Below, one piece after another: positions 1 to 64,000 of a stretch of 64,000 nt of DNA. Position numbers and translations under genes: made by a program. The notes beneath the pieces were generated by a model that was not told the origin of the DNA, made no database searches, and saw only the letters and a program-made list of their open reading frames with translations. Position 1 is the stretch's first letter; every line of letters starts with the position of its first letter. This DNA comes from an uncultured delta proteobacterium (lineage in GTDB: Bacteria; Myxococcota_A; Polyangia; Fen-1088): NCBI GenBank assembly GCA_963737265.1, contig CAVTRY010000011.1, positions 864,001-928,000 of the forward strand. The letters run 5' to 3'.

Positions 1-92
1 CCACACCTACTGGTGTCACCGCAATTCCGAAATTGCGCTGCGATCGCCCTTGATTCGCGGGCGGTCATTGACATACGCTTTGGCGCAAGCTC

Positions 93-635
93 GTGCGTAT
101 CCCTCTTCTCGTTGTTCTGTCACTGATTCCTCCGACCCTGATCGGCTCCCTGGTGTGGAATGGCAGACGGGTTCTGCCCGCCGAACACGCGACAGGCCAA
201 GCACGGTCGACCGGTCAGGAGGCGGACGCGGCGTTGAAGTCTCTGTTCGAAACGCCGCTTACCGGCGCCAAGGTCAAGGAGAAGGTCGCGCTTTACGACG
301 AAAAGGGCCTGTTCGATTACATCGACGGCGCCGCGCCGATTTTCATCGAACGCCACTTCCGCAAGCTGGCCGCGACGGAAATGGCGACGCCCGAAGGTAG
401 CGACCTGGTGTGCGACGTCTACGATATGGGCAGCGGCGAGAACGCCCTATCCATCTTCACCGCTGAAAAATCGGCCAACGCCAAGGTTGTCGAAGGATGG
501 CCCGAGGCCATCGCCGGCTCGATGTCTTTCGTGTTCCATAACGGCCGGTATTACACGAAAATGACGGCATTTGATGCCAAGGCCGAAGCTGCCCTGCCCT
601 TGGTGGCGCGAGCGCTCAAGGAGAAGATGAAATGA
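93..635 (+). CDS. Exported/membrane-anchored protein, DUF6599-like
   Basis: Hydrophobic N-terminus; LFDYIDGAA and DVYDMG motifs; 4-nt overlap with the next gene. Confidence 0.65.
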   Translation: MRIPLLVVLSLIPPTLIGSLVWNGRRVLPAEHATGQARSTGQEADAALKSLFETPLTGAKVKEKVALYDEKGLFDYIDGAAPIFIERHFRKLAATEMATPEGSDLVCDVYDMGSGENALSIFTAEKSANAKVVEGWPEAIAGSMSFVFHNGRYYTKMTAFDAKAEAALPLVARALKEKMK

Positions 636-1678
636 GTGACCGCGATCTGCCGCCAAGCAAGGATGTCGTTCCCGAGGCGCGGCTGCGCGCGGGCGCGACG
701 AAAAACGAAAAGGCTCCCGAGGAAATGGATCGGCGTGCGCTCTTGCGCGTGGGCATGACCACGGCCATCGCGGGGGGTGCCGTGGCGCTCGGCCTGACCC
801 TGCGGGCGCGCGACGGTCACGAGAAAAACAGGGTTCTTCCCAAGCTCAGAGATCACCGCATCGCCAAGATTCAAGGTGCCGTGGAAATGGCCATCGCACG
901 CGGTTCGGATCCCACGCAAAACGTCCGGCGCGCCGTCGAGGCCATGGGCGGCATGGGCCGCTTCGTGCAGCGCGGCGAACGGGTGGTCGTCAAACCCAAC
1001 ATCGGATGGAATCGCCTGCCCGAGCAGGCCGCCAACACCAATCCCGATGTTGTGGCCGAGGTGGTCCGGTTGGTGGCGGCCGCTGGCGCGTCGAAGATTT
1101 GGGTTACCGATGCCTCGGTGAACACGGCCGAGCAGTGCTTCGCTCGGTCTGGCATCGAGAAGGCCGCCAAGGCCGCGGGCGCCACGGTCGTGCGGCCCGA
1201 CACCACCGCGTTTCGCGAGGTCGACGTCTCGGGCAAATTGCTTCGCGTCGCCGATATCCTGTTTCCCTTCGTCGAGGCCGACCGCGTGATCAACGTGCCG
1301 GTCGTCAAGCAGCACGGGCTTTCGGGCGCCACCATGGCGATGAAGAACTGGTACGGCATGCTGGGCGGACAGCGCGTGAAGCTGCACCAAAACATCCATC
1401 TCTCCATCGTCGACCTGGCGAGCATGATCAAACCCACGCTCACCATCATGGATGCCACGCGCATTTTGCTCGCCAACGGTCCGACCGGCGGCAGCCTCTC
1501 CGATGTGAAAATGATGAACACCATCGCCGTCAGCAGCGACGAAGTCGCGCTCGACGCCTTCGGCGCCAGCCTACTGGGACTTTCGCCCAGCGACCTCGGC
1601 TTTATCGTCGAGGGCGCGAAGGCGGGCCTTGGCACGCCCGTTTGGAAGAACCTCAAGACCGAAGAATTGGGAGGATAG
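632..1678 (+). CDS. DUF362 domain-containing protein
   Basis: Tat-like DRRALL leader; VVVKPNIGW...ANTNPDVV, INVPVVKQH and MKNWYG motifs. Confidence 0.85.
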   Translation: MSDRDLPPSKDVVPEARLRAGATKNEKAPEEMDRRALLRVGMTTAIAGGAVALGLTLRARDGHEKNRVLPKLRDHRIAKIQGAVEMAIARGSDPTQNVRRAVEAMGGMGRFVQRGERVVVKPNIGWNRLPEQAANTNPDVVAEVVRLVAAAGASKIWVTDASVNTAEQCFARSGIEKAAKAAGATVVRPDTTAFREVDVSGKLLRVADILFPFVEADRVINVPVVKQHGLSGATMAMKNWYGMLGGQRVKLHQNIHLSIVDLASMIKPTLTIMDATRILLANGPTGGSLSDVKMMNTIAVSSDEVALDAFGASLLGLSPSDLGFIVEGAKAGLGTPVWKNLKTEELGG

Positions 1679-1680
1679 GC

Positions 1681-3189
1681 ATGTTTCTGTGGTTGCGCCG
1701 CTCCTACCAAGTCGTTTTTCTCGGTTTTTTTCTGTTCCTGATTTTCGCCGCCACCTCGCTCTACATCCGCGGCTACGACGTTCAGTGGTTCCTCGAGCTC
1801 GATCCACTGGTCGCGCTCACCACCGCGCTTTCATCCCACGTTCTTCACCACGCGTTGTGCTGGTCGCTGCCGCTCATCGTTCTCACGCTGGTTTTTGGGC
1901 GCTTCTTTTGTAGCTGGATGTGTCCCATGGGCGTGCTCCATCACGTCCTTGGCTACCTCGGTCGCAAGCGCAAGGTCCTTGATCGCGTAAAGCAGAACAA
2001 CCCGAGACCTTCGCGCAAGGTCAAATACGCCATACTTGCCGTCATGCTCGGGCTGGCGGCCGCTGGCAGCACGCAGATCGGGCTGCTCGACCCCATCGCG
2101 TCTACCTGGCGCGGTCTTTCCGTTTCGGTGCTGCCCGCGGCCAGCAATACCGCCTTCGGGCTTTACCAGGGCGAGCGCCACTTCCAGTGGGGCACGTTCG
2201 TCGCCATCGTATTCTTCGGCGCGCTGGCGCTGAATTTCGTCTATCCGCGCTTCTACTGCCGCGTTCTGTGCCCACTCGGCGCCTTCCTCGGCGTTCTGTC
2301 GAAATTCTCGCTCTTCCGCATCAGCAAGGATCCCAAGATCTGCAACGAATGCGAGGTGTGCGGGGCCGACTGCCAAGGGGCCGCCGATCCGCAGGGCACC
2401 GTGATGGCGACCGAGTGCATGGTCTGCCTCAACTGCACCAAGGGCTGCAAACGCGGTGGCCTCGCCTATCGCTTCTTGCCTCCGGTCACGCTGTCCACGA
2501 CCGAAACCGATCTCTCGCGGCGCAAGTGGCTTGGCGCCGGCGTGGCTGGCATGGCAGCGGTTCCGCTCATGCGCGCATCGGACGGTGTGGATCCGCGCCC
2601 CAACCCGGCCCGCATTCGCCCGCCCGGCGCGCTCGACGAGCCCGATTTCCTCGCCAAATGTCTCAAGTGCGACGCCTGCATGAAGGTCTGCCCTACCAGC
2701 GCTTTGCAGCCGGCGCTTCACGAGGCCGGCCTCGAAGGCTTCTGGTCCCCAATTCTTGTCGCGCGCCTGGGCTACTGCGAACACAGCTGCACCCTGTGCG
2801 GCCAAGTTTGCCCCACCGGCGCTATCAAACATCTGACGGTCGCGGAAAAGGTGGGCGACATGCCGGCCAAGCCGCCGGTGCGCATCGGCTCCGCTTGCTT
2901 CGACAAGGGACGCTGCCTGCCTTGGGGATACGAGACCGAATGCATCGTGTGCGAAGAGGTCTGCCCCACCTCGCCCAAGGCCATCTACTTCAAAGTCGAA
3001 ACCATCACGGCGCGCGACGGCAGCCAGAAGACCCTGAAATTTCCTCACGTCGACCTCGACCATTGCACCGGATGCGGCACGTGTGAAAATCGCTGTCCAG
3101 TCGTGGATCGCGCCGGCGTACGCGTCAGCGCGGCCAACGAAAGCCGCACATCCAAGAGCAGCATGTCCCTGACCGGCGGCAAGATTTAG
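1681..3189 (+). CDS. Membrane 4Fe-4S binding polyferredoxin (NapH/MauN plus NapG/MauM-like)
   Basis: GRFFCSWMCPMG, RFYCRVLCPLG, RPPGA and several CxxCxxCxxxCP motifs; ATG at 1681 follows GGAGGA; the track ORF from 1006 is over-extended. Confidence 0.85.
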   Translation: MFLWLRRSYQVVFLGFFLFLIFAATSLYIRGYDVQWFLELDPLVALTTALSSHVLHHALCWSLPLIVLTLVFGRFFCSWMCPMGVLHHVLGYLGRKRKVLDRVKQNNPRPSRKVKYAILAVMLGLAAAGSTQIGLLDPIASTWRGLSVSVLPAASNTAFGLYQGERHFQWGTFVAIVFFGALALNFVYPRFYCRVLCPLGAFLGVLSKFSLFRISKDPKICNECEVCGADCQGAADPQGTVMATECMVCLNCTKGCKRGGLAYRFLPPVTLSTTETDLSRRKWLGAGVAGMAAVPLMRASDGVDPRPNPARIRPPGALDEPDFLAKCLKCDACMKVCPTSALQPALHEAGLEGFWSPILVARLGYCEHSCTLCGQVCPTGAIKHLTVAEKVGDMPAKPPVRIGSACFDKGRCLPWGYETECIVCEEVCPTSPKAIYFKVETITARDGSQKTLKFPHVDLDHCTGCGTCENRCPVVDRAGVRVSAANESRTSKSSMSLTGGKI

Positions 3190-3216
3190 ATTGCCAGAAG
3201 GCCCGACGCCTTCGTG

Positions 3217-3453
3217 CTACCGTTTCGTGTGGCTACCGTCGCAAAACGGCTTGTTGCGCGACTGCTTGCAGCCGCACAGAACCGCTTGACCAATGTCGGT
3301 CTGGGCGATCTTGACGGGAGAAAAAAGCGTCCCCCGATGGGAGCCATCGCAGAAGGGCTGGCGCGCCGATCGGCCGCAAGCACACCAATAGTAGTCCCCG
3401 CGTTCCAGCTTGACGACGTAGGGTTGCTTTCGCGCACCGACCGGGTCACTCAT
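3217..3453 (-). CDS. CDGSH iron-sulfur domain protein
   Basis: Two motifs: WCACGRS..QPFCDGSH and LCGCKQS..KPFCDGSH. Confidence 0.9.
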   Translation of the reverse strand: MSDPVGARKQPYVVKLERGDYYWCACGRSARQPFCDGSHRGTLFSPVKIAQTDIGQAVLCGCKQSRNKPFCDGSHTKR

Positions 3454-3553
3454 CGCAACAGCTCCCGTCGAGTATGGCAGGTCGCCTACCGAGAACAACT
3501 CGAATTGGTCGACGACATCGCATTCACGATGTAGATTCCAGGGCAAGCGGGAC

Positions 3554-4720
3554 ATGGGCTGCTACGTAACAGTTCGAACCGACATCGGCGTCCTCGCGCT
3601 GGGTTTCAGCGAGCGCGGTCTCTCTCGGGTGCTGCTGCCCAGTGCACACTGGACCGATCTCAAGCCAGCCGACCTTGCCGCCGCCGGATTCAAGACCGAG
3701 ACGCAAGCACCGCCCGAAATTGCCGCCTTGGCTCGGGGACTCCAGGCGCACCTTGCGGGCGATGTTCGGGACTTCTCGAAGGCGCCGCTCGACACCGGCG
3801 GTATTTCCCCATTCCTGTTGCAAGTGCAGCGCGCTGCCCAGGCGATTCCGCCGGGACAGACGCAAACCTACGGTGAGCTCGCGTCCTCGGCTGGTGTGCC
3901 AAGCGCCGTCCGCGCCGCGGGCCGTGCCATGTCCGCCAATCGATTTCCCATCATCGTTCCCTGCCACCGCGTGGTCGCCCGCTCAGGTTTTGGCGAATAT
4001 TCGGCGGCCAGCGGCGTGCACACCAAGCTGCGTCTCCTCTGGCGCGAGGGCTACCGCGGCCGAACGTCGAACGTTTCCTTCGACGAACGCAAAGCCATCG
4101 CGCACTTGCGGGCCGCCGACCCGCGCCTCGCCGATTTGATCGACCGCGCCGGCCCGTTCACCATGCAGGCCACGTCGCCGCGTCCGCGCGGTGGCGCGCA
4201 GCCTTTCTCGGTCCTGGCCAGCGCCATCATCGCACAGCAGCTTTCAGGCAAGGCGGCTGCGACGATTCACAGCCGCGTGGCCGCGTTGCTAGGCAGCGAT
4301 CGCGTCGACGATGCCCAGGCCGTGCTCGCTTTCCCAAAGGCAAAGCTGCGCCAAGCTGGTCTTTCGGAGAACAAGGCGCTGTCGCTGCTGGAGCTCGCCC
4401 GCCACGCGACCTCGGGAGCCCTGCCAACCCGCGCCGCCATGGAAAAGCTGTCCGACGATGACATCATCGAACGCCTCACCCAAGTCCGCGGTATCGGTCG
4501 CTGGAGCGCACAGATGTTGCTGATGTTCTACCTTGGCCGCCCCGACGTTCTGCCGGTGTCGGATCTCGGCGTTCAGAAAGGCCTTGCTGCCGCCTATCGC
4601 AGCCGCTCGCTGCCAAGCGAAAAGACATTACTGCGAGCAGCGCGCGCCTGGTCACCGTACGCGACGGTCGCCAGTTGGTATCTGTGGCGAGCGGTCGAGC
4701 TCGCGGCCTACTCCGCCTAG
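3554..4720 (+). CDS. Fusion of O6-methylguanine-DNA methyltransferase (Ogt) and AlkA-family 3-methyladenine glycosylase
   Basis: IPPGQTQTYGELA and PCHRV in the N-half; IAQQLSGKAA, VRGIGRWSAQM, LPVSDLGV (HhH-GPD) in the C-half. Confidence 0.88.
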   Translation: MGCYVTVRTDIGVLALGFSERGLSRVLLPSAHWTDLKPADLAAAGFKTETQAPPEIAALARGLQAHLAGDVRDFSKAPLDTGGISPFLLQVQRAAQAIPPGQTQTYGELASSAGVPSAVRAAGRAMSANRFPIIVPCHRVVARSGFGEYSAASGVHTKLRLLWREGYRGRTSNVSFDERKAIAHLRAADPRLADLIDRAGPFTMQATSPRPRGGAQPFSVLASAIIAQQLSGKAAATIHSRVAALLGSDRVDDAQAVLAFPKAKLRQAGLSENKALSLLELARHATSGALPTRAAMEKLSDDDIIERLTQVRGIGRWSAQMLLMFYLGRPDVLPVSDLGVQKGLAAAYRSRSLPSEKTLLRAARAWSPYATVASWYLWRAVELAAYSA

Positions 4721-4974
4721 CGGGGAGATAGGGTGCATGGGCGGAAAGTCGGGGTTGTCGTGACGAAGCTCGATTTGTGGAACGCCCAAGACGATGTCCG
4801 GTCGGCGAAACTTCGTCGAGCGCTCGCTGCCGCTTTCGTTGTAGACAATCCCGATGTCTGGTCGCAACGATCCGTGCCCCCACGAGAACCAGGAAGAGCC
4901 CGGCCGGCGATTCGACTTCAGCGGCATCCGGCGCGATCTCGGTCTCGGGTAGGCGGCCCTAAGGCGGCTCTGGT

Positions 4975-6558
4975 CTAGAGGTTCTCGATCTTCTTGAAGC
5001 GCGGGACCAACATCTTCATCACCGACCAGGCGACGACGTACGCGAGCGCGCAAACCCCGAACATAATGGCATACGACGTTGTCATCTCGGACAGAACCAA
5101 TCGCGTTTCTAGCAACTTGAGTTGGACGAATGCGTCGGCGTTGATCGACTGCAGCTGAAAGACGACTTCCTTGGGGAGGCTGCCGAGCTCGGCCTTGTTC
5201 AGATCGATCACGCTGCCGTGCTTGTTGATCAGGTGCAAAGAGAGAATCTGGTCGAGGTACGCGCCGAGCGTGCCGGTTTTCGCCTCGGCCCAGGTCTTGG
5301 CAATGCCGGCCTGCCGATAGGCATCGAAGAGCCAGCCACCCGACTTGTTGATAAGAATGCCGCCCAGGCCGCCAAACATCCCGCCGATACCGGTGACCGA
5401 AGCCACGGATCTCTTCGGGAACATGTCCGAAACCGTGGTGAACAGGTTGGCCGACCAGGCTTGGTGCGCGGATGCGCCGATGCCGATGAGCAGCACCGGC
5501 ACCCAATAGCTGTGGCCGCCGAGGGGCTGGGCCAGCAACACCACGAGAGGAAACAGGGCGATCACGAACATCGCCCGCACGCGTCCCGCGTACGGCTCAT
5601 AGCCACGGTTGATGAAGAACATGGGAAACCAGCCGCCGCCGATGCTTCCGACGCAGGTCATGGTGTAAAGCACGGCGATGGGCAAGGCGATCTGCGTCCC
5701 CGTCATCGCATACTGCGCCTTGAGATAAGCCGGCAGCCAGAAGAGGAAGAACCACCACACGCCGTCGGTCATGAACTTGCCGAAGGCAAAAGACCACGTC
5801 TGGCGAAACGTCAATAGCTTGCCCCATTCGACATACCAGGGGATCTCAGGCTGATTGGAGGAGGCGGCTGCTGCCTTTGCGTCGGCGGCTTTCGCGTCGG
5901 CGGCCTGCTCGTCCGCGTCGCTGTGAATGTAGTCAAACTCCGCTTTGCCCAGTCGTTTCTGCTTCGCCGGGGCGGCGTAGAGCCAGAACCAGAAGATCAG
6001 CCACAGAAAACCAACGCCGCCCACGACGACGAACGCACCCTGCCAGCCAAAGTGTTTCGCAATCCCGGGCACCGTGAGCGGTGCCAAGATCGCCCCCACG
6101 TTGGTGCCGGAGTTGAAGATCCCCGTCGCGAGCGAGCGTTCGCGCTTGGGAAACCATTCGGCGGTTGTCTTGATCGCCGAGGGAAAGTTCCCCGACTCGC
6201 CGAACCCAAGCACCGCCCGGGCGAACATGAACCCGCCGGTCCCCTTGGAGAATGCGTGCAAGACCGCGCCGACCGACCAGATGACCAGCGCCCAAGCATA
6301 CCCCGCCTTGGTGCCGAGCCAATCGATGATGCGACCTGCGAACAGCATGGAAATCGCATACACGAACTGAAACACCATGACGATGTTGGCGTAGTCGGTG
6401 TCGCTCCAGTTGAATTCGATCTCAAGGTCGGCCTTGAGCAGGCTGAGAACCTGCCGGTCGAGGTAGTTGACGGTCGTGGCAAAGAAGAGCAACGCACAGA
6501 TCGTCCACCTGTACTTCCCGAGCTTCTCATTGATTCTTCTCAAATTTTCCATGGGCAT
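4975..6558 (-). CDS. exuT: MFS hexuronate transporter (ExuT-like)
   Basis: RWTICALLFFATTVNYLDRQ, GESGNFP, EWFPKRER, HQAWSAN; located in the uronate cluster. Confidence 0.85.
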   Translation of the reverse strand: MPMENLRRINEKLGKYRWTICALLFFATTVNYLDRQVLSLLKADLEIEFNWSDTDYANIVMVFQFVYAISMLFAGRIIDWLGTKAGYAWALVIWSVGAVLHAFSKGTGGFMFARAVLGFGESGNFPSAIKTTAEWFPKRERSLATGIFNSGTNVGAILAPLTVPGIAKHFGWQGAFVVVGGVGFLWLIFWFWLYAAPAKQKRLGKAEFDYIHSDADEQAADAKAADAKAAAASSNQPEIPWYVEWGKLLTFRQTWSFAFGKFMTDGVWWFFLFWLPAYLKAQYAMTGTQIALPIAVLYTMTCVGSIGGGWFPMFFINRGYEPYAGRVRAMFVIALFPLVVLLAQPLGGHSYWVPVLLIGIGASAHQAWSANLFTTVSDMFPKRSVASVTGIGGMFGGLGGILINKSGGWLFDAYRQAGIAKTWAEAKTGTLGAYLDQILSLHLINKHGSVIDLNKAELGSLPKEVVFQLQSINADAFVQLKLLETRLVLSEMTTSYAIMFGVCALAYVVAWSVMKMLVPRFKKIENL

Positions 6559-6687
6559 TGACCGGGGTGTGAAGGAGAAGACCAAAGGCGACCAGGTGGC
6601 GACGACTGTGCTTGTTCACTACCAGGGGATTGTGCTGGGCAAAGGGGCCAGCATCGGCCGATTCGAGGTCATGGCCCGTCGGCGACG

Positions 6688-7770
6688 TCAGCGCTGAATT
6701 CTCGCCGAGCCGCCCTTGGCGAATGCTTTCACCTGCTCCAGAGTGACCATGGTCGTGTCGCCCGGGGTTGTGGTCAGCAGCGCGCCGTGCGCCCACCCCA
6801 GCTTGAGCGCCTCTTCCGGCGCTTCGCCCGTTAGCAGCCCGTAGAAAAGGCCGCTGGCGAAGCCGTCGCCACCGCCCACCCGATCATGGACATCGAGGTC
6901 GCAGGTCGGCGAGGTGTATGTCTTTCCATTCATCCACGCCACCGCGCCCCAGCTGTGGCGATTGGTCGAGTGAACTTCACGCAGGGTCGTCACCACGACC
7001 TTCACCTGAGGATACTTCGTCGTCACTTTGTCGATCATCGAGAAAAACGCGCTCGAATCGAGCTTGGACTTCTTCTCGACGTCCTGACCGGAAATTCCCA
7101 GGCCTTTTTGCAAATCCTCCTCGTTGCCCACGAGCACGTCGGCGTTGGCCACGATGCGCGAAACAACCTCGACGGCCTTTTGCTGGCCACCCCAGATGTT
7201 CCACAGCTTCTCGCGAAAGTTGAGGTCGAAGCTGCAGATGGCGCCCGCTTGTTTGGCGGCCTTCATGCCTTCGATGATGGTCTCGCCAGTCGTCTCGGAC
7301 AGCGAGGCGAAGATGCCGCCGCTGTGAAACCACCGGATGCCGTTCTTGAAAATCGCCGCCCAGTCGAAGTCGCCCGGCTTGAGCTGCGCGGCCGCCTCGT
7401 TGCTGCGGTTGTAGAACACCACCGGCGCCCGCACGCCCAAACCGCGATCGCTGTAGACCGTCGCCATGTTGGGACCGTTGACGCCGTTGTGCTTGAAGCG
7501 CTTGTAGAATGGGGTGACGCCCATGGCACGAACCCGCTCGTGGATGAGGTCGCCGATGGGATAGTCGACCATCGCCGTCGCGATGCCCGTGCTCAGGCGA
7601 AAACAGTCGGCCAGGTTCGCAGCGGCGTTGAACTCACCGCCGCTGACGTGGATCTGGCAGCTATTCGCCTTGCGCCAGGGAACGATGCCGGGATCCAGCC
7701 GGTTCACGAGGGCGCCAATGGAAAGAAAATCGAGGCCACCTGCTGGACGAATGGTCAATCCGCTGCTCAT
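6688..7770 (-). CDS. PfkB-family sugar-acid kinase (KdgK-like)
   Basis: GGEFNAA, FDLNFREKLW, DRVGGGDGF motifs. Confidence 0.85.
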   Translation of the reverse strand: MSSGLTIRPAGGLDFLSIGALVNRLDPGIVPWRKANSCQIHVSGGEFNAAANLADCFRLSTGIATAMVDYPIGDLIHERVRAMGVTPFYKRFKHNGVNGPNMATVYSDRGLGVRAPVVFYNRSNEAAAQLKPGDFDWAAIFKNGIRWFHSGGIFASLSETTGETIIEGMKAAKQAGAICSFDLNFREKLWNIWGGQQKAVEVVSRIVANADVLVGNEEDLQKGLGISGQDVEKKSKLDSSAFFSMIDKVTTKYPQVKVVVTTLREVHSTNRHSWGAVAWMNGKTYTSPTCDLDVHDRVGGGDGFASGLFYGLLTGEAPEEALKLGWAHGALLTTTPGDTTMVTLEQVKAFAKGGSARIQR

Positions 7771-7804
7771 GTCGTTCGCTCCTTACAAATCGCTGTTGGT
7801 CGAT

Positions 7805-9079
7805 CTAAACGGGGCCCGCGCTGGCCCCATCCTTCAGTCGATACAAAACCTGTCCGGCTTCCTCGACGACGAGGGTCTCGTCATCCTCTTTCCAGCGTTC
7901 GATGTCGATCGCCTTCACCTCGCGGTAGGCGAGATTGATGCTTTCGCAAGTTTCCTTGGGGATGCTGGTGGCCAGGGTCACCGTGATGCGCGGGCGTTCG
8001 ATGCCGCCGTCGAACCCGCCGATGCCTTTGACGTTGGTGGAATGGGCCAAAATCAGCTTGGATTCGTGGGCAAAGCGATCCCACTGCTTCACGAAGTAGT
8101 CGCGCACGTGGTAGCCGACGCGCGCAATGTCCTTGCCGTGCATGAACGAGATGGCTTTGACATGCGGCCCGTGGATGATGAGCTCGCCGCCATCGGCCAC
8201 GACCGGTTCGAGCTTGTACATCGCCTTGCCCGCGACCCATACCTCCTCGTAAATCGGCGGCGTCAGCCCGAGCACGCGCTTGACCGGCTTGTCGAGATAC
8301 TTGATATGCAGCCGCGAAGAATAGTCGGCCGCCCGCGACCACGCTTCTTCGGGCGTGCCGGCGAACAGACAAGCCAATTGATGGTGGTCGTCCACGACGA
8401 AGGCGAAACAGGTTCGCGGCGTCTTGAGAAACTGGACGACACGATCGATCACCCGGCGGGTCGGCGTGTCCTTCACGCCGTTGACCACCGGGTTGGTGAT
8501 CACCGCCGCTAGCCAGTGAAACTTCTCGACCACATCGAGACCCGCGATGCCGGGGAAGAAATATTTGTTGCCGCCGGCGAAGCCCATCGCTTCGTGAGGT
8601 ACCACGGGTGAGACGATGAGGATGTGATCGTGCTCGGTCGCCTTGCGGTTGATGGTAACGGGGATGTCCTGCGAAAACAGGCCTTGGGTAAGCTGCGCCA
8701 CTTCCTCGCCCGGCAGCGTTCCCAGCGAAACAAGCTCGTCGAGCTTCTGGTGTTCGTGGTTGAAGAAGCGCACCTTGGGATACTTCTGCGCGTGCTCGGA
8801 CGCCGTGAGGCCGGTGTGGCGATAGAGCCGCTCCGGCTCCATCGCCGCATGCGTTCCCGTCGCCACCATGTAATCGAGCGCGGCCACGCGCGGCGCAAGG
8901 AGATCGCTGAGGACGTGAAAGAAGAGGTCGATGGGCGCATGCCGCGTGTGATCGGGAATGAGCACGAGAACCCGTTTCCCGTCGAGCGGCAGATCGGTAA
9001 CTGCTGCCTCGCAGATGTCTTTCACATCCTTCGGCGCAAGCCGCTTCTCCATCGATCCGTGACCGTACAACTTCGTCAT
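7805..9079 (-). CDS. LarA (lactate racemase) family protein, probable mannonate/gluconate 2-epimerase (GntE-like)
   Basis: IPDHTR, ATGTH, PHEAMGFAGGNKYFFPG motifs; specificity inferred from gene context. Confidence 0.8.
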   Translation of the reverse strand: MTKLYGHGSMEKRLAPKDVKDICEAAVTDLPLDGKRVLVLIPDHTRHAPIDLFFHVLSDLLAPRVAALDYMVATGTHAAMEPERLYRHTGLTASEHAQKYPKVRFFNHEHQKLDELVSLGTLPGEEVAQLTQGLFSQDIPVTINRKATEHDHILIVSPVVPHEAMGFAGGNKYFFPGIAGLDVVEKFHWLAAVITNPVVNGVKDTPTRRVIDRVVQFLKTPRTCFAFVVDDHHQLACLFAGTPEEAWSRAADYSSRLHIKYLDKPVKRVLGLTPPIYEEVWVAGKAMYKLEPVVADGGELIIHGPHVKAISFMHGKDIARVGYHVRDYFVKQWDRFAHESKLILAHSTNVKGIGGFDGGIERPRITVTLATSIPKETCESINLAYREVKAIDIERWKEDDETLVVEEAGQVLYRLKDGASAGPV

Positions 9080-9115
9080 ACCTCAGCCCCTCCCGTCAGA
9101 CGCCAACAGCAAAAA

Positions 9116-10531
9116 CTAGGCGGTCCATTGCGTGTGGAACTTGCCTTCCCTATCGACCCGTTGATAGGTGTGCGCGCCAAAGTAGTCCCGCTGGGCTTGC
9201 AAAAGATTCGCTGGAAGCACCGCCGAGCGGTAGCCGTCGTAGTACGACAGGGCGCTCATGAACGCGGGAACCGCGATTCCGTTTTCGGCCGCCAGGGCGA
9301 CCACCTTGCGCCAGTCCTGGTGGTAGGCCGTCATGACCCCGGTAAAATAGGGATCGAGGAGTAGATTCGCAAGCCCCGGATCGCGGCCGTAGGCTTCCTT
9401 GATTCGCCCTAGAAATTGCGCCCGGATAATGCATCCAGCGCGCCACAGCGACGAGATGGTGCCGAACTGAAGATTCCAGTGGTGCTCTTGATCCGCGGTG
9501 CGCAGCAGCTGAAACCCCTGCGCATAGGAGCAGATCTTCGAGCTAAACAGTGCCTTTCGGATCATCTCGACGAATTCCGATTTGTTTCCGGTGAAGGTCG
9601 GCTTCGGCCCGCCAAGCACGGTGGACGCGGCCACGCGCTCCTTCTTGACCGCGCTGAGGGTGCGCGCAAATACCGCGTCGGCGATGGTGGGTGCCGGCAC
9701 GCCCAAATCCAAGGAGACCTGGCTGGTCCACTTGCCGGTGCCCTTTTGCTCGGCCGTGTCTAAGATGACGTCGACCATCGGTTCGTTGGTTTCGGGATCC
9801 TTCTTGGCCAAAATCTCGGCGGTGATCGACACCAGGTAGCTGCTTAGCTCGCCCTTGTTCCAATCGGCGAACACCTGGCTCATTTCCTCCGCCGACAGTC
9901 CCAGAAGCCGCTGCATGAGGAAGAATGCCTCGCAGATCACCTGCATGTCGGCGTACTCGATGCCATTGTGAACCATCTTGACGAAATGGCCGGCACCGCC
10001 GCTGCCGATCCACTCACAACAAGGCGCACCGTCGTCCGCCTTGGCCGCGATGGCCTGCAAGATCGGCTTGACCAGGGGCCACGCCTCGGGATTGCCGCCG
10101 GGCATGATGGAAGGGCCGTGCAAGGCGCCCTCTTCGCCACCGCTGACACCAGTGCCGATGAAATAGATTCCCGAGCCCTGCAGCTCTTTGATTCGGCGAT
10201 CGGTGTCGGAGAAGAGCGTGTTGCCACCGTCGATGAGAATGTCGCCCGCTTTCAGGCGCGGGCGCAGATCGGCGATGACCGCGTCGACGGCTTTCCCCGC
10301 CGGAACCATCATGAGCAAGCGGCGCGGAACTTCCAGGTTGTCGACGAACTCGGCCACCGTGCGCGCCGCCACGACCCTTTTCCCCTGGGTTCGCGCCACA
10401 AAATTGTCGACCTTCTTCGGGTCGACATCGAAACCGACGACGGAAAAGCCGCGGCTCTCGATATTGAGCGCGAGGTTCTCGCCCATCACGCCGAGACCCA
10501 CCATTCCGAAACTCTGTTTTGCCATGGTCAT
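9116..10531 (-). CDS. gnd: 6-phosphogluconate dehydrogenase, NADP-dependent
   Basis: [42 protein letters not shown]. Confidence 0.95.
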
Positions 10532-10539
10532 TCTTCCTT

Positions 10540-11373
10540 CTATACGCCACTGAAGGCGGAGAAGCCTCCGTCGATCGGAACGACGACTCCGGTCACGAAC
10601 TGCGATGCGGGCGACAGCAGCCACAGCGTCGCGCCTACCAAATCCTCGGGACCGCCGAATCTAGCCATCGGCGTGTGATCGATGATCTTGTTGCCCCGCG
10701 GAGTCAGACCGCCGGTTGCCTTGTCTGTCAGGAGAAAGCGATTCTGGTCGGTGAGAAAGAATCCAGGCGCAATGGCGTTGACGCGGATGCTGGGCGAATA
10801 TTCCTGCGCCAGATGCACGGCCAGCCATTGGGTGAAATTGCTCACGGCCGCCTTGGCCGCCGAATAGGCCGGAATTCTCGTCAGCGGCCGAAAGGCGTTC
10901 ATCGACGAGATGTTCAGGATGACACCTTCCTTCTGCTTGGTCATGATCCGGCCGAAAACCTGACTGGGCAGAATCGTCCCTTGCAGGTTCAAGTTCGACA
11001 CGAATTGCAGCGCATCGGCCGGAATATCGAAAAAGCTCTGCTCGGGATTGGTCGTGGCCTTGGGGTTGTTTCCGCCCGCGCCGTTGACGAGCCCGTCGAT
11101 CTTGCCGTAGCCCGCGACGATCTCGTCCGCGGCCTTCTGAATCGCTGCCTTGTCCAGCACGTCGATGAAGATCGCCCTGTGTTTTCCCTTCGTGCCAGCG
11201 AGCGTGGCCAGCGTCTTTTCGGCCAGCCCCACGTCTCTGTCCAAGATGACCAGGTTCGCATGGCAACCCGCCAAAGCCCGGGCCATTTCACCGCACAGCA
11301 CGCCACCGCCGCCGGTGACGGCAATCGTCTTTCCGCTAAAATCGTAGGCGCTGAGAAAATTCCTAGAATCCAT
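10540..11373 (-). CDS. uxuB: SDR-family D-mannonate oxidoreductase (fructuronate reductase)
   Basis: [37 protein letters not shown]. Confidence 0.8.
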
Positions 11374-11410
11374 CGTTACTCCTGCTTGTCTTGCCGTCTG
11401 CCGGTCCGCA

Positions 11411-12670
11411 TTACACCGAGGTCCCAAGAAACAGCGGTTCGATGTGGCGCTTGAGAATATTGCTTGTCACGTGCGTCTCGATACTGTCGCGATTTGCCTT
11501 GAGGAGCCCGAGGTAGCGCGCTTGCTTCTCGGCCGCCAGGCGAAAACTGATGTGTACCATTTGGCGGAAGTGAATGTTGAAGCGCTTGCAAGCCTGGTTG
11601 TGTTCAAGCGTCTCGACGTACTCCTGGGCAGAAAATGCCTCGACCTTGTCTGGCACCGGAAGCGCCTGGCGGTCGATGGCGATGACCGCCAGATACGGTT
11701 TGGCCATTTCGTCGTAGCGGCCTAGAGCCTCGCGATAGAGCGCTTTGGCGAAAGCCAGCCCATCGCCGCCCGACGCCGCAAGGCCGATCACTTCTTCCAG
11801 CCAGGTCGTTCCCGCCGTCTTGAGGTGAAGCCCGGCATCCGCCTTCTTGATCGCCCGGTGCATGATTGGATAGAGAGAGAACTTGTCGCTGCCCGAATGG
11901 ATACTCAGCTTCAGCGATCCCGGCAGCCCGAAGGTCTTCTTGGCGAACGCCAGCACGGCCAGGTCTTCCTCGAACTCCCGCGCAAAATGCCCGCAGTCGC
12001 CCACGTAGTCGATCCCTTTCAGGAACTCGCCCGTGAACTTGGGCGCGACCGTAGCCACCGGAATGCCCTCGCGGGCGGTGGCGGCCAAGATGAAGAACAA
12101 CTCGGCCGGCGTCTGCGGCGTATTCGCTTCGTCGAACGACACCTCGGTCACGAAATTTCCCTCGCCCTTTTGCTTGGCGATATGGCGGTAAACGCGACCT
12201 GCCTCTTCGACGGCGAAGAGATACTTGGCCGCGATCTCCTTCAGCGACGCCGACGTGACGACCACCGGCTCGGCCACGCCCGAAATTCGCATCGCCCCCA
12301 CGAAACGCGCCATCTCGGCCACGTACTTGGCCATGGATTCGTCGCTGGCCGGCTTGCCGATGGCATCCGCGATGTCGATGGTGAAAAAATCGCTCACCCC
12401 GACGAACTTGTCCACGGTAGCAAGACCAATGTGGTCGGCGTCGACGAAGTAGGGATCCTGCCACTGGCAAGACTTCACGGCGCTGTCGGCCTCGGCACGC
12501 ACGTCTTCCGGTCGCGTCCCGATGAGGGAATGTTCGCGGTTGGATTTGTTCCACACCGGCGCGATCGTGATGCCCCTATCCTTGGCAACTTGAAACGCCC
12601 GCAGCTGCGCCGGCCCTTCGAGGCCGAACCTGTCGCCAATCCCCATCGAGTACTTTGAGATAGTCGTCAT
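11411..12670 (-). CDS. uxaE: Tagaturonate/fructuronate epimerase
   Basis: GIGDRFG, FVDADHI, EVSFDE, KGIDYVGD, KLSIHSGSDKFS, HLKTAGTTWLE. Confidence 0.88.
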   Translation of the reverse strand: MTTISKYSMGIGDRFGLEGPAQLRAFQVAKDRGITIAPVWNKSNREHSLIGTRPEDVRAEADSAVKSCQWQDPYFVDADHIGLATVDKFVGVSDFFTIDIADAIGKPASDESMAKYVAEMARFVGAMRISGVAEPVVVTSASLKEIAAKYLFAVEEAGRVYRHIAKQKGEGNFVTEVSFDEANTPQTPAELFFILAATAREGIPVATVAPKFTGEFLKGIDYVGDCGHFAREFEEDLAVLAFAKKTFGLPGSLKLSIHSGSDKFSLYPIMHRAIKKADAGLHLKTAGTTWLEEVIGLAASGGDGLAFAKALYREALGRYDEMAKPYLAVIAIDRQALPVPDKVEAFSAQEYVETLEHNQACKRFNIHFRQMVHISFRLAAEKQARYLGLLKANRDSIETHVTSNILKRHIEPLFLGTSV

Positions 12671-12917
12671 CTTTTGCGCCCGCAGTGAAAAACTGGAACA
12701 AATATGGCTCAGCTGTGTCGTGCGAGCCAGCCCATGCGAGGTTAGGTCTTTGGCACTCGCCCCGATTTGCGGAAGGCAGATTCCTCGCGCGGAACCTGTC
12801 GTGTCAAGTGCGAACGCATGAAGGTTTGCGATTGCGTTGCAGATGGTCGCACACCAGGTCGCCACGACGCGACATCCCCTTTCTTCCCAGAAAGCTATCA
12901 AGTAGCCTCACCACGCC

Positions 12918-14339
12918 ATGAAGCCCTTCCTCGACGACAACTTCTTGCTCGACAACAAGACGGCCGAGCGCCTGTTCCACGACTACGCCAAGGATCAGCC
13001 TATCATCGACTACCACTGCCACCTGCCACCCGACCAGATCGCGGCCAATCACCGATTTTCCACGCTTACGCAAATCTGGCTCAACGGCGACCACTACAAA
13101 TGGCGAGCCATGCGGTCGAACGGCGTATCCGAGCGCTATTGCACCGGCGATGCAAGCGACTGGGAAAAATTCGAGATGTGGGCCAGCACGGTGCCCTACA
13201 CCCTCCGCAATCCGCTCTACCATTGGACCCACCTCGAGCTGAGGAATCCTTTCGGTGTCACCGGCAAACTCCTCAACCCGGCCACCGCGCGTGAAATCTA
13301 CGACCACTGCAACCGCAAGCTTGCGCAAGATGATTTCACGACCCAGGGCTTGCTCAAGCATTTCGGCGTCCTGGTCGTCTGCTCAACCGACGATCCCGTG
13401 GACGCGCTGGACGCACACCAGAGACACGCGAAAAATGCCGACGCCACGACCCGGCTCCTGCCAACCTGGCGCCCCGACAAGGCCATGGCCTTGTCCGACC
13501 TTGCCGGATGGAATCTCTGGGTGGACGGGCTGCAGGCGGTCTCCGGCGTGGACATCGCATCGTTCGAAGACCTGCTGGTCGCGCTCGCCAAGCGGCAGGC
13601 TTTCTTTCACCAATTAGGCTGCCGCGTGAGCGACCACGGCCTTGACCAGATCTGGGCCGATCCATACACGCCCAAGCAGATCGACGCTATCTTCGCCAAG
13701 GCGCGGGCCAAGCAGCCGCTCTCGCCGGTCGAAGAAGCCCAGTTTCGTTCGGCCATGCTGTACGAGCTTGCCGTGATGGATCACGCGCGCGGCTGGACCC
13801 AGCAGTTCCACCTAGGGGCCATGCGCAACAACAGCACGCGAATGATGCGCAGCCTGGGGCCCGACACTGGCTTCGATTCCATCGGCGACTACCCGCAGGC
13901 GTTTGCCCTCGGGCGCCTGCTCGACCGCTTGGATTCCACCAACCAGCTATGCAAGACCATCCTTTACAATCTCAATCCCGCCGACAACGAAGTCATCGCC
14001 ACGATGCTGGGCAACTTCCAAGACGGATCGTTCCCAGGCAAAATCCAGCTCGGCTCGGCATGGTGGTTCATGGATCAGAAGGACGGAATGGAACGCCAAT
14101 TGAATGCCCTCTCCGCTCTTGGCCTACTTTCTCGCTTTGTCGGCATGCTGACCGACTCGCGAAGCTTTCTCTCGTACTCGCGCCACGAGTACTTCCGCCG
14201 CTTGCTATGCAACCTTCTCGGCCAGGACGTGGAGAACGGACTCATTCCCCACGACTTGGAATTGGTGGGCAACATGGTGCGCGACATCTGCTTCCGCAAT
14301 GCCCGTGCCTATTTCGGCTTTTTCGCCGAAACCACGTAG
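12918..14339 (+). CDS. uxaC: Glucuronate/uronate isomerase
   Basis: IIDYHCHL, GDHYKWRAMR, NPLYHWTHLEL, GMLTDSRSFLSYSRHEYFRR. Confidence 0.95.
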   Translation: MKPFLDDNFLLDNKTAERLFHDYAKDQPIIDYHCHLPPDQIAANHRFSTLTQIWLNGDHYKWRAMRSNGVSERYCTGDASDWEKFEMWASTVPYTLRNPLYHWTHLELRNPFGVTGKLLNPATAREIYDHCNRKLAQDDFTTQGLLKHFGVLVVCSTDDPVDALDAHQRHAKNADATTRLLPTWRPDKAMALSDLAGWNLWVDGLQAVSGVDIASFEDLLVALAKRQAFFHQLGCRVSDHGLDQIWADPYTPKQIDAIFAKARAKQPLSPVEEAQFRSAMLYELAVMDHARGWTQQFHLGAMRNNSTRMMRSLGPDTGFDSIGDYPQAFALGRLLDRLDSTNQLCKTILYNLNPADNEVIATMLGNFQDGSFPGKIQLGSAWWFMDQKDGMERQLNALSALGLLSRFVGMLTDSRSFLSYSRHEYFRRLLCNLLGQDVENGLIPHDLELVGNMVRDICFRNARAYFGFFAETT

Positions 14340-14404
14340 GCTAGCTCGACTCGCCCTTTGTGGATTTTCTGTAAGGTTGAAGGACGTCACGCTACCGGTC
14401 GACG

Positions 14405-14806
14405 TTGTCCCCGATCATGCGCAAATTGCCGCCCCCCGTCTCTGTGCCCGAGAAAGACTCGCGCGGAGCCAGGTCCGACAAGGCCCCCGAGCTGGGTGCG
14501 GAGGAGTCGCTTGCCCTTGCCGATTTGTACGGTCTCTGCTTGGGTTCCGTGCGCCTGCAGCCCATCCCAGGGCCCCCTGGACGGCTTCAATTGCAGCTGC
14601 GAGGCTGGGACCTGGATCTGCCATATTCGGTCCCAGGGTTGGGGATATGCATGCCGTGTCCGAGCGCCGACGCCGCGCCAGATCAATCGACGGCCGAGCT
14701 TCCGCTCGGCACTGGCCTCGTCGACGGCGGCACGGACGACGGGCGATCCCCTGAGTCGGCTCCCGCACCGATTCGATTCTTTCAGGGCGCTCATCACAAA
14801 TGGTAG
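14405..14806 (+). CDS. Hypothetical protein
   Basis: Only ORF that fills the uxaC-alaS gap on the same strand; no motif recognised; start uncertain. Confidence 0.35.
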   Translation: MSPIMRKLPPPVSVPEKDSRGARSDKAPELGAEESLALADLYGLCLGSVRLQPIPGPPGRLQLQLRGWDLDLPYSVPGLGICMPCPSADAAPDQSTAELPLGTGLVDGGTDDGRSPESAPAPIRFFQGAHHKW

Positions 14807-14818
14807 TCTCCGCGCCCA

Positions 14819-17500
14819 ATGTCTGACCGAGCATCGAAGAAAATTCGCCGCGCATTTCTCGATTACTTCGTAGGCAAGGGCCACGAAGAAATCGCCAGCT
14901 CGTCGCTGGTTCCCGCCAACGATCCGACGCTGATGTTCGCCAATGCGGGCATGAACCAGTTCAAAGACGTCTTCACCGGCAAGACGAGGCGCACGATCCC
15001 GCGCGCCACCAGCGCGCAAAAATGCGTCCGGGCCGGCGGCAAGCACAACGACCTGGAAAACGTGGGCCGCACGGCGCGCCACCACACGTTTTTCGAGATG
15101 CTCGGCAACTTTTCCTTCGGCGACTACTTCAAGGCCGACGCCATCGCCTTCGCACACGAGCTCTTGGCCAAGAACCTCGGCATCGATCAGCGCCGCCTGG
15201 TCTACACCGTCCACCACACCGACGACGAGGCGCGCGCGCTGTGGAAGAAGGTCACAGGCGTCGAGGATTCGCGCGTCGTGGGCCTGGGCGACAAGGACAA
15301 CTTCTGGGCCATGGGCGAAACCGGTCCGTGCGGCCCGTGCAGCGAAATCCATTTCCACCAAGGCGACGACATTCCCTGCCCCGAAGTGACGGCGGGCAAT
15401 GCCTGTCAGGGGCCGGCGTGCGACTGCGACCGCTGGATCGAAATCTGGAACCTGGTCTTCATGCAGTTCGAGCAGCTGCCCGATCGCACGCGGCGGCCAC
15501 TGCCCAAGCCCTCGGTCGACACCGGCATGGGTCTCGAACGCCTGTGTGCCGTCATCGGCGGCTTCCGCTCGAACTACGAAACCGATCTCTTGCGCCCGCT
15601 CATCGCCGAGGTCGAAACCTTGACCGGTAAGTCCTTCGCTCCCGCCGACTACACGCCGGGATCGACAGCCGTCTCCATGCGCGCCATCGCGGATCACGCG
15701 CGCTCGGCGGCCTTCCTCATCGCCGACGGCGTCTTTCCCGAAAAAACCGGGCGCGAATACGTCCTGCGCCGGATCATGAGGCGCGCCATCTACCACGGCT
15801 GGCTGCTCGGCATCGACAAACCCTTCTTGGCCGGACTCACCGGTCGCGTGATCGAGGAGCTCGGCGATGCCTATGCCGAGCTCGTCGAACGCCGCAACCT
15901 CATCCTCGAAGTCACCGACCTCGAAGAGAGGCGCTTTCGTGAAACCCTCGAACGCGGCATGCGCATTCTCGACGAGGAAGCCGGAAAGCTCACTGGCAAA
16001 GTCATTCCCGGCGCGATCGCCTTCAAGCTCTACGACACCTTCGGCTTTCCCATGGATCTCACGCGCGTGATCGCCACCGGCCGCGGGCTGGACGTGGACG
16101 AGGCCGGTTTCGAAGAGGCCATGGCGGAACAGCGTAAGCGCGCTGACTTCACGGGCTCGGGCGAAGTAGCCGTCGACGCCATCTTCCAGACCATCTTGAG
16201 CCGCGTGGGCGCCACCCAATTCCTGGGTTACGCAGCAACGCGAACAAGCAGTGAAATCGTAGCGCTGGTGGCGGACGGCAAGGAAGTCGAGAGCGTCGCC
16301 GCCGGGCACCACGGCAGCGTGGCCGTGATCTGTCGTGCAACGCCCTTCTACGGCGAGCAAGGCGGCCAGGTCGGCGACCAAGGCACGGGCAAAGGGCCGC
16401 GAGGCGCCTTCAAGGTCAACGACACCAAACGACCGCTCTCCACGCTCTACGTGCACATCGGAGAAGTCACTCAGGGTAGCCTCGCGCTGGGCGACGCCCT
16501 CGATTTGGAAATCGACGTCGAGCGCCGCGACGCCATTCGCCGCAATCACTCGGCCACGCACCTTTTACATTGGGCACTGCGCACCGTGCTCGGCGCCCAC
16601 GTCGCCCAAAAAGGATCCTTGGTCACTCCCGATCGCCTGCGTTTCGACTTCTCTCACCTGGCGCCCATGTCGCTGGAAGAGCGGCGACGGGTGGAAGATC
16701 TCGCCAACCAGCGCGTCCTGCGCAACTTGCCGGTGGAAACCGCGGTGTTACCCATCGCCGAAGCCAAGCAGGCCGGTGCAGTCGCCTTTTTCGGCGAGAA
16801 GTACGGTGACACGGTTCGCGTGCTGACCATGGGCGAATCCAAGGAGTTCTGCGGCGGCACGCATGCCAGCCGCACCGGCGACATTGGACTCATCAAGATC
16901 GTCGAGGAATCGGGCGTCGCTCAAGGAGTGCGCCGCATGGAGGCCGTGACGGGTACGGGCGCCGTGGAATACGTGCGCCGGCTTGAAGACGAGCTGGGCC
17001 AGGCCGCGGAGGCGTTCCGGTCGAGTCCGCTCGACGTCGCGAACCGCGTCGCCAGGCAGGCCGCCGAGCTGCGTGAGCGCGAGAAGGAAATCGCCAAGCT
17101 CAAGGGCCAAATCGCCTCGGGTGGCTCACGCGACCCGCTGGCGAGCCGAGAACAAGTCGGTCCCTTCTTTCTACTCGTGCACGACGTGGGCGTTGCGGAT
17201 CCCAAGATCATTCGCGAAAGCGCGGACAAGCTGCGTCCGCGCATGGATCCCGGCGTGCTGGTCCTGACCGGTGCTGCCGACGGCAAGGTGGCAATCGTCT
17301 GCGCGGTCACGCCCGGCGCGCAAGCCAAGCTACAAGCCGGCGCCATCGTCGCGATGTTGGCCAAGGATTTGGGCGGCAAGGGTGGCGGGCGCGCCGACAT
17401 GGCCCAAGGTGGCGGCGCCCTGCCCGCCGGCAGCTCCCTGGCCGACGTCATCGAACGATGGACCGGCAAGCTGCGCGAGCATCTGGCCGCCGCCAAGTGA
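14819..17500 (+). CDS. alaS: Alanine--tRNA ligase
   Basis: NAGMNQFK, RHHTFFEMLGNFSFGDYFK, DTGMGLER, HSATH, EFCGGTH, GGKGGGRADMAQGGG. Confidence 0.97.
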   Translation: MSDRASKKIRRAFLDYFVGKGHEEIASSSLVPANDPTLMFANAGMNQFKDVFTGKTRRTIPRATSAQKCVRAGGKHNDLENVGRTARHHTFFEMLGNFSFGDYFKADAIAFAHELLAKNLGIDQRRLVYTVHHTDDEARALWKKVTGVEDSRVVGLGDKDNFWAMGETGPCGPCSEIHFHQGDDIPCPEVTAGNACQGPACDCDRWIEIWNLVFMQFEQLPDRTRRPLPKPSVDTGMGLERLCAVIGGFRSNYETDLLRPLIAEVETLTGKSFAPADYTPGSTAVSMRAIADHARSAAFLIADGVFPEKTGREYVLRRIMRRAIYHGWLLGIDKPFLAGLTGRVIEELGDAYAELVERRNLILEVTDLEERRFRETLERGMRILDEEAGKLTGKVIPGAIAFKLYDTFGFPMDLTRVIATGRGLDVDEAGFEEAMAEQRKRADFTGSGEVAVDAIFQTILSRVGATQFLGYAATRTSSEIVALVADGKEVESVAAGHHGSVAVICRATPFYGEQGGQVGDQGTGKGPRGAFKVNDTKRPLSTLYVHIGEVTQGSLALGDALDLEIDVERRDAIRRNHSATHLLHWALRTVLGAHVAQKGSLVTPDRLRFDFSHLAPMSLEERRRVEDLANQRVLRNLPVETAVLPIAEAKQAGAVAFFGEKYGDTVRVLTMGESKEFCGGTHASRTGDIGLIKIVEESGVAQGVRRMEAVTGTGAVEYVRRLEDELGQAAEAFRSSPLDVANRVARQAAELREREKEIAKLKGQIASGGSRDPLASREQVGPFFLLVHDVGVADPKIIRESADKLRPRMDPGVLVLTGAADGKVAIVCAVTPGAQAKLQAGAIVAMLAKDLGGKGGGRADMAQGGGALPAGSSLADVIERWTGKLREHLAAAK

Positions 17501-17557
17501 TGCCGACCCATCCCGTGCTTCGCCATCCCGCGCGCATCCTCCGATAACCGGCTTACG

Positions 17558-18394
17558 ATGTTCGATCCGGCCGTCAAAGCATCGCTCGCCGCCGTAGCCC
17601 AAGCCATGCGGCAGAAGATCCCCGATCCGGCTGCCCTGCCCGACTTCGGTTTCGACCCCGAGTTCCTAAAGAAGACCGCCCCGCTCCTCGAATTTCTTTG
17701 GTCTAGGTATTTCCGTGTCAGCCTGACCGGCATGGAACATGTTCCGCCGACCGGCTCGGCGCTGCTGGTGGCCAATCATTCGGGCGGCCTGCCCTACGAC
17801 GGTGCGATGCTGATGCACGCCACGCACCGCTACCATCCGGCGGCGCGGCCTTTGCGGCCACTGGTCGCCAACTTCGCCTTTAAGTCGTCGTGGATACGGC
17901 CGGTGGTGGCCCGCGCAGGTGGCGTGCGGGCATCGATGCAGAATGCCTTGACCCTCTGCAACCAGGGCCAGCTTGTCGGAGCGTTCCCCGAAGGCTTGCG
18001 CGGGGTGGGCAAGCTTTACCGCGAGCGCTATCGCCTGACGCATTTTGGCCGCGGTGGCTTTGTGCGCCTCGCGCGCGCGGCCAACGTCCCAATCATTCCC
18101 GTCGCCATCGTGGGCGCGGAAGAAACCCACCCCGTGCTGGCGAAACTGACACGCCTGGCGCAGCCGCTCGGCCTGCCCTACATCCCAATTACACCGACCT
18201 TCCCTTTGCTTGGACCGCTCGGTCTGCTGCCCGTCCCGACCAAGTGGAGCATCAGGATAGGCGAGCCGATGCAGATTCCGCCGTCTGGGGATCCCAAGCA
18301 AGACATGCTGGAGGTAGCCGAAGCTGTTCGCAGCAGGCTGGACCACATGATAGCCGAGCTCCTCGTTGCGCGACGCTCGATTATTTTCGGCTGA
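17558..18394 (+). CDS. Lysophospholipid/glycerol acyltransferase family protein
   Basis: ANHSGGLPYD (HxxxxD) and FPEG motifs. Confidence 0.85.
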   Translation: MFDPAVKASLAAVAQAMRQKIPDPAALPDFGFDPEFLKKTAPLLEFLWSRYFRVSLTGMEHVPPTGSALLVANHSGGLPYDGAMLMHATHRYHPAARPLRPLVANFAFKSSWIRPVVARAGGVRASMQNALTLCNQGQLVGAFPEGLRGVGKLYRERYRLTHFGRGGFVRLARAANVPIIPVAIVGAEETHPVLAKLTRLAQPLGLPYIPITPTFPLLGPLGLLPVPTKWSIRIGEPMQIPPSGDPKQDMLEVAEAVRSRLDHMIAELLVARRSIIFG

Positions 18395-18569
18395 GCCAGT
18401 CTTTTCGCAACGTTTTCTCGGATGGTTTTGCCTCGCCGCCGTTGTCTAATTCATGACGAACCTGGGAAAAAGTGAAAGAAGCCTGCGGCTTGACGGGCTG
18501 TCCGAATTGTCAGAAGCTATCGCCATACTTCCCTAAGCGAACAGCGTGGTTGTTTCAGCTACAGGTCCA

Positions 18570-20207
18570 ATGATTGCGGTCGGCCAAACGATCGGTAACT
18601 ACAACATTACCGCCAAGCTTGGTGAAGGAGGCATGGGTGTCGTCTATCTGGCGGAGCATCCGGTCATCGGCCGCAAGGTTGCCCTCAAGGCGATCCATCC
18701 CGAGCTTTCGCGCAATCCCGAGGTCGTCTCGCGCTTCGTAACCGAGGCCAAGTCGGTCAACCAGATCGGCAACGAGCACATCGTGGATATCCACGATTTC
18801 GGCAATACCTCCGACGGCGAATTCTACTTCATCATGGAGTTTCTCCAGGGCGAGGCACTCTCGGATCGCTTGAAACGCAGCGCGCCGCTCGACGTCAGAC
18901 GCGCCCTTGCAATCGCGGTGCAGGTGACGGATGCCCTCGGCGCCTCGCACCAGCACGGCATTATCCACCGCGATCTCAAGCCCGAGAATATCTATCTCAT
19001 CACCAAGGGTCACGTCCCCGACTTCGTGAAGGTGCTCGACTTCGGTCTGGCCAAGCTGACCATGGGCGACGACAAGGTCAGCCACAAGACACGCACGGGT
19101 TCGGTGATGGGAACGCCGTACTACATGGCGCCCGAACAGTGCGAAGGCAAGGCCAACATCGATCACCGCGCCGACATCTACTCGCTCGGTGTCATTCTGT
19201 TTGAAATGCTGACCGGGAAAGTCCCCTTCGGCGGCGAGGGCTATGGCGAAATCATCGTCAAGCACATCACCAGCGCCGTCCCCTCTCCGCGCGCCATCAA
19301 CCCCCTCCTTCCGCATTCCCTCGAAGCTATTACCCTACGCGCGCTGGCCAAGTCGCGCGAACAGCGCTTCCAGACCATGGAAGAATTCGCCACGGCGCTG
19401 CTGGACCCCGAAAGGTACGCGGCGTCCGCTCCCCATCTCAACGCCACCGTCCTGTCCGTTCCGGCTAGCCAACTCATGGATGTGGCGGAAGCAGACCTGC
19501 CCGACGGTGCGGCCAGTGGGGCGAGCGGTCAGGTCGGGCGCCGCAATCCGGGAGGCACGCTGGCGGGGAACCACAGCCAGGACGTGGGCGCCCACCCTTC
19601 CCCGATGCCATCCACGTTTCGCCGTGCAACCGGCGAGATAGTAGGCGCCGACGATCTTGACGTTGCGGCCAAGCCGCGCCGAACGGGGCTCGTCGCCGCG
19701 ATCGTGGGTGCCGCGGTGATAGCCGGGCTGGCGGCGTACTATTTCACCCAGAAGCCACCGACCTCGACGAGCCCGCCGTCCCAGCCAATCGCCGCCACCG
19801 TTCCTTCGGTCGCGCCGGCGCCAAAAATGGTGAAGCTGAATTTCAAATCCGACCCCTCCGGAGCGGCCGTTCGGCGTCAAGACACAAACGAGCAAATCGG
19901 AATTACGCCGTTCGATGAAGAGCTTCCAACCGGCCAAACCGCCATCGTTTTCCTGTTCAGGAAAGAAAACTTTCGCGACAGGGCTGAATCCTACGTCCCC
20001 ACCCAATCGGGACAACTGGAGGTTGCTCTTCTACCCAATCCGCCGTCGCCTGCGGCGGAGCCGGCTGCGCCGCGAGTTGAAACGAAGCCGTCCTCAAGAT
20101 CCCCGGCCGCCCGGACTAGCGGAGACGGGCGCCACAAGGCGGGCGCTGGCCGTGGCCACCACACTCGAGCGATGGACGAAGACGGCGTCCTACCGCCATC
20201 GTTCTAG
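18570..20207 (+). CDS. Membrane Hanks-type Ser/Thr protein kinase with C-terminal PEGA-like domain
   Basis: LGEGGMGVVY, HRDLKPEN, DFG, GTPYYMAPE; one TM helix; SDPSGA..IGITP. Confidence 0.92.
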   Translation: MIAVGQTIGNYNITAKLGEGGMGVVYLAEHPVIGRKVALKAIHPELSRNPEVVSRFVTEAKSVNQIGNEHIVDIHDFGNTSDGEFYFIMEFLQGEALSDRLKRSAPLDVRRALAIAVQVTDALGASHQHGIIHRDLKPENIYLITKGHVPDFVKVLDFGLAKLTMGDDKVSHKTRTGSVMGTPYYMAPEQCEGKANIDHRADIYSLGVILFEMLTGKVPFGGEGYGEIIVKHITSAVPSPRAINPLLPHSLEAITLRALAKSREQRFQTMEEFATALLDPERYAASAPHLNATVLSVPASQLMDVAEADLPDGAASGASGQVGRRNPGGTLAGNHSQDVGAHPSPMPSTFRRATGEIVGADDLDVAAKPRRTGLVAAIVGAAVIAGLAAYYFTQKPPTSTSPPSQPIAATVPSVAPAPKMVKLNFKSDPSGAAVRRQDTNEQIGITPFDEELPTGQTAIVFLFRKENFRDRAESYVPTQSGQLEVALLPNPPSPAAEPAAPRVETKPSSRSPAARTSGDGRHKAGAGRGHHTRAMDEDGVLPPSF

Positions 20208-20242
20208 CCATCCGACGCGCCCGCTATCTTGCATTTGTGCCA

Positions 20243-20270
20243 TTGACAGCAGCCGGGTTTGCGATTATCT
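20243..20270 (+). promoter_or_regulatory. Putative sigma70 promoter of tRNA-Val
   Basis: Perfect TTGACA at 20243-20248; only a weak -10 candidate (TTATCT). Confidence 0.35.
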
Positions 20271-20283
20271 GCAAGGGACCCTT

Positions 20284-20355
20284 GGGCGTTTAACTCAGCG
20301 GAAGAGTGCCACCTTCACACGGTGGAAGCCGCAGGTTCAATCCCTGCAACGCCCA
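20284..20355 (+). tRNA. tRNA-Val(CAC)
   Basis: Acceptor stem GGGCGTT/AACGCCC, anticodon arm CCACC-TTCACAC-GGTGG, T-arm GCAGG-TTCAATC-CCTGC; CCA not encoded. Confidence 0.95.
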
Positions 20356-20357
20356 CA
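20314..20357 (+). repeat. att core, tRNA-proximal copy (44 bp)
   Basis: TTCACACGGTGGAAGCCGCAGGTTCAATCCCTGCAACGCCCACA, identical to 51549-51592. Confidence 0.95.
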
Positions 20358-20373
20358 AGCTAAGTTACTGGAA

Positions 20374-21675
20374 TCACGCGGTTTTCGTGACTAACTTGGC
20401 GCTGTTCTTCTCAGATAAGCCGCCCCCATCACCACCTCGATCACCACTTTGGGGATCACCACCCTCATTTTTTCGAGCCTGGGTGAACCCCGCGAGGGAG
20501 ATCACCTTGGCCAGCCCAGCCCTCACTTCTTCGCCCGCCACAGTGCTGTAGTGCTGCTGCATTTCGGCCGAGGCGTGACCGCTGATCGCGCGCACCACAA
20601 GGTCGTGAACCTGCGCCGCTCGCCCCAGGTCTTGGAACGTGCGCCGCATGAACTTGGCCGTGAGATGTTTGTCGATCTTAGCTGCCTTGGCGATGGCATC
20701 TATGGGTTTCTTCAAACAGGATGCGGCCCGGTAGCCGCCGATCTCGGACGGGAACAGTAGGTCGGATTCCTGCATTGGCCCTTCGGGTAGTCGGTCGACG
20801 TGCCATCGAAGAATGTCGACAAGCTCGCTCGGCAACGGCACCCGCAGCCACCGGATCTTTCCACGCTTCCCTTGCTTGAGCCGTTCCACCACCTCCCCTT
20901 TTGTCTCTGACCTACGCACCAACAGCACCCCCTCTTCCCACAGTACGTCCGGTGTCGACCCCTTCCTTCGCAGTGGCCGCAGTTCCGACGGCCTTCGCCC
21001 GGTAGCCACACCCACCGCCATCATGGCGAAGTGCTGCGGATACAACTCTTTCGCCTTGGCCATGAAGACCGGAACTTCCGCCACCGTCAATGCCCCCGGT
21101 TCCTCCTCGGTAAACGTGTTCCAGTCCGACGTGTCGAGCAGATCCACGTTGCGGGTGGGATCGCGTTCTAGTTCCAGATCCTCCACCGCTGCCCGAAGTG
21201 TGGTGAGCAAGATGGCCAGCCACCCGTTCACCGTGTTCGGGCTGTAGTCGCCCCGCTCGACCTTCCGTCCCTGGACCGCCTTCCACTCCTCGATGTCCTT
21301 CCTCTGGATCGCATCCACGTACCAATCGCCGAACGCCGGAATCAGATGGAGATCCTGCGTGTCCGCCCACCGCTCACGGCTCTTCGCCGACTTGAGGTTT
21401 CCTAGCGCGACCTTTCGCTCGAACAAGGATGTCGCGTAGTCGCCGTACCGTTCTCTTTTGCGAACTTCCCCCAACCTGCCTTGCCGAATCTCGTTCTTCA
21501 GCTCCGCCTGCTTCACTACAGCCTGTTTCTGCGTGATGTTCTCGAACTCCTGATTCCTCTCCTTCAGCATGCCAGTCCTCGGATCTACCGCGCGCACGCG
21601 AACGCGATACCCCGTTGCCGTTTTGTATATGCCCGGATACCTGGTCGGGTTGCACCCGTCTGTCCAAGTCGTCAT
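20374..21675 (-). CDS. int: Tyrosine recombinase/integrase
   Basis: TGRRPSELRPL (catalytic Arg), FMRRTF, ISGH...MQQHY (catalytic Tyr); adjacent to att. Confidence 0.9.
   Translation of the reverse strand: MTTWTDGCNPTRYPGIYKTATGYRVRVRAVDPRTGMLKERNQEFENITQKQAVVKQAELKNEIRQGRLGEVRKRERYGDYATSLFERKVALGNLKSAKSRERWADTQDLHLIPAFGDWYVDAIQRKDIEEWKAVQGRKVERGDYSPNTVNGWLAILLTTLRAAVEDLELERDPTRNVDLLDTSDWNTFTEEEPGALTVAEVPVFMAKAKELYPQHFAMMAVGVATGRRPSELRPLRRKGSTPDVLWEEGVLLVRRSETKGEVVERLKQGKRGKIRWLRVPLPSELVDILRWHVDRLPEGPMQESDLLFPSEIGGYRAASCLKKPIDAIAKAAKIDKHLTAKFMRRTFQDLGRAAQVHDLVVRAISGHASAEMQQHYSTVAGEEVRAGLAKVISLAGFTQARKNEGGDPQSGDRGGDGGGLSEKNSAKLVTKTA
20428..20462. repeat. Three ATCACCAC repeats, putative integrase arm-type sites
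   Basis: Copies at 20428, 20440 and 20455; the same motif and 12-bp spacing recur at 51435/51447. Confidence 0.6.
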
Positions 21676-21928
21676 TTCTATGTTCCTCGCCAGGAGCATC
21701 GGGCCGTCCACCGACCATTGTACCTGCTCCATCTGACAGAAAGCGATCTAGCGTCGTGATGAGGTAAACATCGGTGCCGCCGCGCCCGCGCCTGCCGTCC
21801 GGACGCAAGAGGCCACGCATCTTGAGGGTCCGAACGGCTGACGGATGCTTGTATTTCAGGTACTCCGCCGCCTCGGCAGTGGTGAGGTATCGCAATGGCA
21901 CAGGCATGGTTGACCTCGGTGACTTCAT
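21374..21928 (-). CDS. Excisionase-like HTH protein
   Basis: YLTTAEAAEYL HTH_17-like motif in the first ~65 aa; ATGA-coupled to the upstream gene; the tail overlaps int. Confidence 0.7.
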   Translation of the reverse strand: MKSPRSTMPVPLRYLTTAEAAEYLKYKHPSAVRTLKMRGLLRPDGRRGRGGTDVYLITTLDRFLSDGAGTMVGGRPDAPGEEHRNDDLDRRVQPDQVSGHIQNGNGVSRSRARGRSEDWHAEGEESGVREHHAETGCSEAGGAEERDSARQVGGSSQKRTVRRLRDILVRAKGRARKPQVGEEP

Positions 21929-22386
21929 CCTTGTTCGTGGTCATCTGGAGTGATGACAACATCGTCGGGCTCGGCCATGGTCGTGGCGTTCGGCGAAGTG
22001 GGAGTCGTCGTTGCAGGCGTCGCCACCACCATCACCACCACCACCGGCTTTCGCCCGACGTGCCTGACGACCGATACCAGCCCGGCACCTTCAAGGGCCG
22101 AGAGGCCACGCGAGGCCGCATATCGGGAGATCCTCATCCTCGCCATGCCGGTCATGGAGATCGACACCTTGCTGGACCTGGTGAGCCCCACCTCGAACCA
22201 GAGCCGAAGGGCCACGTGCAGGGACTTACCTGGTAGCGCTCCAGCGCGCTCCAGCCATGGCCAAGGGATTGGTCCCTTCAAGAACCTTTCATGTTGCCGT
22301 GGCTTGGGTGGCAGAGGGCGTGCGGGTACCCGCGCGCCGGTGCCACCGACAACTCGCAAGGCGTCGATGTCCACTAGGCGGTCCAC
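21925..22386 (-). CDS. Winged-helix DNA-binding protein of the PolA module
   Basis: FLKGPIPWPWL...RGLSALEGAGLVSV wHTH-like pattern; operonic with polA. Confidence 0.65.
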   Translation of the reverse strand: MDRLVDIDALRVVGGTGARVPARPLPPKPRQHERFLKGPIPWPWLERAGALPGKSLHVALRLWFEVGLTRSSKVSISMTGMARMRISRYAASRGLSALEGAGLVSVVRHVGRKPVVVVMVVATPATTTPTSPNATTMAEPDDVVITPDDHEQG

Positions 22387-22390
22387 AGTC

Positions 22391-24187
22391 CTACCCCTTC
22401 TTGCAGGAAGCGGCTTGGACAGGGGCTACGCCACCGGCCTGCTCCAGTTCTTCGATGATTTCCCAGACCTTGGCCCACATGCTCTCGCCGCGCGGGTCGG
22501 TGAATCGATCCGGGTGGGCAAAGACCTTGGCCTCCGAGCGCAACTCGAACCCACCCAAGACGAGCTTGCTGGCGTCAGCCATCGCCTTCTGGGTTGCAGC
22601 CACGACCTCATCAATCCGCTCGATAGGCGCCATCACAAGTAAGGCGTCGTGGACGGGGGCGCAGACTTCGATGCCCTGCTCGGTTGTGAAGATACTCGCG
22701 AGGCGCAACATCTCGGCTCCGTTGCCTTGCACGGGATGGTTTCGGATCGAACGTGGGTTAGCTTCACCGGCGACATGGATTTCCCACCCGTAGACCGTGG
22801 GCAATGCCCCGGTGAGCATCGCATAGTCGAGAGCGGCGTCTGACCAAGCCCAGAACTTCGGGTAGGTCTGCCGATGGAGGTCGAGCAGACGGCGCGCATG
22901 GGCCACCGACTGTCCAATGCGCACAGCCAGGTTCTCGAAGCCCATCCCGTATTGGACGGCAAGAGCGCAAGCCTTGAATTGTTCGCGTATTTCGCCGTGC
23001 GTACTCTTTGTCGCACTTTCAGGGGCGGCCCCTGCTTGAACCGCGAAGGCGAGGTACGGGTCCCCCGAGTTGTAGGCCAACATCATGGCCGGATCACCGG
23101 ACAGTGCGGCGGCGACCCCGAATTCTTGCTGCTCCCAGTCAACGTAGGCCAGTGCGTACCCTGGCTGTGCCTTCATCAACATGCGCAGCCAAACTGCTGG
23201 CCCGAAAATGAACTCGCTCGTACTGGGTTGGTTCCGGCCCGTCTTGGCCCTGTAGGCGGACAACATGCAGCGGTTTCGGCCATCGGCACCGACCGCAAGA
23301 TCGGCAAGGCGCAACTGCGACAGCGAAGCGCGGAGTTCTTTCATTTCACAAACCTCGGGGTGCATCCGTGCCATGTCCCGAAAAGTATCCGCGTCGAGTG
23401 CCTGAAGGCCGCTGGGCAGTTCAGGCCAGGCTATGTTGTGAGCCTCGGTCCACTTTCGCCACCGTTCGCGCTTGAATGTACCGCCCTCGTAGACGCCGTA
23501 GGACTGATCGACCTTCCGGATGAGCCGCTCTGGTATCGCATCCCACGAGTGACGAAGTCGGCTCAATTCATCCACGCTCACCGGCACGCCAGTTCGCTCC
23601 ATCCTCGCGACGGCTGACATGTAGCGGCCCCGGTGAAGTGCGCGAGGCAAGTCGATGCCAGGTATCATGGTCGGCAACAACTCCGCCAGCGCGGTCACGT
23701 CGGTTTCGCAGTAGGAAATGAGAGCAGATCGCTCCTCAGAAGTATAGGGGCCTCCCCGCAACGCCAGCGTCCTCATCGCCTCTTTTTGCTCCCAACCGAT
23801 AGCTGGCAAGCCGAAATAGGAGAGAGCCCCAAGCAGGCTCGCACCATCTGGCGGCCGAAGCCCATTCGTTCGCACTCGGAACTCGGTGAACAAGTCCAGG
23901 ATGTTGGTGGGGACTGGCCAGTCCAGTGCGAGGTGACAGCCAACCTCGGCGGAGCCGTAGTAGGCCACCATCACCGAGTCGGCGTCCGTGCCATAGGGCG
24001 GGCCATCTGCCCGCCGGAGGTCGTCTTCCCACCAACGGACAGTGTCTCCAGAGATCAGATCGCGCGCCACCAGACAGATCGGCTCGGGCAGTTCGCCAGG
24101 CGCCGAACGAAACTCGAAATCGGCCATCCAAATTTTGAAGATCCCCACCGCCGCAAAAGCGGCACGGACGAAAGCCATGAGGTTCAT
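22391..24187 (-). CDS. Family A DNA polymerase with 3'-5' exonuclease and no 5' nuclease domain
   Basis: ExoI DFE, ExoIII YCETD, motif A DWEQQE, motif B REQFKACALAVQYG, motif C VHDA. Confidence 0.9.
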   Translation of the reverse strand: MNLMAFVRAAFAAVGIFKIWMADFEFRSAPGELPEPICLVARDLISGDTVRWWEDDLRRADGPPYGTDADSVMVAYYGSAEVGCHLALDWPVPTNILDLFTEFRVRTNGLRPPDGASLLGALSYFGLPAIGWEQKEAMRTLALRGGPYTSEERSALISYCETDVTALAELLPTMIPGIDLPRALHRGRYMSAVARMERTGVPVSVDELSRLRHSWDAIPERLIRKVDQSYGVYEGGTFKRERWRKWTEAHNIAWPELPSGLQALDADTFRDMARMHPEVCEMKELRASLSQLRLADLAVGADGRNRCMLSAYRAKTGRNQPSTSEFIFGPAVWLRMLMKAQPGYALAYVDWEQQEFGVAAALSGDPAMMLAYNSGDPYLAFAVQAGAAPESATKSTHGEIREQFKACALAVQYGMGFENLAVRIGQSVAHARRLLDLHRQTYPKFWAWSDAALDYAMLTGALPTVYGWEIHVAGEANPRSIRNHPVQGNGAEMLRLASIFTTEQGIEVCAPVHDALLVMAPIERIDEVVAATQKAMADASKLVLGGFELRSEAKVFAHPDRFTDPRGESMWAKVWEIIEELEQAGGVAPVQAASCKKG

Positions 24188-24942
24188 ACCTCACCCCTCA
24201 GCTTTCGCAGCACGGGATGATCGAGCGAATCAATCACTCGTCCCCTGACGGCGATACGCACGATCTCGTCCATCGCCAATTCTGGCCACTCTGGATCTGG
24301 AATCTCCCCAACCGCTTCGTACACTTCGTAGGCGCCCAGTGCCATGTTCGCCTGCACGCGCACCCATGCGTGGACTGCACGGGCCGCCGCATCTCTAGCC
24401 GAAGCGTGCCAGTTGTTGATCCGTCCGTCTTCGCCTGGAACTCGCAGCGCCCACAGGAAGAGTGTCCTCTGTCGAGTGATGGTTGGGACGAGTAGCTTGG
24501 GGACCATGTCACCGGGGAAACTGCCGGCAATGTCGGCCGTTCCCACGAATGTCTCCTGTTCATCCACTAGCGTGTACACCAGCATTGGTTCCATCGTGGG
24601 ATGGACCCGAACGAACTCGTTTCTCTTGGGATTTCGGATGGGGATGGTTGTTACGAGCCTCTTGGCCCCCAACTTACTCGCGAAGTCCTGTGATATGCGG
24701 AGCTGCGCGAGCACATCGGGTTCGGCAGGTCTCCTGTTCACGTCGTGCGTGTTGGATGCGCTGCGAGGATCCTGCTCCGCCGTTGGTGGTGCGGCTGTCT
24801 TCTCCGTAGGTGATGGTACGATTGCCGGCTCTGTCGTCACCTTGCCCTCGATCTTGGCGGCTGATGTTCCCTGATCAGGGCCGCTCTCCGGTTCCAATGT
24901 TGTGGTCGTTGTTGATAGTGTCGCCTTGGTCTTGGTGCTCAT
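24184..24942 (-). CDS. Conserved hypothetical PolA partner (possible ssDNA-binding protein)
   Basis: RBS AAGGAG; ATGA overlap with polA; LRISQDF..TIPIRNPKRNEFVRVHP..FLW..WVRV..DHPVLRKLRG; function is inference. Confidence 0.7.
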   Translation of the reverse strand: MSTKTKATLSTTTTTLEPESGPDQGTSAAKIEGKVTTEPAIVPSPTEKTAAPPTAEQDPRSASNTHDVNRRPAEPDVLAQLRISQDFASKLGAKRLVTTIPIRNPKRNEFVRVHPTMEPMLVYTLVDEQETFVGTADIAGSFPGDMVPKLLVPTITRQRTLFLWALRVPGEDGRINNWHASARDAAARAVHAWVRVQANMALGAYEVYEAVGEIPDPEWPELAMDEIVRIAVRGRVIDSLDHPVLRKLRGEV

Positions 24943-25259
24943 TTCTTGTTCTCCTTGTTGCAGCCGAGACTGTTGATTTCGTCTCGGTGCGAGCACCCAA
25001 ACTACTGTGACTTTTCGACTCCCTTGGTGGGGGGGGAACACCGCTTAGAGGTGGGGGAGATCGACAAAGCACGCACGTATCCCCAAGAAATCGTTGAGGA
25101 TCATTCGTGGGGGGGAACTTTCGCGATTTCTGGGGAAGATCGATCTTGACGGAAAAAGCAGACAATTCCGCGCGTTGGACTGCCGAGATGTTCCGAATCG
25201 CCACCGGCTGCAACACTCTCCCCGACGACGAAAGCCCAAGTCAGACGGTAGAGGTTGGT

Positions 25260-26069
25260 CTACTTTTCGATCTTGCTGCTACCCTTCGGGAAGCCAGTTC
25301 CCTTGACCCGGCCCGAGCCCCAGTTGTCTGGACGAATGATGTTGTCGATGTGATCGGCCACGTCGGGCTTCACTTTCTCCTTGCACACCTTCGTGAGGTA
25401 TTCGCGAACGTCTTCTGTGCGGTGCTTATCCGGACGGGAAGCGGCCTCATCGTAGCCCTTCCAGAACTCACTCACCGCATCCGCCAAGGCATTGAGCTTC
25501 TTGGTCGTGTAAGGCCCCCACGGCCACGTCGGTTGTGGTTCAATCGCTAACTTCTCGAAGTCGTCGGGCAGCCCCCCCCAGACCTCCGCTGACTGTCGCT
25601 TCATATCCTTCGCCCATTTCGCGAATTCACTCAGGCGCACCGTGATGGTCTCGCGGCCATTCCGTTCGGGGACTCGAACCACATCAAATGCCTCACCGGA
25701 CACTCTGGTTGCGATTTCCAGGCGAAGATCGGCTTCCTCAAAACCGTAGCGATCCTCGGGATTGCTCGCATTGTCGAAGTAGTCCTCGTAGCTCTCCGGG
25801 TCCATGTCACACGACAGGAAAACCGCCTCCTCCAATGGAACATGATAGTGCTGGAGACATTTCCACTTGGGCCAGAAGGGCGAAAGAATGTTGGGTTTTG
25901 CAACATCGCTGTTGGGCGTGTTCTCAATTCCCTTGTCGCCCCCTTCGTCCTCCGGTTTTCCCGCTTGAGGCTGGGGCTCCCCTGCGTTCTCCGCTACCTC
26001 GTCTGTCTTGTTTTCCTCGGCCACGGATTCACCTCCCGCACGGGGTTGCGCCGTCTGGACGACTTCCAC
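25260..26069 (-). CDS. Hypothetical island protein (possible regulator)
   Basis: 269-aa ORF co-oriented with its neighbours; LEEAVFLS and FWKGYD..IIRPD segments resemble proteins of integrative elements. Confidence 0.6.
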   Translation of the reverse strand: MEVVQTAQPRAGGESVAEENKTDEVAENAGEPQPQAGKPEDEGGDKGIENTPNSDVAKPNILSPFWPKWKCLQHYHVPLEEAVFLSCDMDPESYEDYFDNASNPEDRYGFEEADLRLEIATRVSGEAFDVVRVPERNGRETITVRLSEFAKWAKDMKRQSAEVWGGLPDDFEKLAIEPQPTWPWGPYTTKKLNALADAVSEFWKGYDEAASRPDKHRTEDVREYLTKVCKEKVKPDVADHIDNIIRPDNWGSGRVKGTGFPKGSSKIEK

Positions 26070-26075
26070 GACTCG

Positions 26076-29411
<3,336 letters not shown>

Positions 29412-29414
29412 TGG

Positions 29415-32315
29415 CTACTTCTCCTCGAACATCGTGGTCTGCCCCTTGGTGGGCTTGGTGCCTTCGCGGGCCAGGCGAGTGATCTCGGGCCAGCTCTGAA
29501 CCAGGGCGTTGTACGCGAGGGCTTCCTGGGCACGCTTCTTATTGTTGGACATGGTGTAGAGCCGGTACGCCAGCTCGCGGACGACCTCGGCCTTGCTGCC
29601 CATCTTGGCGGCAAGATCTGCCGCCGCGCCTTCACCGCCGGCTTCGAGAACACGAATCAGATGGTGAGCCATCTCCCACACGGTCAGGCGCTCATCGGTG
29701 GTCGGGTCCCAGTCCTCGGGCAACTCTGAAGGCTTGAGCAGCCGTACCTTGCCAGCCTTCGAGGCGAGCACGCCAGCCTCCACCAGACCCGAGACGCTGG
29801 TGTTCTTGGACTTCGACAGTTGTTCCGCCTCGCCGTATCCCGCGCTTGTAAAACCGTACTGCTCAAACCACGTCAGAGCCCAGCGGGTATCGGCGTCGAA
29901 GTCGCCCTCCTGCTCAGCAAGCACTTCGTCGAGGGTCTGGTTGATGAGCGCGAGAGCATCGCGTACCGAAAGCGCCTTCCCCTCGGCGTCCAGCACCTTG
30001 TCATATCGAGTGTAGGCTGCCATGCCTGGTCCAATGACAGCCTGTTGAAGATCCACGGGAGCGATATTGCCGTGCTGAAGGTGAGAGAGCGCAACGGGAA
30101 GTTCGGTCTTGAGCGCTGCCAGAAAATCGCGCCGGGTGGCCGTGGGCGCGTCAGCGGAGCGTTGACGGCAGACGATCACGATGCTGGATGCCAGTACGTT
30201 CTTGCCAGTCTTGACCCCCTGGTCACGCTCCGTCCGCATCGGCCAGGTGCCACTAATGGTGAAACCAGCTCGGAGCACGGCCTCCAGGAAGGTGTCCCAT
30301 CCCGTGCTCACAGTTGCGCTGTCACCGTCCCCTTTACCGTCCTGTTCAGTCTCTGCTTGCTTGTAAGCGTAATAGATAGTGACCGGGAAGGCCGGGTGCG
30401 TCTGCTCCGCAATCCGATGCATAGCGAGTGTCATGCTGTCGAGGAAGAATGCCTCGGCTTTCTGTTTGCCCCCGTGCCTATATGGCGATGCCACCAGTTC
30501 CTCGGTCTTGGGTACGGCAAGAGTCGCGAAAAGGCCGGGGAAGACATGTCTGAGGGAACGGCGTAGCCAAACATAGAAGAAGTCCGACAAGTCGGCGTAA
30601 GCGACGTTGTCATAGTACGGCGGATCTGTCGAAACGACCTTGGAGGCTGAAATGTCTTGTGTCTGAGCATCTGCCTGTGAAACGCATGCGGGATGTGTCA
30701 ATGCGTTGGAAATCGTCGTGCCAATTGAGGACGTGGTGGCTGCAAAATCTCCGGCAGCCCCGGCGAAAGGATTGACCTCGGGAAAGTCCCACGCCATCGG
30801 TATGGCCTGCCGGCTGAACAGATTAACACTCTGCCCTCTGCTTTGTGACCATACCGCTAGGGCATTGACGGTGTTGGTAGTTCGACTGACTGCTAGTCCA
30901 AGGTACACCGCCACGGCCTCGGCGTAGGCAAGGGCTCCACTCCCATTGGCGTCGAGGGGTTTGCCGTCGTCAGATTGGCCGGCGGCAAGAGCGTCGAACT
31001 TCACCTGTTCGCATACTTCCGGTATTAAATCGGAAAACGTCGTCAATGCTACGAGTTGTCGCGGGGTGAAAAGGTCACCGAACTTGTCGAGGCCGTAACT
31101 TAGCGTCCAAAAGTTGCGTGGATCGTTGGGTAATGGTGTCTCAGGCCGCCACGTTGGCTTGGCACTTCGTGCAATCGACTCCATCTCATCAGTCGGCGAC
31201 AAATAGACACGCCCGCGCACGCCTTCAGCAACAATGGCCATCAATCGCTGTCCTATTCTTCCGGCTTTGCCTTCGGCTTTAATGTAGTCAGGTGCAATTG
31301 GCCCCCCCGACATCAAGCACCTAAAATTCGCTCCTCGGGATAGCTTGGTGCCGTTCATTGCGCCCTCCGCATCCCTCGACTTGCCCAGCTTTACGGTGAA
31401 TCGGTAGCTGTCGTTTTCAATTACCGGTTGAATGTAGGCTTCCTTGCCTTCCTTTGTGGATAGAATGAACGTAGATGCCAACGGAACATCCACGCCTGCA
31501 AAAGCCGGGTTTGGGCTCTTCACTGTGCGCACCCATAGCGATGCAATCACAGTAAGCGCCTGGCCGACGAGCGGCTTCAGATCCGGGCGTTCCATTGTCA
31601 TCTCAGTTGTGATCTCAGCCTTCGGGTAGAGATGCCCGACACGCTTTTCAGCCTCGTCACGTATCCACTGGCCGTAGTAGCGCACGTCCTCTGCCAGACC
31701 CTGTGAGCCTCGCCACGTATTCGCAGCTTTTTCTTCTTTGGGCTTCTCCTGCCACTTCGGGTTTACCGGCGGTCGCCCCGCAAACTTGGGCGGGATTTCG
31801 ACCATTGCCTTGCATATGACAATAGCCACTGGGTTCAGATCGCTGGCGAAAGAGTCAAGGCCAAGCCGCTGGGCTTCAAGGGGCAAGGACCCGCCACCCG
31901 CGAATGGATCGTGAAACGCCGGAAGCTTCTTGCGGTTGAACAGCTCCCTGGCACGAGGGTGGTCCACATTCTCGGCGCATGCAGCCCGCCAGCTCTGCCA
32001 AATCTCGGCCTGTGCCCGTTCCAACACTTCCTCGTTGGAGGTGTTCTCCCACTGGACTAGGTCCTCGATTATGCGGAACAATCGCTGCCGCTCCTTCTCC
32101 TGCTTTTTCTCGGTCGGGAACAGGTCGGGATGCGAAGAAGGGTCGTCGACCATCTGTGCGAAGATTACTGCTCGCGCTGCGGCTAAAGGCCGTCGCGCCC
32201 ACCACAGGTGCAGCGTTGACGGATGCCCATGACGAATCGACTTCTCCCTGGCGCATGCCTTGTTGATCGCCATTAGTGGCAGCGCCACCTCGATGAGCTT
32301 CTTCGTTTGCTTCAT
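29415..32315 (-). CDS. DUF1156 adenine-specific DNA methyltransferase
   Basis: [35 protein letters not shown]. Confidence 0.92.
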
Positions 32316-32509
32316 TCGGTCTCCGTCTCGGACAGGGCATAGAACTCGTGCAGCTTGGCCTGGAGCAATTTCTTGTCCGGCAGCCGCGTCTGGTATTCCA
32401 CCACGGCGCGTTCGCGCGCGTCCCGGATCAGCTCGACGACCTGGGCGAAAGCCTGTTGTTCGTGGTCTGGCGGAATCGACGGGGGTTCAGACAACTCCTT
32501 CGAGGTCAC
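32312..32509 (-). pseudogene. Internally deleted DUF1016/YhcG-like nuclease remnant
   Basis: N-terminal [15 protein letters not shown] joined directly to C-terminal [20 protein letters not shown]. Confidence 0.65.
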
Positions 32510-35500
32510 TTCGGGGCCTCCGCGCGCGCCAGCAGATCGCCAAAATCGTAGTTCACACTGGTCACGCCGAAGTCGGGCTCGCGCTGGAATGGGCAGCGCA
32601 CGTAGTGAACGCGGTGGGTGCCATCCTCGTGGAATTCGACGATGGCCAGGATGAAATCGTCGGGCTTGTTAAGCGAGTAGAGGATTTCGTTCTTGGTCAC
32701 GGTGATCGTTTCCGCGCCCGCGACCCGACCTTTGACCTCGATGAAGCGAAGGCTGCCGTTACCAGGAACGCGGCTTTCGATGTCGTAGCCGAGCTTGTCG
32801 AACTCACGGTCGGTTGGCTCGAAACCGAGGTGACGCTCGACCTCCATCACCGCCGCGCGTGCGCGAGCGGCAGATGCCTGGGTGTCGGCGGTGCGGGCCG
32901 GTGTCGGCAGCGGCTTGTTCGACATCTGCGCCAGCAGGCCCACGGGGACGATCAGCAGCCCGCCAAGCGCGACCGGAGGAAGGGGAGAGATCTGGCGCTC
33001 TTGCTGCAATTCCGCCATGCGTTTCTCCAGGCGGGCCTGGAGTCCATCCGCGCGCTTTCGAGCTTCGCCCGAATTGAGCTTGGAGTTGCGCTTGCCCGCC
33101 TGCTCCTGCGATTTCAGCTCCTCGGCGCGGTGATCCCAATAGACGATTTCCTTGGTCAGCCGCTCCTTCACCGCCGCCTCGGTCTTGGCAATGAGTTCGA
33201 GCTTGCGCTTGAGGATCTCTTGCAGGTGCTCGGGGACCACGTGCTCGACCGCGTAGCCCTGGGCCTTCTGCTCCAGGTCGCCGCCGATCCATGCGCATTC
33301 GGGTCGAGCCAGGATCGCTTCGACGCCAGGCTCGTCGGCCTTCAAGGGGCGATAGTCCAGGTAGGGGGCGTAGTGGATGTGCCGGGCGTCGCCTGACGAA
33401 GTGAGTTCCACGTAGAGCATGCGCTTGGAAACGACCCTGCGCTCTCCGGCGCGCGTGAGTCCGGCGTCCTGAATCGCGTGCTCAAGGTAGAACAGCACGC
33501 GCGGCTGGACTCCTGGATCGCGTTCATCGACCAGGATGGTGCCCCGGCGCAGGAGATCGCGGTGGCGTTCAAAGGTCAGGTCGATGGCGGCATCGAGCAA
33601 GGGATGGCCGGGGCAAACGAAAGCGGCGAGCGTCTGGCCTTGCGGCGCGACCAGATCCTTCTCGAAGGCGATGCGCTCGTAGCGCGGCAGAATTCGCTCG
33701 CCATGCCCAAGGGCGTGATCACGGGTGCGCACGGGCGCAGGAACGTGGGTGATCTCATATCGGCGCGACTCGCGCTGCTTGGCCGTCCCGCCCAGGCGCT
33801 GAAACGCTTCCAGGAAGAACGACTCGATGTAGTGCGGTTGTAGCCGCCGAGCCTCGGCGCGCTCCATGTCCTCGCGGATGCGGTGAATGCGGCCAGCGTC
33901 CATGGCATCGTGAACCAGGGCGTGGTCATCGAGCAACGACTCGATGGCCTTGCGGTCGAAAACGCTGGCCACCGTTTGGGTGAGGTGCGCGCGAACCTCC
34001 GGCCGCTCGCCGAAGCGGATCGCCTCGATCAGCAATTCACGCAGCGGTTTGCCCTCGAACTGGAGCTTGCCCAGCACGTCGAAGACTTGGCCGCCGAGGG
34101 ACTGGCGCGCTTGTTCAAGCTTTTCCAGCAACGTGCGATACACGTCGCCCTCGCGGGTTTCCTCGGCTACCAGGTTCCAGAGGTGGCAGGGCTCTTTCTG
34201 GCCGATGCGGTGGATGCGGCCGAAGCGCTGCTCGATGCGGTTCGGGTTCCAGGGCAGGTCATAATTCACCATCAGGTGGGCGCGCTGGAGGTTCACGCCT
34301 TCGCCAGCCGCATCGGTGGCGAGAAGAACCTTCACCACTGGGTCGTGCTTGAATGCTTCCTGCGCCTTTGCTCGTTCCTCGCGCCCCATGCTGCCGTGGA
34401 TAGCGACGACGGCATCCGGACCAAGAGGCGTGGAGATGCGGTCTTGCAGGTAGTTCAGGGTGTCGCGGTGCTCGGTGAAGATGATGAGCTTCTGGTGGAC
34501 AGATGGCACCGGGCGCGGAATATCGCCTGCCCCGTAGGGCGATTCAGGCTCACCAGCGCGACCGGCGGTCGCCGCCGTGGTGAAAATCTCCGAGAGCAGG
34601 CCCGACAACTCTCTCCACTTCTTGTCTTCGCCGCTGCGACGAACGGCGGAGGCCATGGATTCCAGGCGCTTGAGCGTATCGATCTCGGCTTTCAGCTCGG
34701 TGATGGTGCGAGAAGCAGTGGCTTGGTCGAGGATCTCCGCCTCGGCGACCTCGACCTCGTTCTCGGGCGCGTCCTCCAGATCCTCGACATCCTCGTCATC
34801 GAGGTCAGGCTCGGCCGTGGGGATGGTCTGGGCGAGCTTTCCACTGCGCTGGAGAAGCTCCATCTCGCGCAGTCGAGATTCGAGACGTTCGCGGCGACGG
34901 CGCAAGGATTCGCTGATGGCTGCGGGCGAGGAAGCCAGGCGGCGTTGCAGAATCGTCAAGGCGAAGCCGACGGTGCCAGCGCGTTTGTCGTTCTGGAGCT
35001 TTTCGGCTCGGTTGAACTCTTCGCGCACATACTCGGTGACGGCCTTGTAGAGAGCCGCCTCGGCGTCGGAGAGCTTGTACGGGACGGTGTAGGCGATTCG
35101 CTTCGGAAAGATTGGTGTGGCGTCGAACTTGAGCAGGCTTTCCTTGGTCATCCGGCGCATGAGATCCGATACGTCCGGCGTCTTGGAACCATCGCGAACG
35201 CGGCCCTCGAAGCGGTCGCCGTCGAGCAGGGCCATGAATAGCTGGAAGTCCTCTTCCTTACCGTTGTGCGGGGTCGCGGTCATCAGCAAAAAGTGCCGCG
35301 TGACCGTCGAGAGCAACTGCCCGAGGAGGTAGCGCTTCGTGTACTTGACCTCGCCGCCAAACATGCTGGCCGACATCTTGTGGGCCTCGTCGCAGACCAC
35401 AAGATCCCAGCGGCAGTCGGGCGCGCTGAGCTTCGCTTGCACCTCCGGGTTGCGAGAGAGCTTGTCGAGCCGGGCGATGGCCAGGTTTGTCTCCAGGAAC

Positions 35501-36084
35501 CAGTTGCCCGAGCGAGCGGCTTCGAGGTTGTCGTTGGTCAGGATGTCGAAAGGCAGGTTGAACTTCTTGTAAAGCTCGTCCTGCCACTGCTCGGCGAGGG
35601 AACCGGGGCACACGACAAGGCAGCGTTGGAGATCGCCACGGGCGATCAGCTCTTTCATCAGCAACCCGGCCATCACCGTCTTGCCCGCGCCTGGGTCATC
35701 GGCCAGTAGGAAGCGGAGCGGCATTCTCGGCAGCATGGACTCGTACACCGCCGTGATCTGGTGCGGGTAGGGATCGATCACGGAGGTGTGAACGGCGAGC
35801 ACCGGGTCAAAGAGATGGGCCAGCCTGATCCGGTGAGCCTCGGATACCAGGCGGAACAAGGCACCGTCACCGTCGAACCCCCAGGGACGGCCCGCCTGCG
35901 CGACTTCGAGCTGCGGCTCGTTGTGGCGGTAGAGGAGCTGGTTCGCCACCCGCCCGGAGGGATCTTTGTACGTCAGCTCCAAGGCCGACGAGCCAAACCA
36001 CTTCACATTCACCACGGTGACCAAGGCGTCTGGCAGGACTCCCCGCACGGCGGCGTTAGGGGCAAGGTCTTCAAGTTTGGTCAT
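32506..36084 (-). CDS. SNF2-family helicase with C-terminal DUF3883 (NOV_C) nuclease-like domain
   Basis: LADDPGAGKT, DEAH, TATPH, QRFGRIHRIGQ; GYDIES..IEVKG. Confidence 0.92.
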   Translation of the reverse strand: MTKLEDLAPNAAVRGVLPDALVTVVNVKWFGSSALELTYKDPSGRVANQLLYRHNEPQLEVAQAGRPWGFDGDGALFRLVSEAHRIRLAHLFDPVLAVHTSVIDPYPHQITAVYESMLPRMPLRFLLADDPGAGKTVMAGLLMKELIARGDLQRCLVVCPGSLAEQWQDELYKKFNLPFDILTNDNLEAARSGNWFLETNLAIARLDKLSRNPEVQAKLSAPDCRWDLVVCDEAHKMSASMFGGEVKYTKRYLLGQLLSTVTRHFLLMTATPHNGKEEDFQLFMALLDGDRFEGRVRDGSKTPDVSDLMRRMTKESLLKFDATPIFPKRIAYTVPYKLSDAEAALYKAVTEYVREEFNRAEKLQNDKRAGTVGFALTILQRRLASSPAAISESLRRRRERLESRLREMELLQRSGKLAQTIPTAEPDLDDEDVEDLEDAPENEVEVAEAEILDQATASRTITELKAEIDTLKRLESMASAVRRSGEDKKWRELSGLLSEIFTTAATAGRAGEPESPYGAGDIPRPVPSVHQKLIIFTEHRDTLNYLQDRISTPLGPDAVVAIHGSMGREERAKAQEAFKHDPVVKVLLATDAAGEGVNLQRAHLMVNYDLPWNPNRIEQRFGRIHRIGQKEPCHLWNLVAEETREGDVYRTLLEKLEQARQSLGGQVFDVLGKLQFEGKPLRELLIEAIRFGERPEVRAHLTQTVASVFDRKAIESLLDDHALVHDAMDAGRIHRIREDMERAEARRLQPHYIESFFLEAFQRLGGTAKQRESRRYEITHVPAPVRTRDHALGHGERILPRYERIAFEKDLVAPQGQTLAAFVCPGHPLLDAAIDLTFERHRDLLRRGTILVDERDPGVQPRVLFYLEHAIQDAGLTRAGERRVVSKRMLYVELTSSGDARHIHYAPYLDYRPLKADEPGVEAILARPECAWIGGDLEQKAQGYAVEHVVPEHLQEILKRKLELIAKTEAAVKERLTKEIVYWDHRAEELKSQEQAGKRNSKLNSGEARKRADGLQARLEKRMAELQQERQISPLPPVALGGLLIVPVGLLAQMSNKPLPTPARTADTQASAARARAAVMEVERHLGFEPTDREFDKLGYDIESRVPGNGSLRFIEVKGRVAGAETITVTKNEILYSLNKPDDFILAIVEFHEDGTHRVHYVRCPFQREPDFGVTSVNYDFGDLLARAEAPK

Positions 36085-36544
36085 TGGTTTTGTCTCGGCG
36101 AGGAGGTGAGCGGCGGTGCTCAGGTCATCTGGGAACCGACGCGCATTTTACGCGCAAGGGCGGATGCAGCGGGGAAGAATCGGCAAACCGAAGAGGCGGC
36201 GGAAGGCGTCTCTTTGACGCGACTTCTTGGGATCTGACGCGCCTTCGATCTTCACGTGTGATGGTCCATCGTAGGTCACCGATCCCTAATCAATAGAGAC
36301 AGTAGATGGACCGGGTGTGCGACTGCGCTCAGGTGTTGTTGCACGAGCGCACGGGTATTGCGCCCAATTACAGTCCGGCATTGTTCAGCGACTGGGGCTC
36401 TCAATTGCAAACCCGCCAGAGACTCAGCGCCTGACTGGTTTAATTAGTAGGGTCTGTAATACTTAGATGCATGAACCGAACGATGAGGAGATGGTGTCTT
36501 GTCTGCGAGGCGGCCTGCAAAGAGAACACACTGTTCTGCTCGCC

Positions 36545-37297
36545 ATGATGGCCTGGCGTTGTGTTGCCTGCGGTGCCTTCTACCAGGGGCATCTTCGCGT
36601 CTGCACCTCCTGTTGGCGGGATGGACAGATCGCTCCGTGCGGACATCGCCAGAGTGCAAATATCGACCACGTCCCGGCAACAAGCAATGCTCGCTCCCTC
36701 GCGCGCATGGGATGGAGCCGCCTCAAACATCCCGGCAGATATGAAGCCCTGATTCTTGGCGCCGGCGCTCTCCTGCTCGTGAGCGGTTTTCCAGGGGCGG
36801 GCAAGTCAAGCTGGGCGTGTATCTTGCTCGACGCCATCGTCGGCCCTGTGCTCTTGGTCGCCGCCGAGGAGGGCCTGGGTCCATCGCTTTCCGCGCGACT
36901 TTCACGCTGCGGAATCAAGCGCCAGGACTTCTACATCATCGCTCGGGCAAGCGTCGATGCTGTGGCGGAGTACGCAATCGCGAACAAGGTGGTCGCCATC
37001 TTGATCGACAGCGTTCAGGAGGCTTCCTGGTCCGCACAGGACCTACGCCACTTGCTCGCCGTGGTGCCAACGCTGGACCTTTTGATTGGCGTCCAACAAG
37101 TCAACAAGGAAGGCGCGCCCGCCGGACTGATGGCCCTCCAGCATGAGGCCGATGTCCAGGTGACCGTCGAAGTCATGCAATGGTCGTTGAAGAAATCTCG
37201 CTACCAAGATCTCGCCAGTGTTGGCGGTGAAGTTTTGCCGAGGCGTGATCCAGAGATCACCGCAAATGAAAGGAACCTGTCCGATGTTGACACATAG
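36545..37297 (+). CDS. Short RadA/Sms-like ATPase (Zn ribbon plus RecA fold, no Lon-like C-domain)
   Basis: CVACG..CTSC, Walker A GFPGAGKS, AEEG, Walker B LIDSVQ, QVNKEG, HEADV. Confidence 0.75.
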   Translation: MMAWRCVACGAFYQGHLRVCTSCWRDGQIAPCGHRQSANIDHVPATSNARSLARMGWSRLKHPGRYEALILGAGALLLVSGFPGAGKSSWACILLDAIVGPVLLVAAEEGLGPSLSARLSRCGIKRQDFYIIARASVDAVAEYAIANKVVAILIDSVQEASWSAQDLRHLLAVVPTLDLLIGVQQVNKEGAPAGLMALQHEADVQVTVEVMQWSLKKSRYQDLASVGGEVLPRRDPEITANERNLSDVDT

Positions 37298-37625
37298 ATG
37301 CGTCTATTGCCTGACCAACAACAGTTCAGAAGTAAGGTTCGACAAACGAGGCAAGCCGTACACGACCTGTCGCGCATGCGGATCTCGATCCTTCTTCCAA
37401 TCCATTCACGCTTGCCGAGGCTTGGCAGTAATGCCCGACCTACTCGAAGAAGCCATGAGAAAGCGCGAGGCTGACAAAGACTACTGCAAGGAATTCGACG
37501 ACAAGATTGCAGCCATGGTCGCGCAGGTGAGCAGTGTGCTTGCAGCTCCCGCTGCGCTGCCGCAACTGCCCGTGGCTGGCGGGATGAACCGCCCACTGAT
37601 GGAACCATACCGGGAGGCAAAGTGA
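37284..37625 (+). CDS. Small zinc-finger protein
   Basis: RBS AAGGA; CVYC..DKRGKPYTTCRACG. Confidence 0.65.
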   Translation: MLTHRCVYCLTNNSSEVRFDKRGKPYTTCRACGSRSFFQSIHACRGLAVMPDLLEEAMRKREADKDYCKEFDDKIAAMVAQVSSVLAAPAALPQLPVAGGMNRPLMEPYREAK

Positions 37626-37978
37626 TGGCAAAGCTAACGTCGCAAGAACTCATCGCGATGGCGAGGCAAACAGACCTTTCAACCACTGCGCCTTTTCAGC
37701 AGCCACGAGGTCTATCCGTCCCGACGCCCAAACCGCCCGCCGATTCTGCTGCCACTCCGGGCGTCGAGGACTCGGCCGAAAGGGCTGCTCAGAGAGCCAT
37801 GCTTATCGCCAAGGTCCGAAAGCAACAGGAGGAGCTGCCCATCGTGGCTGCCGACCAAGCATTCCGTGGTGCCGTAGCTGGCGGCATCGCTGGACTGGGT
37901 TGCTTGCTTCTGCGGGGCCTTTTCATGGCAACGCCGCCAGCGAGCGCACCGCCGGAGGAGGAATACTACGATGAGTAG
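37622..37978 (+). CDS. Small hypothetical protein with Gly-rich hydrophobic C-terminal helix
   Basis: Overlaps both neighbours; GAVAGGIAGLGCLLL. Confidence 0.6.
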   Translation: MMAKLTSQELIAMARQTDLSTTAPFQQPRGLSVPTPKPPADSAATPGVEDSAERAAQRAMLIAKVRKQQEELPIVAADQAFRGAVAGGIAGLGCLLLRGLFMATPPASAPPEEEYYDE

Positions 37979-38189
37979 CCCACTCGGATTCGCGCAGTCG
38001 GCGGTGAGTGTAGTTCTTGGCCGTGACCACCTCGTAGGGCGAGATCTCGACGAGATGTCGATCCCCGAGTTGGAGGCGCGGGCGGCTGTGAACGAGGACC
38101 GACTGCGTCTCGCCCGCCAGGCCGGTTGGATCGCTGGCTTCGGCGGCGGCCTCCTCGGCACGCTCAGCGTGGCGAAGATGATGAGGTAG
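37971..38189 (+). CDS. Small hypothetical protein with Gly-rich hydrophobic C-terminal helix
   Basis: RBS GGAGGA; AGWIAGFGGGLLGTLSV. Confidence 0.6.
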   Translation: MSSPLGFAQSAVSVVLGRDHLVGRDLDEMSIPELEARAAVNEDRLRLARQAGWIAGFGGGLLGTLSVAKMMR

Positions 38190-38248
38190 ACTGAAGGTTG
38201 GCCACGGAACTGATTTCCACACCGGAATAATCCGTGTACCCCGAGTTA

Positions 38249-39310
38249 TCAGTCGACCTCCGCTACCTGCGAAGGCCAAACACAGCTTCCATAGCCAATG
38301 TCTTGGGCCTGGGGCGCACGCTTCTTCCCTGGGTCGTGTGGCACATACTCCACACGAGGTGCGAGCAGGAGGCGAATGAGAGAGGGATTCAGTCCAGCGG
38401 ACGAACGAGTTCTGATCTTCCACAACAACTGCGCGATTTCTTCCGTGCAATTTAGCCATCCCGCCACATCCTCTATCGTGCATGCAAAGACAGGTGGGTC
38501 AAAGTGGTTGAGGTGGTTCCGCACATATTTGAGCCTCTTTAGTGCGTTCAGCTCCTTTTCGACATTGTCGAGCGCCTTGCCTGTGATTTTGTTGACCCAC
38601 TTAATCTTGTCCAAGAATCGGCCGACTGTTGGCGGCCCCACTTTCTCTTCATCAAACCTCCAACCCATTGCAAATTTGTCGTACTTACCTTTGTAGTAGA
38701 GCTGATGAAGCGTCGTCTCCACGACCGACACTGACGAGTTCAAGTAACTGAGCAGGTCGTGCATCCAGTCGGAGTCCAACGCAAGCATTGTGTCGCTACG
38801 TTCAACCAGGCTCGTTCGGACCTTGAGAACGAGTCCCTGGAGAAACCCTTGCATAGAAGAGAAGGCGATTCCCTCGCGATCAATCTTTGGAACCAAGGGG
38901 AATTCTTTTCCATTGGAGCTTGGCAACTCAAAGACCAGTGATGGAGGCTCTGCTTGGTTGCCAAGCGCTTGGAAAGACAAAGCGATAACCACCGATGAAT
39001 CGATCCAACATTCGCGCGGCTGTGGTCCATTGGAAGGCCAACTGCGATTGGCCACAAGGTCACGTACAAGGTCGCCGAACCTCATCCGTATGACTTGCAC
39101 CTGCCCTTTCTTGTCTTCCCACTTGATGGTCATTTGCGCTTGCTTTTCCCATCTCTTTCGACTCCACGTATTGCCTGAGATCTGGTTCATGACTTCGACG
39201 GCGATCTTTGCTGCAAGATCTTCCCTTGCGTACCCTGGAGTAAAGCGCAGCGGCTTGTATCCGTTGGCGATGAACGCCGATGAATGTGACGTGTCGAAAG
39301 TTGCCGTCAT
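38249..39310 (-). CDS. Hypothetical protein with HEPN-like Rx4H motif
   Basis: VRNHLNHF in a helical C-terminal region; visibly lower GC. Confidence 0.6.
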   Translation of the reverse strand: MTATFDTSHSSAFIANGYKPLRFTPGYAREDLAAKIAVEVMNQISGNTWSRKRWEKQAQMTIKWEDKKGQVQVIRMRFGDLVRDLVANRSWPSNGPQPRECWIDSSVVIALSFQALGNQAEPPSLVFELPSSNGKEFPLVPKIDREGIAFSSMQGFLQGLVLKVRTSLVERSDTMLALDSDWMHDLLSYLNSSVSVVETTLHQLYYKGKYDKFAMGWRFDEEKVGPPTVGRFLDKIKWVNKITGKALDNVEKELNALKRLKYVRNHLNHFDPPVFACTIEDVAGWLNCTEEIAQLLWKIRTRSSAGLNPSLIRLLLAPRVEYVPHDPGKKRAPQAQDIGYGSCVWPSQVAEVD

Positions 39311-39581
39311 CAAAGCCCTCCAATTCATGTTGGACTGCCAGCTCAACCAGCGCTGAGCGTAACATGCCAATAAGTTGACGTGTGCTAGTTTCAGGGCAAT
39401 GCAGATGCTGGCGCGCTATCATGAAGTTGTGCTCCAAGGCTCCACCGGCCGCGCCTTCTTGCCTCGGAACCCGATCTGTTTCTCTGACGGAACGGGCAAC
39501 AGGTTCCAGACAACCGGGTAGAGCGACTGGATGTTGACTGCGGGCTAATGAACCGCCGCGAATTCGCTGTAGGACACCCTC

Positions 39582-40850
39582 TTAGACTTCAAGGAACTCC
39601 AGCAGGTCCGCGAGGTAGGTCTGGGACGTGTGAAGGAGTCCGCCAAGATAGACACGGCACAATCCGTTCTTGCTCGTCCACCGGTCCTGGTAGTCGAACA
39701 TCTGGTCGAACCAGGTGTCATTGTCTTCGCTCCAACCCTTGATAGCCAGGTTTTCCGGCATTCGCTCGTGACTGTGACGCATCTCTTGCCACTTATTTTC
39801 ACAGAGCAATGTTATGAGGACAACCTTACGCTTCGAGCCGTGCCAACTTGTGAGGCGATGGACTAGGTCGTTGATGTGGACATCGCCAAAGCCGTATCCG
39901 ACGACAACCAGGCGACTGTTGTCTTCCAACCACTTGCCGAAGGTGCGGTAGTAGCTTGCATACGGTTCTGCCGAGAGTACCTTGTCGGGTTTCTGCAAGC
40001 CGGTAAGCATGGGACCAACTATCAGCTCAGCTCCCGACTGGGATTTTTGAGAGGAGCCGTGGCCCCACGATTTCTGGGCCGCTTCGGGATCGTCATGCCA
40101 ATAGAGGTCGTGCCGCGAGTCTTGAAAGGCAAAGCGGTTGATGTCATGGGCACCAGACCTGTATCCCCAGTGGATGCTTCCGTGCAGATGGACCAAGTGG
40201 TTGCCCGGCTGGCGTAGTACGCAGGGCGAGAACCTCTTTGCGTTCTCGCCCGGAATAGGCTGGAATCCCTGGTTCAACTCGGGGCGTGCCATCTCGATAA
40301 GGTTGTCGTAGTTGGTGGTCGCGATGTCCAGCCGGTGCCCGCTTGCAAGGGCGTCCCAGAAATATTGGTATTTCTGCCACTCGTCCGTCATGTCACGGTT
40401 GGGATCATGGCCAGAGAAGATCGAATGGAGGCGACGGAAGAAGTAGTTTGCGGCGGTGGCTGCTGTCATGCCCTCAAAGAGCGGCAGCAATTCCGCGCGT
40501 GGTCCGCCAGTGACAAGGCTGAACATGTTTCTCATGTGGCCACTTCCAGTGGCGCGCCAGGCGTGCTGCATGGTGATGACCGTTTCCAGGCAGTGAAGAA
40601 GATGCTCGAAATTGGGCTCTGATGATGGTGCCCATTGGCCAAGTACGGCCAGCGTCTGCCGTAGCATCTGAAGCTCATCCCGCGTCAGACGCCGATCGTC
40701 ATCTCCAGGTTCTCCTTCGACAAGCCTTTTCGTGGCTTCGGCCGTGCTTGGCACGCCTAGCTCCATCGAGGCTCCGGCCCCCACCAGTACAGTCAACCGG
40801 TCTGGCGTACTCGGAGATTCCCAACCATTGGTGGTGATGCTCTCGTCCAT
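39582..40850 (-). CDS. SIR2-like (SIR2_2) domain protein
   Basis: LVGAGAS, TTNYDNLIE, HLHGS, VGYGFGDVHIN. Confidence 0.85.
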   Translation of the reverse strand: MDESITTNGWESPSTPDRLTVLVGAGASMELGVPSTAEATKRLVEGEPGDDDRRLTRDELQMLRQTLAVLGQWAPSSEPNFEHLLHCLETVITMQHAWRATGSGHMRNMFSLVTGGPRAELLPLFEGMTAATAANYFFRRLHSIFSGHDPNRDMTDEWQKYQYFWDALASGHRLDIATTNYDNLIEMARPELNQGFQPIPGENAKRFSPCVLRQPGNHLVHLHGSIHWGYRSGAHDINRFAFQDSRHDLYWHDDPEAAQKSWGHGSSQKSQSGAELIVGPMLTGLQKPDKVLSAEPYASYYRTFGKWLEDNSRLVVVGYGFGDVHINDLVHRLTSWHGSKRKVVLITLLCENKWQEMRHSHERMPENLAIKGWSEDNDTWFDQMFDYQDRWTSKNGLCRVYLGGLLHTSQTYLADLLEFLEV

Positions 40851-40958
40851 GATGACTCGGCTGCGTTTCGGCCATCGTAGGCGCACGCCACGGGAGGTGC
40901 AACCAAGATGGATCACCATGGCTGCGCCCGCAGCCTGCTCGTCCCCAGCGTTTGGCAG

Positions 40959-41108
40959 CTATTTCTTAGGTGTTGGAGGCCGAACCGTAGTGCCCGCAAT
41001 TCCCGGATTCTGAGGGATCGAGAAGGCGGGCAGCTTTGGTTGCTGTGAATCGCCGACTACTACTTTATTGGGCTGCTGGGACTTGGTCAGATCCGTTTTT
41101 TCTGCCAT
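40959..41108 (-). CDS. Short Pro/Gln-rich peptide downstream of the DUF6338-like gene
   Basis: GGAG upstream of ATG; repeated SQQP; overlaps the 3' end of the upstream gene. Confidence 0.4.
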   Translation of the reverse strand: MAEKTDLTKSQQPNKVVVGDSQQPKLPAFSIPQNPGIAGTTVRPPTPKK

Positions 41109-41715
41109 CGACGCACTCCACTCGCGGTTGAGGATCGAAAAACTCAAGACATCGTAGGCGCGCAGCGGGAATCCAGCAACCCCTAGAATGCTCCACCAAC
41201 TTGACAAGGCAGCCGTCATCGCCCGTCACGTATTGTTTTTCAAGGTAAAGATCCTCGGTTCCGGGTCCGGATGAGCAAGAGTCGTTGAAGTAGGCTCCGG
41301 CCACGATGGAACCGTCATCAAGGATCGCGCGCACGAGCACCGCCTCACGCTTACCGAAAAAGTAGGACCATGCCGTCGGTCCGTTTGGATTGGCTCCAAG
41401 TTTTTGTCTGAACCATTCGCCACATCTTCCATCGGAGAACCTGCCGAACAGGAAGCCGGCGGTCATCGGCCAACCCAGAAGGGCCACTACCAGACCGACC
41501 CCAAGCCACCATCTGTTTTCAGGGTGAATCAGAAGAACAAAAGCGGGAACCGCGACGGCATGAAGAAAGGCACTTGAGGTCAATATCCCGATGATCTTCT
41601 CGTTGCCCTCGCGCTTTCTTAGGTGGGTGTAGCGGTCAACGACGCTTTGAAATACGAACCCTGGGATGAGAAAGAGGATGATGTAGGCAATCGAATCGAT
41701 CTTTACGTCTGGCAT
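41065..41715 (-). CDS. DUF6338-like membrane protein
   Basis: LIPGFV, three TM segments, PTAWSYFF, DLYLE. Confidence 0.7.
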   Translation of the reverse strand: MPDVKIDSIAYIILFLIPGFVFQSVVDRYTHLRKREGNEKIIGILTSSAFLHAVAVPAFVLLIHPENRWWLGVGLVVALLGWPMTAGFLFGRFSDGRCGEWFRQKLGANPNGPTAWSYFFGKREAVLVRAILDDGSIVAGAYFNDSCSSGPGTEDLYLEKQYVTGDDGCLVKLVEHSRGCWIPAARLRCLEFFDPQPRVECVDGRKNGSDQVPAAQ

Positions 41716-42012
41716 GGCGACTCCTGGTGAAGCAGCTTGTCACAAGGAACACTCCGACCACAAATTCGCGGAACGCGCGCCCATGTGCCCAAAGGGGCGA
41801 TCACCCTTGTGATGCAGCATGGACCTGCTTGATGGTCGCCGCCCGCCATGTGCAGCCGATGGCTTTCCCCGCGCTGGCAGTGCATGCGGAGCATGCAGCC
41901 ACGACGGCGATCTGAACGTGAACCAGCCGTCGGAGATACGCCGACCATGCTCACAGCGCTGGCTGAAAATCTTCTACCCGACGGGATCGTCATGTAACAT
42001 CCAGCGTCGAGG

Positions 42013-43863
42013 GTGAACAACATGACCGCCACTGGCAGTACGTTCCGCACCGACGAACCGCTACTCCACGAGCTGCTGGAGGAGGTCCACAAAGGCCACG
42101 TTCAGCTCCCCGATTTCCAGCGCGGCTGGGTATGGGACGACGAACACATCCGGGCGCTCATCGCCAGCGTGTCGCTCTCCTACCCAATCGGGGCCGTCAT
42201 GTTGCTGGAGACAGGCGGGGCGGGCGTGAAGTTCAAGCCTCGCTTGTTCGAGGGCGTGTCCGCTGCGCACGTCGAGCCGTCGAAGCTCGCGCTCGATGGG
42301 CAGCAACGCCTGACATCTTTGTACCTGTCCCTACGCAGCGGGAAGGCTGTCCCAACTCGTACGGAAAAGGGCAAGGACATCGAGCGCGTGTACTACCTCG
42401 ACATGCTTGCGTGCCTCGACAACGAGGCTGATCGATTCGACGCCGTGTGCTCGTTTCCACCCGACCGCATCTTGAGGAGCGACTTCGGCCGGAAGGTGGA
42501 CTTGGACATCAGCACGCCCGAAAAGGAGCACGCCGCCGACCTGTTTCCACTCGACATCGTATTCGATCCGACGCAATCCGCGCCCTGGCGACGTGGCTAT
42601 CGGAAATTTCACGGTAACGCCGACGAGAAGATGGACCTGCTCGAACGCTTCGAGGATCAGATCCTCATGCGTTTCCAAACCTACAAGATCCCCGTCATCG
42701 TCCTGCTCCGAGACACCCCGAAGGAAGCCGTGTGTCAGGTTTTCGAGAAGGTGAATACTGGCGGCGTTTCGCTCACGGTGTTCGAGCTGGTTACCGCCAC
42801 ATTTGCTGCCGACAATTTTCCACTCCGACAAGACTGGAAGGACCGCTCCGAACGCATCAAGGACAAGCGCCCGGTACTCGATGATGTGGATGGTGCCGCG
42901 TTTTTGACGGCCGCAACCCTGTGTTCTACCTACCGTCGCAACCTCCTCGGGAACGGTGCCATCGGGTGCAAGCGCAAGGACATCCTCAACCTCACCCTCG
43001 ACGAGTTCAAAGCCTGCGAGGCGGACGTGGACAAGGGGTTCACACGCGCCGCGCGCTTCCTCAATCGGGAACACGTCTACGACACGAAGGGGCTTCCCTA
43101 CCAGACACAGCTCGTACCGCTGTCCGTGATTTGCGCCGAGCTGGGTGACGGCTTCGAGTCCGATCACGTGCGCCAGAAGATCGCACGCTGGTACTGGTCA
43201 GGCGTGTTCGGTGAGCTGTACGGCGGCGCGAATGAGGGGCGCTTCGCCTACGACGTGCCGGAGGTGCTTGCGTGGATACGGGGCGAGGGCGGGGAGCCGC
43301 GCACCATCCAGAACGCGAACTTCGCACCGACGAGATTGCTGACCCTTCAGACCCGGTTGAGCGCCGCCTACAAAGGCTTGATGGCACGTCTCATCAGCGC
43401 CGGCAGCCATGACTTCCTCAGCGGGGACTCCATCGCGATCACCTCATACTTCGACCTGGACATCGACATTCACCACATCTTCCCACGCGCCTACTGCGAG
43501 AAGATCGGCCTCGACCGCACAAGGTGGAACAGCGTGATCAACAAAGCACCGCTTTCGGCGCGGACCAACCGCATCATCGGCGGCAACAAACCGAGCACCT
43601 ACCTCGCGACGCTGGAGAGCAAACACAACCTTGAATCTGCACGCCTCGACAAGATTCTGCGTACACACCTCATCGACCCCGAGATGCTGCGCAACGATGC
43701 ATTCGACCTGTTCATACGCGACCGCGCGATCAAACTCCTGGGCATCATTGAGGAGGCGACTGGCAAGCAAGTTACAGGGCGCGACTCCGACGAGACGGTG
43801 ATGGCGTTCGGGGTGCCGCTGATGGCGACGAGCGATGCCATTGCCAGCCGGTCGATAGCGTAG
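42013..43863 (+). CDS. GmrSD-family (DUF262 plus HNH-like DUF1524) modification-dependent restriction protein
   Basis: LPDFQRGWVW, DGQQRLTS, FEKVNTGG, DIHHIFP..N..N. Confidence 0.88.
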   Translation: MNNMTATGSTFRTDEPLLHELLEEVHKGHVQLPDFQRGWVWDDEHIRALIASVSLSYPIGAVMLLETGGAGVKFKPRLFEGVSAAHVEPSKLALDGQQRLTSLYLSLRSGKAVPTRTEKGKDIERVYYLDMLACLDNEADRFDAVCSFPPDRILRSDFGRKVDLDISTPEKEHAADLFPLDIVFDPTQSAPWRRGYRKFHGNADEKMDLLERFEDQILMRFQTYKIPVIVLLRDTPKEAVCQVFEKVNTGGVSLTVFELVTATFAADNFPLRQDWKDRSERIKDKRPVLDDVDGAAFLTAATLCSTYRRNLLGNGAIGCKRKDILNLTLDEFKACEADVDKGFTRAARFLNREHVYDTKGLPYQTQLVPLSVICAELGDGFESDHVRQKIARWYWSGVFGELYGGANEGRFAYDVPEVLAWIRGEGGEPRTIQNANFAPTRLLTLQTRLSAAYKGLMARLISAGSHDFLSGDSIAITSYFDLDIDIHHIFPRAYCEKIGLDRTRWNSVINKAPLSARTNRIIGGNKPSTYLATLESKHNLESARLDKILRTHLIDPEMLRNDAFDLFIRDRAIKLLGIIEEATGKQVTGRDSDETVMAFGVPLMATSDAIASRSIA

Positions 43864-43864
43864 G

Positions 43865-44842
43865 TCACCGTCGCGCGTTGACCTTCACCTGCTCGCCATC
43901 GGATGCTCGAAAAGTGCGAAATCGTTTCGACGGCAGTTCGAGCACGCCGAACGTGGCCGACCGGTAGCCATCGGGTACCGCAAGCGAGCCCACTAGCTTG
44001 TGGGCGAAGGTCTTCGAGCAACACGCGCCAGGATTCACAATCCGGCTCTTGCCCGCGACCAGCGCAAAGGCGTCGTGGGTGTGCCCGACGATCAACACAT
44101 CAGCACCGGCGGAGTCGAGCAGTCGTCGCCGCAGAACCGGGCTGGTGGCCTCGGCTCGGATTCCTTCCATGTCTGAACCGGGCCGTGCGTGCCACATCGC
44201 CACACGCACGCCCGCCAACTCGGCGGACCAGTGGGAGGGCAGTGTGGCGAGCCAGACCAGGGCCTCGCGCGATAGCTCGGCGCCGCCGGTGAAGAGATCG
44301 GCCGCTTCGACGATGGACGGGCCGGACTTGCGCAGATCGGGTTGCCGTCGACGACGTTCGAGCGCCCACCTTTCGTGATTGCCTCGGATGCAGACGATCT
44401 TCTCGGCCTTGATTCGCAAGACGACCTCCTCGCCGAAGGGCTCGATGTCGAGCAGGTCGCCTGCACAGATGATCGGGTCGCAGCCCATCACGCGGAGGCG
44501 TGACAGAGCCGCGTCGAGGGCGACGATGTCGCCGTGGATGTCGGACACGATGCCGACCTTCACCGGCGCGAGGCCAAGCCGCTTGAACATCTCGTCGTGT
44601 GTGACCGTGGCGACGCCCGCGTGGATCTCGTCCAGGGCCTTGTCGGCTAGGCGAACGTCTTCCGCGTCCTCGGCGGCCTGGCCGGCGTCGTACTCGGCGA
44701 GCAAAGCCAAGGCTTCGCGCAAGTCGGCCTCGGCGGCCTCGCGAGTTGGCCCTAGGCCGTAAGCGCCTGGCACTTTCGGATCGTGAGCCGACCAAGTGCC
44801 GTCTTCCTCGGTGAAGACGAGCTTGATCTTCAACAGCTTCAA
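43865..44842 (-). CDS. HicB-like/antitoxin-like N-terminus fused to a calcineurin-like metallophosphoesterase
   Basis: EEDGTWSA..PGAYGLGPTREAA; SDIHG, AGDL, GNHE, GHTH, NPG. Confidence 0.75.
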   Translation of the reverse strand: MKLLKIKLVFTEEDGTWSAHDPKVPGAYGLGPTREAAEADLREALALLAEYDAGQAAEDAEDVRLADKALDEIHAGVATVTHDEMFKRLGLAPVKVGIVSDIHGDIVALDAALSRLRVMGCDPIICAGDLLDIEPFGEEVVLRIKAEKIVCIRGNHERWALERRRRQPDLRKSGPSIVEAADLFTGGAELSREALVWLATLPSHWSAELAGVRVAMWHARPGSDMEGIRAEATSPVLRRRLLDSAGADVLIVGHTHDAFALVAGKSRIVNPGACCSKTFAHKLVGSLAVPDGYRSATFGVLELPSKRFRTFRASDGEQVKVNARR

Positions 44843-45231
44843 CGTACCCCTTCAATCGCTCGGCTCCAGGTATCGAAGACGGCTTGCGGATCGTTTCCTC
44901 GACCCGTGTGGATGTTCCACTTTCCGCTGTGGGGATTGACTCCAAGGATCGGAACTTTTTCGGAACGCTCGAAGCGGCCAAAAATCGCTCCACTCCACGG
45001 ACCATAGTGGGTTCGGAAGACACCTCCGACGGTGACGACGTGATAGACCATCCCAAAGGCGGTGTCGGGATGCCCAGTACCAACGCCGTCGCACCAGACG
45101 TGAAAGAGGGCTCCGAGCTTCTCTCTGTCCTTGGCGGACATGTTGGACTCGACGAGGGCTCGTCCGTAGTCGCGCTCTTTTGCTAGTCGCTGCTCGCGAA
45201 CAGCACGCAGAGCCTCGTGATAGTTGGTCAT
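44839..45231 (-). CDS. Hypothetical protein
   Basis: 4-nt start/stop overlaps at both ends. Confidence 0.55.
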   Translation of the reverse strand: MTNYHEALRAVREQRLAKERDYGRALVESNMSAKDREKLGALFHVWCDGVGTGHPDTAFGMVYHVVTVGGVFRTHYGPWSGAIFGRFERSEKVPILGVNPHSGKWNIHTGRGNDPQAVFDTWSRAIEGVR

Positions 45232-45551
45232 CGGGTCGCACACACCAAGAACGAAACCGCGAGCAGGACGACGGCGGCCAGCACCCGCCAACCGACGTGT
45301 CTCCACCAAGAGGGCGCCGACCACTTTCGTAGGCTTGGCGCACCGCTATGCCTACGTTTCTGGCTATCAGAACTTCCCTCCGAGGCAGACGCGGCCAGCC
45401 GCCAGCAACCAAAGAAGATGGTCACGGCATAGGGTCCGTAGGTCTCGCAACCGAACGCCACGTGGATCGCCAGGGCCAGGACGGCAACCTTGACCACAAA
45501 CCACGGCTCCACCTCGTCACGGTCGTTGGTGTTTGCGGGTGAGTCGCTCAT
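45228..45551 (-). CDS. Small hypothetical membrane protein
   Basis: ATG at 45551 overlaps the TGA of the frameshift-corrected upstream gene; hydrophobic segments. Confidence 0.45.
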   Translation of the reverse strand: MSDSPANTNDRDEVEPWFVVKVAVLALAIHVAFGCETYGPYAVTIFFGCWRLAASASEGSSDSQKRRHSGAPSLRKWSAPSWWRHVGWRVLAAVVLLAVSFLVCATR

Positions 45552-46415
45552 TGAAGAGCCTTCGCCAAGGCCGGAACCTCGTCGAGGATGAAGTTCCAGA
45601 CCTCGACCGCGCTCATGGTCGGTGCTCCGCTCACACCCGTCATGGCTCGAAACGAGATCTAGTCGATCCCAGTCGATGCCAGGTAACTGTAACCGCGCCC
45701 TGCGCTCCGGCGACTGGTGCCTCGCGGCTTCGCCGAGGTGTAGGAGATGAAATCTGGCAGCGTCCAGGCGGTTCTCGGTGGCGGCAAAAGTGGCCAGGTC
45801 CAAGCCTTCTGCGCACCTCGCGAGGTGGCGGCAAGCCTCCTCCACGTCGTCGAGCCAAGCGCATGGCTCACAGCGCACGCTCCACCACCCACGCAACCGC
45901 GCTTCGTGCTTGCCGGGATCGCCGCATACCTCGCAGGTACAAGAGGACTCCTCGCGGGCGGCAATGCGTTCGGCATAAAGTCGCGCGTCGAGCGCGAGGT
46001 CTGATTCTGGTGGTTCGTCGACGGCATCGACGTAGAACTTCAGCACGCCCATCTTTTCTTTGACTTGGGCCGCGATCAATTTCGGATCTGCGACGAGTTT
46101 TGTCGAAAGTCGGTCGATGATCGAATACCAGCCGTCGCCGCACTCAAAGCCTCCTCGGGCAAAGGACTCGCTCGACGGCACGGGCTTGTTGTCAGCGTAG
46201 CGGTACAGGCCGGGGTAGCGCTCGATCAGTTCGCGCGTGTGCGCGGGAGTCATCGACCTACGACTCGGCGGCAAACCGTAGGACGAGAGCCCCTGAGCGG
46301 CGCATTCGCGCACCGTTGGTGGGACGGGCAGGGAATGCTTGTCCACGTACTCGCGCGTTCTCTCGAAGCCGGGCGCGGGGCCTAGGATGAAACTGCCGCC
46401 TTTCTTTTTGATCAT
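45548..46415 (-). pseudogene. Phage-type QVKEK/Zn-finger domain fused to a degenerate DUF86/HepT-like domain; frameshift near 45650
   Basis: ECGDGW, QVKEKMGVLKFY, CEVCG..RCEPC; LLHLGEAA..PGIDW; alternate frame continues VWNFILDEVPALAKALQ*. Confidence 0.6.
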
Positions 46416-46867
46416 CGCTTCGCCTTTCGATTCGCCTTTCGCTTCTCCTTTTCGACGTAGATCAGCGTTTCGAGCAGCACGCACGCGATGTCAGATGAAA
46501 TACCGGATACCGAAAACGTCACCTGATCGCCGAACGCCTCGGCGAAGCCCTCGACACCGGGCAAGCGCTTTGAGCGTGCGAAGCTCACCCGCCACGACGA
46601 TCCGTTGTATTCGGCGCCGACAAACTTGGCGATTTTCGTTGCGGCCTCTCTCGACTTCGCACTCAGGCCAACAAACTTTTGTAGGGGGCGCTGGGGACGT
46701 GTGCCGTGCAGACTCCAGCTCTTTCGGCCGCCGGCCCGCCGCACCACCCAGACATCGCCCAGATCGATTGCGTCCATCATTCGGGCGATGGTCCGCGCGA
46801 CATTGGGCTGTTCGAGCGCCTTCCCCCGCGAAGCAGACCGTTTGCCTGTCTTGGGTTTCTTGGTCAT
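46412..46867 (-). CDS. Hypothetical basic protein
   Basis: ATGA overlaps at both ends. Confidence 0.5.
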   Translation of the reverse strand: MTKKPKTGKRSASRGKALEQPNVARTIARMMDAIDLGDVWVVRRAGGRKSWSLHGTRPQRPLQKFVGLSAKSREAATKIAKFVGAEYNGSSWRVSFARSKRLPGVEGFAEAFGDQVTFSVSGISSDIACVLLETLIYVEKEKRKANRKAKR

Positions 46868-48693
46868 CGGCGCACCGTCATCAATGCTATCCGAACGCTG
46901 GTTCCCTGCTCGGCGAAAGTGCCCTCGGGTAGCTCTTCCCAGGTGGTGGCCAGCGGTCGCAGCTCCGCTTGCTGGCGCGGGCCGTTCGCGCACAAGGCGA
47001 CGAGGACACCGTCGCGCCCAAGAAAGCGCAGGGCGTGCTTGACGTGCTCGATGTCGGCGCCGTTCGCAAAGGGCGGGTTCATCAAGATACGTTCGTACTG
47101 GCCCATGAAATCCGTCACTCCGAGAAAGTCTTTGCAGCGTACTTGGAGCTTCCAGCTCGGAAAAGTGCGCTCTAGCAGCGAACAAAGGTCGCGGTTGATC
47201 TCGTAGGCCAGCACCTCGGTATCTACAGCGTCCAGCACGGCGCGCACGATATTCCCCGTGCCCGCACTCGGTTCGAGCACGCACAGACCTGGCCGCAGGT
47301 CGGCCAGCTCCACCATGCGGGCGACGAACGCTGGCGGGGTTGGAAAGAGCTGCGGCGCGGTCACGACCTGGACGCCGGTCTTGAGCGCGGTCTTGAGCGC
47401 ATCAAAAGGCGCGGCCTCGTGTGCAGCCTGCTCGCGCGCCGGCCCTCGCGCCTCGCTGGCCAGCAACCGCTCGCGGGCTTCGTCCCTCTTCCTGGCCAAC
47501 AAGGACTCGCGTGCGGCTTCGTTCTTCTCGGCATGAGCCTTCATGGTCGCGGCGTCGGGTCGAGCGTGCTGTTTGGCGTCGGTCAAATAGACAATAGACA
47601 GGCCGGTCATGTGACCCGACCGGTGGAGCATCGCCGTGCGCAGCCGATGGGTTCCGTCCGACGAAACACAGGTGCCCTTGTAGTCAGCGTGTATCTTCGC
47701 CCACTCGGCTTTCGTAATGCCGACCAACTCAGTCTCGACATCATCCTCCGCGTTTCTCCGGTAGTCGCGGGTCTTCACTTTTCCGGAGTAGTTCAGCAAA
47801 GGCAACGCTGCCTTGGTCGGCTTCTTGGGCGGCGGCTGATACCCGCTGCCGGCGAGTAGGGCGCGCTCGTAGGTCAGTCGGTTGTCCAGGTGGGAGATCC
47901 AGCGGTTGGACTCGGCGATGATCCGTTCGTGGTTCGCGGAGTAGCGTGCTTGCGCTTCGGCGGGAATCATCTTGCCGCTCTCGATCTCCGACCACAGGCC
48001 GGCCATGGAGCGGTCGAGGTTCGCGATGTGGGCGGCTCGCTCCTGGAACGTACTGGGCTCGCCGCTCGTCTTGCGGATGCTGCCGTCCTGATCGAGCTTC
48101 TTCCACAAGGCGAGGAACGCCGTACTCGCCTTGAGGTCGCGCTCGTGGCTGCGCTTGGCGGCCTCCAGCGTCTTGATCCTTCTGGCGCGCACGGCGGGCA
48201 GCTCCTTGTACCTGGCGTGCCGAATGGCTCCGGCGGCGCGGTCCTGCCAATACTGGCTCGTCTCCCACAGCTTCACCGCCCGGCGCATGCCGCTCTCGAT
48301 CTTGTCGGCGTCGCGGCGGGCGTGGCGCTCGGAATGGTGGCCAACGAGAATTGGCTGGCCGAAGGGTATGCCGTCCGCGACCGACGCGACCGCCTTGCGG
48401 GCGTGTTCGGCGTCGGCCGCGCGCTTACCCCGATATGTGGTGAACCGCTCGGCTCGCTGAGCGGCGCGCTCTTCGAGGGTTGTCGCCTCGTCGTCTATAT
48501 CGCCAGCCAGCTCCACGAGCAGGTCTTCGCGAGACGGCGTCCAGACCGCATAGAAGAGGTCTTGCTTCGGTGCCCACCCGAACCCGGCCGCCTTCACCCG
48601 CGCGTAGGTTTCGTCGTCGAGGCGCGAACTGACGCGCAGGCGAAGCTTGTCGTCGGCGGCGTCGTAGGTGGCGTCGAAGGTCGTCGCGGTCAC
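46864..48693 (-). CDS. DUF3560 domain protein with C-terminal N6-adenine methyltransferase domain
   Basis: ATYDAADDKLRL, GQPILVGHHSERHAR; QLFPTP, LEPSAGTG, MNPPF. Confidence 0.88.
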   Translation of the reverse strand: MTATTFDATYDAADDKLRLRVSSRLDDETYARVKAAGFGWAPKQDLFYAVWTPSREDLLVELAGDIDDEATTLEERAAQRAERFTTYRGKRAADAEHARKAVASVADGIPFGQPILVGHHSERHARRDADKIESGMRRAVKLWETSQYWQDRAAGAIRHARYKELPAVRARRIKTLEAAKRSHERDLKASTAFLALWKKLDQDGSIRKTSGEPSTFQERAAHIANLDRSMAGLWSEIESGKMIPAEAQARYSANHERIIAESNRWISHLDNRLTYERALLAGSGYQPPPKKPTKAALPLLNYSGKVKTRDYRRNAEDDVETELVGITKAEWAKIHADYKGTCVSSDGTHRLRTAMLHRSGHMTGLSIVYLTDAKQHARPDAATMKAHAEKNEAARESLLARKRDEARERLLASEARGPAREQAAHEAAPFDALKTALKTGVQVVTAPQLFPTPPAFVARMVELADLRPGLCVLEPSAGTGNIVRAVLDAVDTEVLAYEINRDLCSLLERTFPSWKLQVRCKDFLGVTDFMGQYERILMNPPFANGADIEHVKHALRFLGRDGVLVALCANGPRQQAELRPLATTWEELPEGTFAEQGTSVRIALMTVRR

Positions 48694-48780
48694 GAGGCAC
48701 CGCCAAGGGAAAAGACAATCGAACGGACAGGAACGAGCGACGTATTTACCATTTGACTCCTCGTTCTCTAGTGTCGTCAA

Positions 48781-48816
48781 TTGCCGTCAAGCTGTCAAGT
48801 GACAGCATGGCGGCAA
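48781..48816. promoter_or_regulatory. 17-bp inverted repeat, putative operator between divergent operons
   Basis: TTGCCGTCAAGCTGTCA-AG-TGACAGCATGGCGGCAA (15/17 match). Confidence 0.5.
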
Positions 48817-48888
48817 CGACGGGCGGAGGGCAACATGCCGTCATCTAACGATTTGCTGGCCGGGCATCGTTTGGGGTATCGTCACGAG

Positions 48889-49059
48889 ATGCCCGCTAAG
48901 AAGCAGGTCAAGCGCTCCGACCACCAGAAACTTACGATCTACCTCCCACCCAAGATTATCGAGGAGACGAAGCTACTGGCCGTGGTGCGACGCCAGACCT
49001 ATAGCGCCGTGATCGAAGGCTTCGTCGTCGACGGACTTGCCTCTGCCAAGGAAAAGTAA
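48889..49059 (+). CDS. Ribbon-helix-helix regulator
   Basis: KLTIYLP..EETKLLAV....YSAVIE pattern; 56 aa. Confidence 0.65.
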   Translation: MPAKKQVKRSDHQKLTIYLPPKIIEETKLLAVVRRQTYSAVIEGFVVDGLASAKEK

Positions 49060-49636
49060 GGTGGTTCCAACCGACCTCGTCGTTGGGAAGGTGGAGCGCG
49101 CGATCATCGTCCTGCGCGGACGCCGGGTCATCCTCGATTCCGAGCTTGCCGCCCTGTACGACGTGACCGTCAGCGTCTTCAACCAGGCCGTAAAGCGAAA
49201 CATGGAGCGCTTCCCGGCCGACTTCGCTTTCCAACTCACCCGCGAGGAGTACGAATCTCTAAGATCACAAATTGTGATCTTAAAGGCCGGACGAGGCGCT
49301 CATCGAAAGTACCTGCCTTACGTGTTCACCGAGCACGGCGCGGTTATGGCCGCATCCGTTTTGAACTCGCCAAAGGCAGTCGAGATGAGCGTCGAGGTGG
49401 TCCGGGCCTTCGTGCGCCTTCGGCAGATCTTGGCCTCGAACCGCCAGCTCGCCGCCAGGGTCGATGCCTTGGAACAGAAAATGAACCAGTCGAATGCGGC
49501 CCACAGCAAGAACATCGGTTCCTTGTTCGACGCCGTCCGCAGCTTGATGACAGTGCCGGAGAAGCCCAAGCGTCAGATCGGTTTCCAGACAAAGGGCAAG
49601 GGCCGTGGTTTGCCGCCCACGAGCCCGTCTTCATAG
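49037..49636 (+). CDS. ORF6N-domain DNA-binding protein
   Basis: RGRRVILDSELAALY..NQAVKRNMERFPADFAFQLT, PYVFTEHG. Confidence 0.88.
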   Translation: MPLPRKSKVVPTDLVVGKVERAIIVLRGRRVILDSELAALYDVTVSVFNQAVKRNMERFPADFAFQLTREEYESLRSQIVILKAGRGAHRKYLPYVFTEHGAVMAASVLNSPKAVEMSVEVVRAFVRLRQILASNRQLAARVDALEQKMNQSNAAHSKNIGSLFDAVRSLMTVPEKPKRQIGFQTKGKGRGLPPTSPSS

Positions 49637-49936
49637 ACACGAAGCCATGCCGGGGCTTTCACTATGACCGATCATCCATGAAGTCGGTTGCGCCGGTTGC
49701 TGACACGAACCGCAATCCTTCGGCCGTTGGCGTCGTTCTTGGCCGCGAAGATCTCGCGCGGCGTGATCCGGATGGGTGTAGACAACGGCAACGGTGCCCT
49801 CCATGCCGCCACGGTCTATTGATAGACAGCTTTTGGCGTCCTATACTAGTCTTCTGTTCAGGTATAAATCGGCCTCACCCACCCATCATGGGCAGCGAGA
49901 CATCGGCGGTTCAAAGGGCCACATGAGTAGGGGCGA

Positions 49937-50707
49937 ATGCACGAGTCGCGAGTAGAAACGCTCATCGAATTCATCCTGCTCGCTGCCGGGAGGCAGGACA
50001 GCTTCGAGAGCCGTGAACTTGGTCCGATCCACGTCTTGAAGTACCTCTACCTGGCGGACTTGGCATACGCCCGCGCCAAGGGGGAGCCCTTCGCAGGCAT
50101 CTCGTGGCGATTCCACCACTACGGGCCTTGGGCGCAGGAGGCGTTTGCGCTCATTGCGCCCACGGCCGCCCGCATCGGCGCGCGAGAACGCCGGGTGTCT
50201 TCACCACGGTTCGCGGACGACATCATCAGGTGGTCCTTGACCGATGACGCGCGCTTCGATGTTCTTGAGCATGATCTTCCGGTTTCCATCACCTCGGCCA
50301 TACGTCGCCAGATTCGAGACCACGGAAACGATACCTCCGGGCTGCTGCATTACGTGTATCGGACGCCCCCAATGCTTCGGGCAGCGCCGGAAGAGGTCCT
50401 TTCATTCTCAGATCTCGGCGAGACGCCGATGCCGCCGCCAGCGCCAGTAGTGTCGTTGACAGCGCGCCAAGAGAAGAAGCGCCGAGAAGCCATGCAAGCT
50501 CTGAGAGACGTGGTGCGTGCGAAACTCGCGGCCGGAACGCCGAAGGCCGTGGCTCCCCTGCCCCCTCCTCGATACGACGATGTATTCGAGGAAGGGACGA
50601 GCTGGCTTGATGACCAGGCCGTCGCAAGCCCAATCGTCGAAGGGGAAATCCAGTTTGCCCCGGAGGTTTGGAAGGGAAAGGGCCGCAGTGACCCCGGCGT
50701 ACCCTGA
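49937..50707 (+). CDS. Panacea/SocA-like (DUF4065) antitoxin
   Basis: KYLYLAD...G...HYGP. Confidence 0.7.
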   Translation: MHESRVETLIEFILLAAGRQDSFESRELGPIHVLKYLYLADLAYARAKGEPFAGISWRFHHYGPWAQEAFALIAPTAARIGARERRVSSPRFADDIIRWSLTDDARFDVLEHDLPVSITSAIRRQIRDHGNDTSGLLHYVYRTPPMLRAAPEEVLSFSDLGETPMPPPAPVVSLTARQEKKRREAMQALRDVVRAKLAAGTPKAVAPLPPPRYDDVFEEGTSWLDDQAVASPIVEGEIQFAPEVWKGKGRSDPGVP

Positions 50708-51392
50708 GGACTCCATCCAGGGCTTGGTGGGTCGGTGGTGGGAGGAGACGCCGGAGCCCAGGATTCGGAGAGGACGGCTGCTGCGCGCCTTCGTGCCGCA
50801 CGTTGATCAAGAGCTTCAAGAACTCGTTGTCGAGGGCCGGAGCGAGCCGACCGAGCACACGAGAGCATTGTTCAAGATGCAGCCACTACGCTTGACCCAA
50901 GCTCCGAAGGCTCCGCGACTACCAGTAGCGGCACTTCCCAGCATCCCCGGAGAACGGCGGGTGTCCATGCGAGGCAAGGTGCGCCCTGTGATCGTTCTCT
51001 CCACGGGCGGTGACGAGGTGAGGAAGGAACATCGAACTGGTGCAGCTCGGTGGCAGAGCAATCCCACGCTTCTTGTGGCTCCGTTCTACGGAGCCGACCA
51101 GGACGGCTCTCGCGGCGGATGGCGGCCCGAATTCGTCCAGCGCATTCGTCGATGCGAGTACCCGCAGTATGTCTGGGATCAACTCCCGCTGGCGAACGTG
51201 AGCGAGTCCATCCTGCGCCTCGATCACATCCAGCCCATCGGGCACCACGAGAATGCGTTCATTTGGACCCCGCACTGCTTGTCGGACGAAGCGCTCCGAG
51301 TCGTGGATGAGTGGCTCTACTGGCTGGGCACCGGCACGATGCTCGACAGCTTCCTCCTGCCTGGCATCAGGTCCGAGCTGCTGAAGCTCTGA
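50688..51392 (+). CDS. PemK/MazF-like toxin
   Basis: KVRPVIVLS, LLVAP, ESILRLDHIQPI; overlaps the antitoxin gene; GTG start inferred. Confidence 0.55.
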   Translation: MTPAYPEDSIQGLVGRWWEETPEPRIRRGRLLRAFVPHVDQELQELVVEGRSEPTEHTRALFKMQPLRLTQAPKAPRLPVAALPSIPGERRVSMRGKVRPVIVLSTGGDEVRKEHRTGAARWQSNPTLLVAPFYGADQDGSRGGWRPEFVQRIRRCEYPQYVWDQLPLANVSESILRLDHIQPIGHHENAFIWTPHCLSDEALRVVDEWLYWLGTGTMLDSFLLPGIRSELLKL

Positions 51393-51434
51393 CCGCTACG
51401 TCGGGCCGACGGGTAGTCTACCAGCGTCAATCTC

Positions 51435-51454
51435 ATCACCACCTCCATCACCAC
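51435..51454. repeat. Two ATCACCAC repeats, putative arm-type sites near the distal att
   Basis: CATCACCACCTCCATCACCAC vs CATCACCACCTCGATCACCAC at the other end of the element. Confidence 0.6.
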
Positions 51455-51548
51455 CTGAGCGGGACCGGGGTGGACGGCCTGAGACTCCCTGTGACGGTAA
51501 GTCCCGATCCCGCTCAGATCTCCGACGGAGATTTGAGGCTTTTTCCTT

Positions 51549-51592
51549 TTCACACGGTGGAAGCCGCAGGTTCAATCCCTGCAACGCCCACA
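51549..51592 (+). repeat. att core, distal copy (tRNA-Val 3' half)
   Basis: 44/44 identity with 20314-20357. Confidence 0.95.
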
Positions 51593-51849
51593 GTTCGAGG
51601 ACGCCTTGGAGACCACGACTCGGTCGCTCCCTGGCCAGCATACGCTGCTGGCGGTTTATCCCGGCCGCAGGAACCCAGTTGAGGCTGAAGCGGCGGCGAC
51701 GGTAGCCAAGCAGGTGCTCAACAAAGCGCGCGAGAAGCACGAGCCTCCAAACTATTTAGGTTTCGTGCCCCGTCTTCCCGCCCCGCCTCAGCCGCAACCG
51801 TTCCGGCAAATCCAGCATGGATTGCAGATGGTCTGCTGACCCCAAAGCC

Positions 51850-52208
51850 AGACGTTCAGCGAAAAGCGCCTGCAAGAGGCCCACCGCATCCGCTACCAGC
51901 GGGCGCTGGTCGAAGTCATTTCGATGGTCAAGCACGCCGCCAACGACGGCCAGCCGCTCTTGACCGCCGACGAGCGCGTGACGCGCGCCCCCGCCCGCCT
52001 GACCGCCGGCCAGACCTTCACGCCCGACCAGCAAGCCTGGCTGAATCGCATCGGCCAAGCCCTGCGCGAGAACCTTTCGCTAGAGCCGGATGACTTCGGC
52101 ATCCTGCCCATACTCGACCGCGCCGGTGGCCTCGCCGCCGCCCGCAGCGCCTTCGGCAAGAACTTCGACCACTTGATCCGTGACCTGAACGGCGCCGTGG
52201 CGGCGTGA
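51850..52208 (+). pseudogene. Type I restriction subunit R, C-terminal fragment
   Basis: ISMVKHAA..PLLTADERV..FTPDQQAWL..LNGAVAA*; 5' boundary approximate. Confidence 0.65.
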
Positions 52209-52265
52209 CGGGCGTGACGGCGTGACGGCGACACACGTGGCGGACGTGACGGCGACACGTGACGG
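52204..52265 (+). repeat. Short CGTGACGG repeats
   Basis: Exact copies at 52204, 52213, 52221, 52245, 52258 and a variant at 52236. Confidence 0.7.
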
Positions 52266-52348
52266 CGGGTGCCTCCCTGAAACGGGGGCCCCAGCCGGGG
52301 GCTCGGTGAGGTAGCAACTTCTAGCGGAGTGCCGCCGAAAACGCAGAT

Positions 52349-52750
52349 ATGGAACAGCGAGGAACGGAGAAACAGAGACAGGATGACTTTACTGGGCAAA
52401 TTATCGCCGCCTGCATCGAAGTCCACCGTCACCTCGGTCCCGGGCTGCTTGAGTCGGCCTACGAGCACTGCCTGGCGCGCGAGCTAGGCCTGCGTGGATT
52501 TCGCACGCAACGTCAGGTCGCGATTCCTCTGCAGTACAAAGGCATTGACCTCGACTGCGGCTATCGCCTCGACCTCATGGTGGAAGGCCGTTTGGTCGTC
52601 GAAGTCAAGGCGGTAGAGCAGTTGCTTCCTGTCCACTTGGCACAGTCATTACCTATCTCAAGCTCCTACGACTGCCGGTGGGCCTGCTCGTCAATTTCCA
52701 CGTCCCCGTACTTCGCGAGGGTCTCCGCCGCCTCTCAACCCAACCCGTGA
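52349..52750 (+). pseudogene. GxxExxY protein (PD-(D/E)xK-like), frameshift near 52645
   Basis: LGPGLLESAYE, YRLDLMVE, VEVK; ITYLKL..GLLVNF continues in another frame. Confidence 0.85.
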
Positions 52751-52811
52751 TCCCTCTGGTCCTCCGTTCCTCCCTGTTTTTCCCTCCGATCCCATTCCGG
52801 TTGCCGAGCTG

Positions 52812-52983
52812 GTGCCGGTGGGCAGCGACTCGCCAGGCGATGCCGACGCTGGCGAGCTGCGCGAGCTGGAGCGCTCCGGGCTCGTACGCCGCGGTCGCGG
52901 AAAGCTTCCGGACGCAATTTTCAAGCCGGGCCCCGCAGTTCGAGGCAAGGGGCGCGATGGCCGCGTTGCTCGACGAGAGATAG
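52812..52983 (+). pseudogene. Antitoxin C-terminal remnant (Phd/VapB-like)
   Basis: LRELERSGLVRRG and ALLDER in different frames, directly upstream of a PIN gene. Confidence 0.45.
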
Positions 52984-52995
52984 TCTGGCCGCTAG

Positions 52996-53376
52996 ATGCG
53001 CTTCTGGGACTCGTCGGCCATCGTCCCCTTGATCGTCGAGGAGGCGACCAGCTCGGCCTGCCGGGCTCTCTTGCGGGCCGACCGGGCCATCGCGGTCTGG
53101 GCGCTGTCGCGCGTCGAGGTACTGTCGGCCATCTGGCGCGAGGTGCGGGCCGGGACGATGGATCGGGCCGCAGCGGTGCAAGCGGGAAGACGCCTGGATG
53201 CCCTGTCCACCGCTTGGACCGAGGTCGACGGGCTTACCACAGTGCGAGCCCGCGCCGAGCGAATCGTGGCCGTGCATCCCTTGCGCGCGGCGGATGCCTT
53301 GCAAATGGCGGCTGCCCTGGTTCTGTCAAAGGAGCGGCCACGCGTACGCAAAGTCCGCAGATGTAAAATCTATTGA
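52996..53376 (+). pseudogene. VapC/PIN-domain toxin, C-terminus truncated
   Basis: FWDSSAIVPL..E..LRAADALQMAAA; final acidic motif absent. Confidence 0.7.
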
Positions 53377-53459
53377 ACTCACCCTCGGATAGCATCTCGT
53401 GGGCATTGCTTCGCATGACGGGAGGTTTTGAGAATTCCCCCGAAAGCAACTTTCTCGGT

Positions 53460-53900
53460 TTCTCAACCGCGCCGAACGTCGGGCACGCCTTCGTTTACGT
53501 CTGCACCATCGAGCGCATGGCCATCAACGTGCTCGGCCGCGACGCCATCTTTGGCGTGGGCGACGAAGCCTTCGATACCGATGTGGATCGCCTCGAAATC
53601 CCCATCCACGCCTTCGACCTTATCGTCGCCGACGAATGCCAACGCGGCTACACCTCGGCCGAGGTGTCCGCCTGGCGCGGCACCCTCGATCACTTCGACG
53701 CCATCAAGATCGGGCTCACTGCCACGCCCGCCAAGCACACCACTGGCTACTTCGGCGCGCCCGTGTTCCACTACAGCTACGAGCAGGCGGTGGGCGAGGG
53801 CCACCTGGTCGACTACGACCTGATCTCGATCCGCTCCGACGTGCGCATGACCGGCGTGTTCTTGAAAGAGGGCGAGCAGGTCGAGCGCGTGGATCCCGAG
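53460..53900 (+). pseudogene. Type I restriction subunit R, helicase-core fragment
   Basis: FDLIVADECQRGY, IGLTATP, YSYEQAVGEGHLVDY; boundaries approximate. Confidence 0.75.
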
Positions 53901-54162
53901 ACTGTCCGGGTCGATGGGCCCCAACTGCGCCACTTTCGCTTGTTCTGCCTGCTCGAACGTCACGGAGCCGCGGTGGGGCTCGCAGGTTCCGGCATCGTCA
54001 TCCTTGCCGGCAAGTCCAAGCCCTTTCGGACCGAGTTCTCCGACGAGGACTACAAGAAGGTTCGCGCAGTCGGGGACGAATACATCGCATTACACAAGCT
54101 GAAGCCGGGTGGCGCTGCGCCCGCGACGCGCGCGGGGAAAGACGAAACGAATACGCAGGATT

Positions 54163-54380
54163 GTGACCCCATCGGGACTTGAAACGCCTGTAAGCCATTC
54201 AGAAAAAACCCAGGCGCGACGCGGCCTTGCGCTACTTTTCTGAGTGGTTTTCAGGTGTTCGACTCGATGGGGTCGTTCCGTTTCGAGCCGCGTCTATCCG
54301 CAGAAAACCGCCCCAAAGTCGGATTTCATGGCAAAAGCGTGGCAAAAATTTCGGGCGTGGCAAACGACCCGATGGGGTCA
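54163..54380. other. Orphan att-like structure: long inverted repeat plus TGGCAAA repeats
   Basis: GACCCCATCG...CAGAAAA / TTTTCTG...CGATGGGGTC; TGGCAAA x3; third GATGGGGTC at ~54371. Confidence 0.45.
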
Positions 54381-54438
54381 GCATTCGCGGTGGACATGAC
54401 CTCGCCGCCCATCTCCGGACCGTGTCAGAATAGGCGCC

Positions 54439-54681
54439 ATGACCACGGCGGAACTGCGCTCTAGCGTGCTGAGCCTCCCCACCGAAGAGCGAGCAGCGCT
54501 GGCCCGTGACCTCATCGCCAGCCTGGACGCCGAAGCCGCCGATCTCAACGCCGACTCCCTTTGGGCCACCGAGATCGATCACCGTGCGCGCGAAGTGGCG
54601 GATGGCAAGGTGGCCTTGGTCGATGCCGATGAAGTCCACGCCGAGGCCGCCAGACGTCTTCGCGCGCTGGCTGGTCGGTGA
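54439..54681 (+). CDS. Addiction module antitoxin component
   Basis: LSLPTEERAALARDLIASLD..WATEIDHR; no cognate toxin follows. Confidence 0.75.
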   Translation: MTTAELRSSVLSLPTEERAALARDLIASLDAEAADLNADSLWATEIDHRAREVADGKVALVDADEVHAEAARRLRALAGR

Positions 54682-54750
54682 AGGTTCGATCCCCCTGATA
54701 CCCGCAACGAAACGCAAGATGCGCAGTCGTGGTAGGCTTGTCGCAAGCTC

Positions 54751-55002
54751 ATGGTCACGGTTCAAGTGCAACTCCCCGAGGAAACCTTCTCGGCGCTTCG
54801 TCGGTCTCCCGACGAAATGGCCGGCGATCTGCGTCTTGCTGCCGCCGTGCACTGGTACTCGCGCGGCCTCATCTCGCAAGAGCGCGCTGCACAGCTGGCC
54901 GGGCTTGACCGCACGGATTTCATCCTGGCCCTCGCCCGCGAGGGTGTGGACGCCTTCGCAGTGGACATGAACTCGCTCAGGCGAGAACTGGCCGATGGCT
55001 GA
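54751..55002 (+). CDS. UPF0175 family antitoxin
   Basis: LRLAAAVHWY..GLISQERAAQLAGLDRTDF. Confidence 0.8.
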   Translation: MVTVQVQLPEETFSALRRSPDEMAGDLRLAAAVHWYSRGLISQERAAQLAGLDRTDFILALAREGVDAFAVDMNSLRRELADG

Positions 55003-55480
55003 CCAGGCCGTTGTCAACGCATCACCGCTCATCTGCCTGAGTCGCGCCGGTCTGGTAGATCTGCTTCGGCAGGCGGCGAAGACGATCATCGTGCCGGCGG
55101 CGGTGGCACGCGAGATCCTAGCGCGCGGCCCGAGCGACGTGACGGCCAACGCAGTGGCCACGGCCACGTGGATGAAGCAGGCCGATGACATCGCCATACC
55201 GTCCAACGTCCTGGCGTGGGATCTCGGCGCCGGTGAATCGTCCGTGTTGGCGTGGGCGCTTTCCCACCCGGGAACGCCTGCCATCATTGACGACCTTCAA
55301 GGCCGCCGTTGTGCAGAATCCTTGGGCATCACCTTGCGCGGCACCGTAGGCCTCGTCTTGCGCGCCCGCCGCTCCGGACTGATCGATTCGGCCCGCGCCG
55401 CCCTCGAACGTCTGCGCCGAGGTGGAATGTACCTCTCGGATCGCCTCTGCGTCGAAGTGCTGAAAGAAGTAGGCGAATAG
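54995..55480 (+). CDS. DUF3368/PIN-like protein
   Basis: VVNASPLI, LGAGES, IIDDLQGR, GTVGLVL. Confidence 0.8.
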   Translation: MADQAVVNASPLICLSRAGLVDLLRQAAKTIIVPAAVAREILARGPSDVTANAVATATWMKQADDIAIPSNVLAWDLGAGESSVLAWALSHPGTPAIIDDLQGRRCAESLGITLRGTVGLVLRARRSGLIDSARAALERLRRGGMYLSDRLCVEVLKEVGE

Positions 55481-55564
55481 CAGGAGGCAAACCACGCGGC
55501 CGAGGTCGTCAGAGGTAGCGACTCGTTCTAGTCTGTCTTCCGCGTGTCTGGCAGGCATCCGTCA

Positions 55565-56142
55565 CTAGAGATGCCGCGCGCTGACAGACGCGCGCAGCGT
55601 GCCGACGATGCGGGAAACCGCGCTCTTCGACAGCGGGGCATCCTTGAGCAATGGCCGAAGCGCCCCGCGAATTCGACGACTATTGCCACCAGCCAAGTAC
55701 ACGCCAGCGATGGCCTCGTTGATCTCTGGCATGCGGCGCTGGTAGCGCGGAACGATGCTCGAACGCCACTCCTCGTTGCCACCGTCGTCTCGCAGCAGGC
55801 GCCCGCGTGGCAGTGTCAATTCCACCGGCCCGGTCGGGCACGTGAGCGTCCTGGACTTGCTCCCGTTTCGATAGCCACTGCGTTCGGCGCCGCGCTCGTA
55901 CGCGGCTACGCCCAACACGGCCTGCAATTCCTCTTCGACAGCCTGCTCGATGGTCCTGCGAACCGCTTGATGGATCAGTGAACCAAGCGAGACTTCATCA
56001 GCCCCAACTGGACGTAGATTCCTGGTAAATTTCTTCACGGCGCATTCCTTTCCTTGGTTGCGTCCGGCATGGTGCCGGACTGCGTTTCACACCCAGGAGA
56101 ATGCGCCTCCTTTCAAATTTCCACACGACTCGGGACGGAACC
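55565..56142 (-). mobile_element. Truncated IS256-family element (left end plus transposase N-terminus)
   Basis: YRNGSKSRTL..GPVELTLPR..YLAGGNSRRI..LSKSAVSR; DDE core missing; IR-like end near 56114-56142. Confidence 0.75.
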
Positions 56143-56215
56143 TGGCTTTACGTAAGGCGTCCCTTCATGTATACGTTTCCACGCAGTTCGGTTGGCCTGG
56201 ACGCGGAGAAACTCC

Positions 56216-57235
56216 ATGAATCGCATGTTCCCTACGAAGTTCAGACTGGCTTCTGCATCGGTGGTTTCAGCCATGGCTATTCTTGCGTCCTTGTGCCCAA
56301 GAACCAGCGCCGCTGAAAAGCGAACGCACGAGCTATTCGCCGTATTGACTGACGCGGAAACGAATACGCCCGTCCCGTCAGTCAGGATAATGCTGGCGCC
56401 CCAAAAAGGTAATCACGAATGCACGATTGATACCAGACTCACGGGGATCAGCAACGAAAAGGGTGAAGTTCTGATTCCAAATGTCAAACCTGGCGAATAC
56501 ATCGTTTTCCAAAGTCCATCAGGGTCTCTCAACCCGGAACTGAACGGAAAGGTGGTGACCTGGATGCCTTCTTCAGGTGGCTACGGCTTCTCGTTCGGTG
56601 CCGTGAGGGCCACCAAGGGCAACATGGTGATCACTTCCGAAGGCGATCTCGGGATCGCCAATGGATACATGGAAGCGCAAGTAGCCGCTGGGGACGACGG
56701 CATACTAGGCATCAGCACAACTGCCAAAGGAAGCTTGTCAACGGTGCGGACGCCTTGGACTAAAGGAGACCACCTAATCATCGTGACTAAGGCTGCCCAC
56801 ACGGACCTGCGTGCGCCATCACCGCCGAAAGAGAAATCGCCCGTGCCCTCTGCGCCTATGACTTCCTCGGTTCGGACATCGGTGTCTGCATCCGCGTCGC
56901 ACCTGGCCGGAGCGGCTGAGAACCCCGGTGAGACGTTCAAAGCGGTTGGGCTCGTCTGGCAGAAACAGCCACGCGATATGAACTGGAACGACGCCGCAGC
57001 ATACTGTGCGAGGCTGTCTGGGGGCCACTGGCGGTTACCGTCGCTCGAAGAACTCTCGGCGCTGGCGAAAAGCCACTCCATCGCGGCGGAGCCCCAGGGG
57101 ACGTCGCATGGGTGGTACTGGTCCTCTTCGGCGAAAGGGGACGTCGCGTGGTACGTGAGCTTCATCGAGCGTTACGAGGGGTCCAGTATGTCCTATACGG
57201 CATACGGCGTGCTGTCCGTCCGATGTGTCCGTTAA
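56216..57235 (+). CDS. Secreted protein with C-terminal DUF1566 (Lcl-like) domain
   Basis: Signal-peptide-like N-terminus; GLVWQ..NWNDAAAYC..WRLPSLEEL..YWSSS..VRCVR. Confidence 0.75.
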   Translation: MNRMFPTKFRLASASVVSAMAILASLCPRTSAAEKRTHELFAVLTDAETNTPVPSVRIMLAPQKGNHECTIDTRLTGISNEKGEVLIPNVKPGEYIVFQSPSGSLNPELNGKVVTWMPSSGGYGFSFGAVRATKGNMVITSEGDLGIANGYMEAQVAAGDDGILGISTTAKGSLSTVRTPWTKGDHLIIVTKAAHTDLRAPSPPKEKSPVPSAPMTSSVRTSVSASASHLAGAAENPGETFKAVGLVWQKQPRDMNWNDAAAYCARLSGGHWRLPSLEELSALAKSHSIAAEPQGTSHGWYWSSSAKGDVAWYVSFIERYEGSSMSYTAYGVLSVRCVR

Positions 57236-57252
57236 GCGTCGATTTCGCTCGA

Positions 57253-57402
57253 CGTGTGAGAGTCTGGGTTGGCGATACAACGTACTTGCCTGTGATCGGT
57301 GGTTTCATCTTCCTGGTCGTGTTCATCGACCTCTTCTCACGCAAGGTGGTTGGTTGGTCGCTGGGTGACCGCCTTGATGCCGATTTGTCGAGAGAGGCAC
57401 TT
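57253..57402 (+). pseudogene. IS3-family transposase fragment, part 1
   Basis: VWVGDTTY..IDLFSRKVVGWS..SREAL; reading frame resumes at 63433. Confidence 0.8.
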
Positions 57403-57576
57403 CTTCATCGCCGGTGGTCCCGAAAATGGGGATGGCGGCTTGGTGCCGAAATTCGGGCGGGCGGCGGAGCAGCGATGGTGGGCGGGCCATCGCGGTTTAA
57501 GAGGCCGAAATGGAAAGGGCACGGGAAGTCGCGCCTGGGCGACTTCCCGTGCTCTTGGGACAGATTGGGCTGACGA

Positions 57577-58362
57577 CTAATCGTCGAGGGGAGCGCCGAC
57601 GATCTCCTTTGGGGCGCGGCAGCTTTTGCCTGTGAAGCGAAGGATGGTAGCGCGGTCGACCAGGCGGTCGACGGTGGAGACGGCGGAGGCTTCGGAGGGA
57701 AAGGCGTTCTTCCATTGCTGAAAGCCGGTATTGGCGGTGAGCACGATCGAGCCCTGGCCGTGTCTGGCACCGACGACGCGGAACAGGTAGTTGGTGGTGT
57801 GGGTGTCAAAGGCCTGGTAGGCGAATTCGTCGATGAGCAGCAGCGCCGGCTTGACGTAGCGGCGCAGGGCCCGGCGGAAGGTGCCGTCGGCCTGCGAGGC
57901 GTGGAGGTCTTCAAGCATGTCGGCGCAGAGGACGCAGAGGGTGGAGTGACCAGCGATGCAGGCTGCGTGGGCCAGGGCCTTGGCGATGCGGGTCTTGCCG
58001 GTGCCGGGTTTGCCGAGACAGAGGACGTTGCGGCGCTCCTCGACGAATCGGCAGTTGACCAGCTCGTTGACCACGCGGGGCTCGAGTTGTGGCCGAATCT
58101 GAAAGTCGAATCCGTCGAGTCCCTCGACCGTGCCGAGGCGCGATCGACGCAAGCTGCGCTCAAGACGGCGCTCGCGGCGGGCATCGGTCTCGGCACGAAG
58201 CAAGGCACCGGCAAAGGCCGTGAAGGCCATGCCCTCCTGTTCAGCACGGCGAAGCATGCTGGGCAAGGCTGCGGACAGTGTGGTCAGGTCCAGGTCGATG
58301 GCGAGTTGGACCAGCTCATCGACGGGATCTGGAGCCGGTGGGCGGTGGCGACTACGAGCCAT
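57577..58362 (-). CDS. istB: IS21 helper ATPase
   Basis: GKPGTGKT, LLLIDEFAY, VDRL, FTGKSCR. Confidence 0.92.
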   Translation of the reverse strand: MARSRHRPPAPDPVDELVQLAIDLDLTTLSAALPSMLRRAEQEGMAFTAFAGALLRAETDARRERRLERSLRRSRLGTVEGLDGFDFQIRPQLEPRVVNELVNCRFVEERRNVLCLGKPGTGKTRIAKALAHAACIAGHSTLCVLCADMLEDLHASQADGTFRRALRRYVKPALLLIDEFAYQAFDTHTTNYLFRVVGARHGQGSIVLTANTGFQQWKNAFPSEASAVSTVDRLVDRATILRFTGKSCRAPKEIVGAPLDD

Positions 58363-60052
58363 GATTGTCCTCCTCAGGGAGCGCGACTGACAAGGTGGCG
58401 TTCCCGTGGCTCGCTTCTTGGTGGCCAGGCTGGGCGTCGAGGTCGGCAAATGCGTCGAGAGAGGGCGCCTCGATCTCGCCAAGGATGGTGGGACCGCATC
58501 CGAAAAGTGGCGAGACAGCGTCGATGTCGGGCAGCGGCTCGGCCTGCTGGTCGAGGATGCGTTCGACGGCGGTGGCATCGAAACGGCGAAAGTGCTGGAC
58601 CCTGGTGGCGGCGACACGAAAAGCGTCTTCGCCGAAGCGGTCGCACAAACGCAGCAGGGCGCGGATGTGGATGGGCGCGAGGGTCTTCATGCGGCACTTG
58701 AGGCCATCGACCAAAGGAGCGAGGTCGGGAAAGCGACGTAGGAAGGCCTCGTCGAGGCGGTCGCCACCGTCGACCAGGCCCCGACCAAATCCGCGTCGTG
58801 GGAGATTGGCGTAGTGGGTCTCGTCGATGACGAGACGGCCCTTCTGCTCGTCGGGGACGTAGATGCGGGAAAAGGCGACGCAGCCGTGCGGGTCGAGGAC
58901 GTCGAAGTGCTCGGCAAAGAGCCGTACGGCGACTGAACGGCCCGCCAGTGCGGCGGGCACCGTGTACCTGGTCCCGTGGATCGAGAGAGTGGAGTCGCGA
59001 TCGACGATCCGTGGGGCGCTCTCGTGGACCGGGAAGCGGTCTCGGGGTAAGCGGATGAGCAGGGCGTGTTCCTCGCTGTCCCAGACCTCGTTGGGGACGC
59101 GCCGGGTGGTTCCGTGGACGCGGAGGTTGCCGAGAGTTGGAGTTTCGTCGAGCCAGCGGCGACAGCGCGCGTGCAGGTCGTCCCAGGAGGCGAATTCGGT
59201 GCCCTTGACGAAATCGTCCCAGACGAGGCGGAAGGACTTCTCCTTCTTGCCCTTGCGATCTGGGTCGCGGACTTTGCAGGCGAAGGCATCCATGCCGTAG
59301 TGGCGGACGAAGTCAGCGAAGCGGTCATGCCACAGGGGCTTGCGCCCAGAGCCTATGCGGCCGAGGACCGCAGTCGACATGTTGTCCAGGACCAGCCGAT
59401 GTGCGACGCCGTCAAAGTACTCGAAGGCGCTGGCAAGCCCCTCAAGTAGAGTCGACTGGCGCTCGTCACGGTAGAAGTGGAGGAAGAGTTTGCGCGAGTA
59501 GCACAGGAGGCAGCCGAGGACATGTACCTTCACCGGTCGGCCCGCTATCAGGATTTCGTAGGGGCTCCAGTCGATCTGCATCTCGACCGCGGGACCAGTC
59601 TCGAAACGGCGCTTGGTGGTTGGCTTCCGTGGTAGCACCGTCATCTCGGCGCGGAGCTTGCGGAGGTGTTCGGCCAAGATCGTCCGGCCGCCCGAGTACC
59701 CCATTCCCGTGATCTCGCGCAGGATGCGGGTGGCCGTCAGGTCTTTCTGTACTCGATCGGCAATGGGCTCGTAGAATGGCTGAAGCTTGCTGTGAGCCAG
59801 CAGGGGCGTGTGCAGCGTCGCCAGCAGCCCTCGCTCTCGCAAGACCCGCTCGACCATCTGTCGAGTCAAGTTCGTGCGTTTGGCAATCTTCCGACTGCCG
59901 TAGAATGGGTGCAACTCCACAATTTTCTCGAGTTGCTCCAGGGTGAGCGTGCGCCGCGGCCGGCCCCGTTTGAGTTGCGGTGGCGCCGCCGGGGGTGGAT
60001 TCACAGGCGGTGAGCGGAGGGCTTCCGGCGGGTCTTTCGTGTCCATGTTCAT
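58352..60052 (-). CDS. istA: IS21-family DDE transposase
   Basis: RFETGPAVEMQIDW, LVLDNM, KGKKEK; C-terminal YTVP beta domain. Confidence 0.92.
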   Translation of the reverse strand: MNMDTKDPPEALRSPPVNPPPAAPPQLKRGRPRRTLTLEQLEKIVELHPFYGSRKIAKRTNLTRQMVERVLRERGLLATLHTPLLAHSKLQPFYEPIADRVQKDLTATRILREITGMGYSGGRTILAEHLRKLRAEMTVLPRKPTTKRRFETGPAVEMQIDWSPYEILIAGRPVKVHVLGCLLCYSRKLFLHFYRDERQSTLLEGLASAFEYFDGVAHRLVLDNMSTAVLGRIGSGRKPLWHDRFADFVRHYGMDAFACKVRDPDRKGKKEKSFRLVWDDFVKGTEFASWDDLHARCRRWLDETPTLGNLRVHGTTRRVPNEVWDSEEHALLIRLPRDRFPVHESAPRIVDRDSTLSIHGTRYTVPAALAGRSVAVRLFAEHFDVLDPHGCVAFSRIYVPDEQKGRLVIDETHYANLPRRGFGRGLVDGGDRLDEAFLRRFPDLAPLVDGLKCRMKTLAPIHIRALLRLCDRFGEDAFRVAATRVQHFRRFDATAVERILDQQAEPLPDIDAVSPLFGCGPTILGEIEAPSLDAFADLDAQPGHQEASHGNATLSVALPEEDNHGS

Positions 60053-60769
60053 AGGGGTCCTTTCTCGTGGTGGATGGCCGAGGCCAAAGCTTGGCGTCGG
60101 CACTCAGGGTGGTCGCGGTCCGTCCAAGGTCGTCGAGGACGGCGCGGAAGAGCGCTTCCAGGCGTCGCCGCTCCGGTGGCGCCAGATCGCTCGGCAGATG
60201 GAAATTCGCGAGCTCGTGTAGCGTCTTGCGAAAGTGGGCCAGCGTGTCCGTCAGGACCGACGCTCGCGTCGAAAGCGAGGCTGACGTCGTAGCCGGTGCC
60301 AGTTGCCCGAGCGGATCATCAATCAGGCAGCGGCGATCCGCGGGATCGGCGGCCCGGTAGGCGGCGACCAGTGCGAGCGCTCTTCGGGTGGGTACATGGT
60401 GGTGTGTGATGGCGGCAAGCACCGTGGCCTGGTCCTGTCGCCCGAGCGGAGCCAGCGCTTCGGCGAGCGATGGGCCAATACGCCCTTGCGCCAGCGCCGC
60501 GCTCGCCTCCGCGCCGAGTGAAGTGGACCCCTTTGGTAGGACCAGAAATGGCCCGAGCTAAGAGAGAGTCCGCGTGGGTTTGTTTGTAGATCCGGGTGAG
60601 CCTCGCCGGCAAGGAAATTGTTGAGAGCGGAGGCATGCTGATGGCTGCTGTCCACGGATGCAATGCGCGCACGGCCCCACAGAAGCAGGTGAACGCGTTG
60701 CAGTTGTGGGCAGCGTGCCATCAGCATGATGCAGCGGCGATTTAGGCGGCCTCTTTCATCGCCGACTTC

Positions 60770-61579
60770 TTTAGTTCGAATTCGTAAAACGCTACGGGTG
60801 TCTGAAATCCAAGGGTTTGGTGAGGCCGCCTGTGGTTGTACTTGTCCAGGTAGATCGCGATGCCACTGCGGGCGTCGGCCACGTCTCGGTAGTCGTTCAA
60901 GTAGACCTCCTCGCATTTGACAGACCGCCATAGACGCTCGAACGAAGATGTTGTCCATGAATCGGCCGCGACCGTCCATGCTGACCTTTACGCCCTTGTC
61001 CAGCAAAACCGATGTGAAGTTGTCGTCGGTAAACTGCGACCCCTGGTCGGTGTTGAAGATCTCCGGCAAGCCGAAGTTCGCAAGAGCTTCTTCCACGACC
61101 TCGATGCAAAAACGGCTGTCCATCGTGTTTGAAATGCGCCAGGACAGAACCCGGCGCGTGTACCAATCCATCACGGCGACCAGGTAGCAATGCCCCTGTC
61201 TCGTCGGGATGTACGTGATATCCGAGGCCCACACCTGATTGGGCCGAATGATCGCGAGATGGCGCAGCAAGTACGGGAATTTCGTATGTTCCGGCGCGGG
61301 CACGGTCGTCCGTGGTTTGGGCGCCAGCGCTTCGATGCCCATGATTCGCATCAGTCTCTGCACCCGTTTGCGATTCACCGTCTGCCCCTGTGCCTTTAGC
61401 AACCGTGACAGCTTCCGGCTGCCGAATGCTGGCAATTCGAGATGCAGCTTGTCCAGCTCCTTGCAGATGGCCAGATCTTCCTCTGCCATCGGCATCGGCT
61501 CCCAGTAGATGCCCGATCTCGCAAGATTCAGCAGCTCGCACTGCCGACGGACAGATAGGTCGTTGTGGGGCTCGATCAT
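60770..61579 (-). pseudogene. IS3 OrfB transposase, frameshift near 60942
   Basis: WASDITY, NTDQGSQF, DNIFV; ERLWRSVK..EVYL lies in another frame; 3' end approximate. Confidence 0.85.
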
Positions 61580-61593
61580 GGCGCGCTTCTCCG

Positions 61594-61887
61594 TCAGCGA
61601 ATGCGCGCGAGCCCGCGTGCTAAAAAATCATTCTCCAGCGTCAGCTGCCCCACCTTGCGCAGCAATTCCGATTCGCGTTCGGCGTTCGCCGATTCCTCTG
61701 CATTTGCATGGCCTGGTTCGAAAACCATGGCCAGCCGTGTGACGGCTTCCTTCTTCCACTTGTGAACCAGGTTCGGGTTGATCTTGTATCGGCGCCCGAT
61801 CTCCACAACCGTTGCCTGCTCCCGCATGGCTTCGAGAGCTACCTGCGCCTTGAAGAGTGCTGTGTGCTTTTGGCGGTTCGTTTTCAT
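61594..61887 (-). CDS. IS3 OrfA
   Basis: FKAQVALEA..HTH..KVGQLTLENDFL. Confidence 0.88.
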   Translation of the reverse strand: MKTNRQKHTALFKAQVALEAMREQATVVEIGRRYKINPNLVHKWKKEAVTRLAMVFEPGHANAEESANAERESELLRKVGQLTLENDFLARGLARIR

Positions 61888-62416
61888 CGTGTCCTGCCTC
61901 GTTGTTGAGGCGGACTACACCTTAGCTCCTGGTCCCATTTTTGGGGTCCACTTCAGAGATGTCTGGCCAATAGCAGCCGCCGCTCTACCCAGTCAGTCTT
62001 GCGTCCGCAAAGAAGCGCCACTGCCCGCGCTGACAGCTCGTCCTCGTCGACCAAGGAGGCGACGACCCGTGCCTCGTCGAGCGCGGTCAAGGAGCGCGGT
62101 GGGGCATTGGCGGCCAGCATGGTGCGCTTGTGGTCGATGCGCGAGGCCGATATCTCCAGCATCACTGGCACGTGACTGTGGCCTTGCGCCCGCCAGCGAC
62201 TGAGACGCTTGAACCCGTCAAGCACCTCGTAATGGCCATCTTCCGTCTGCGCCACCCGTACCGGCAGCTCTGCCGTGAGCATTTCCGTGGGTGCAAGACA
62301 GCCGGGACGGAGGTGCGCATAGCTTGTCCGTAGATTGGACACGGGCAGAAAGCACACTGCCCCAGCCACCTCGTCCGGCACACGCGCTTGTGGCGCAGGC
62401 AGGTCGACCGGGGCGT

Positions 62417-62794
62417 TCACCGCAACCTTTCGAAAAGCAACAGCTGGCGGAGATCTCGGTAATCACCCATACCCCGAAGCTGGTCCGCCTGGCGCGGTGG
62501 CCGGCGGGCCTCGACCACGTCGACCGTGTAAAGGGGCGTCCGCTCGTGCTCGGCGTCGAGTGTGGCACACAGACTCGACCCGTATGGACTGCCCCCTGAT
62601 CCCGCAAAAACTACACCGTGGACCTTCTGCTTCTGCCACAGCGCCAGCGCTTCTAATAGCGTTGGCAATGCACGTGCGTGCCAGGGCGTTCGCTCCAGCC
62701 GGGCCTTCAGTATCGTCTCGCCCGCATCCCCGGTCACCAGGACTCGTGTCGATCCCCGCCCCGGGTGGATTGCCACCAGGATTCGCTCTTCCAT
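62417..62794 (-). CDS. Hypothetical accessory protein of the IS21 element
   Basis: RBS AAGGAGGA; GTGA overlap with the ParB-like gene; LKARL..ALPTLLEALALW. Confidence 0.7.
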   Translation of the reverse strand: MEERILVAIHPGRGSTRVLVTGDAGETILKARLERTPWHARALPTLLEALALWQKQKVHGVVFAGSGGSPYGSSLCATLDAEHERTPLYTVDVVEARRPPRQADQLRGMGDYRDLRQLLLFERLR

Positions 62795-63170
62795 CGCATT
62801 CCTCCTTGCCGCCTGAATCCAGCGACAAGGGGATCTGTACCGGCAACGCAAATTCTTGGTGAGACCTATGAGTCACTTTCTGTCGGCACACGCGCTGCCG
62901 CCTGGCATGTGCACGCCGGCCCCCACGGGTCGATTGCCGAAGGCGGCTGGCCTTACGCCACGATGCGAGCAGGGCCAGTCGGCTGCAGGTGGCCGTGCAG
63001 TAGCGATTGCCGTGGTCGCAGCGAGAGCAGACGAAAAACACCTGCCCACAGCCGGGCAGGCTACATATCGCTATCCGAATCGAGTCCAATCGCGCGTCCC
63101 GTCCTGCGGCGCCCAAAAACTGGACATCTGCCTCGGAACCTGCGACGACTCGGTCGTCGACGCGTCCCAA
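62463..63170 (-). CDS. Cys-rich zinc-finger-like accessory protein of the IS21 element
   Basis: CSLPGC..VCSRCDHGNRYC...C, basic RQR segment, C-terminal CSFCG; start uncertain. Confidence 0.55.
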   Translation of the reverse strand: MGRVDDRVVAGSEADVQFLGAAGRDARLDSIRIAICSLPGCGQVFFVCSRCDHGNRYCTATCSRLALLASWRKASRLRQSTRGGRRAHARRQRVCRQKVTHRSHQEFALPVQIPLSLDSGGKEECDGRANPGGNPPGAGIDTSPGDRGCGRDDTEGPAGANALARTCIANAIRSAGAVAEAEGPRCSFCGIRGQSIRVESVCHTRRRARADAPLHGRRGRGPPATAPGGPASGYG

Positions 63171-63432
63171 CGTACCGACACGAGGGGCCCGGGTGTTGTG
63201 ACCCGTGCCCCTCCTCCTTCGGGAGCCGCAGCCCCCTGCTTACGCCACCTCCACCGCTGCCGCGAATTTCCTGACCAGGCCGGCGCCGTGGTCCCGTCAG
63301 CCAGCCGTCCCCGTAGGCTTCACACCGCGGAAGTCACGCCACCATGCACGCTGCTCGCCCAGCCAACGCCCCATCTCCGATTTTCGGGCCACCGCCGCTA
63401 CGGAATTTCGGAGCCACCGTCACTGAAGACTT

Positions 63433-63729
63433 CAGCGGGCTTTGGCGAGACGTTGCCCGGGGCCTGGCCTGATTTGCCATTCTGACCGCGGCTCCGAGTT
63501 CGCAGCCACAAGCTTCCGCGATCTCCTCAAGCAAGCGCAGGCGCTGCAGAGCATGAGCCGCAAGGGCAATTGCTGGGACAACGCCGTGGCCGAGAGCTTC
63601 TTCTCTACACTCGAATTCGAGGGACCCAATACGTCAACCTGGCGCTACGTCTGCGATGGCGAGCCCGAGATGTTCACTTTCATCGAGAGCTACTACAACC
63701 AAACCAGGCTACATTCATACAACCGTTAG
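63433..63729 (+). pseudogene. IS3-family transposase fragment, part 2
   Basis: HSDRGSEF, SRKGNCWDNAVAESFFSTL, YYNQTRLHS, then truncated. Confidence 0.85.
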
Positions 63730-64000
63730 GTGCCGTCAAGAAATAAACTTTACATGAGCGTCTGCCGCAGTACCATTTGAGCCGATTGGACCCGACACAA
63801 AGTCTCAAAGGGAAGTTCCGTCTGGTGTGGCCACACTTGAGTGAGCGTGCTCGGCGTATGCTTGCGGCGGCGGAGGCCACCAATATTGGCTATGGCGGCG
63901 TGAGTCTCGTGAGTCGCGCATGCGGCCTGTCACGGGTGACCATTACGAAGGGCGTGAAGGAACTGCGACAGAAACCTCTGCATGGAGAGCGAGTTCGACG
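63729..64000 (+). mobile_element. ISAzo13-family element, 5' part (transposase from ~63777, runs off the window)
   Basis: PHLSERARRMLAAAEA..GYGGVSLVSRACGLSRVTITKGVKEL. Confidence 0.8.

Follow-up and report, generated by a model that had tools for sequence, protein, structure and literature searches.

The IS21-family element and its limits

In the window, by which we mean the whole stretch of 64,000 nt that was analysed, positions 57403-63428 correspond to an IS21-family element of 4,586 bp plus a nested IS3-family element of 1,437 bp and the 3-bp duplication produced by the latter. Inside the ends there are five genes, all on the minus strand, in the order Zn-finger ORF, small gene, ParB-like gene, istA and istB. 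The features are listed in Table 1.

Table 1. Features of the IS21-family element (left and right ends in gene orientation)
Feature	Positions in the window	Strand	Basis or remark
Whole IS21-family element	57403..63428	-	start and stop of identity with the intact copy L010:2001-6586 fall exactly there
Target-site duplication ACTT	57399..57402 (left copy), 63429-63432 (right copy)	.	rve frame restored by excising the element and one copy
Left end	63371..63428	-	CTTCAGTGAC, then two GGTGG..CCGAAAWT repeats, presumed IstA binding sites
Imperfect palindrome GGGGCACGGGT-CACA-ACCCGGGCCCC	63188..63213	-	close upstream of the Zn-finger ORF; read off the sequence; no more than a candidate operator
Zn-finger ORF, 235 aa	62463-63170	-	N-terminal CxxC...CxxC...YCxxxC, basic middle, C-terminal RCxxCG
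Small gene, 125 aa, predicted RuvC/YqgF-like (RNase H) fold	62417-62794	-	codon pattern, homologs, AF2 model and fold matches
ParB-like gene, N-terminal part	61956-62420	-	residues 1-155, including DGFKR; interrupted by the IS3
Nested IS3-family element	60519..61955	-	not part of the IS21 element; orfA 61594-61887, orfB about 60742-61579
ParB-like gene, C-terminal part	59850-60518	-	intact ORF in the L010 copy; codon pattern
istA, DDE transposase, 583 aa	58352-60103	-	NCBIfam transpos_IS21 (NF033546), Pfam rve and Mu-transpos_C_2
istB, AAA+ helper ATPase, 261 aa	57577-58362	-	Pfam IstB_IS21, NCBIfam IS21_help_AAA
Hairpin with 18-nt arms	57515..57556	-	directly 3' of istB; putative terminator
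Right end	57403..57460	-	inverted counterpart of the left end, two CCGAAAWT repeats

The earlier note had read inverted repeats and a target duplication around five co-oriented genes, about 4.6 kb without the IS3, and this was confirmed to the base by a second complete copy in the same genome. This copy (L010:2001-6586), 4,586 bp long and lying on another contig (G000:C21), is intact and has its own flanks and its own 5-bp duplication, AGCTG. Both complete copies run identically from CTTCAG to CTGAAG, and the sequence beyond these ends differs; the genome holds two partial copies besides. The window copy splits an rve-type transposase gene, and excision of the element and one ACTT rejoins an integrase-core reading frame in which the Pfam rve profile is matched at positions 7-52 on the left side and 55-102 on the right side; its duplication is readable as 5 bp instead of 4 when one moves the end by a single base. 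In the case of the C21 copy the insertion lies in an RHS-repeat gene. Flanks and duplications differ between the two copies, so the five genes are mobile as a single unit. The element is recently active.

The nested IS3-family element has 27-nt inverted repeats, a 3-bp duplication (GAG) and matches to Pfam HTH_Tnp_1 and rve, and it gave 24 matches across the genome.

IstA scored 206.8 bits against NCBIfam NF033546 (cut-off 160, E 5e-61) and is thus an IS21-type transposase, while IstB reached 192.4 bits against a cut-off of 24.1 with Pfam PF01695 (IstB_IS21; E 1.2e-56) and 199 bits, just below the cut-off of 200, with NCBIfam NF038214 (IS21_help_AAA). The istB gene is directly downstream of istA, and the two overlap at 58352-58362. 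IS21 elements typically produce target duplications of 4-8 bp and have 5'-TG...CA-3' termini. The element shares with canonical IS21/IS5376-type elements an IstA above the curated model cut-off, an IstB belonging to Pfam IstB_IS21, the istA-istB overlap, inverted ends in which sub-terminal motifs are repeated, and short target duplications (4-5 bp; ACTT, AGCTG). It differs from them in its termini, which are CTTCA...TGAAG, and in having five co-oriented genes inside the ends rather than two, so that it departs from the type in content and not in its transposition genes. Related elements that carry the ParB-like gene and belong to clade B (see below) have TGT...ACA termini. In recent structural papers IS21 is described as encoding IstA and IstB (PMC12486865).

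The terminal repeats are imperfect (19 of the first 25 positions match, by manual count), and each end has two copies of GGTGG..CCGAAAWT. The hairpin that follows istB is most likely a terminator; GC-rich hairpins of a similar kind, unrelated in sequence, are also found 3' of istB in relatives. Clade-B elements have in common, 5' of their first gene, a promoter-like TTGCGA-17-TATTGA and, after it, conserved palindromes that are a candidate operator; compensatory changes are present in these palindromes, so that they may instead be RNA hairpins.

The genes upstream of istA

The ParB-like gene is interrupted by the IS3 in the window and is intact in the second copy, where it is a 376-aa ORF (L010:3009-4139) whose last approximately 85 codons overlap the istA start out of frame. 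For its AF2 model (pLDDT 86.8) the best Foldseek match was M. xanthus ParB with CTPgammaS (7bnr; probability 1.00, E 6.6e-10), followed by Noc, B. subtilis ParB-CDP (6sdk), C. crescentus ParB and KorB, with weak SbnI and sulfiredoxin matches lower in the lists. A profile search against the PDB returned Noc (2.2e-11) and Spo0J (1.2e-7). No curated ParB model reached its cut-off: the protein scored 22.6 bits with TIGR00180 (cut-off 58.45), 29.6 bits with the noc model (cut-off 315) and 18.3 against 22.6 with Pfam PF17762, and PF02195 gave no match. From the predicted structure and the profile matches we consider it a divergent ParB/Noc/KorB-type protein with an N-domain and an HTH domain, so that the assignment originally made from the DGFKR motif and the HTH stands.

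In the profile-PDB alignment GERR is paired with GFKR, ENLQR with ANAPPR and the box-I Gln with Leu. Precisely, only G69, R72, N105 and R109 are kept of the ParB CTP-pocket motifs: the GxxR arginine is retained, as is the HTH, while the residues aligned to the box-I Gln and to the two motif Glu, which in ParB and Noc are needed for CTP hydrolysis, are replaced. Invariant across 23 diverse members are D68, G69 and R72 and the HTH residues W144, V145 and R148. The C-terminal part forms a predicted helical hairpin with a conserved LAPPERRRLEA motif.

Compared with KorB of RK2, Noc and chromosomal ParB, the predicted fold likewise takes in N-domain and HTH, about 200 residues in all, with G-x-x-R and N...R aligned, and by analogy with KorB the protein is encoded on a mobile element beside a small second protein of DNA-binding type. 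It differs from them in the replaced Gln and Glu residues, in its sub-threshold scores, in its own C-terminal hairpin and in its genetic partners, where a DDE transposase with an AAA+ ATPase takes the place of a ParA or KorA homolog; searches with Pfam and NCBIfam models found no ParA-type gene among the genes of the element.

In the Zn-finger ORF a coding-like codon pattern is limited to the first ~320 nt, and its C-terminal RCxxCG motif is kept in relatives that lack the overlapping small gene. At E<=10 neither this ORF nor its relatives matched any Pfam family, TniQ included, save for a weak Rhodanese_C zinc-ribbon match (E 0.025). The small gene is read in a different frame from the Zn-finger ORF, on whose 3' half it is overprinted, its own codon pattern is that of a coding sequence, and it has 146 homologs of about 123-125 aa. 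Its AF2 model (pLDDT 73.4) was aligned by VIA-align with a poxvirus resolvase (Z 10.2), YqgF (Z 8.7), RuvX (Z 8.6), ISCro4 (Z 8.2, 21% identity) and RuvC (Z 7.5), and Foldseek matched it to YqgF (E 7.5e-5). The predicted structure is thus RNase H-like, with the same beta-beta-beta-alpha-beta-alpha-beta-alpha order as RuvC, YqgF (RuvX) and the N-terminal DEDD domain of IS110. It differs from these in being a stand-alone protein overprinted on another gene, in having no Pfam match and in its acidic catalytic positions, which are not conserved in a 27-sequence alignment (H, D or Q in beta-1; D or G in beta-4); invariant in the same alignment are T16, R17, K30, H39, W53, D114, R116 and Q117.

Co-occurrence, trees and selection

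Of 16 loci taken from related genomes, 12 had the ParB-like gene immediately upstream of istA, and so did 71 of 78 Acidobacteria-type loci and 67 of 80 metagenome loci, nearly all the misses in the last two sets being contig ends; loci L049-L206 had been retrieved by means of the ParB-like protein, and its presence in them is by construction. When 61 related genomes were searched with IstA only, 35 places were found and 19 of them had the ParB-like gene. A further 400 genomes from the phylum gave no IstA match at E<=1e-60, so that close IstA relatives could not be sampled independently. The ParB-like family comprises 1,043 representatives of 50%-identity clusters (E<=1e-30), and the elements bearing it are those of many soil and sediment bacteria. 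Among 72,556 plasmid records the closest IstA was less than 36% identical, and canonical plasmid IS21 elements without a ParB-like gene exist.

ParB-like, IstA and IstB occur together in three deep IstA clades. Of the 71 rows of an IstA tree, those with the ParB-like gene fall into clades of 35 (support 100), 17 and 3 (support 100), for which three changes suffice. In a 23-row tree ascertained by IstA two changes suffice, against a mean of 7.7 after shuffling, and none of 500 shuffles was as low. One clade for all of them is not rejected by the AU test (p 0.559). The tree of the ParB-like proteins recovers the IstA clades, and the pairwise distances of the two proteins are correlated at 0.87 overall (clade A 0.68, clade B 0.95; Mantel p 0.001). 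Across 28 pairs from eight elements, dN/dS was 0.13 for the ParB-like gene, 0.13 for istA, 0.11 for istB and 0.38 for the Zn-finger ORF. Position and orientation of the ParB-like gene beside istA are constant across clades whose IstA proteins are only about 30% identical, and the genes upstream of it differ between subclades.

Upstream of IstA, the Zn-finger and small genes also recur in IS21 elements that have no ParB-like gene, and the 23-row tree has a nine-row clade with the Zn-finger gene, with or without the small gene, and no ParB-like gene. A tblastn search with the element's own proteins in the 80 closest ParB-like-bearing loci found the Zn-finger protein in 1 and the small protein in 0. 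As far as can be judged from these sequences, the Zn-finger and the small RuvC/YqgF-fold proteins are recurrent IS21 accessory proteins, less constant than the ParB-like protein.

Taken together, co-occurrence, co-divergence, purifying selection and recurrence indicate that the extra genes are long-term components of IS21 sublineages and not passengers. The earlier note had proposed that the genes may be core machinery for target selection, immunity or regulation: for the ParB-like gene a core status is supported by co-occurrence and by congruent trees and distances with IstA, as well as by its dN/dS; the other two also recur, but less constantly. No close IstA homologs lacking these genes, which would have told against the proposal, were found, the closest relatives having been ascertained through the ParB-like gene.

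Possible roles of the ParB-like protein

IstA, as DDE transposase, and IstB, as AAA+ target-capture ATPase, form the transposition engine, with the three further genes upstream in the same operon. The ParB-like gene is dispensable for the basic transposition chemistry, because many IS21 elements work without it. Its co-evolution with the transposase points to a transposition helper that has gone unrecognised. On balance we lean towards considering the ParB-like protein a lasting, co-evolving part of an IS21 sublineage that acts on the element's own DNA in a regulatory or architectural way. Precisely, it would bind DNA sequence-specifically as a dimer, in the manner of the ParB/Noc/KorB type, and, judging from predicted structure and analogy, may bind either the promoter/operator or the ends of the element; the GxxR arginine is kept, the residues aligned to the box-I Gln and the motif Glu being replaced. 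Binding would control how much transposition occurs or how it is assembled, much like KorB and other HTH regulators encoded by insertion sequences, which act on the elements that carry them. An HTH protein encoded upstream of the transposase is also found in IS1 (InsA), in the IS3 family (OrfA) and in Mu (repressor/Ner), which by analogy makes an autoregulatory logic plausible here; the ParB-like protein differs from these in its unrelated fold, its larger size (about 295 aa) and its remnant of a nucleotide pocket. No binding site for it was identified, and no convincing parS-like site was found in the element sequences inspected.

We consider it rather doubtful, if tenable, that the ParB-like protein selects targets or confers immunity. 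In that case it would be loaded onto DNA, possibly as a clamp that spreads from a site within the element or close to it, and would steer or exclude IstB assembly. Models for such a role exist, as TniQ/TnsD steer TnsC and MuA clears MuB off nearby DNA, and ParB, KorB and Noc, whose fold is the one predicted here, are CTP-gated sliding clamps; the gene shares an operon with the AAA+ target-capture ATPase, and the LAPPERRRLEA motif could be a partner-binding peptide. Replacement of the residues aligned to the Gln and to the two Glu argues against it. So do the insertion sites, whose mapping in other copies the earlier note had proposed: no motif was common to the eleven target duplications and their contexts (those seen are an rve and an RHS gene), which speaks against sequence-specific targeting. 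The Tn7/Tn5053-type systems (TnsB/TniA, TnsC/TniB, TniQ/TnsD) similarly combine a DDE transposase, an AAA+ regulator and element-encoded extra DNA-binding proteins, one of them Cys-rich; they differ from the element in that its Zn-finger ORF has no TniQ match and neither an attachment site nor a target motif came to light for it, and to our knowledge a ParB-fold extra protein has not been reported for them.

That the extra genes are cargo, of benefit to the host replicon or to the element in other ways (plasmid partition, silencing, anti-defence) with no part in transposition, appears improbable. ParB-family proteins do have many roles outside transposition, the upstream neighbours vary among subclades, and some IS21 elements have none of these genes; against this stand the fixed place and orientation beside istA, the congruent trees and correlated distances, a dN/dS as low as that of IstA and IstB, the overlap with the istA start and the lack of a ParA partner. 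It is most improbable that the protein is a ParB/Srx-superfamily enzyme (a nuclease or NTP-using) that processes a transposition intermediate, perhaps with the adjoining RuvC-fold protein, as the SbnI and sulfiredoxin matches might suggest, since by far the best matches are DNA-binding ParB, Noc and KorB, HTH domain included, and the RuvC-fold family has unconserved acidic catalytic positions and went undetected by tblastn in all 80 closest ParB-like-bearing loci.

Returning to the ParB-like protein as a lasting part of its sublineage, in the literature searched we found no description of an IS21 element with such a partner. An unlikely extension is that a large branch of IS21 took up a ParB-fold protein to serve as a third protein of transposition, which would load on a site of the element, mark the nearby DNA and control where IstB assembles, resulting in cis-immunity or target choice, with the Zn-finger and RuvC-fold proteins in the same machinery; we know of no transposon for which a clamp-type mechanism serves either function.

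The element, its copies and its surroundings

The element consists of five consecutive genes: a Cys-rich (Zn-finger) ORF, a small ORF, a ParB-like ORF, istA and istB (see the table below). The feature is real, and its membership of the IS21 family rests on the transposition genes. Precisely, IstA scores 206.8 bits against a cut-off of 160 on the curated IS21 transposase model, and IstB matches the Pfam family IstB_IS21 (E 1.2e-56).

We searched the element's own genome with both halves of the element and found a second, uninterrupted copy of 4,586 bp on contig C21, in which the halves abut with a 3-base overlap equal to the duplication (GAG) of the nested IS3-family element. Two partial copies are also present, one covering element positions 1-983 and the other, at a contig end, positions 1689-4566. 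The identity between the window copy and the C21 copy starts at CTTCAG and ends at CTGAAG, with unrelated flanks and with flanking duplications of ACTT and AGCTG, respectively, and there are two GGTGG..CCGAAAWT repeats at each element end. The window copy cleanly splits an rve integrase-core gene (Pfam profile positions 7-52 and 55-102 fall on opposite sides of it), and the C21 copy lies inside an RHS-repeat gene. Since the two copies have unrelated flanks and different duplications, the five genes move as one unit. The full copies are nearly identical: the search gave 100% identity, although slightly unequal bit scores and a few residues in the translations set them apart. The element is recently active. 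The comparison of the copies and their flanks and the reading of the ORFs bore out the coordinates, ends, duplication and gene list of the earlier note. On the 3′ side of istB there is a hairpin that looks like a terminator, because the hairpins that relatives carry at this position are unrelated to it in sequence.

Features of the element and its surroundings (window positions unless a locus is named)
Feature	Position	Strand	Remarks
UPF0175 and DUF3368 genes	54751-55480		adjacent, ends overlapping; looks like a toxin-antitoxin-type pair
Mutator-family transposase fragment	55565-56038	-	
Protein with Lcl_C domain	56192-57235	+	
Five-gene IS21-family element	57403-63428	-	
Nested IS3-family element	60519-61955		splits the ParB-like ORF; 27-nt inverted repeats; Pfam HTH_Tnp_1 and rve
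Small gene	62417-62794	-	overlaps the Zn-finger ORF
Zn-finger ORF	62463-63170	-	
Open-ended ORF	63777-63998	+	no Pfam match
Intact copy on contig C21	L010:2001-6586		
Nested IS3 in a different ParB-like-bearing IS21 element	L213:6706-8141		
Zn-finger ORF on Paraburkholderia plasmid NZ_AP023183	L230:2972-3439		upstream of annotated istA; itself unannotated

The Mutator fragment, the Lcl_C protein, the open-ended ORF and the broken rve gene mark this end of the window as rich in insertion sequences. The nested IS3 has 24 matches in the same genome, 20 of them of full length at ~100% identity. Besides our element, this genome contains two others of the IS21 family that bear a ParB-like gene and are distantly related to it (G000:C10, locus L044; G000:C12, C14 and C11, loci L211-L213). 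One of them has a ParB-like protein with 93% identity to a contig from an Acidiferrales bin, suggestive of recent transfer; the other element is 4,000 bp in length and is present in three copies with 7-bp duplications.

Soil, peat, sediment and permafrost samples gave 16 DNA runs with contigs that contain words near-identical to our element, and one of them is possibly the source of this DNA. Contigs from four RNA libraries of three studies are 90-99% alike (95-99% for 8 of 15 aligned pieces) and match only pieces of the element; two of them cover the ParB-like gene, the parts left uncovered are uninformative, and carry-over of DNA is possible.

The ParB-like gene and its linkage to istA

The intact ParB-like ORF has 376 codons. 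The final ~85 overlap istA and their codon pattern is non-coding, which leaves ~295 aa as the functional part. Curated models match it weakly, all below their cut-offs (noc, E 4.3e-7; parB_part, 7.4e-5; HTH_ParB, 0.0026). The structure model, built with 11 relatives, has a pLDDT of 86.8, and its best Foldseek matches are Myxococcus xanthus ParB with CTPgammaS (E 6.6e-10), Noc, Bacillus subtilis ParB-CDP, Caulobacter crescentus ParB and KorB; the family profile run against the PDB retrieves Noc (2.2e-11) and Spo0J (1.2e-7). We infer that it is a DNA-binding protein of the ParB/Noc/KorB type. ParB depends on the box-I Gln and two Glu to hydrolyse CTP and on the last Arg of GERR to bind it. In the alignment, GERR corresponds to GFKR, ENLQR to ANAPPR and the box-I Gln to Leu, and D68, G69 and R72, together with the HTH residues W144, V145 and R148, are invariant in 23 diverse members. 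Judged by residues, the protein may still hold a nucleotide and probably does not hydrolyse it.

Nine of 61 related genomes, with the own genome counted, contain relatives that are ~30-35% identical, and in 12 of 16 fetched loci the ParB-like gene lies directly upstream of homologs of IstA and IstB that are 27-34% identical to ours. To sample from the transposase side, we searched the 61 related genomes with IstA and took the 35 places matching at E<=1e-20. Immediately upstream there is a ParB-like gene in 19, the Zn-finger ORF and the small gene in seven, the Zn-finger ORF only in four, the small gene only in one and none of these in three, while one place is cut by a contig end. All three extra genes together were found in our row alone among 144 IstA rows. 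Elsewhere in the phylum, none of 400 other genomes matches IstA at E<=1e-60. Even the best matches to IstA in 72,556 plasmid records have <36% identity, and no ParB-like relative adjoins IstA there, the ParB-like query finding only three distant true ParB genes.

We then considered loci ascertained via the ParB-like protein, which fall into IstA clades A (that of our element) and B; given this ascertainment, both sets show linkage to IstA and IstB, not the frequency of the ParB-like gene among IstA. A metagenome scan with the single ParB-like protein as query found no relative; the scan with an alignment of close relatives found 236, of clade A. In the 80 loci kept (41-54% identical), IstA lies downstream in 67 and IstB in 47; of the 13 loci without downstream IstA, 12 are on contigs that end within ~330 nt, and in the remaining one the gene is truncated. 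For clade B, a scan of species-representative genomes with a narrower sub-alignment found 379 relatives, most of them from Acidobacteriota; bins labelled Verrucomicrobia, Planctomycetaceae, Gemmatimonadaceae and Acetobacteraceae also hold some. In the 78 loci kept, the Zn-finger ORF is upstream in 75, same-strand IstA downstream in 71 and IstB in 61, and the seven loci without downstream IstA comprise six at contig ends and one rearranged. The family is large: against 1.84 billion cluster representatives, the profile matches 1,043 proteins at E<=1e-30, 16,529 at 1e-10 and 51,576 at 0.001, the weaker members of which will include ordinary ParB proteins.

Two clade-B observations stand apart. 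Locus L119 is on a contig from a Bathyarchaeia-labelled bin, and the ParB-like protein of its element is 72% identical, which may reflect a binning error or transfer. The flanks of L101 and L102 are exchanged, the left one of each copy matching the right one of the other, as expected from inversion between two inverted copies.

In a tree of 71 IstA rows, the ParB-like-positive rows form clades of 35 and 3 (support 100 each) and one of 17, with a single row apart, and three changes of state suffice. In a tree of 23 rows (19 from IstA-ascertained loci and four plasmid references) two changes suffice, with a mean of 7.7 after shuffling and 0 of 500 shuffles as low; a tree grouping all ten positive rows was not rejected by the AU test (p-AU 0.559). 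The ParB-like tree returns the IstA-defined clades (A, support 100; C, a third such clade, 96-100) with three changes, the minimum possible. Pairwise distances of ParB-like protein and IstA correlate at 0.87 over all 56 protein pairs; the coefficient is 0.68 within clade A and 0.95 within clade B (Mantel p 0.001). The dN/dS ratio, calculated from the 28 pairs formed by eight clade-B elements, is 0.13 both for the ParB-like gene and for IstA, 0.11 for IstB and 0.38 for the Zn-finger ORF.

The co-occurrence, trees, distances, dN/dS and family size make it unlikely that the ParB-like gene is a passenger. The earlier note had proposed core machinery instead of cargo, and for this gene the proposal that it is no passenger is supported: it adjoins IstA across clades, with congruent trees, correlated distances and the constraint seen in IstA and IstB. 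The ParB-fold protein is a conserved third component of a large IS21 sublineage.

The Zn-finger ORF and the small gene

The small gene has a coding codon pattern and 146 homologs of nearly constant length (123-125 aa), and belongs to no Pfam or named family. Its structure model (pLDDT 73.4; order beta-beta-beta-alpha-beta-alpha-beta-alpha) matches RNase H folds of the RuvC/YqgF type. Foldseek retrieves YqgF (E 7.5e-5), and VIA-align gives poxvirus resolvase (Z 10.2), YqgF (8.7), RuvX (8.6), IS110-type ISCro4 (8.2, 21% identity) and RuvC (7.5); a language-model lead to the IS110 DEDD domain (0.89) is below the tool's trust level. The acidic catalytic positions are not conserved in the family. 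Searched with the small-gene profile, 101 related genomes yield 28 matching places, spread over 15 of the genomes. We compared nine of these places, outside the own copies, with IstA coordinates; each is immediately upstream of IstA, and none of the elements concerned has the ParB-like gene.

Common to the Zn-finger proteins are a Cys cluster at the N-terminus, a basic middle region and an RCxxCG motif at the C-terminus. The small gene is overprinted in another frame on the 3′ half of the Zn-finger ORF, with an overlap of ~240-330 nt, in our element and in loci L207, L209 and L214. The motif is also present in elements with no detected small gene, so the C-terminal part of the Zn-finger ORF is real. 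When the search was relaxed, four elements scored as Zn-finger only gave weak matches to the small-gene profile at the corresponding position (E 0.006-0.5), and the patchy distribution of the small gene is thus partly a detection limit. The overprinted arrangement recurs in diverged elements, with the RCxxCG motif falling within the overlap.

By tblastn, the Zn-finger ORF was found in one and the small gene in none of the 80 closest ParB-like-bearing loci. A Cys-motif ORF is upstream in 10 of the 53 clade-A loci with room for one, and no Pfam family was found for any of the other upstream ORFs, the blastp clustering of which was blurred by overlapping frames. An upstream ORF of ~140 aa, without a Pfam family, is common to ~36 of the 53, and clade-A subclades (L127-L206) have differing unnamed ORFs upstream of the ParB-like gene, including Cys-rich ORFs of another type.

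Against the protein database the Zn-finger ORF has one hit only, and it is probably rarely called as a gene. An upstream accessory gene is annotated in none of six plasmid IstA loci examined, although in one of them (L230) a Zn-finger ORF of this family went unannotated, with a hypothetical gene annotated on the opposite strand. The Zn-finger ORF and the small gene recur as accessory genes across other IS21 sublineages.

Possible role and significance

How the ParB-like protein may serve the element can be considered from targets and candidate operators. The main rival explanation is that it takes part in target choice or immunity through IstB. We compared 11 target duplications from five kinds of element (ACTT, AGCTG, CCGGCGG, AGCTTCC, GATTGC, GTTAG, CCAAG, TGCTGCG, GATGGT, CCCGAT and ATTAGGGG) and found no common motif among them; together with insertion into two unrelated genes (rve and RHS) in the own genome, this argues against sequence-specific targeting. 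The predicted complex of IstB and the ParB-like protein scored 0.00, and we did not count it as evidence.

We favour a regulatory or architectural role in which the ParB-like protein would act on the DNA of the element itself. Between the left end and the first gene of clade-B elements (L059-L110, 5′ 500 nt) there is a conserved promoter-like TTGCGA-17-TATTGA followed by two conserved palindromes, CCGGAGAGGA-N7-TCCTCTCCGG and GGGAG-N9-CTCCC. Because they show compensatory changes between elements, RNA hairpins are equally possible and the palindromes are candidate operators only. In our element, an imperfect palindrome immediately upstream of the Zn-finger ORF is likewise a candidate operator. 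Two candidates for a parS-like site were rejected: the 3′ palindrome, being terminator-like with unrelated sequences in relatives, and the 7-mer GCACGGG, with four occurrences against ~2 expected on a rough estimate.

IS21 is a structural model for transposases controlled by a dedicated AAA+ ATPase, and has been described as a two-gene element. In the full-text literature searched, no accessory gene of the ParB-like, Zn-finger or RuvC-like kind is connected with IS21, and the ParB-like-bearing sublineage is undescribed there; ISfinder, TnPedia and subscription journals lay outside this search, so an earlier description in them is possible. IstA and IstB are the element's proteins in the available parts of recent papers (PMC12486865), and in those of a review of mobile elements in Acidobacteria IS21 appears only in the reference list (PMC3469429).

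Whole IS21 sublineages, abundant in bacteria of soil, peat and sediment, carry a ParB/KorB-like protein that co-diverges with IstA and is constrained like IstA and IstB, and other sublineages carry Zn-finger and RuvC-fold genes mostly missed by annotation. This flags unannotated overlapping genes within common insertion sequences, widens the range of the ParB/CTP-switch fold to transposons, and makes testable the question of which job a ParB-fold protein has in a DDE/AAA+ transposition system.
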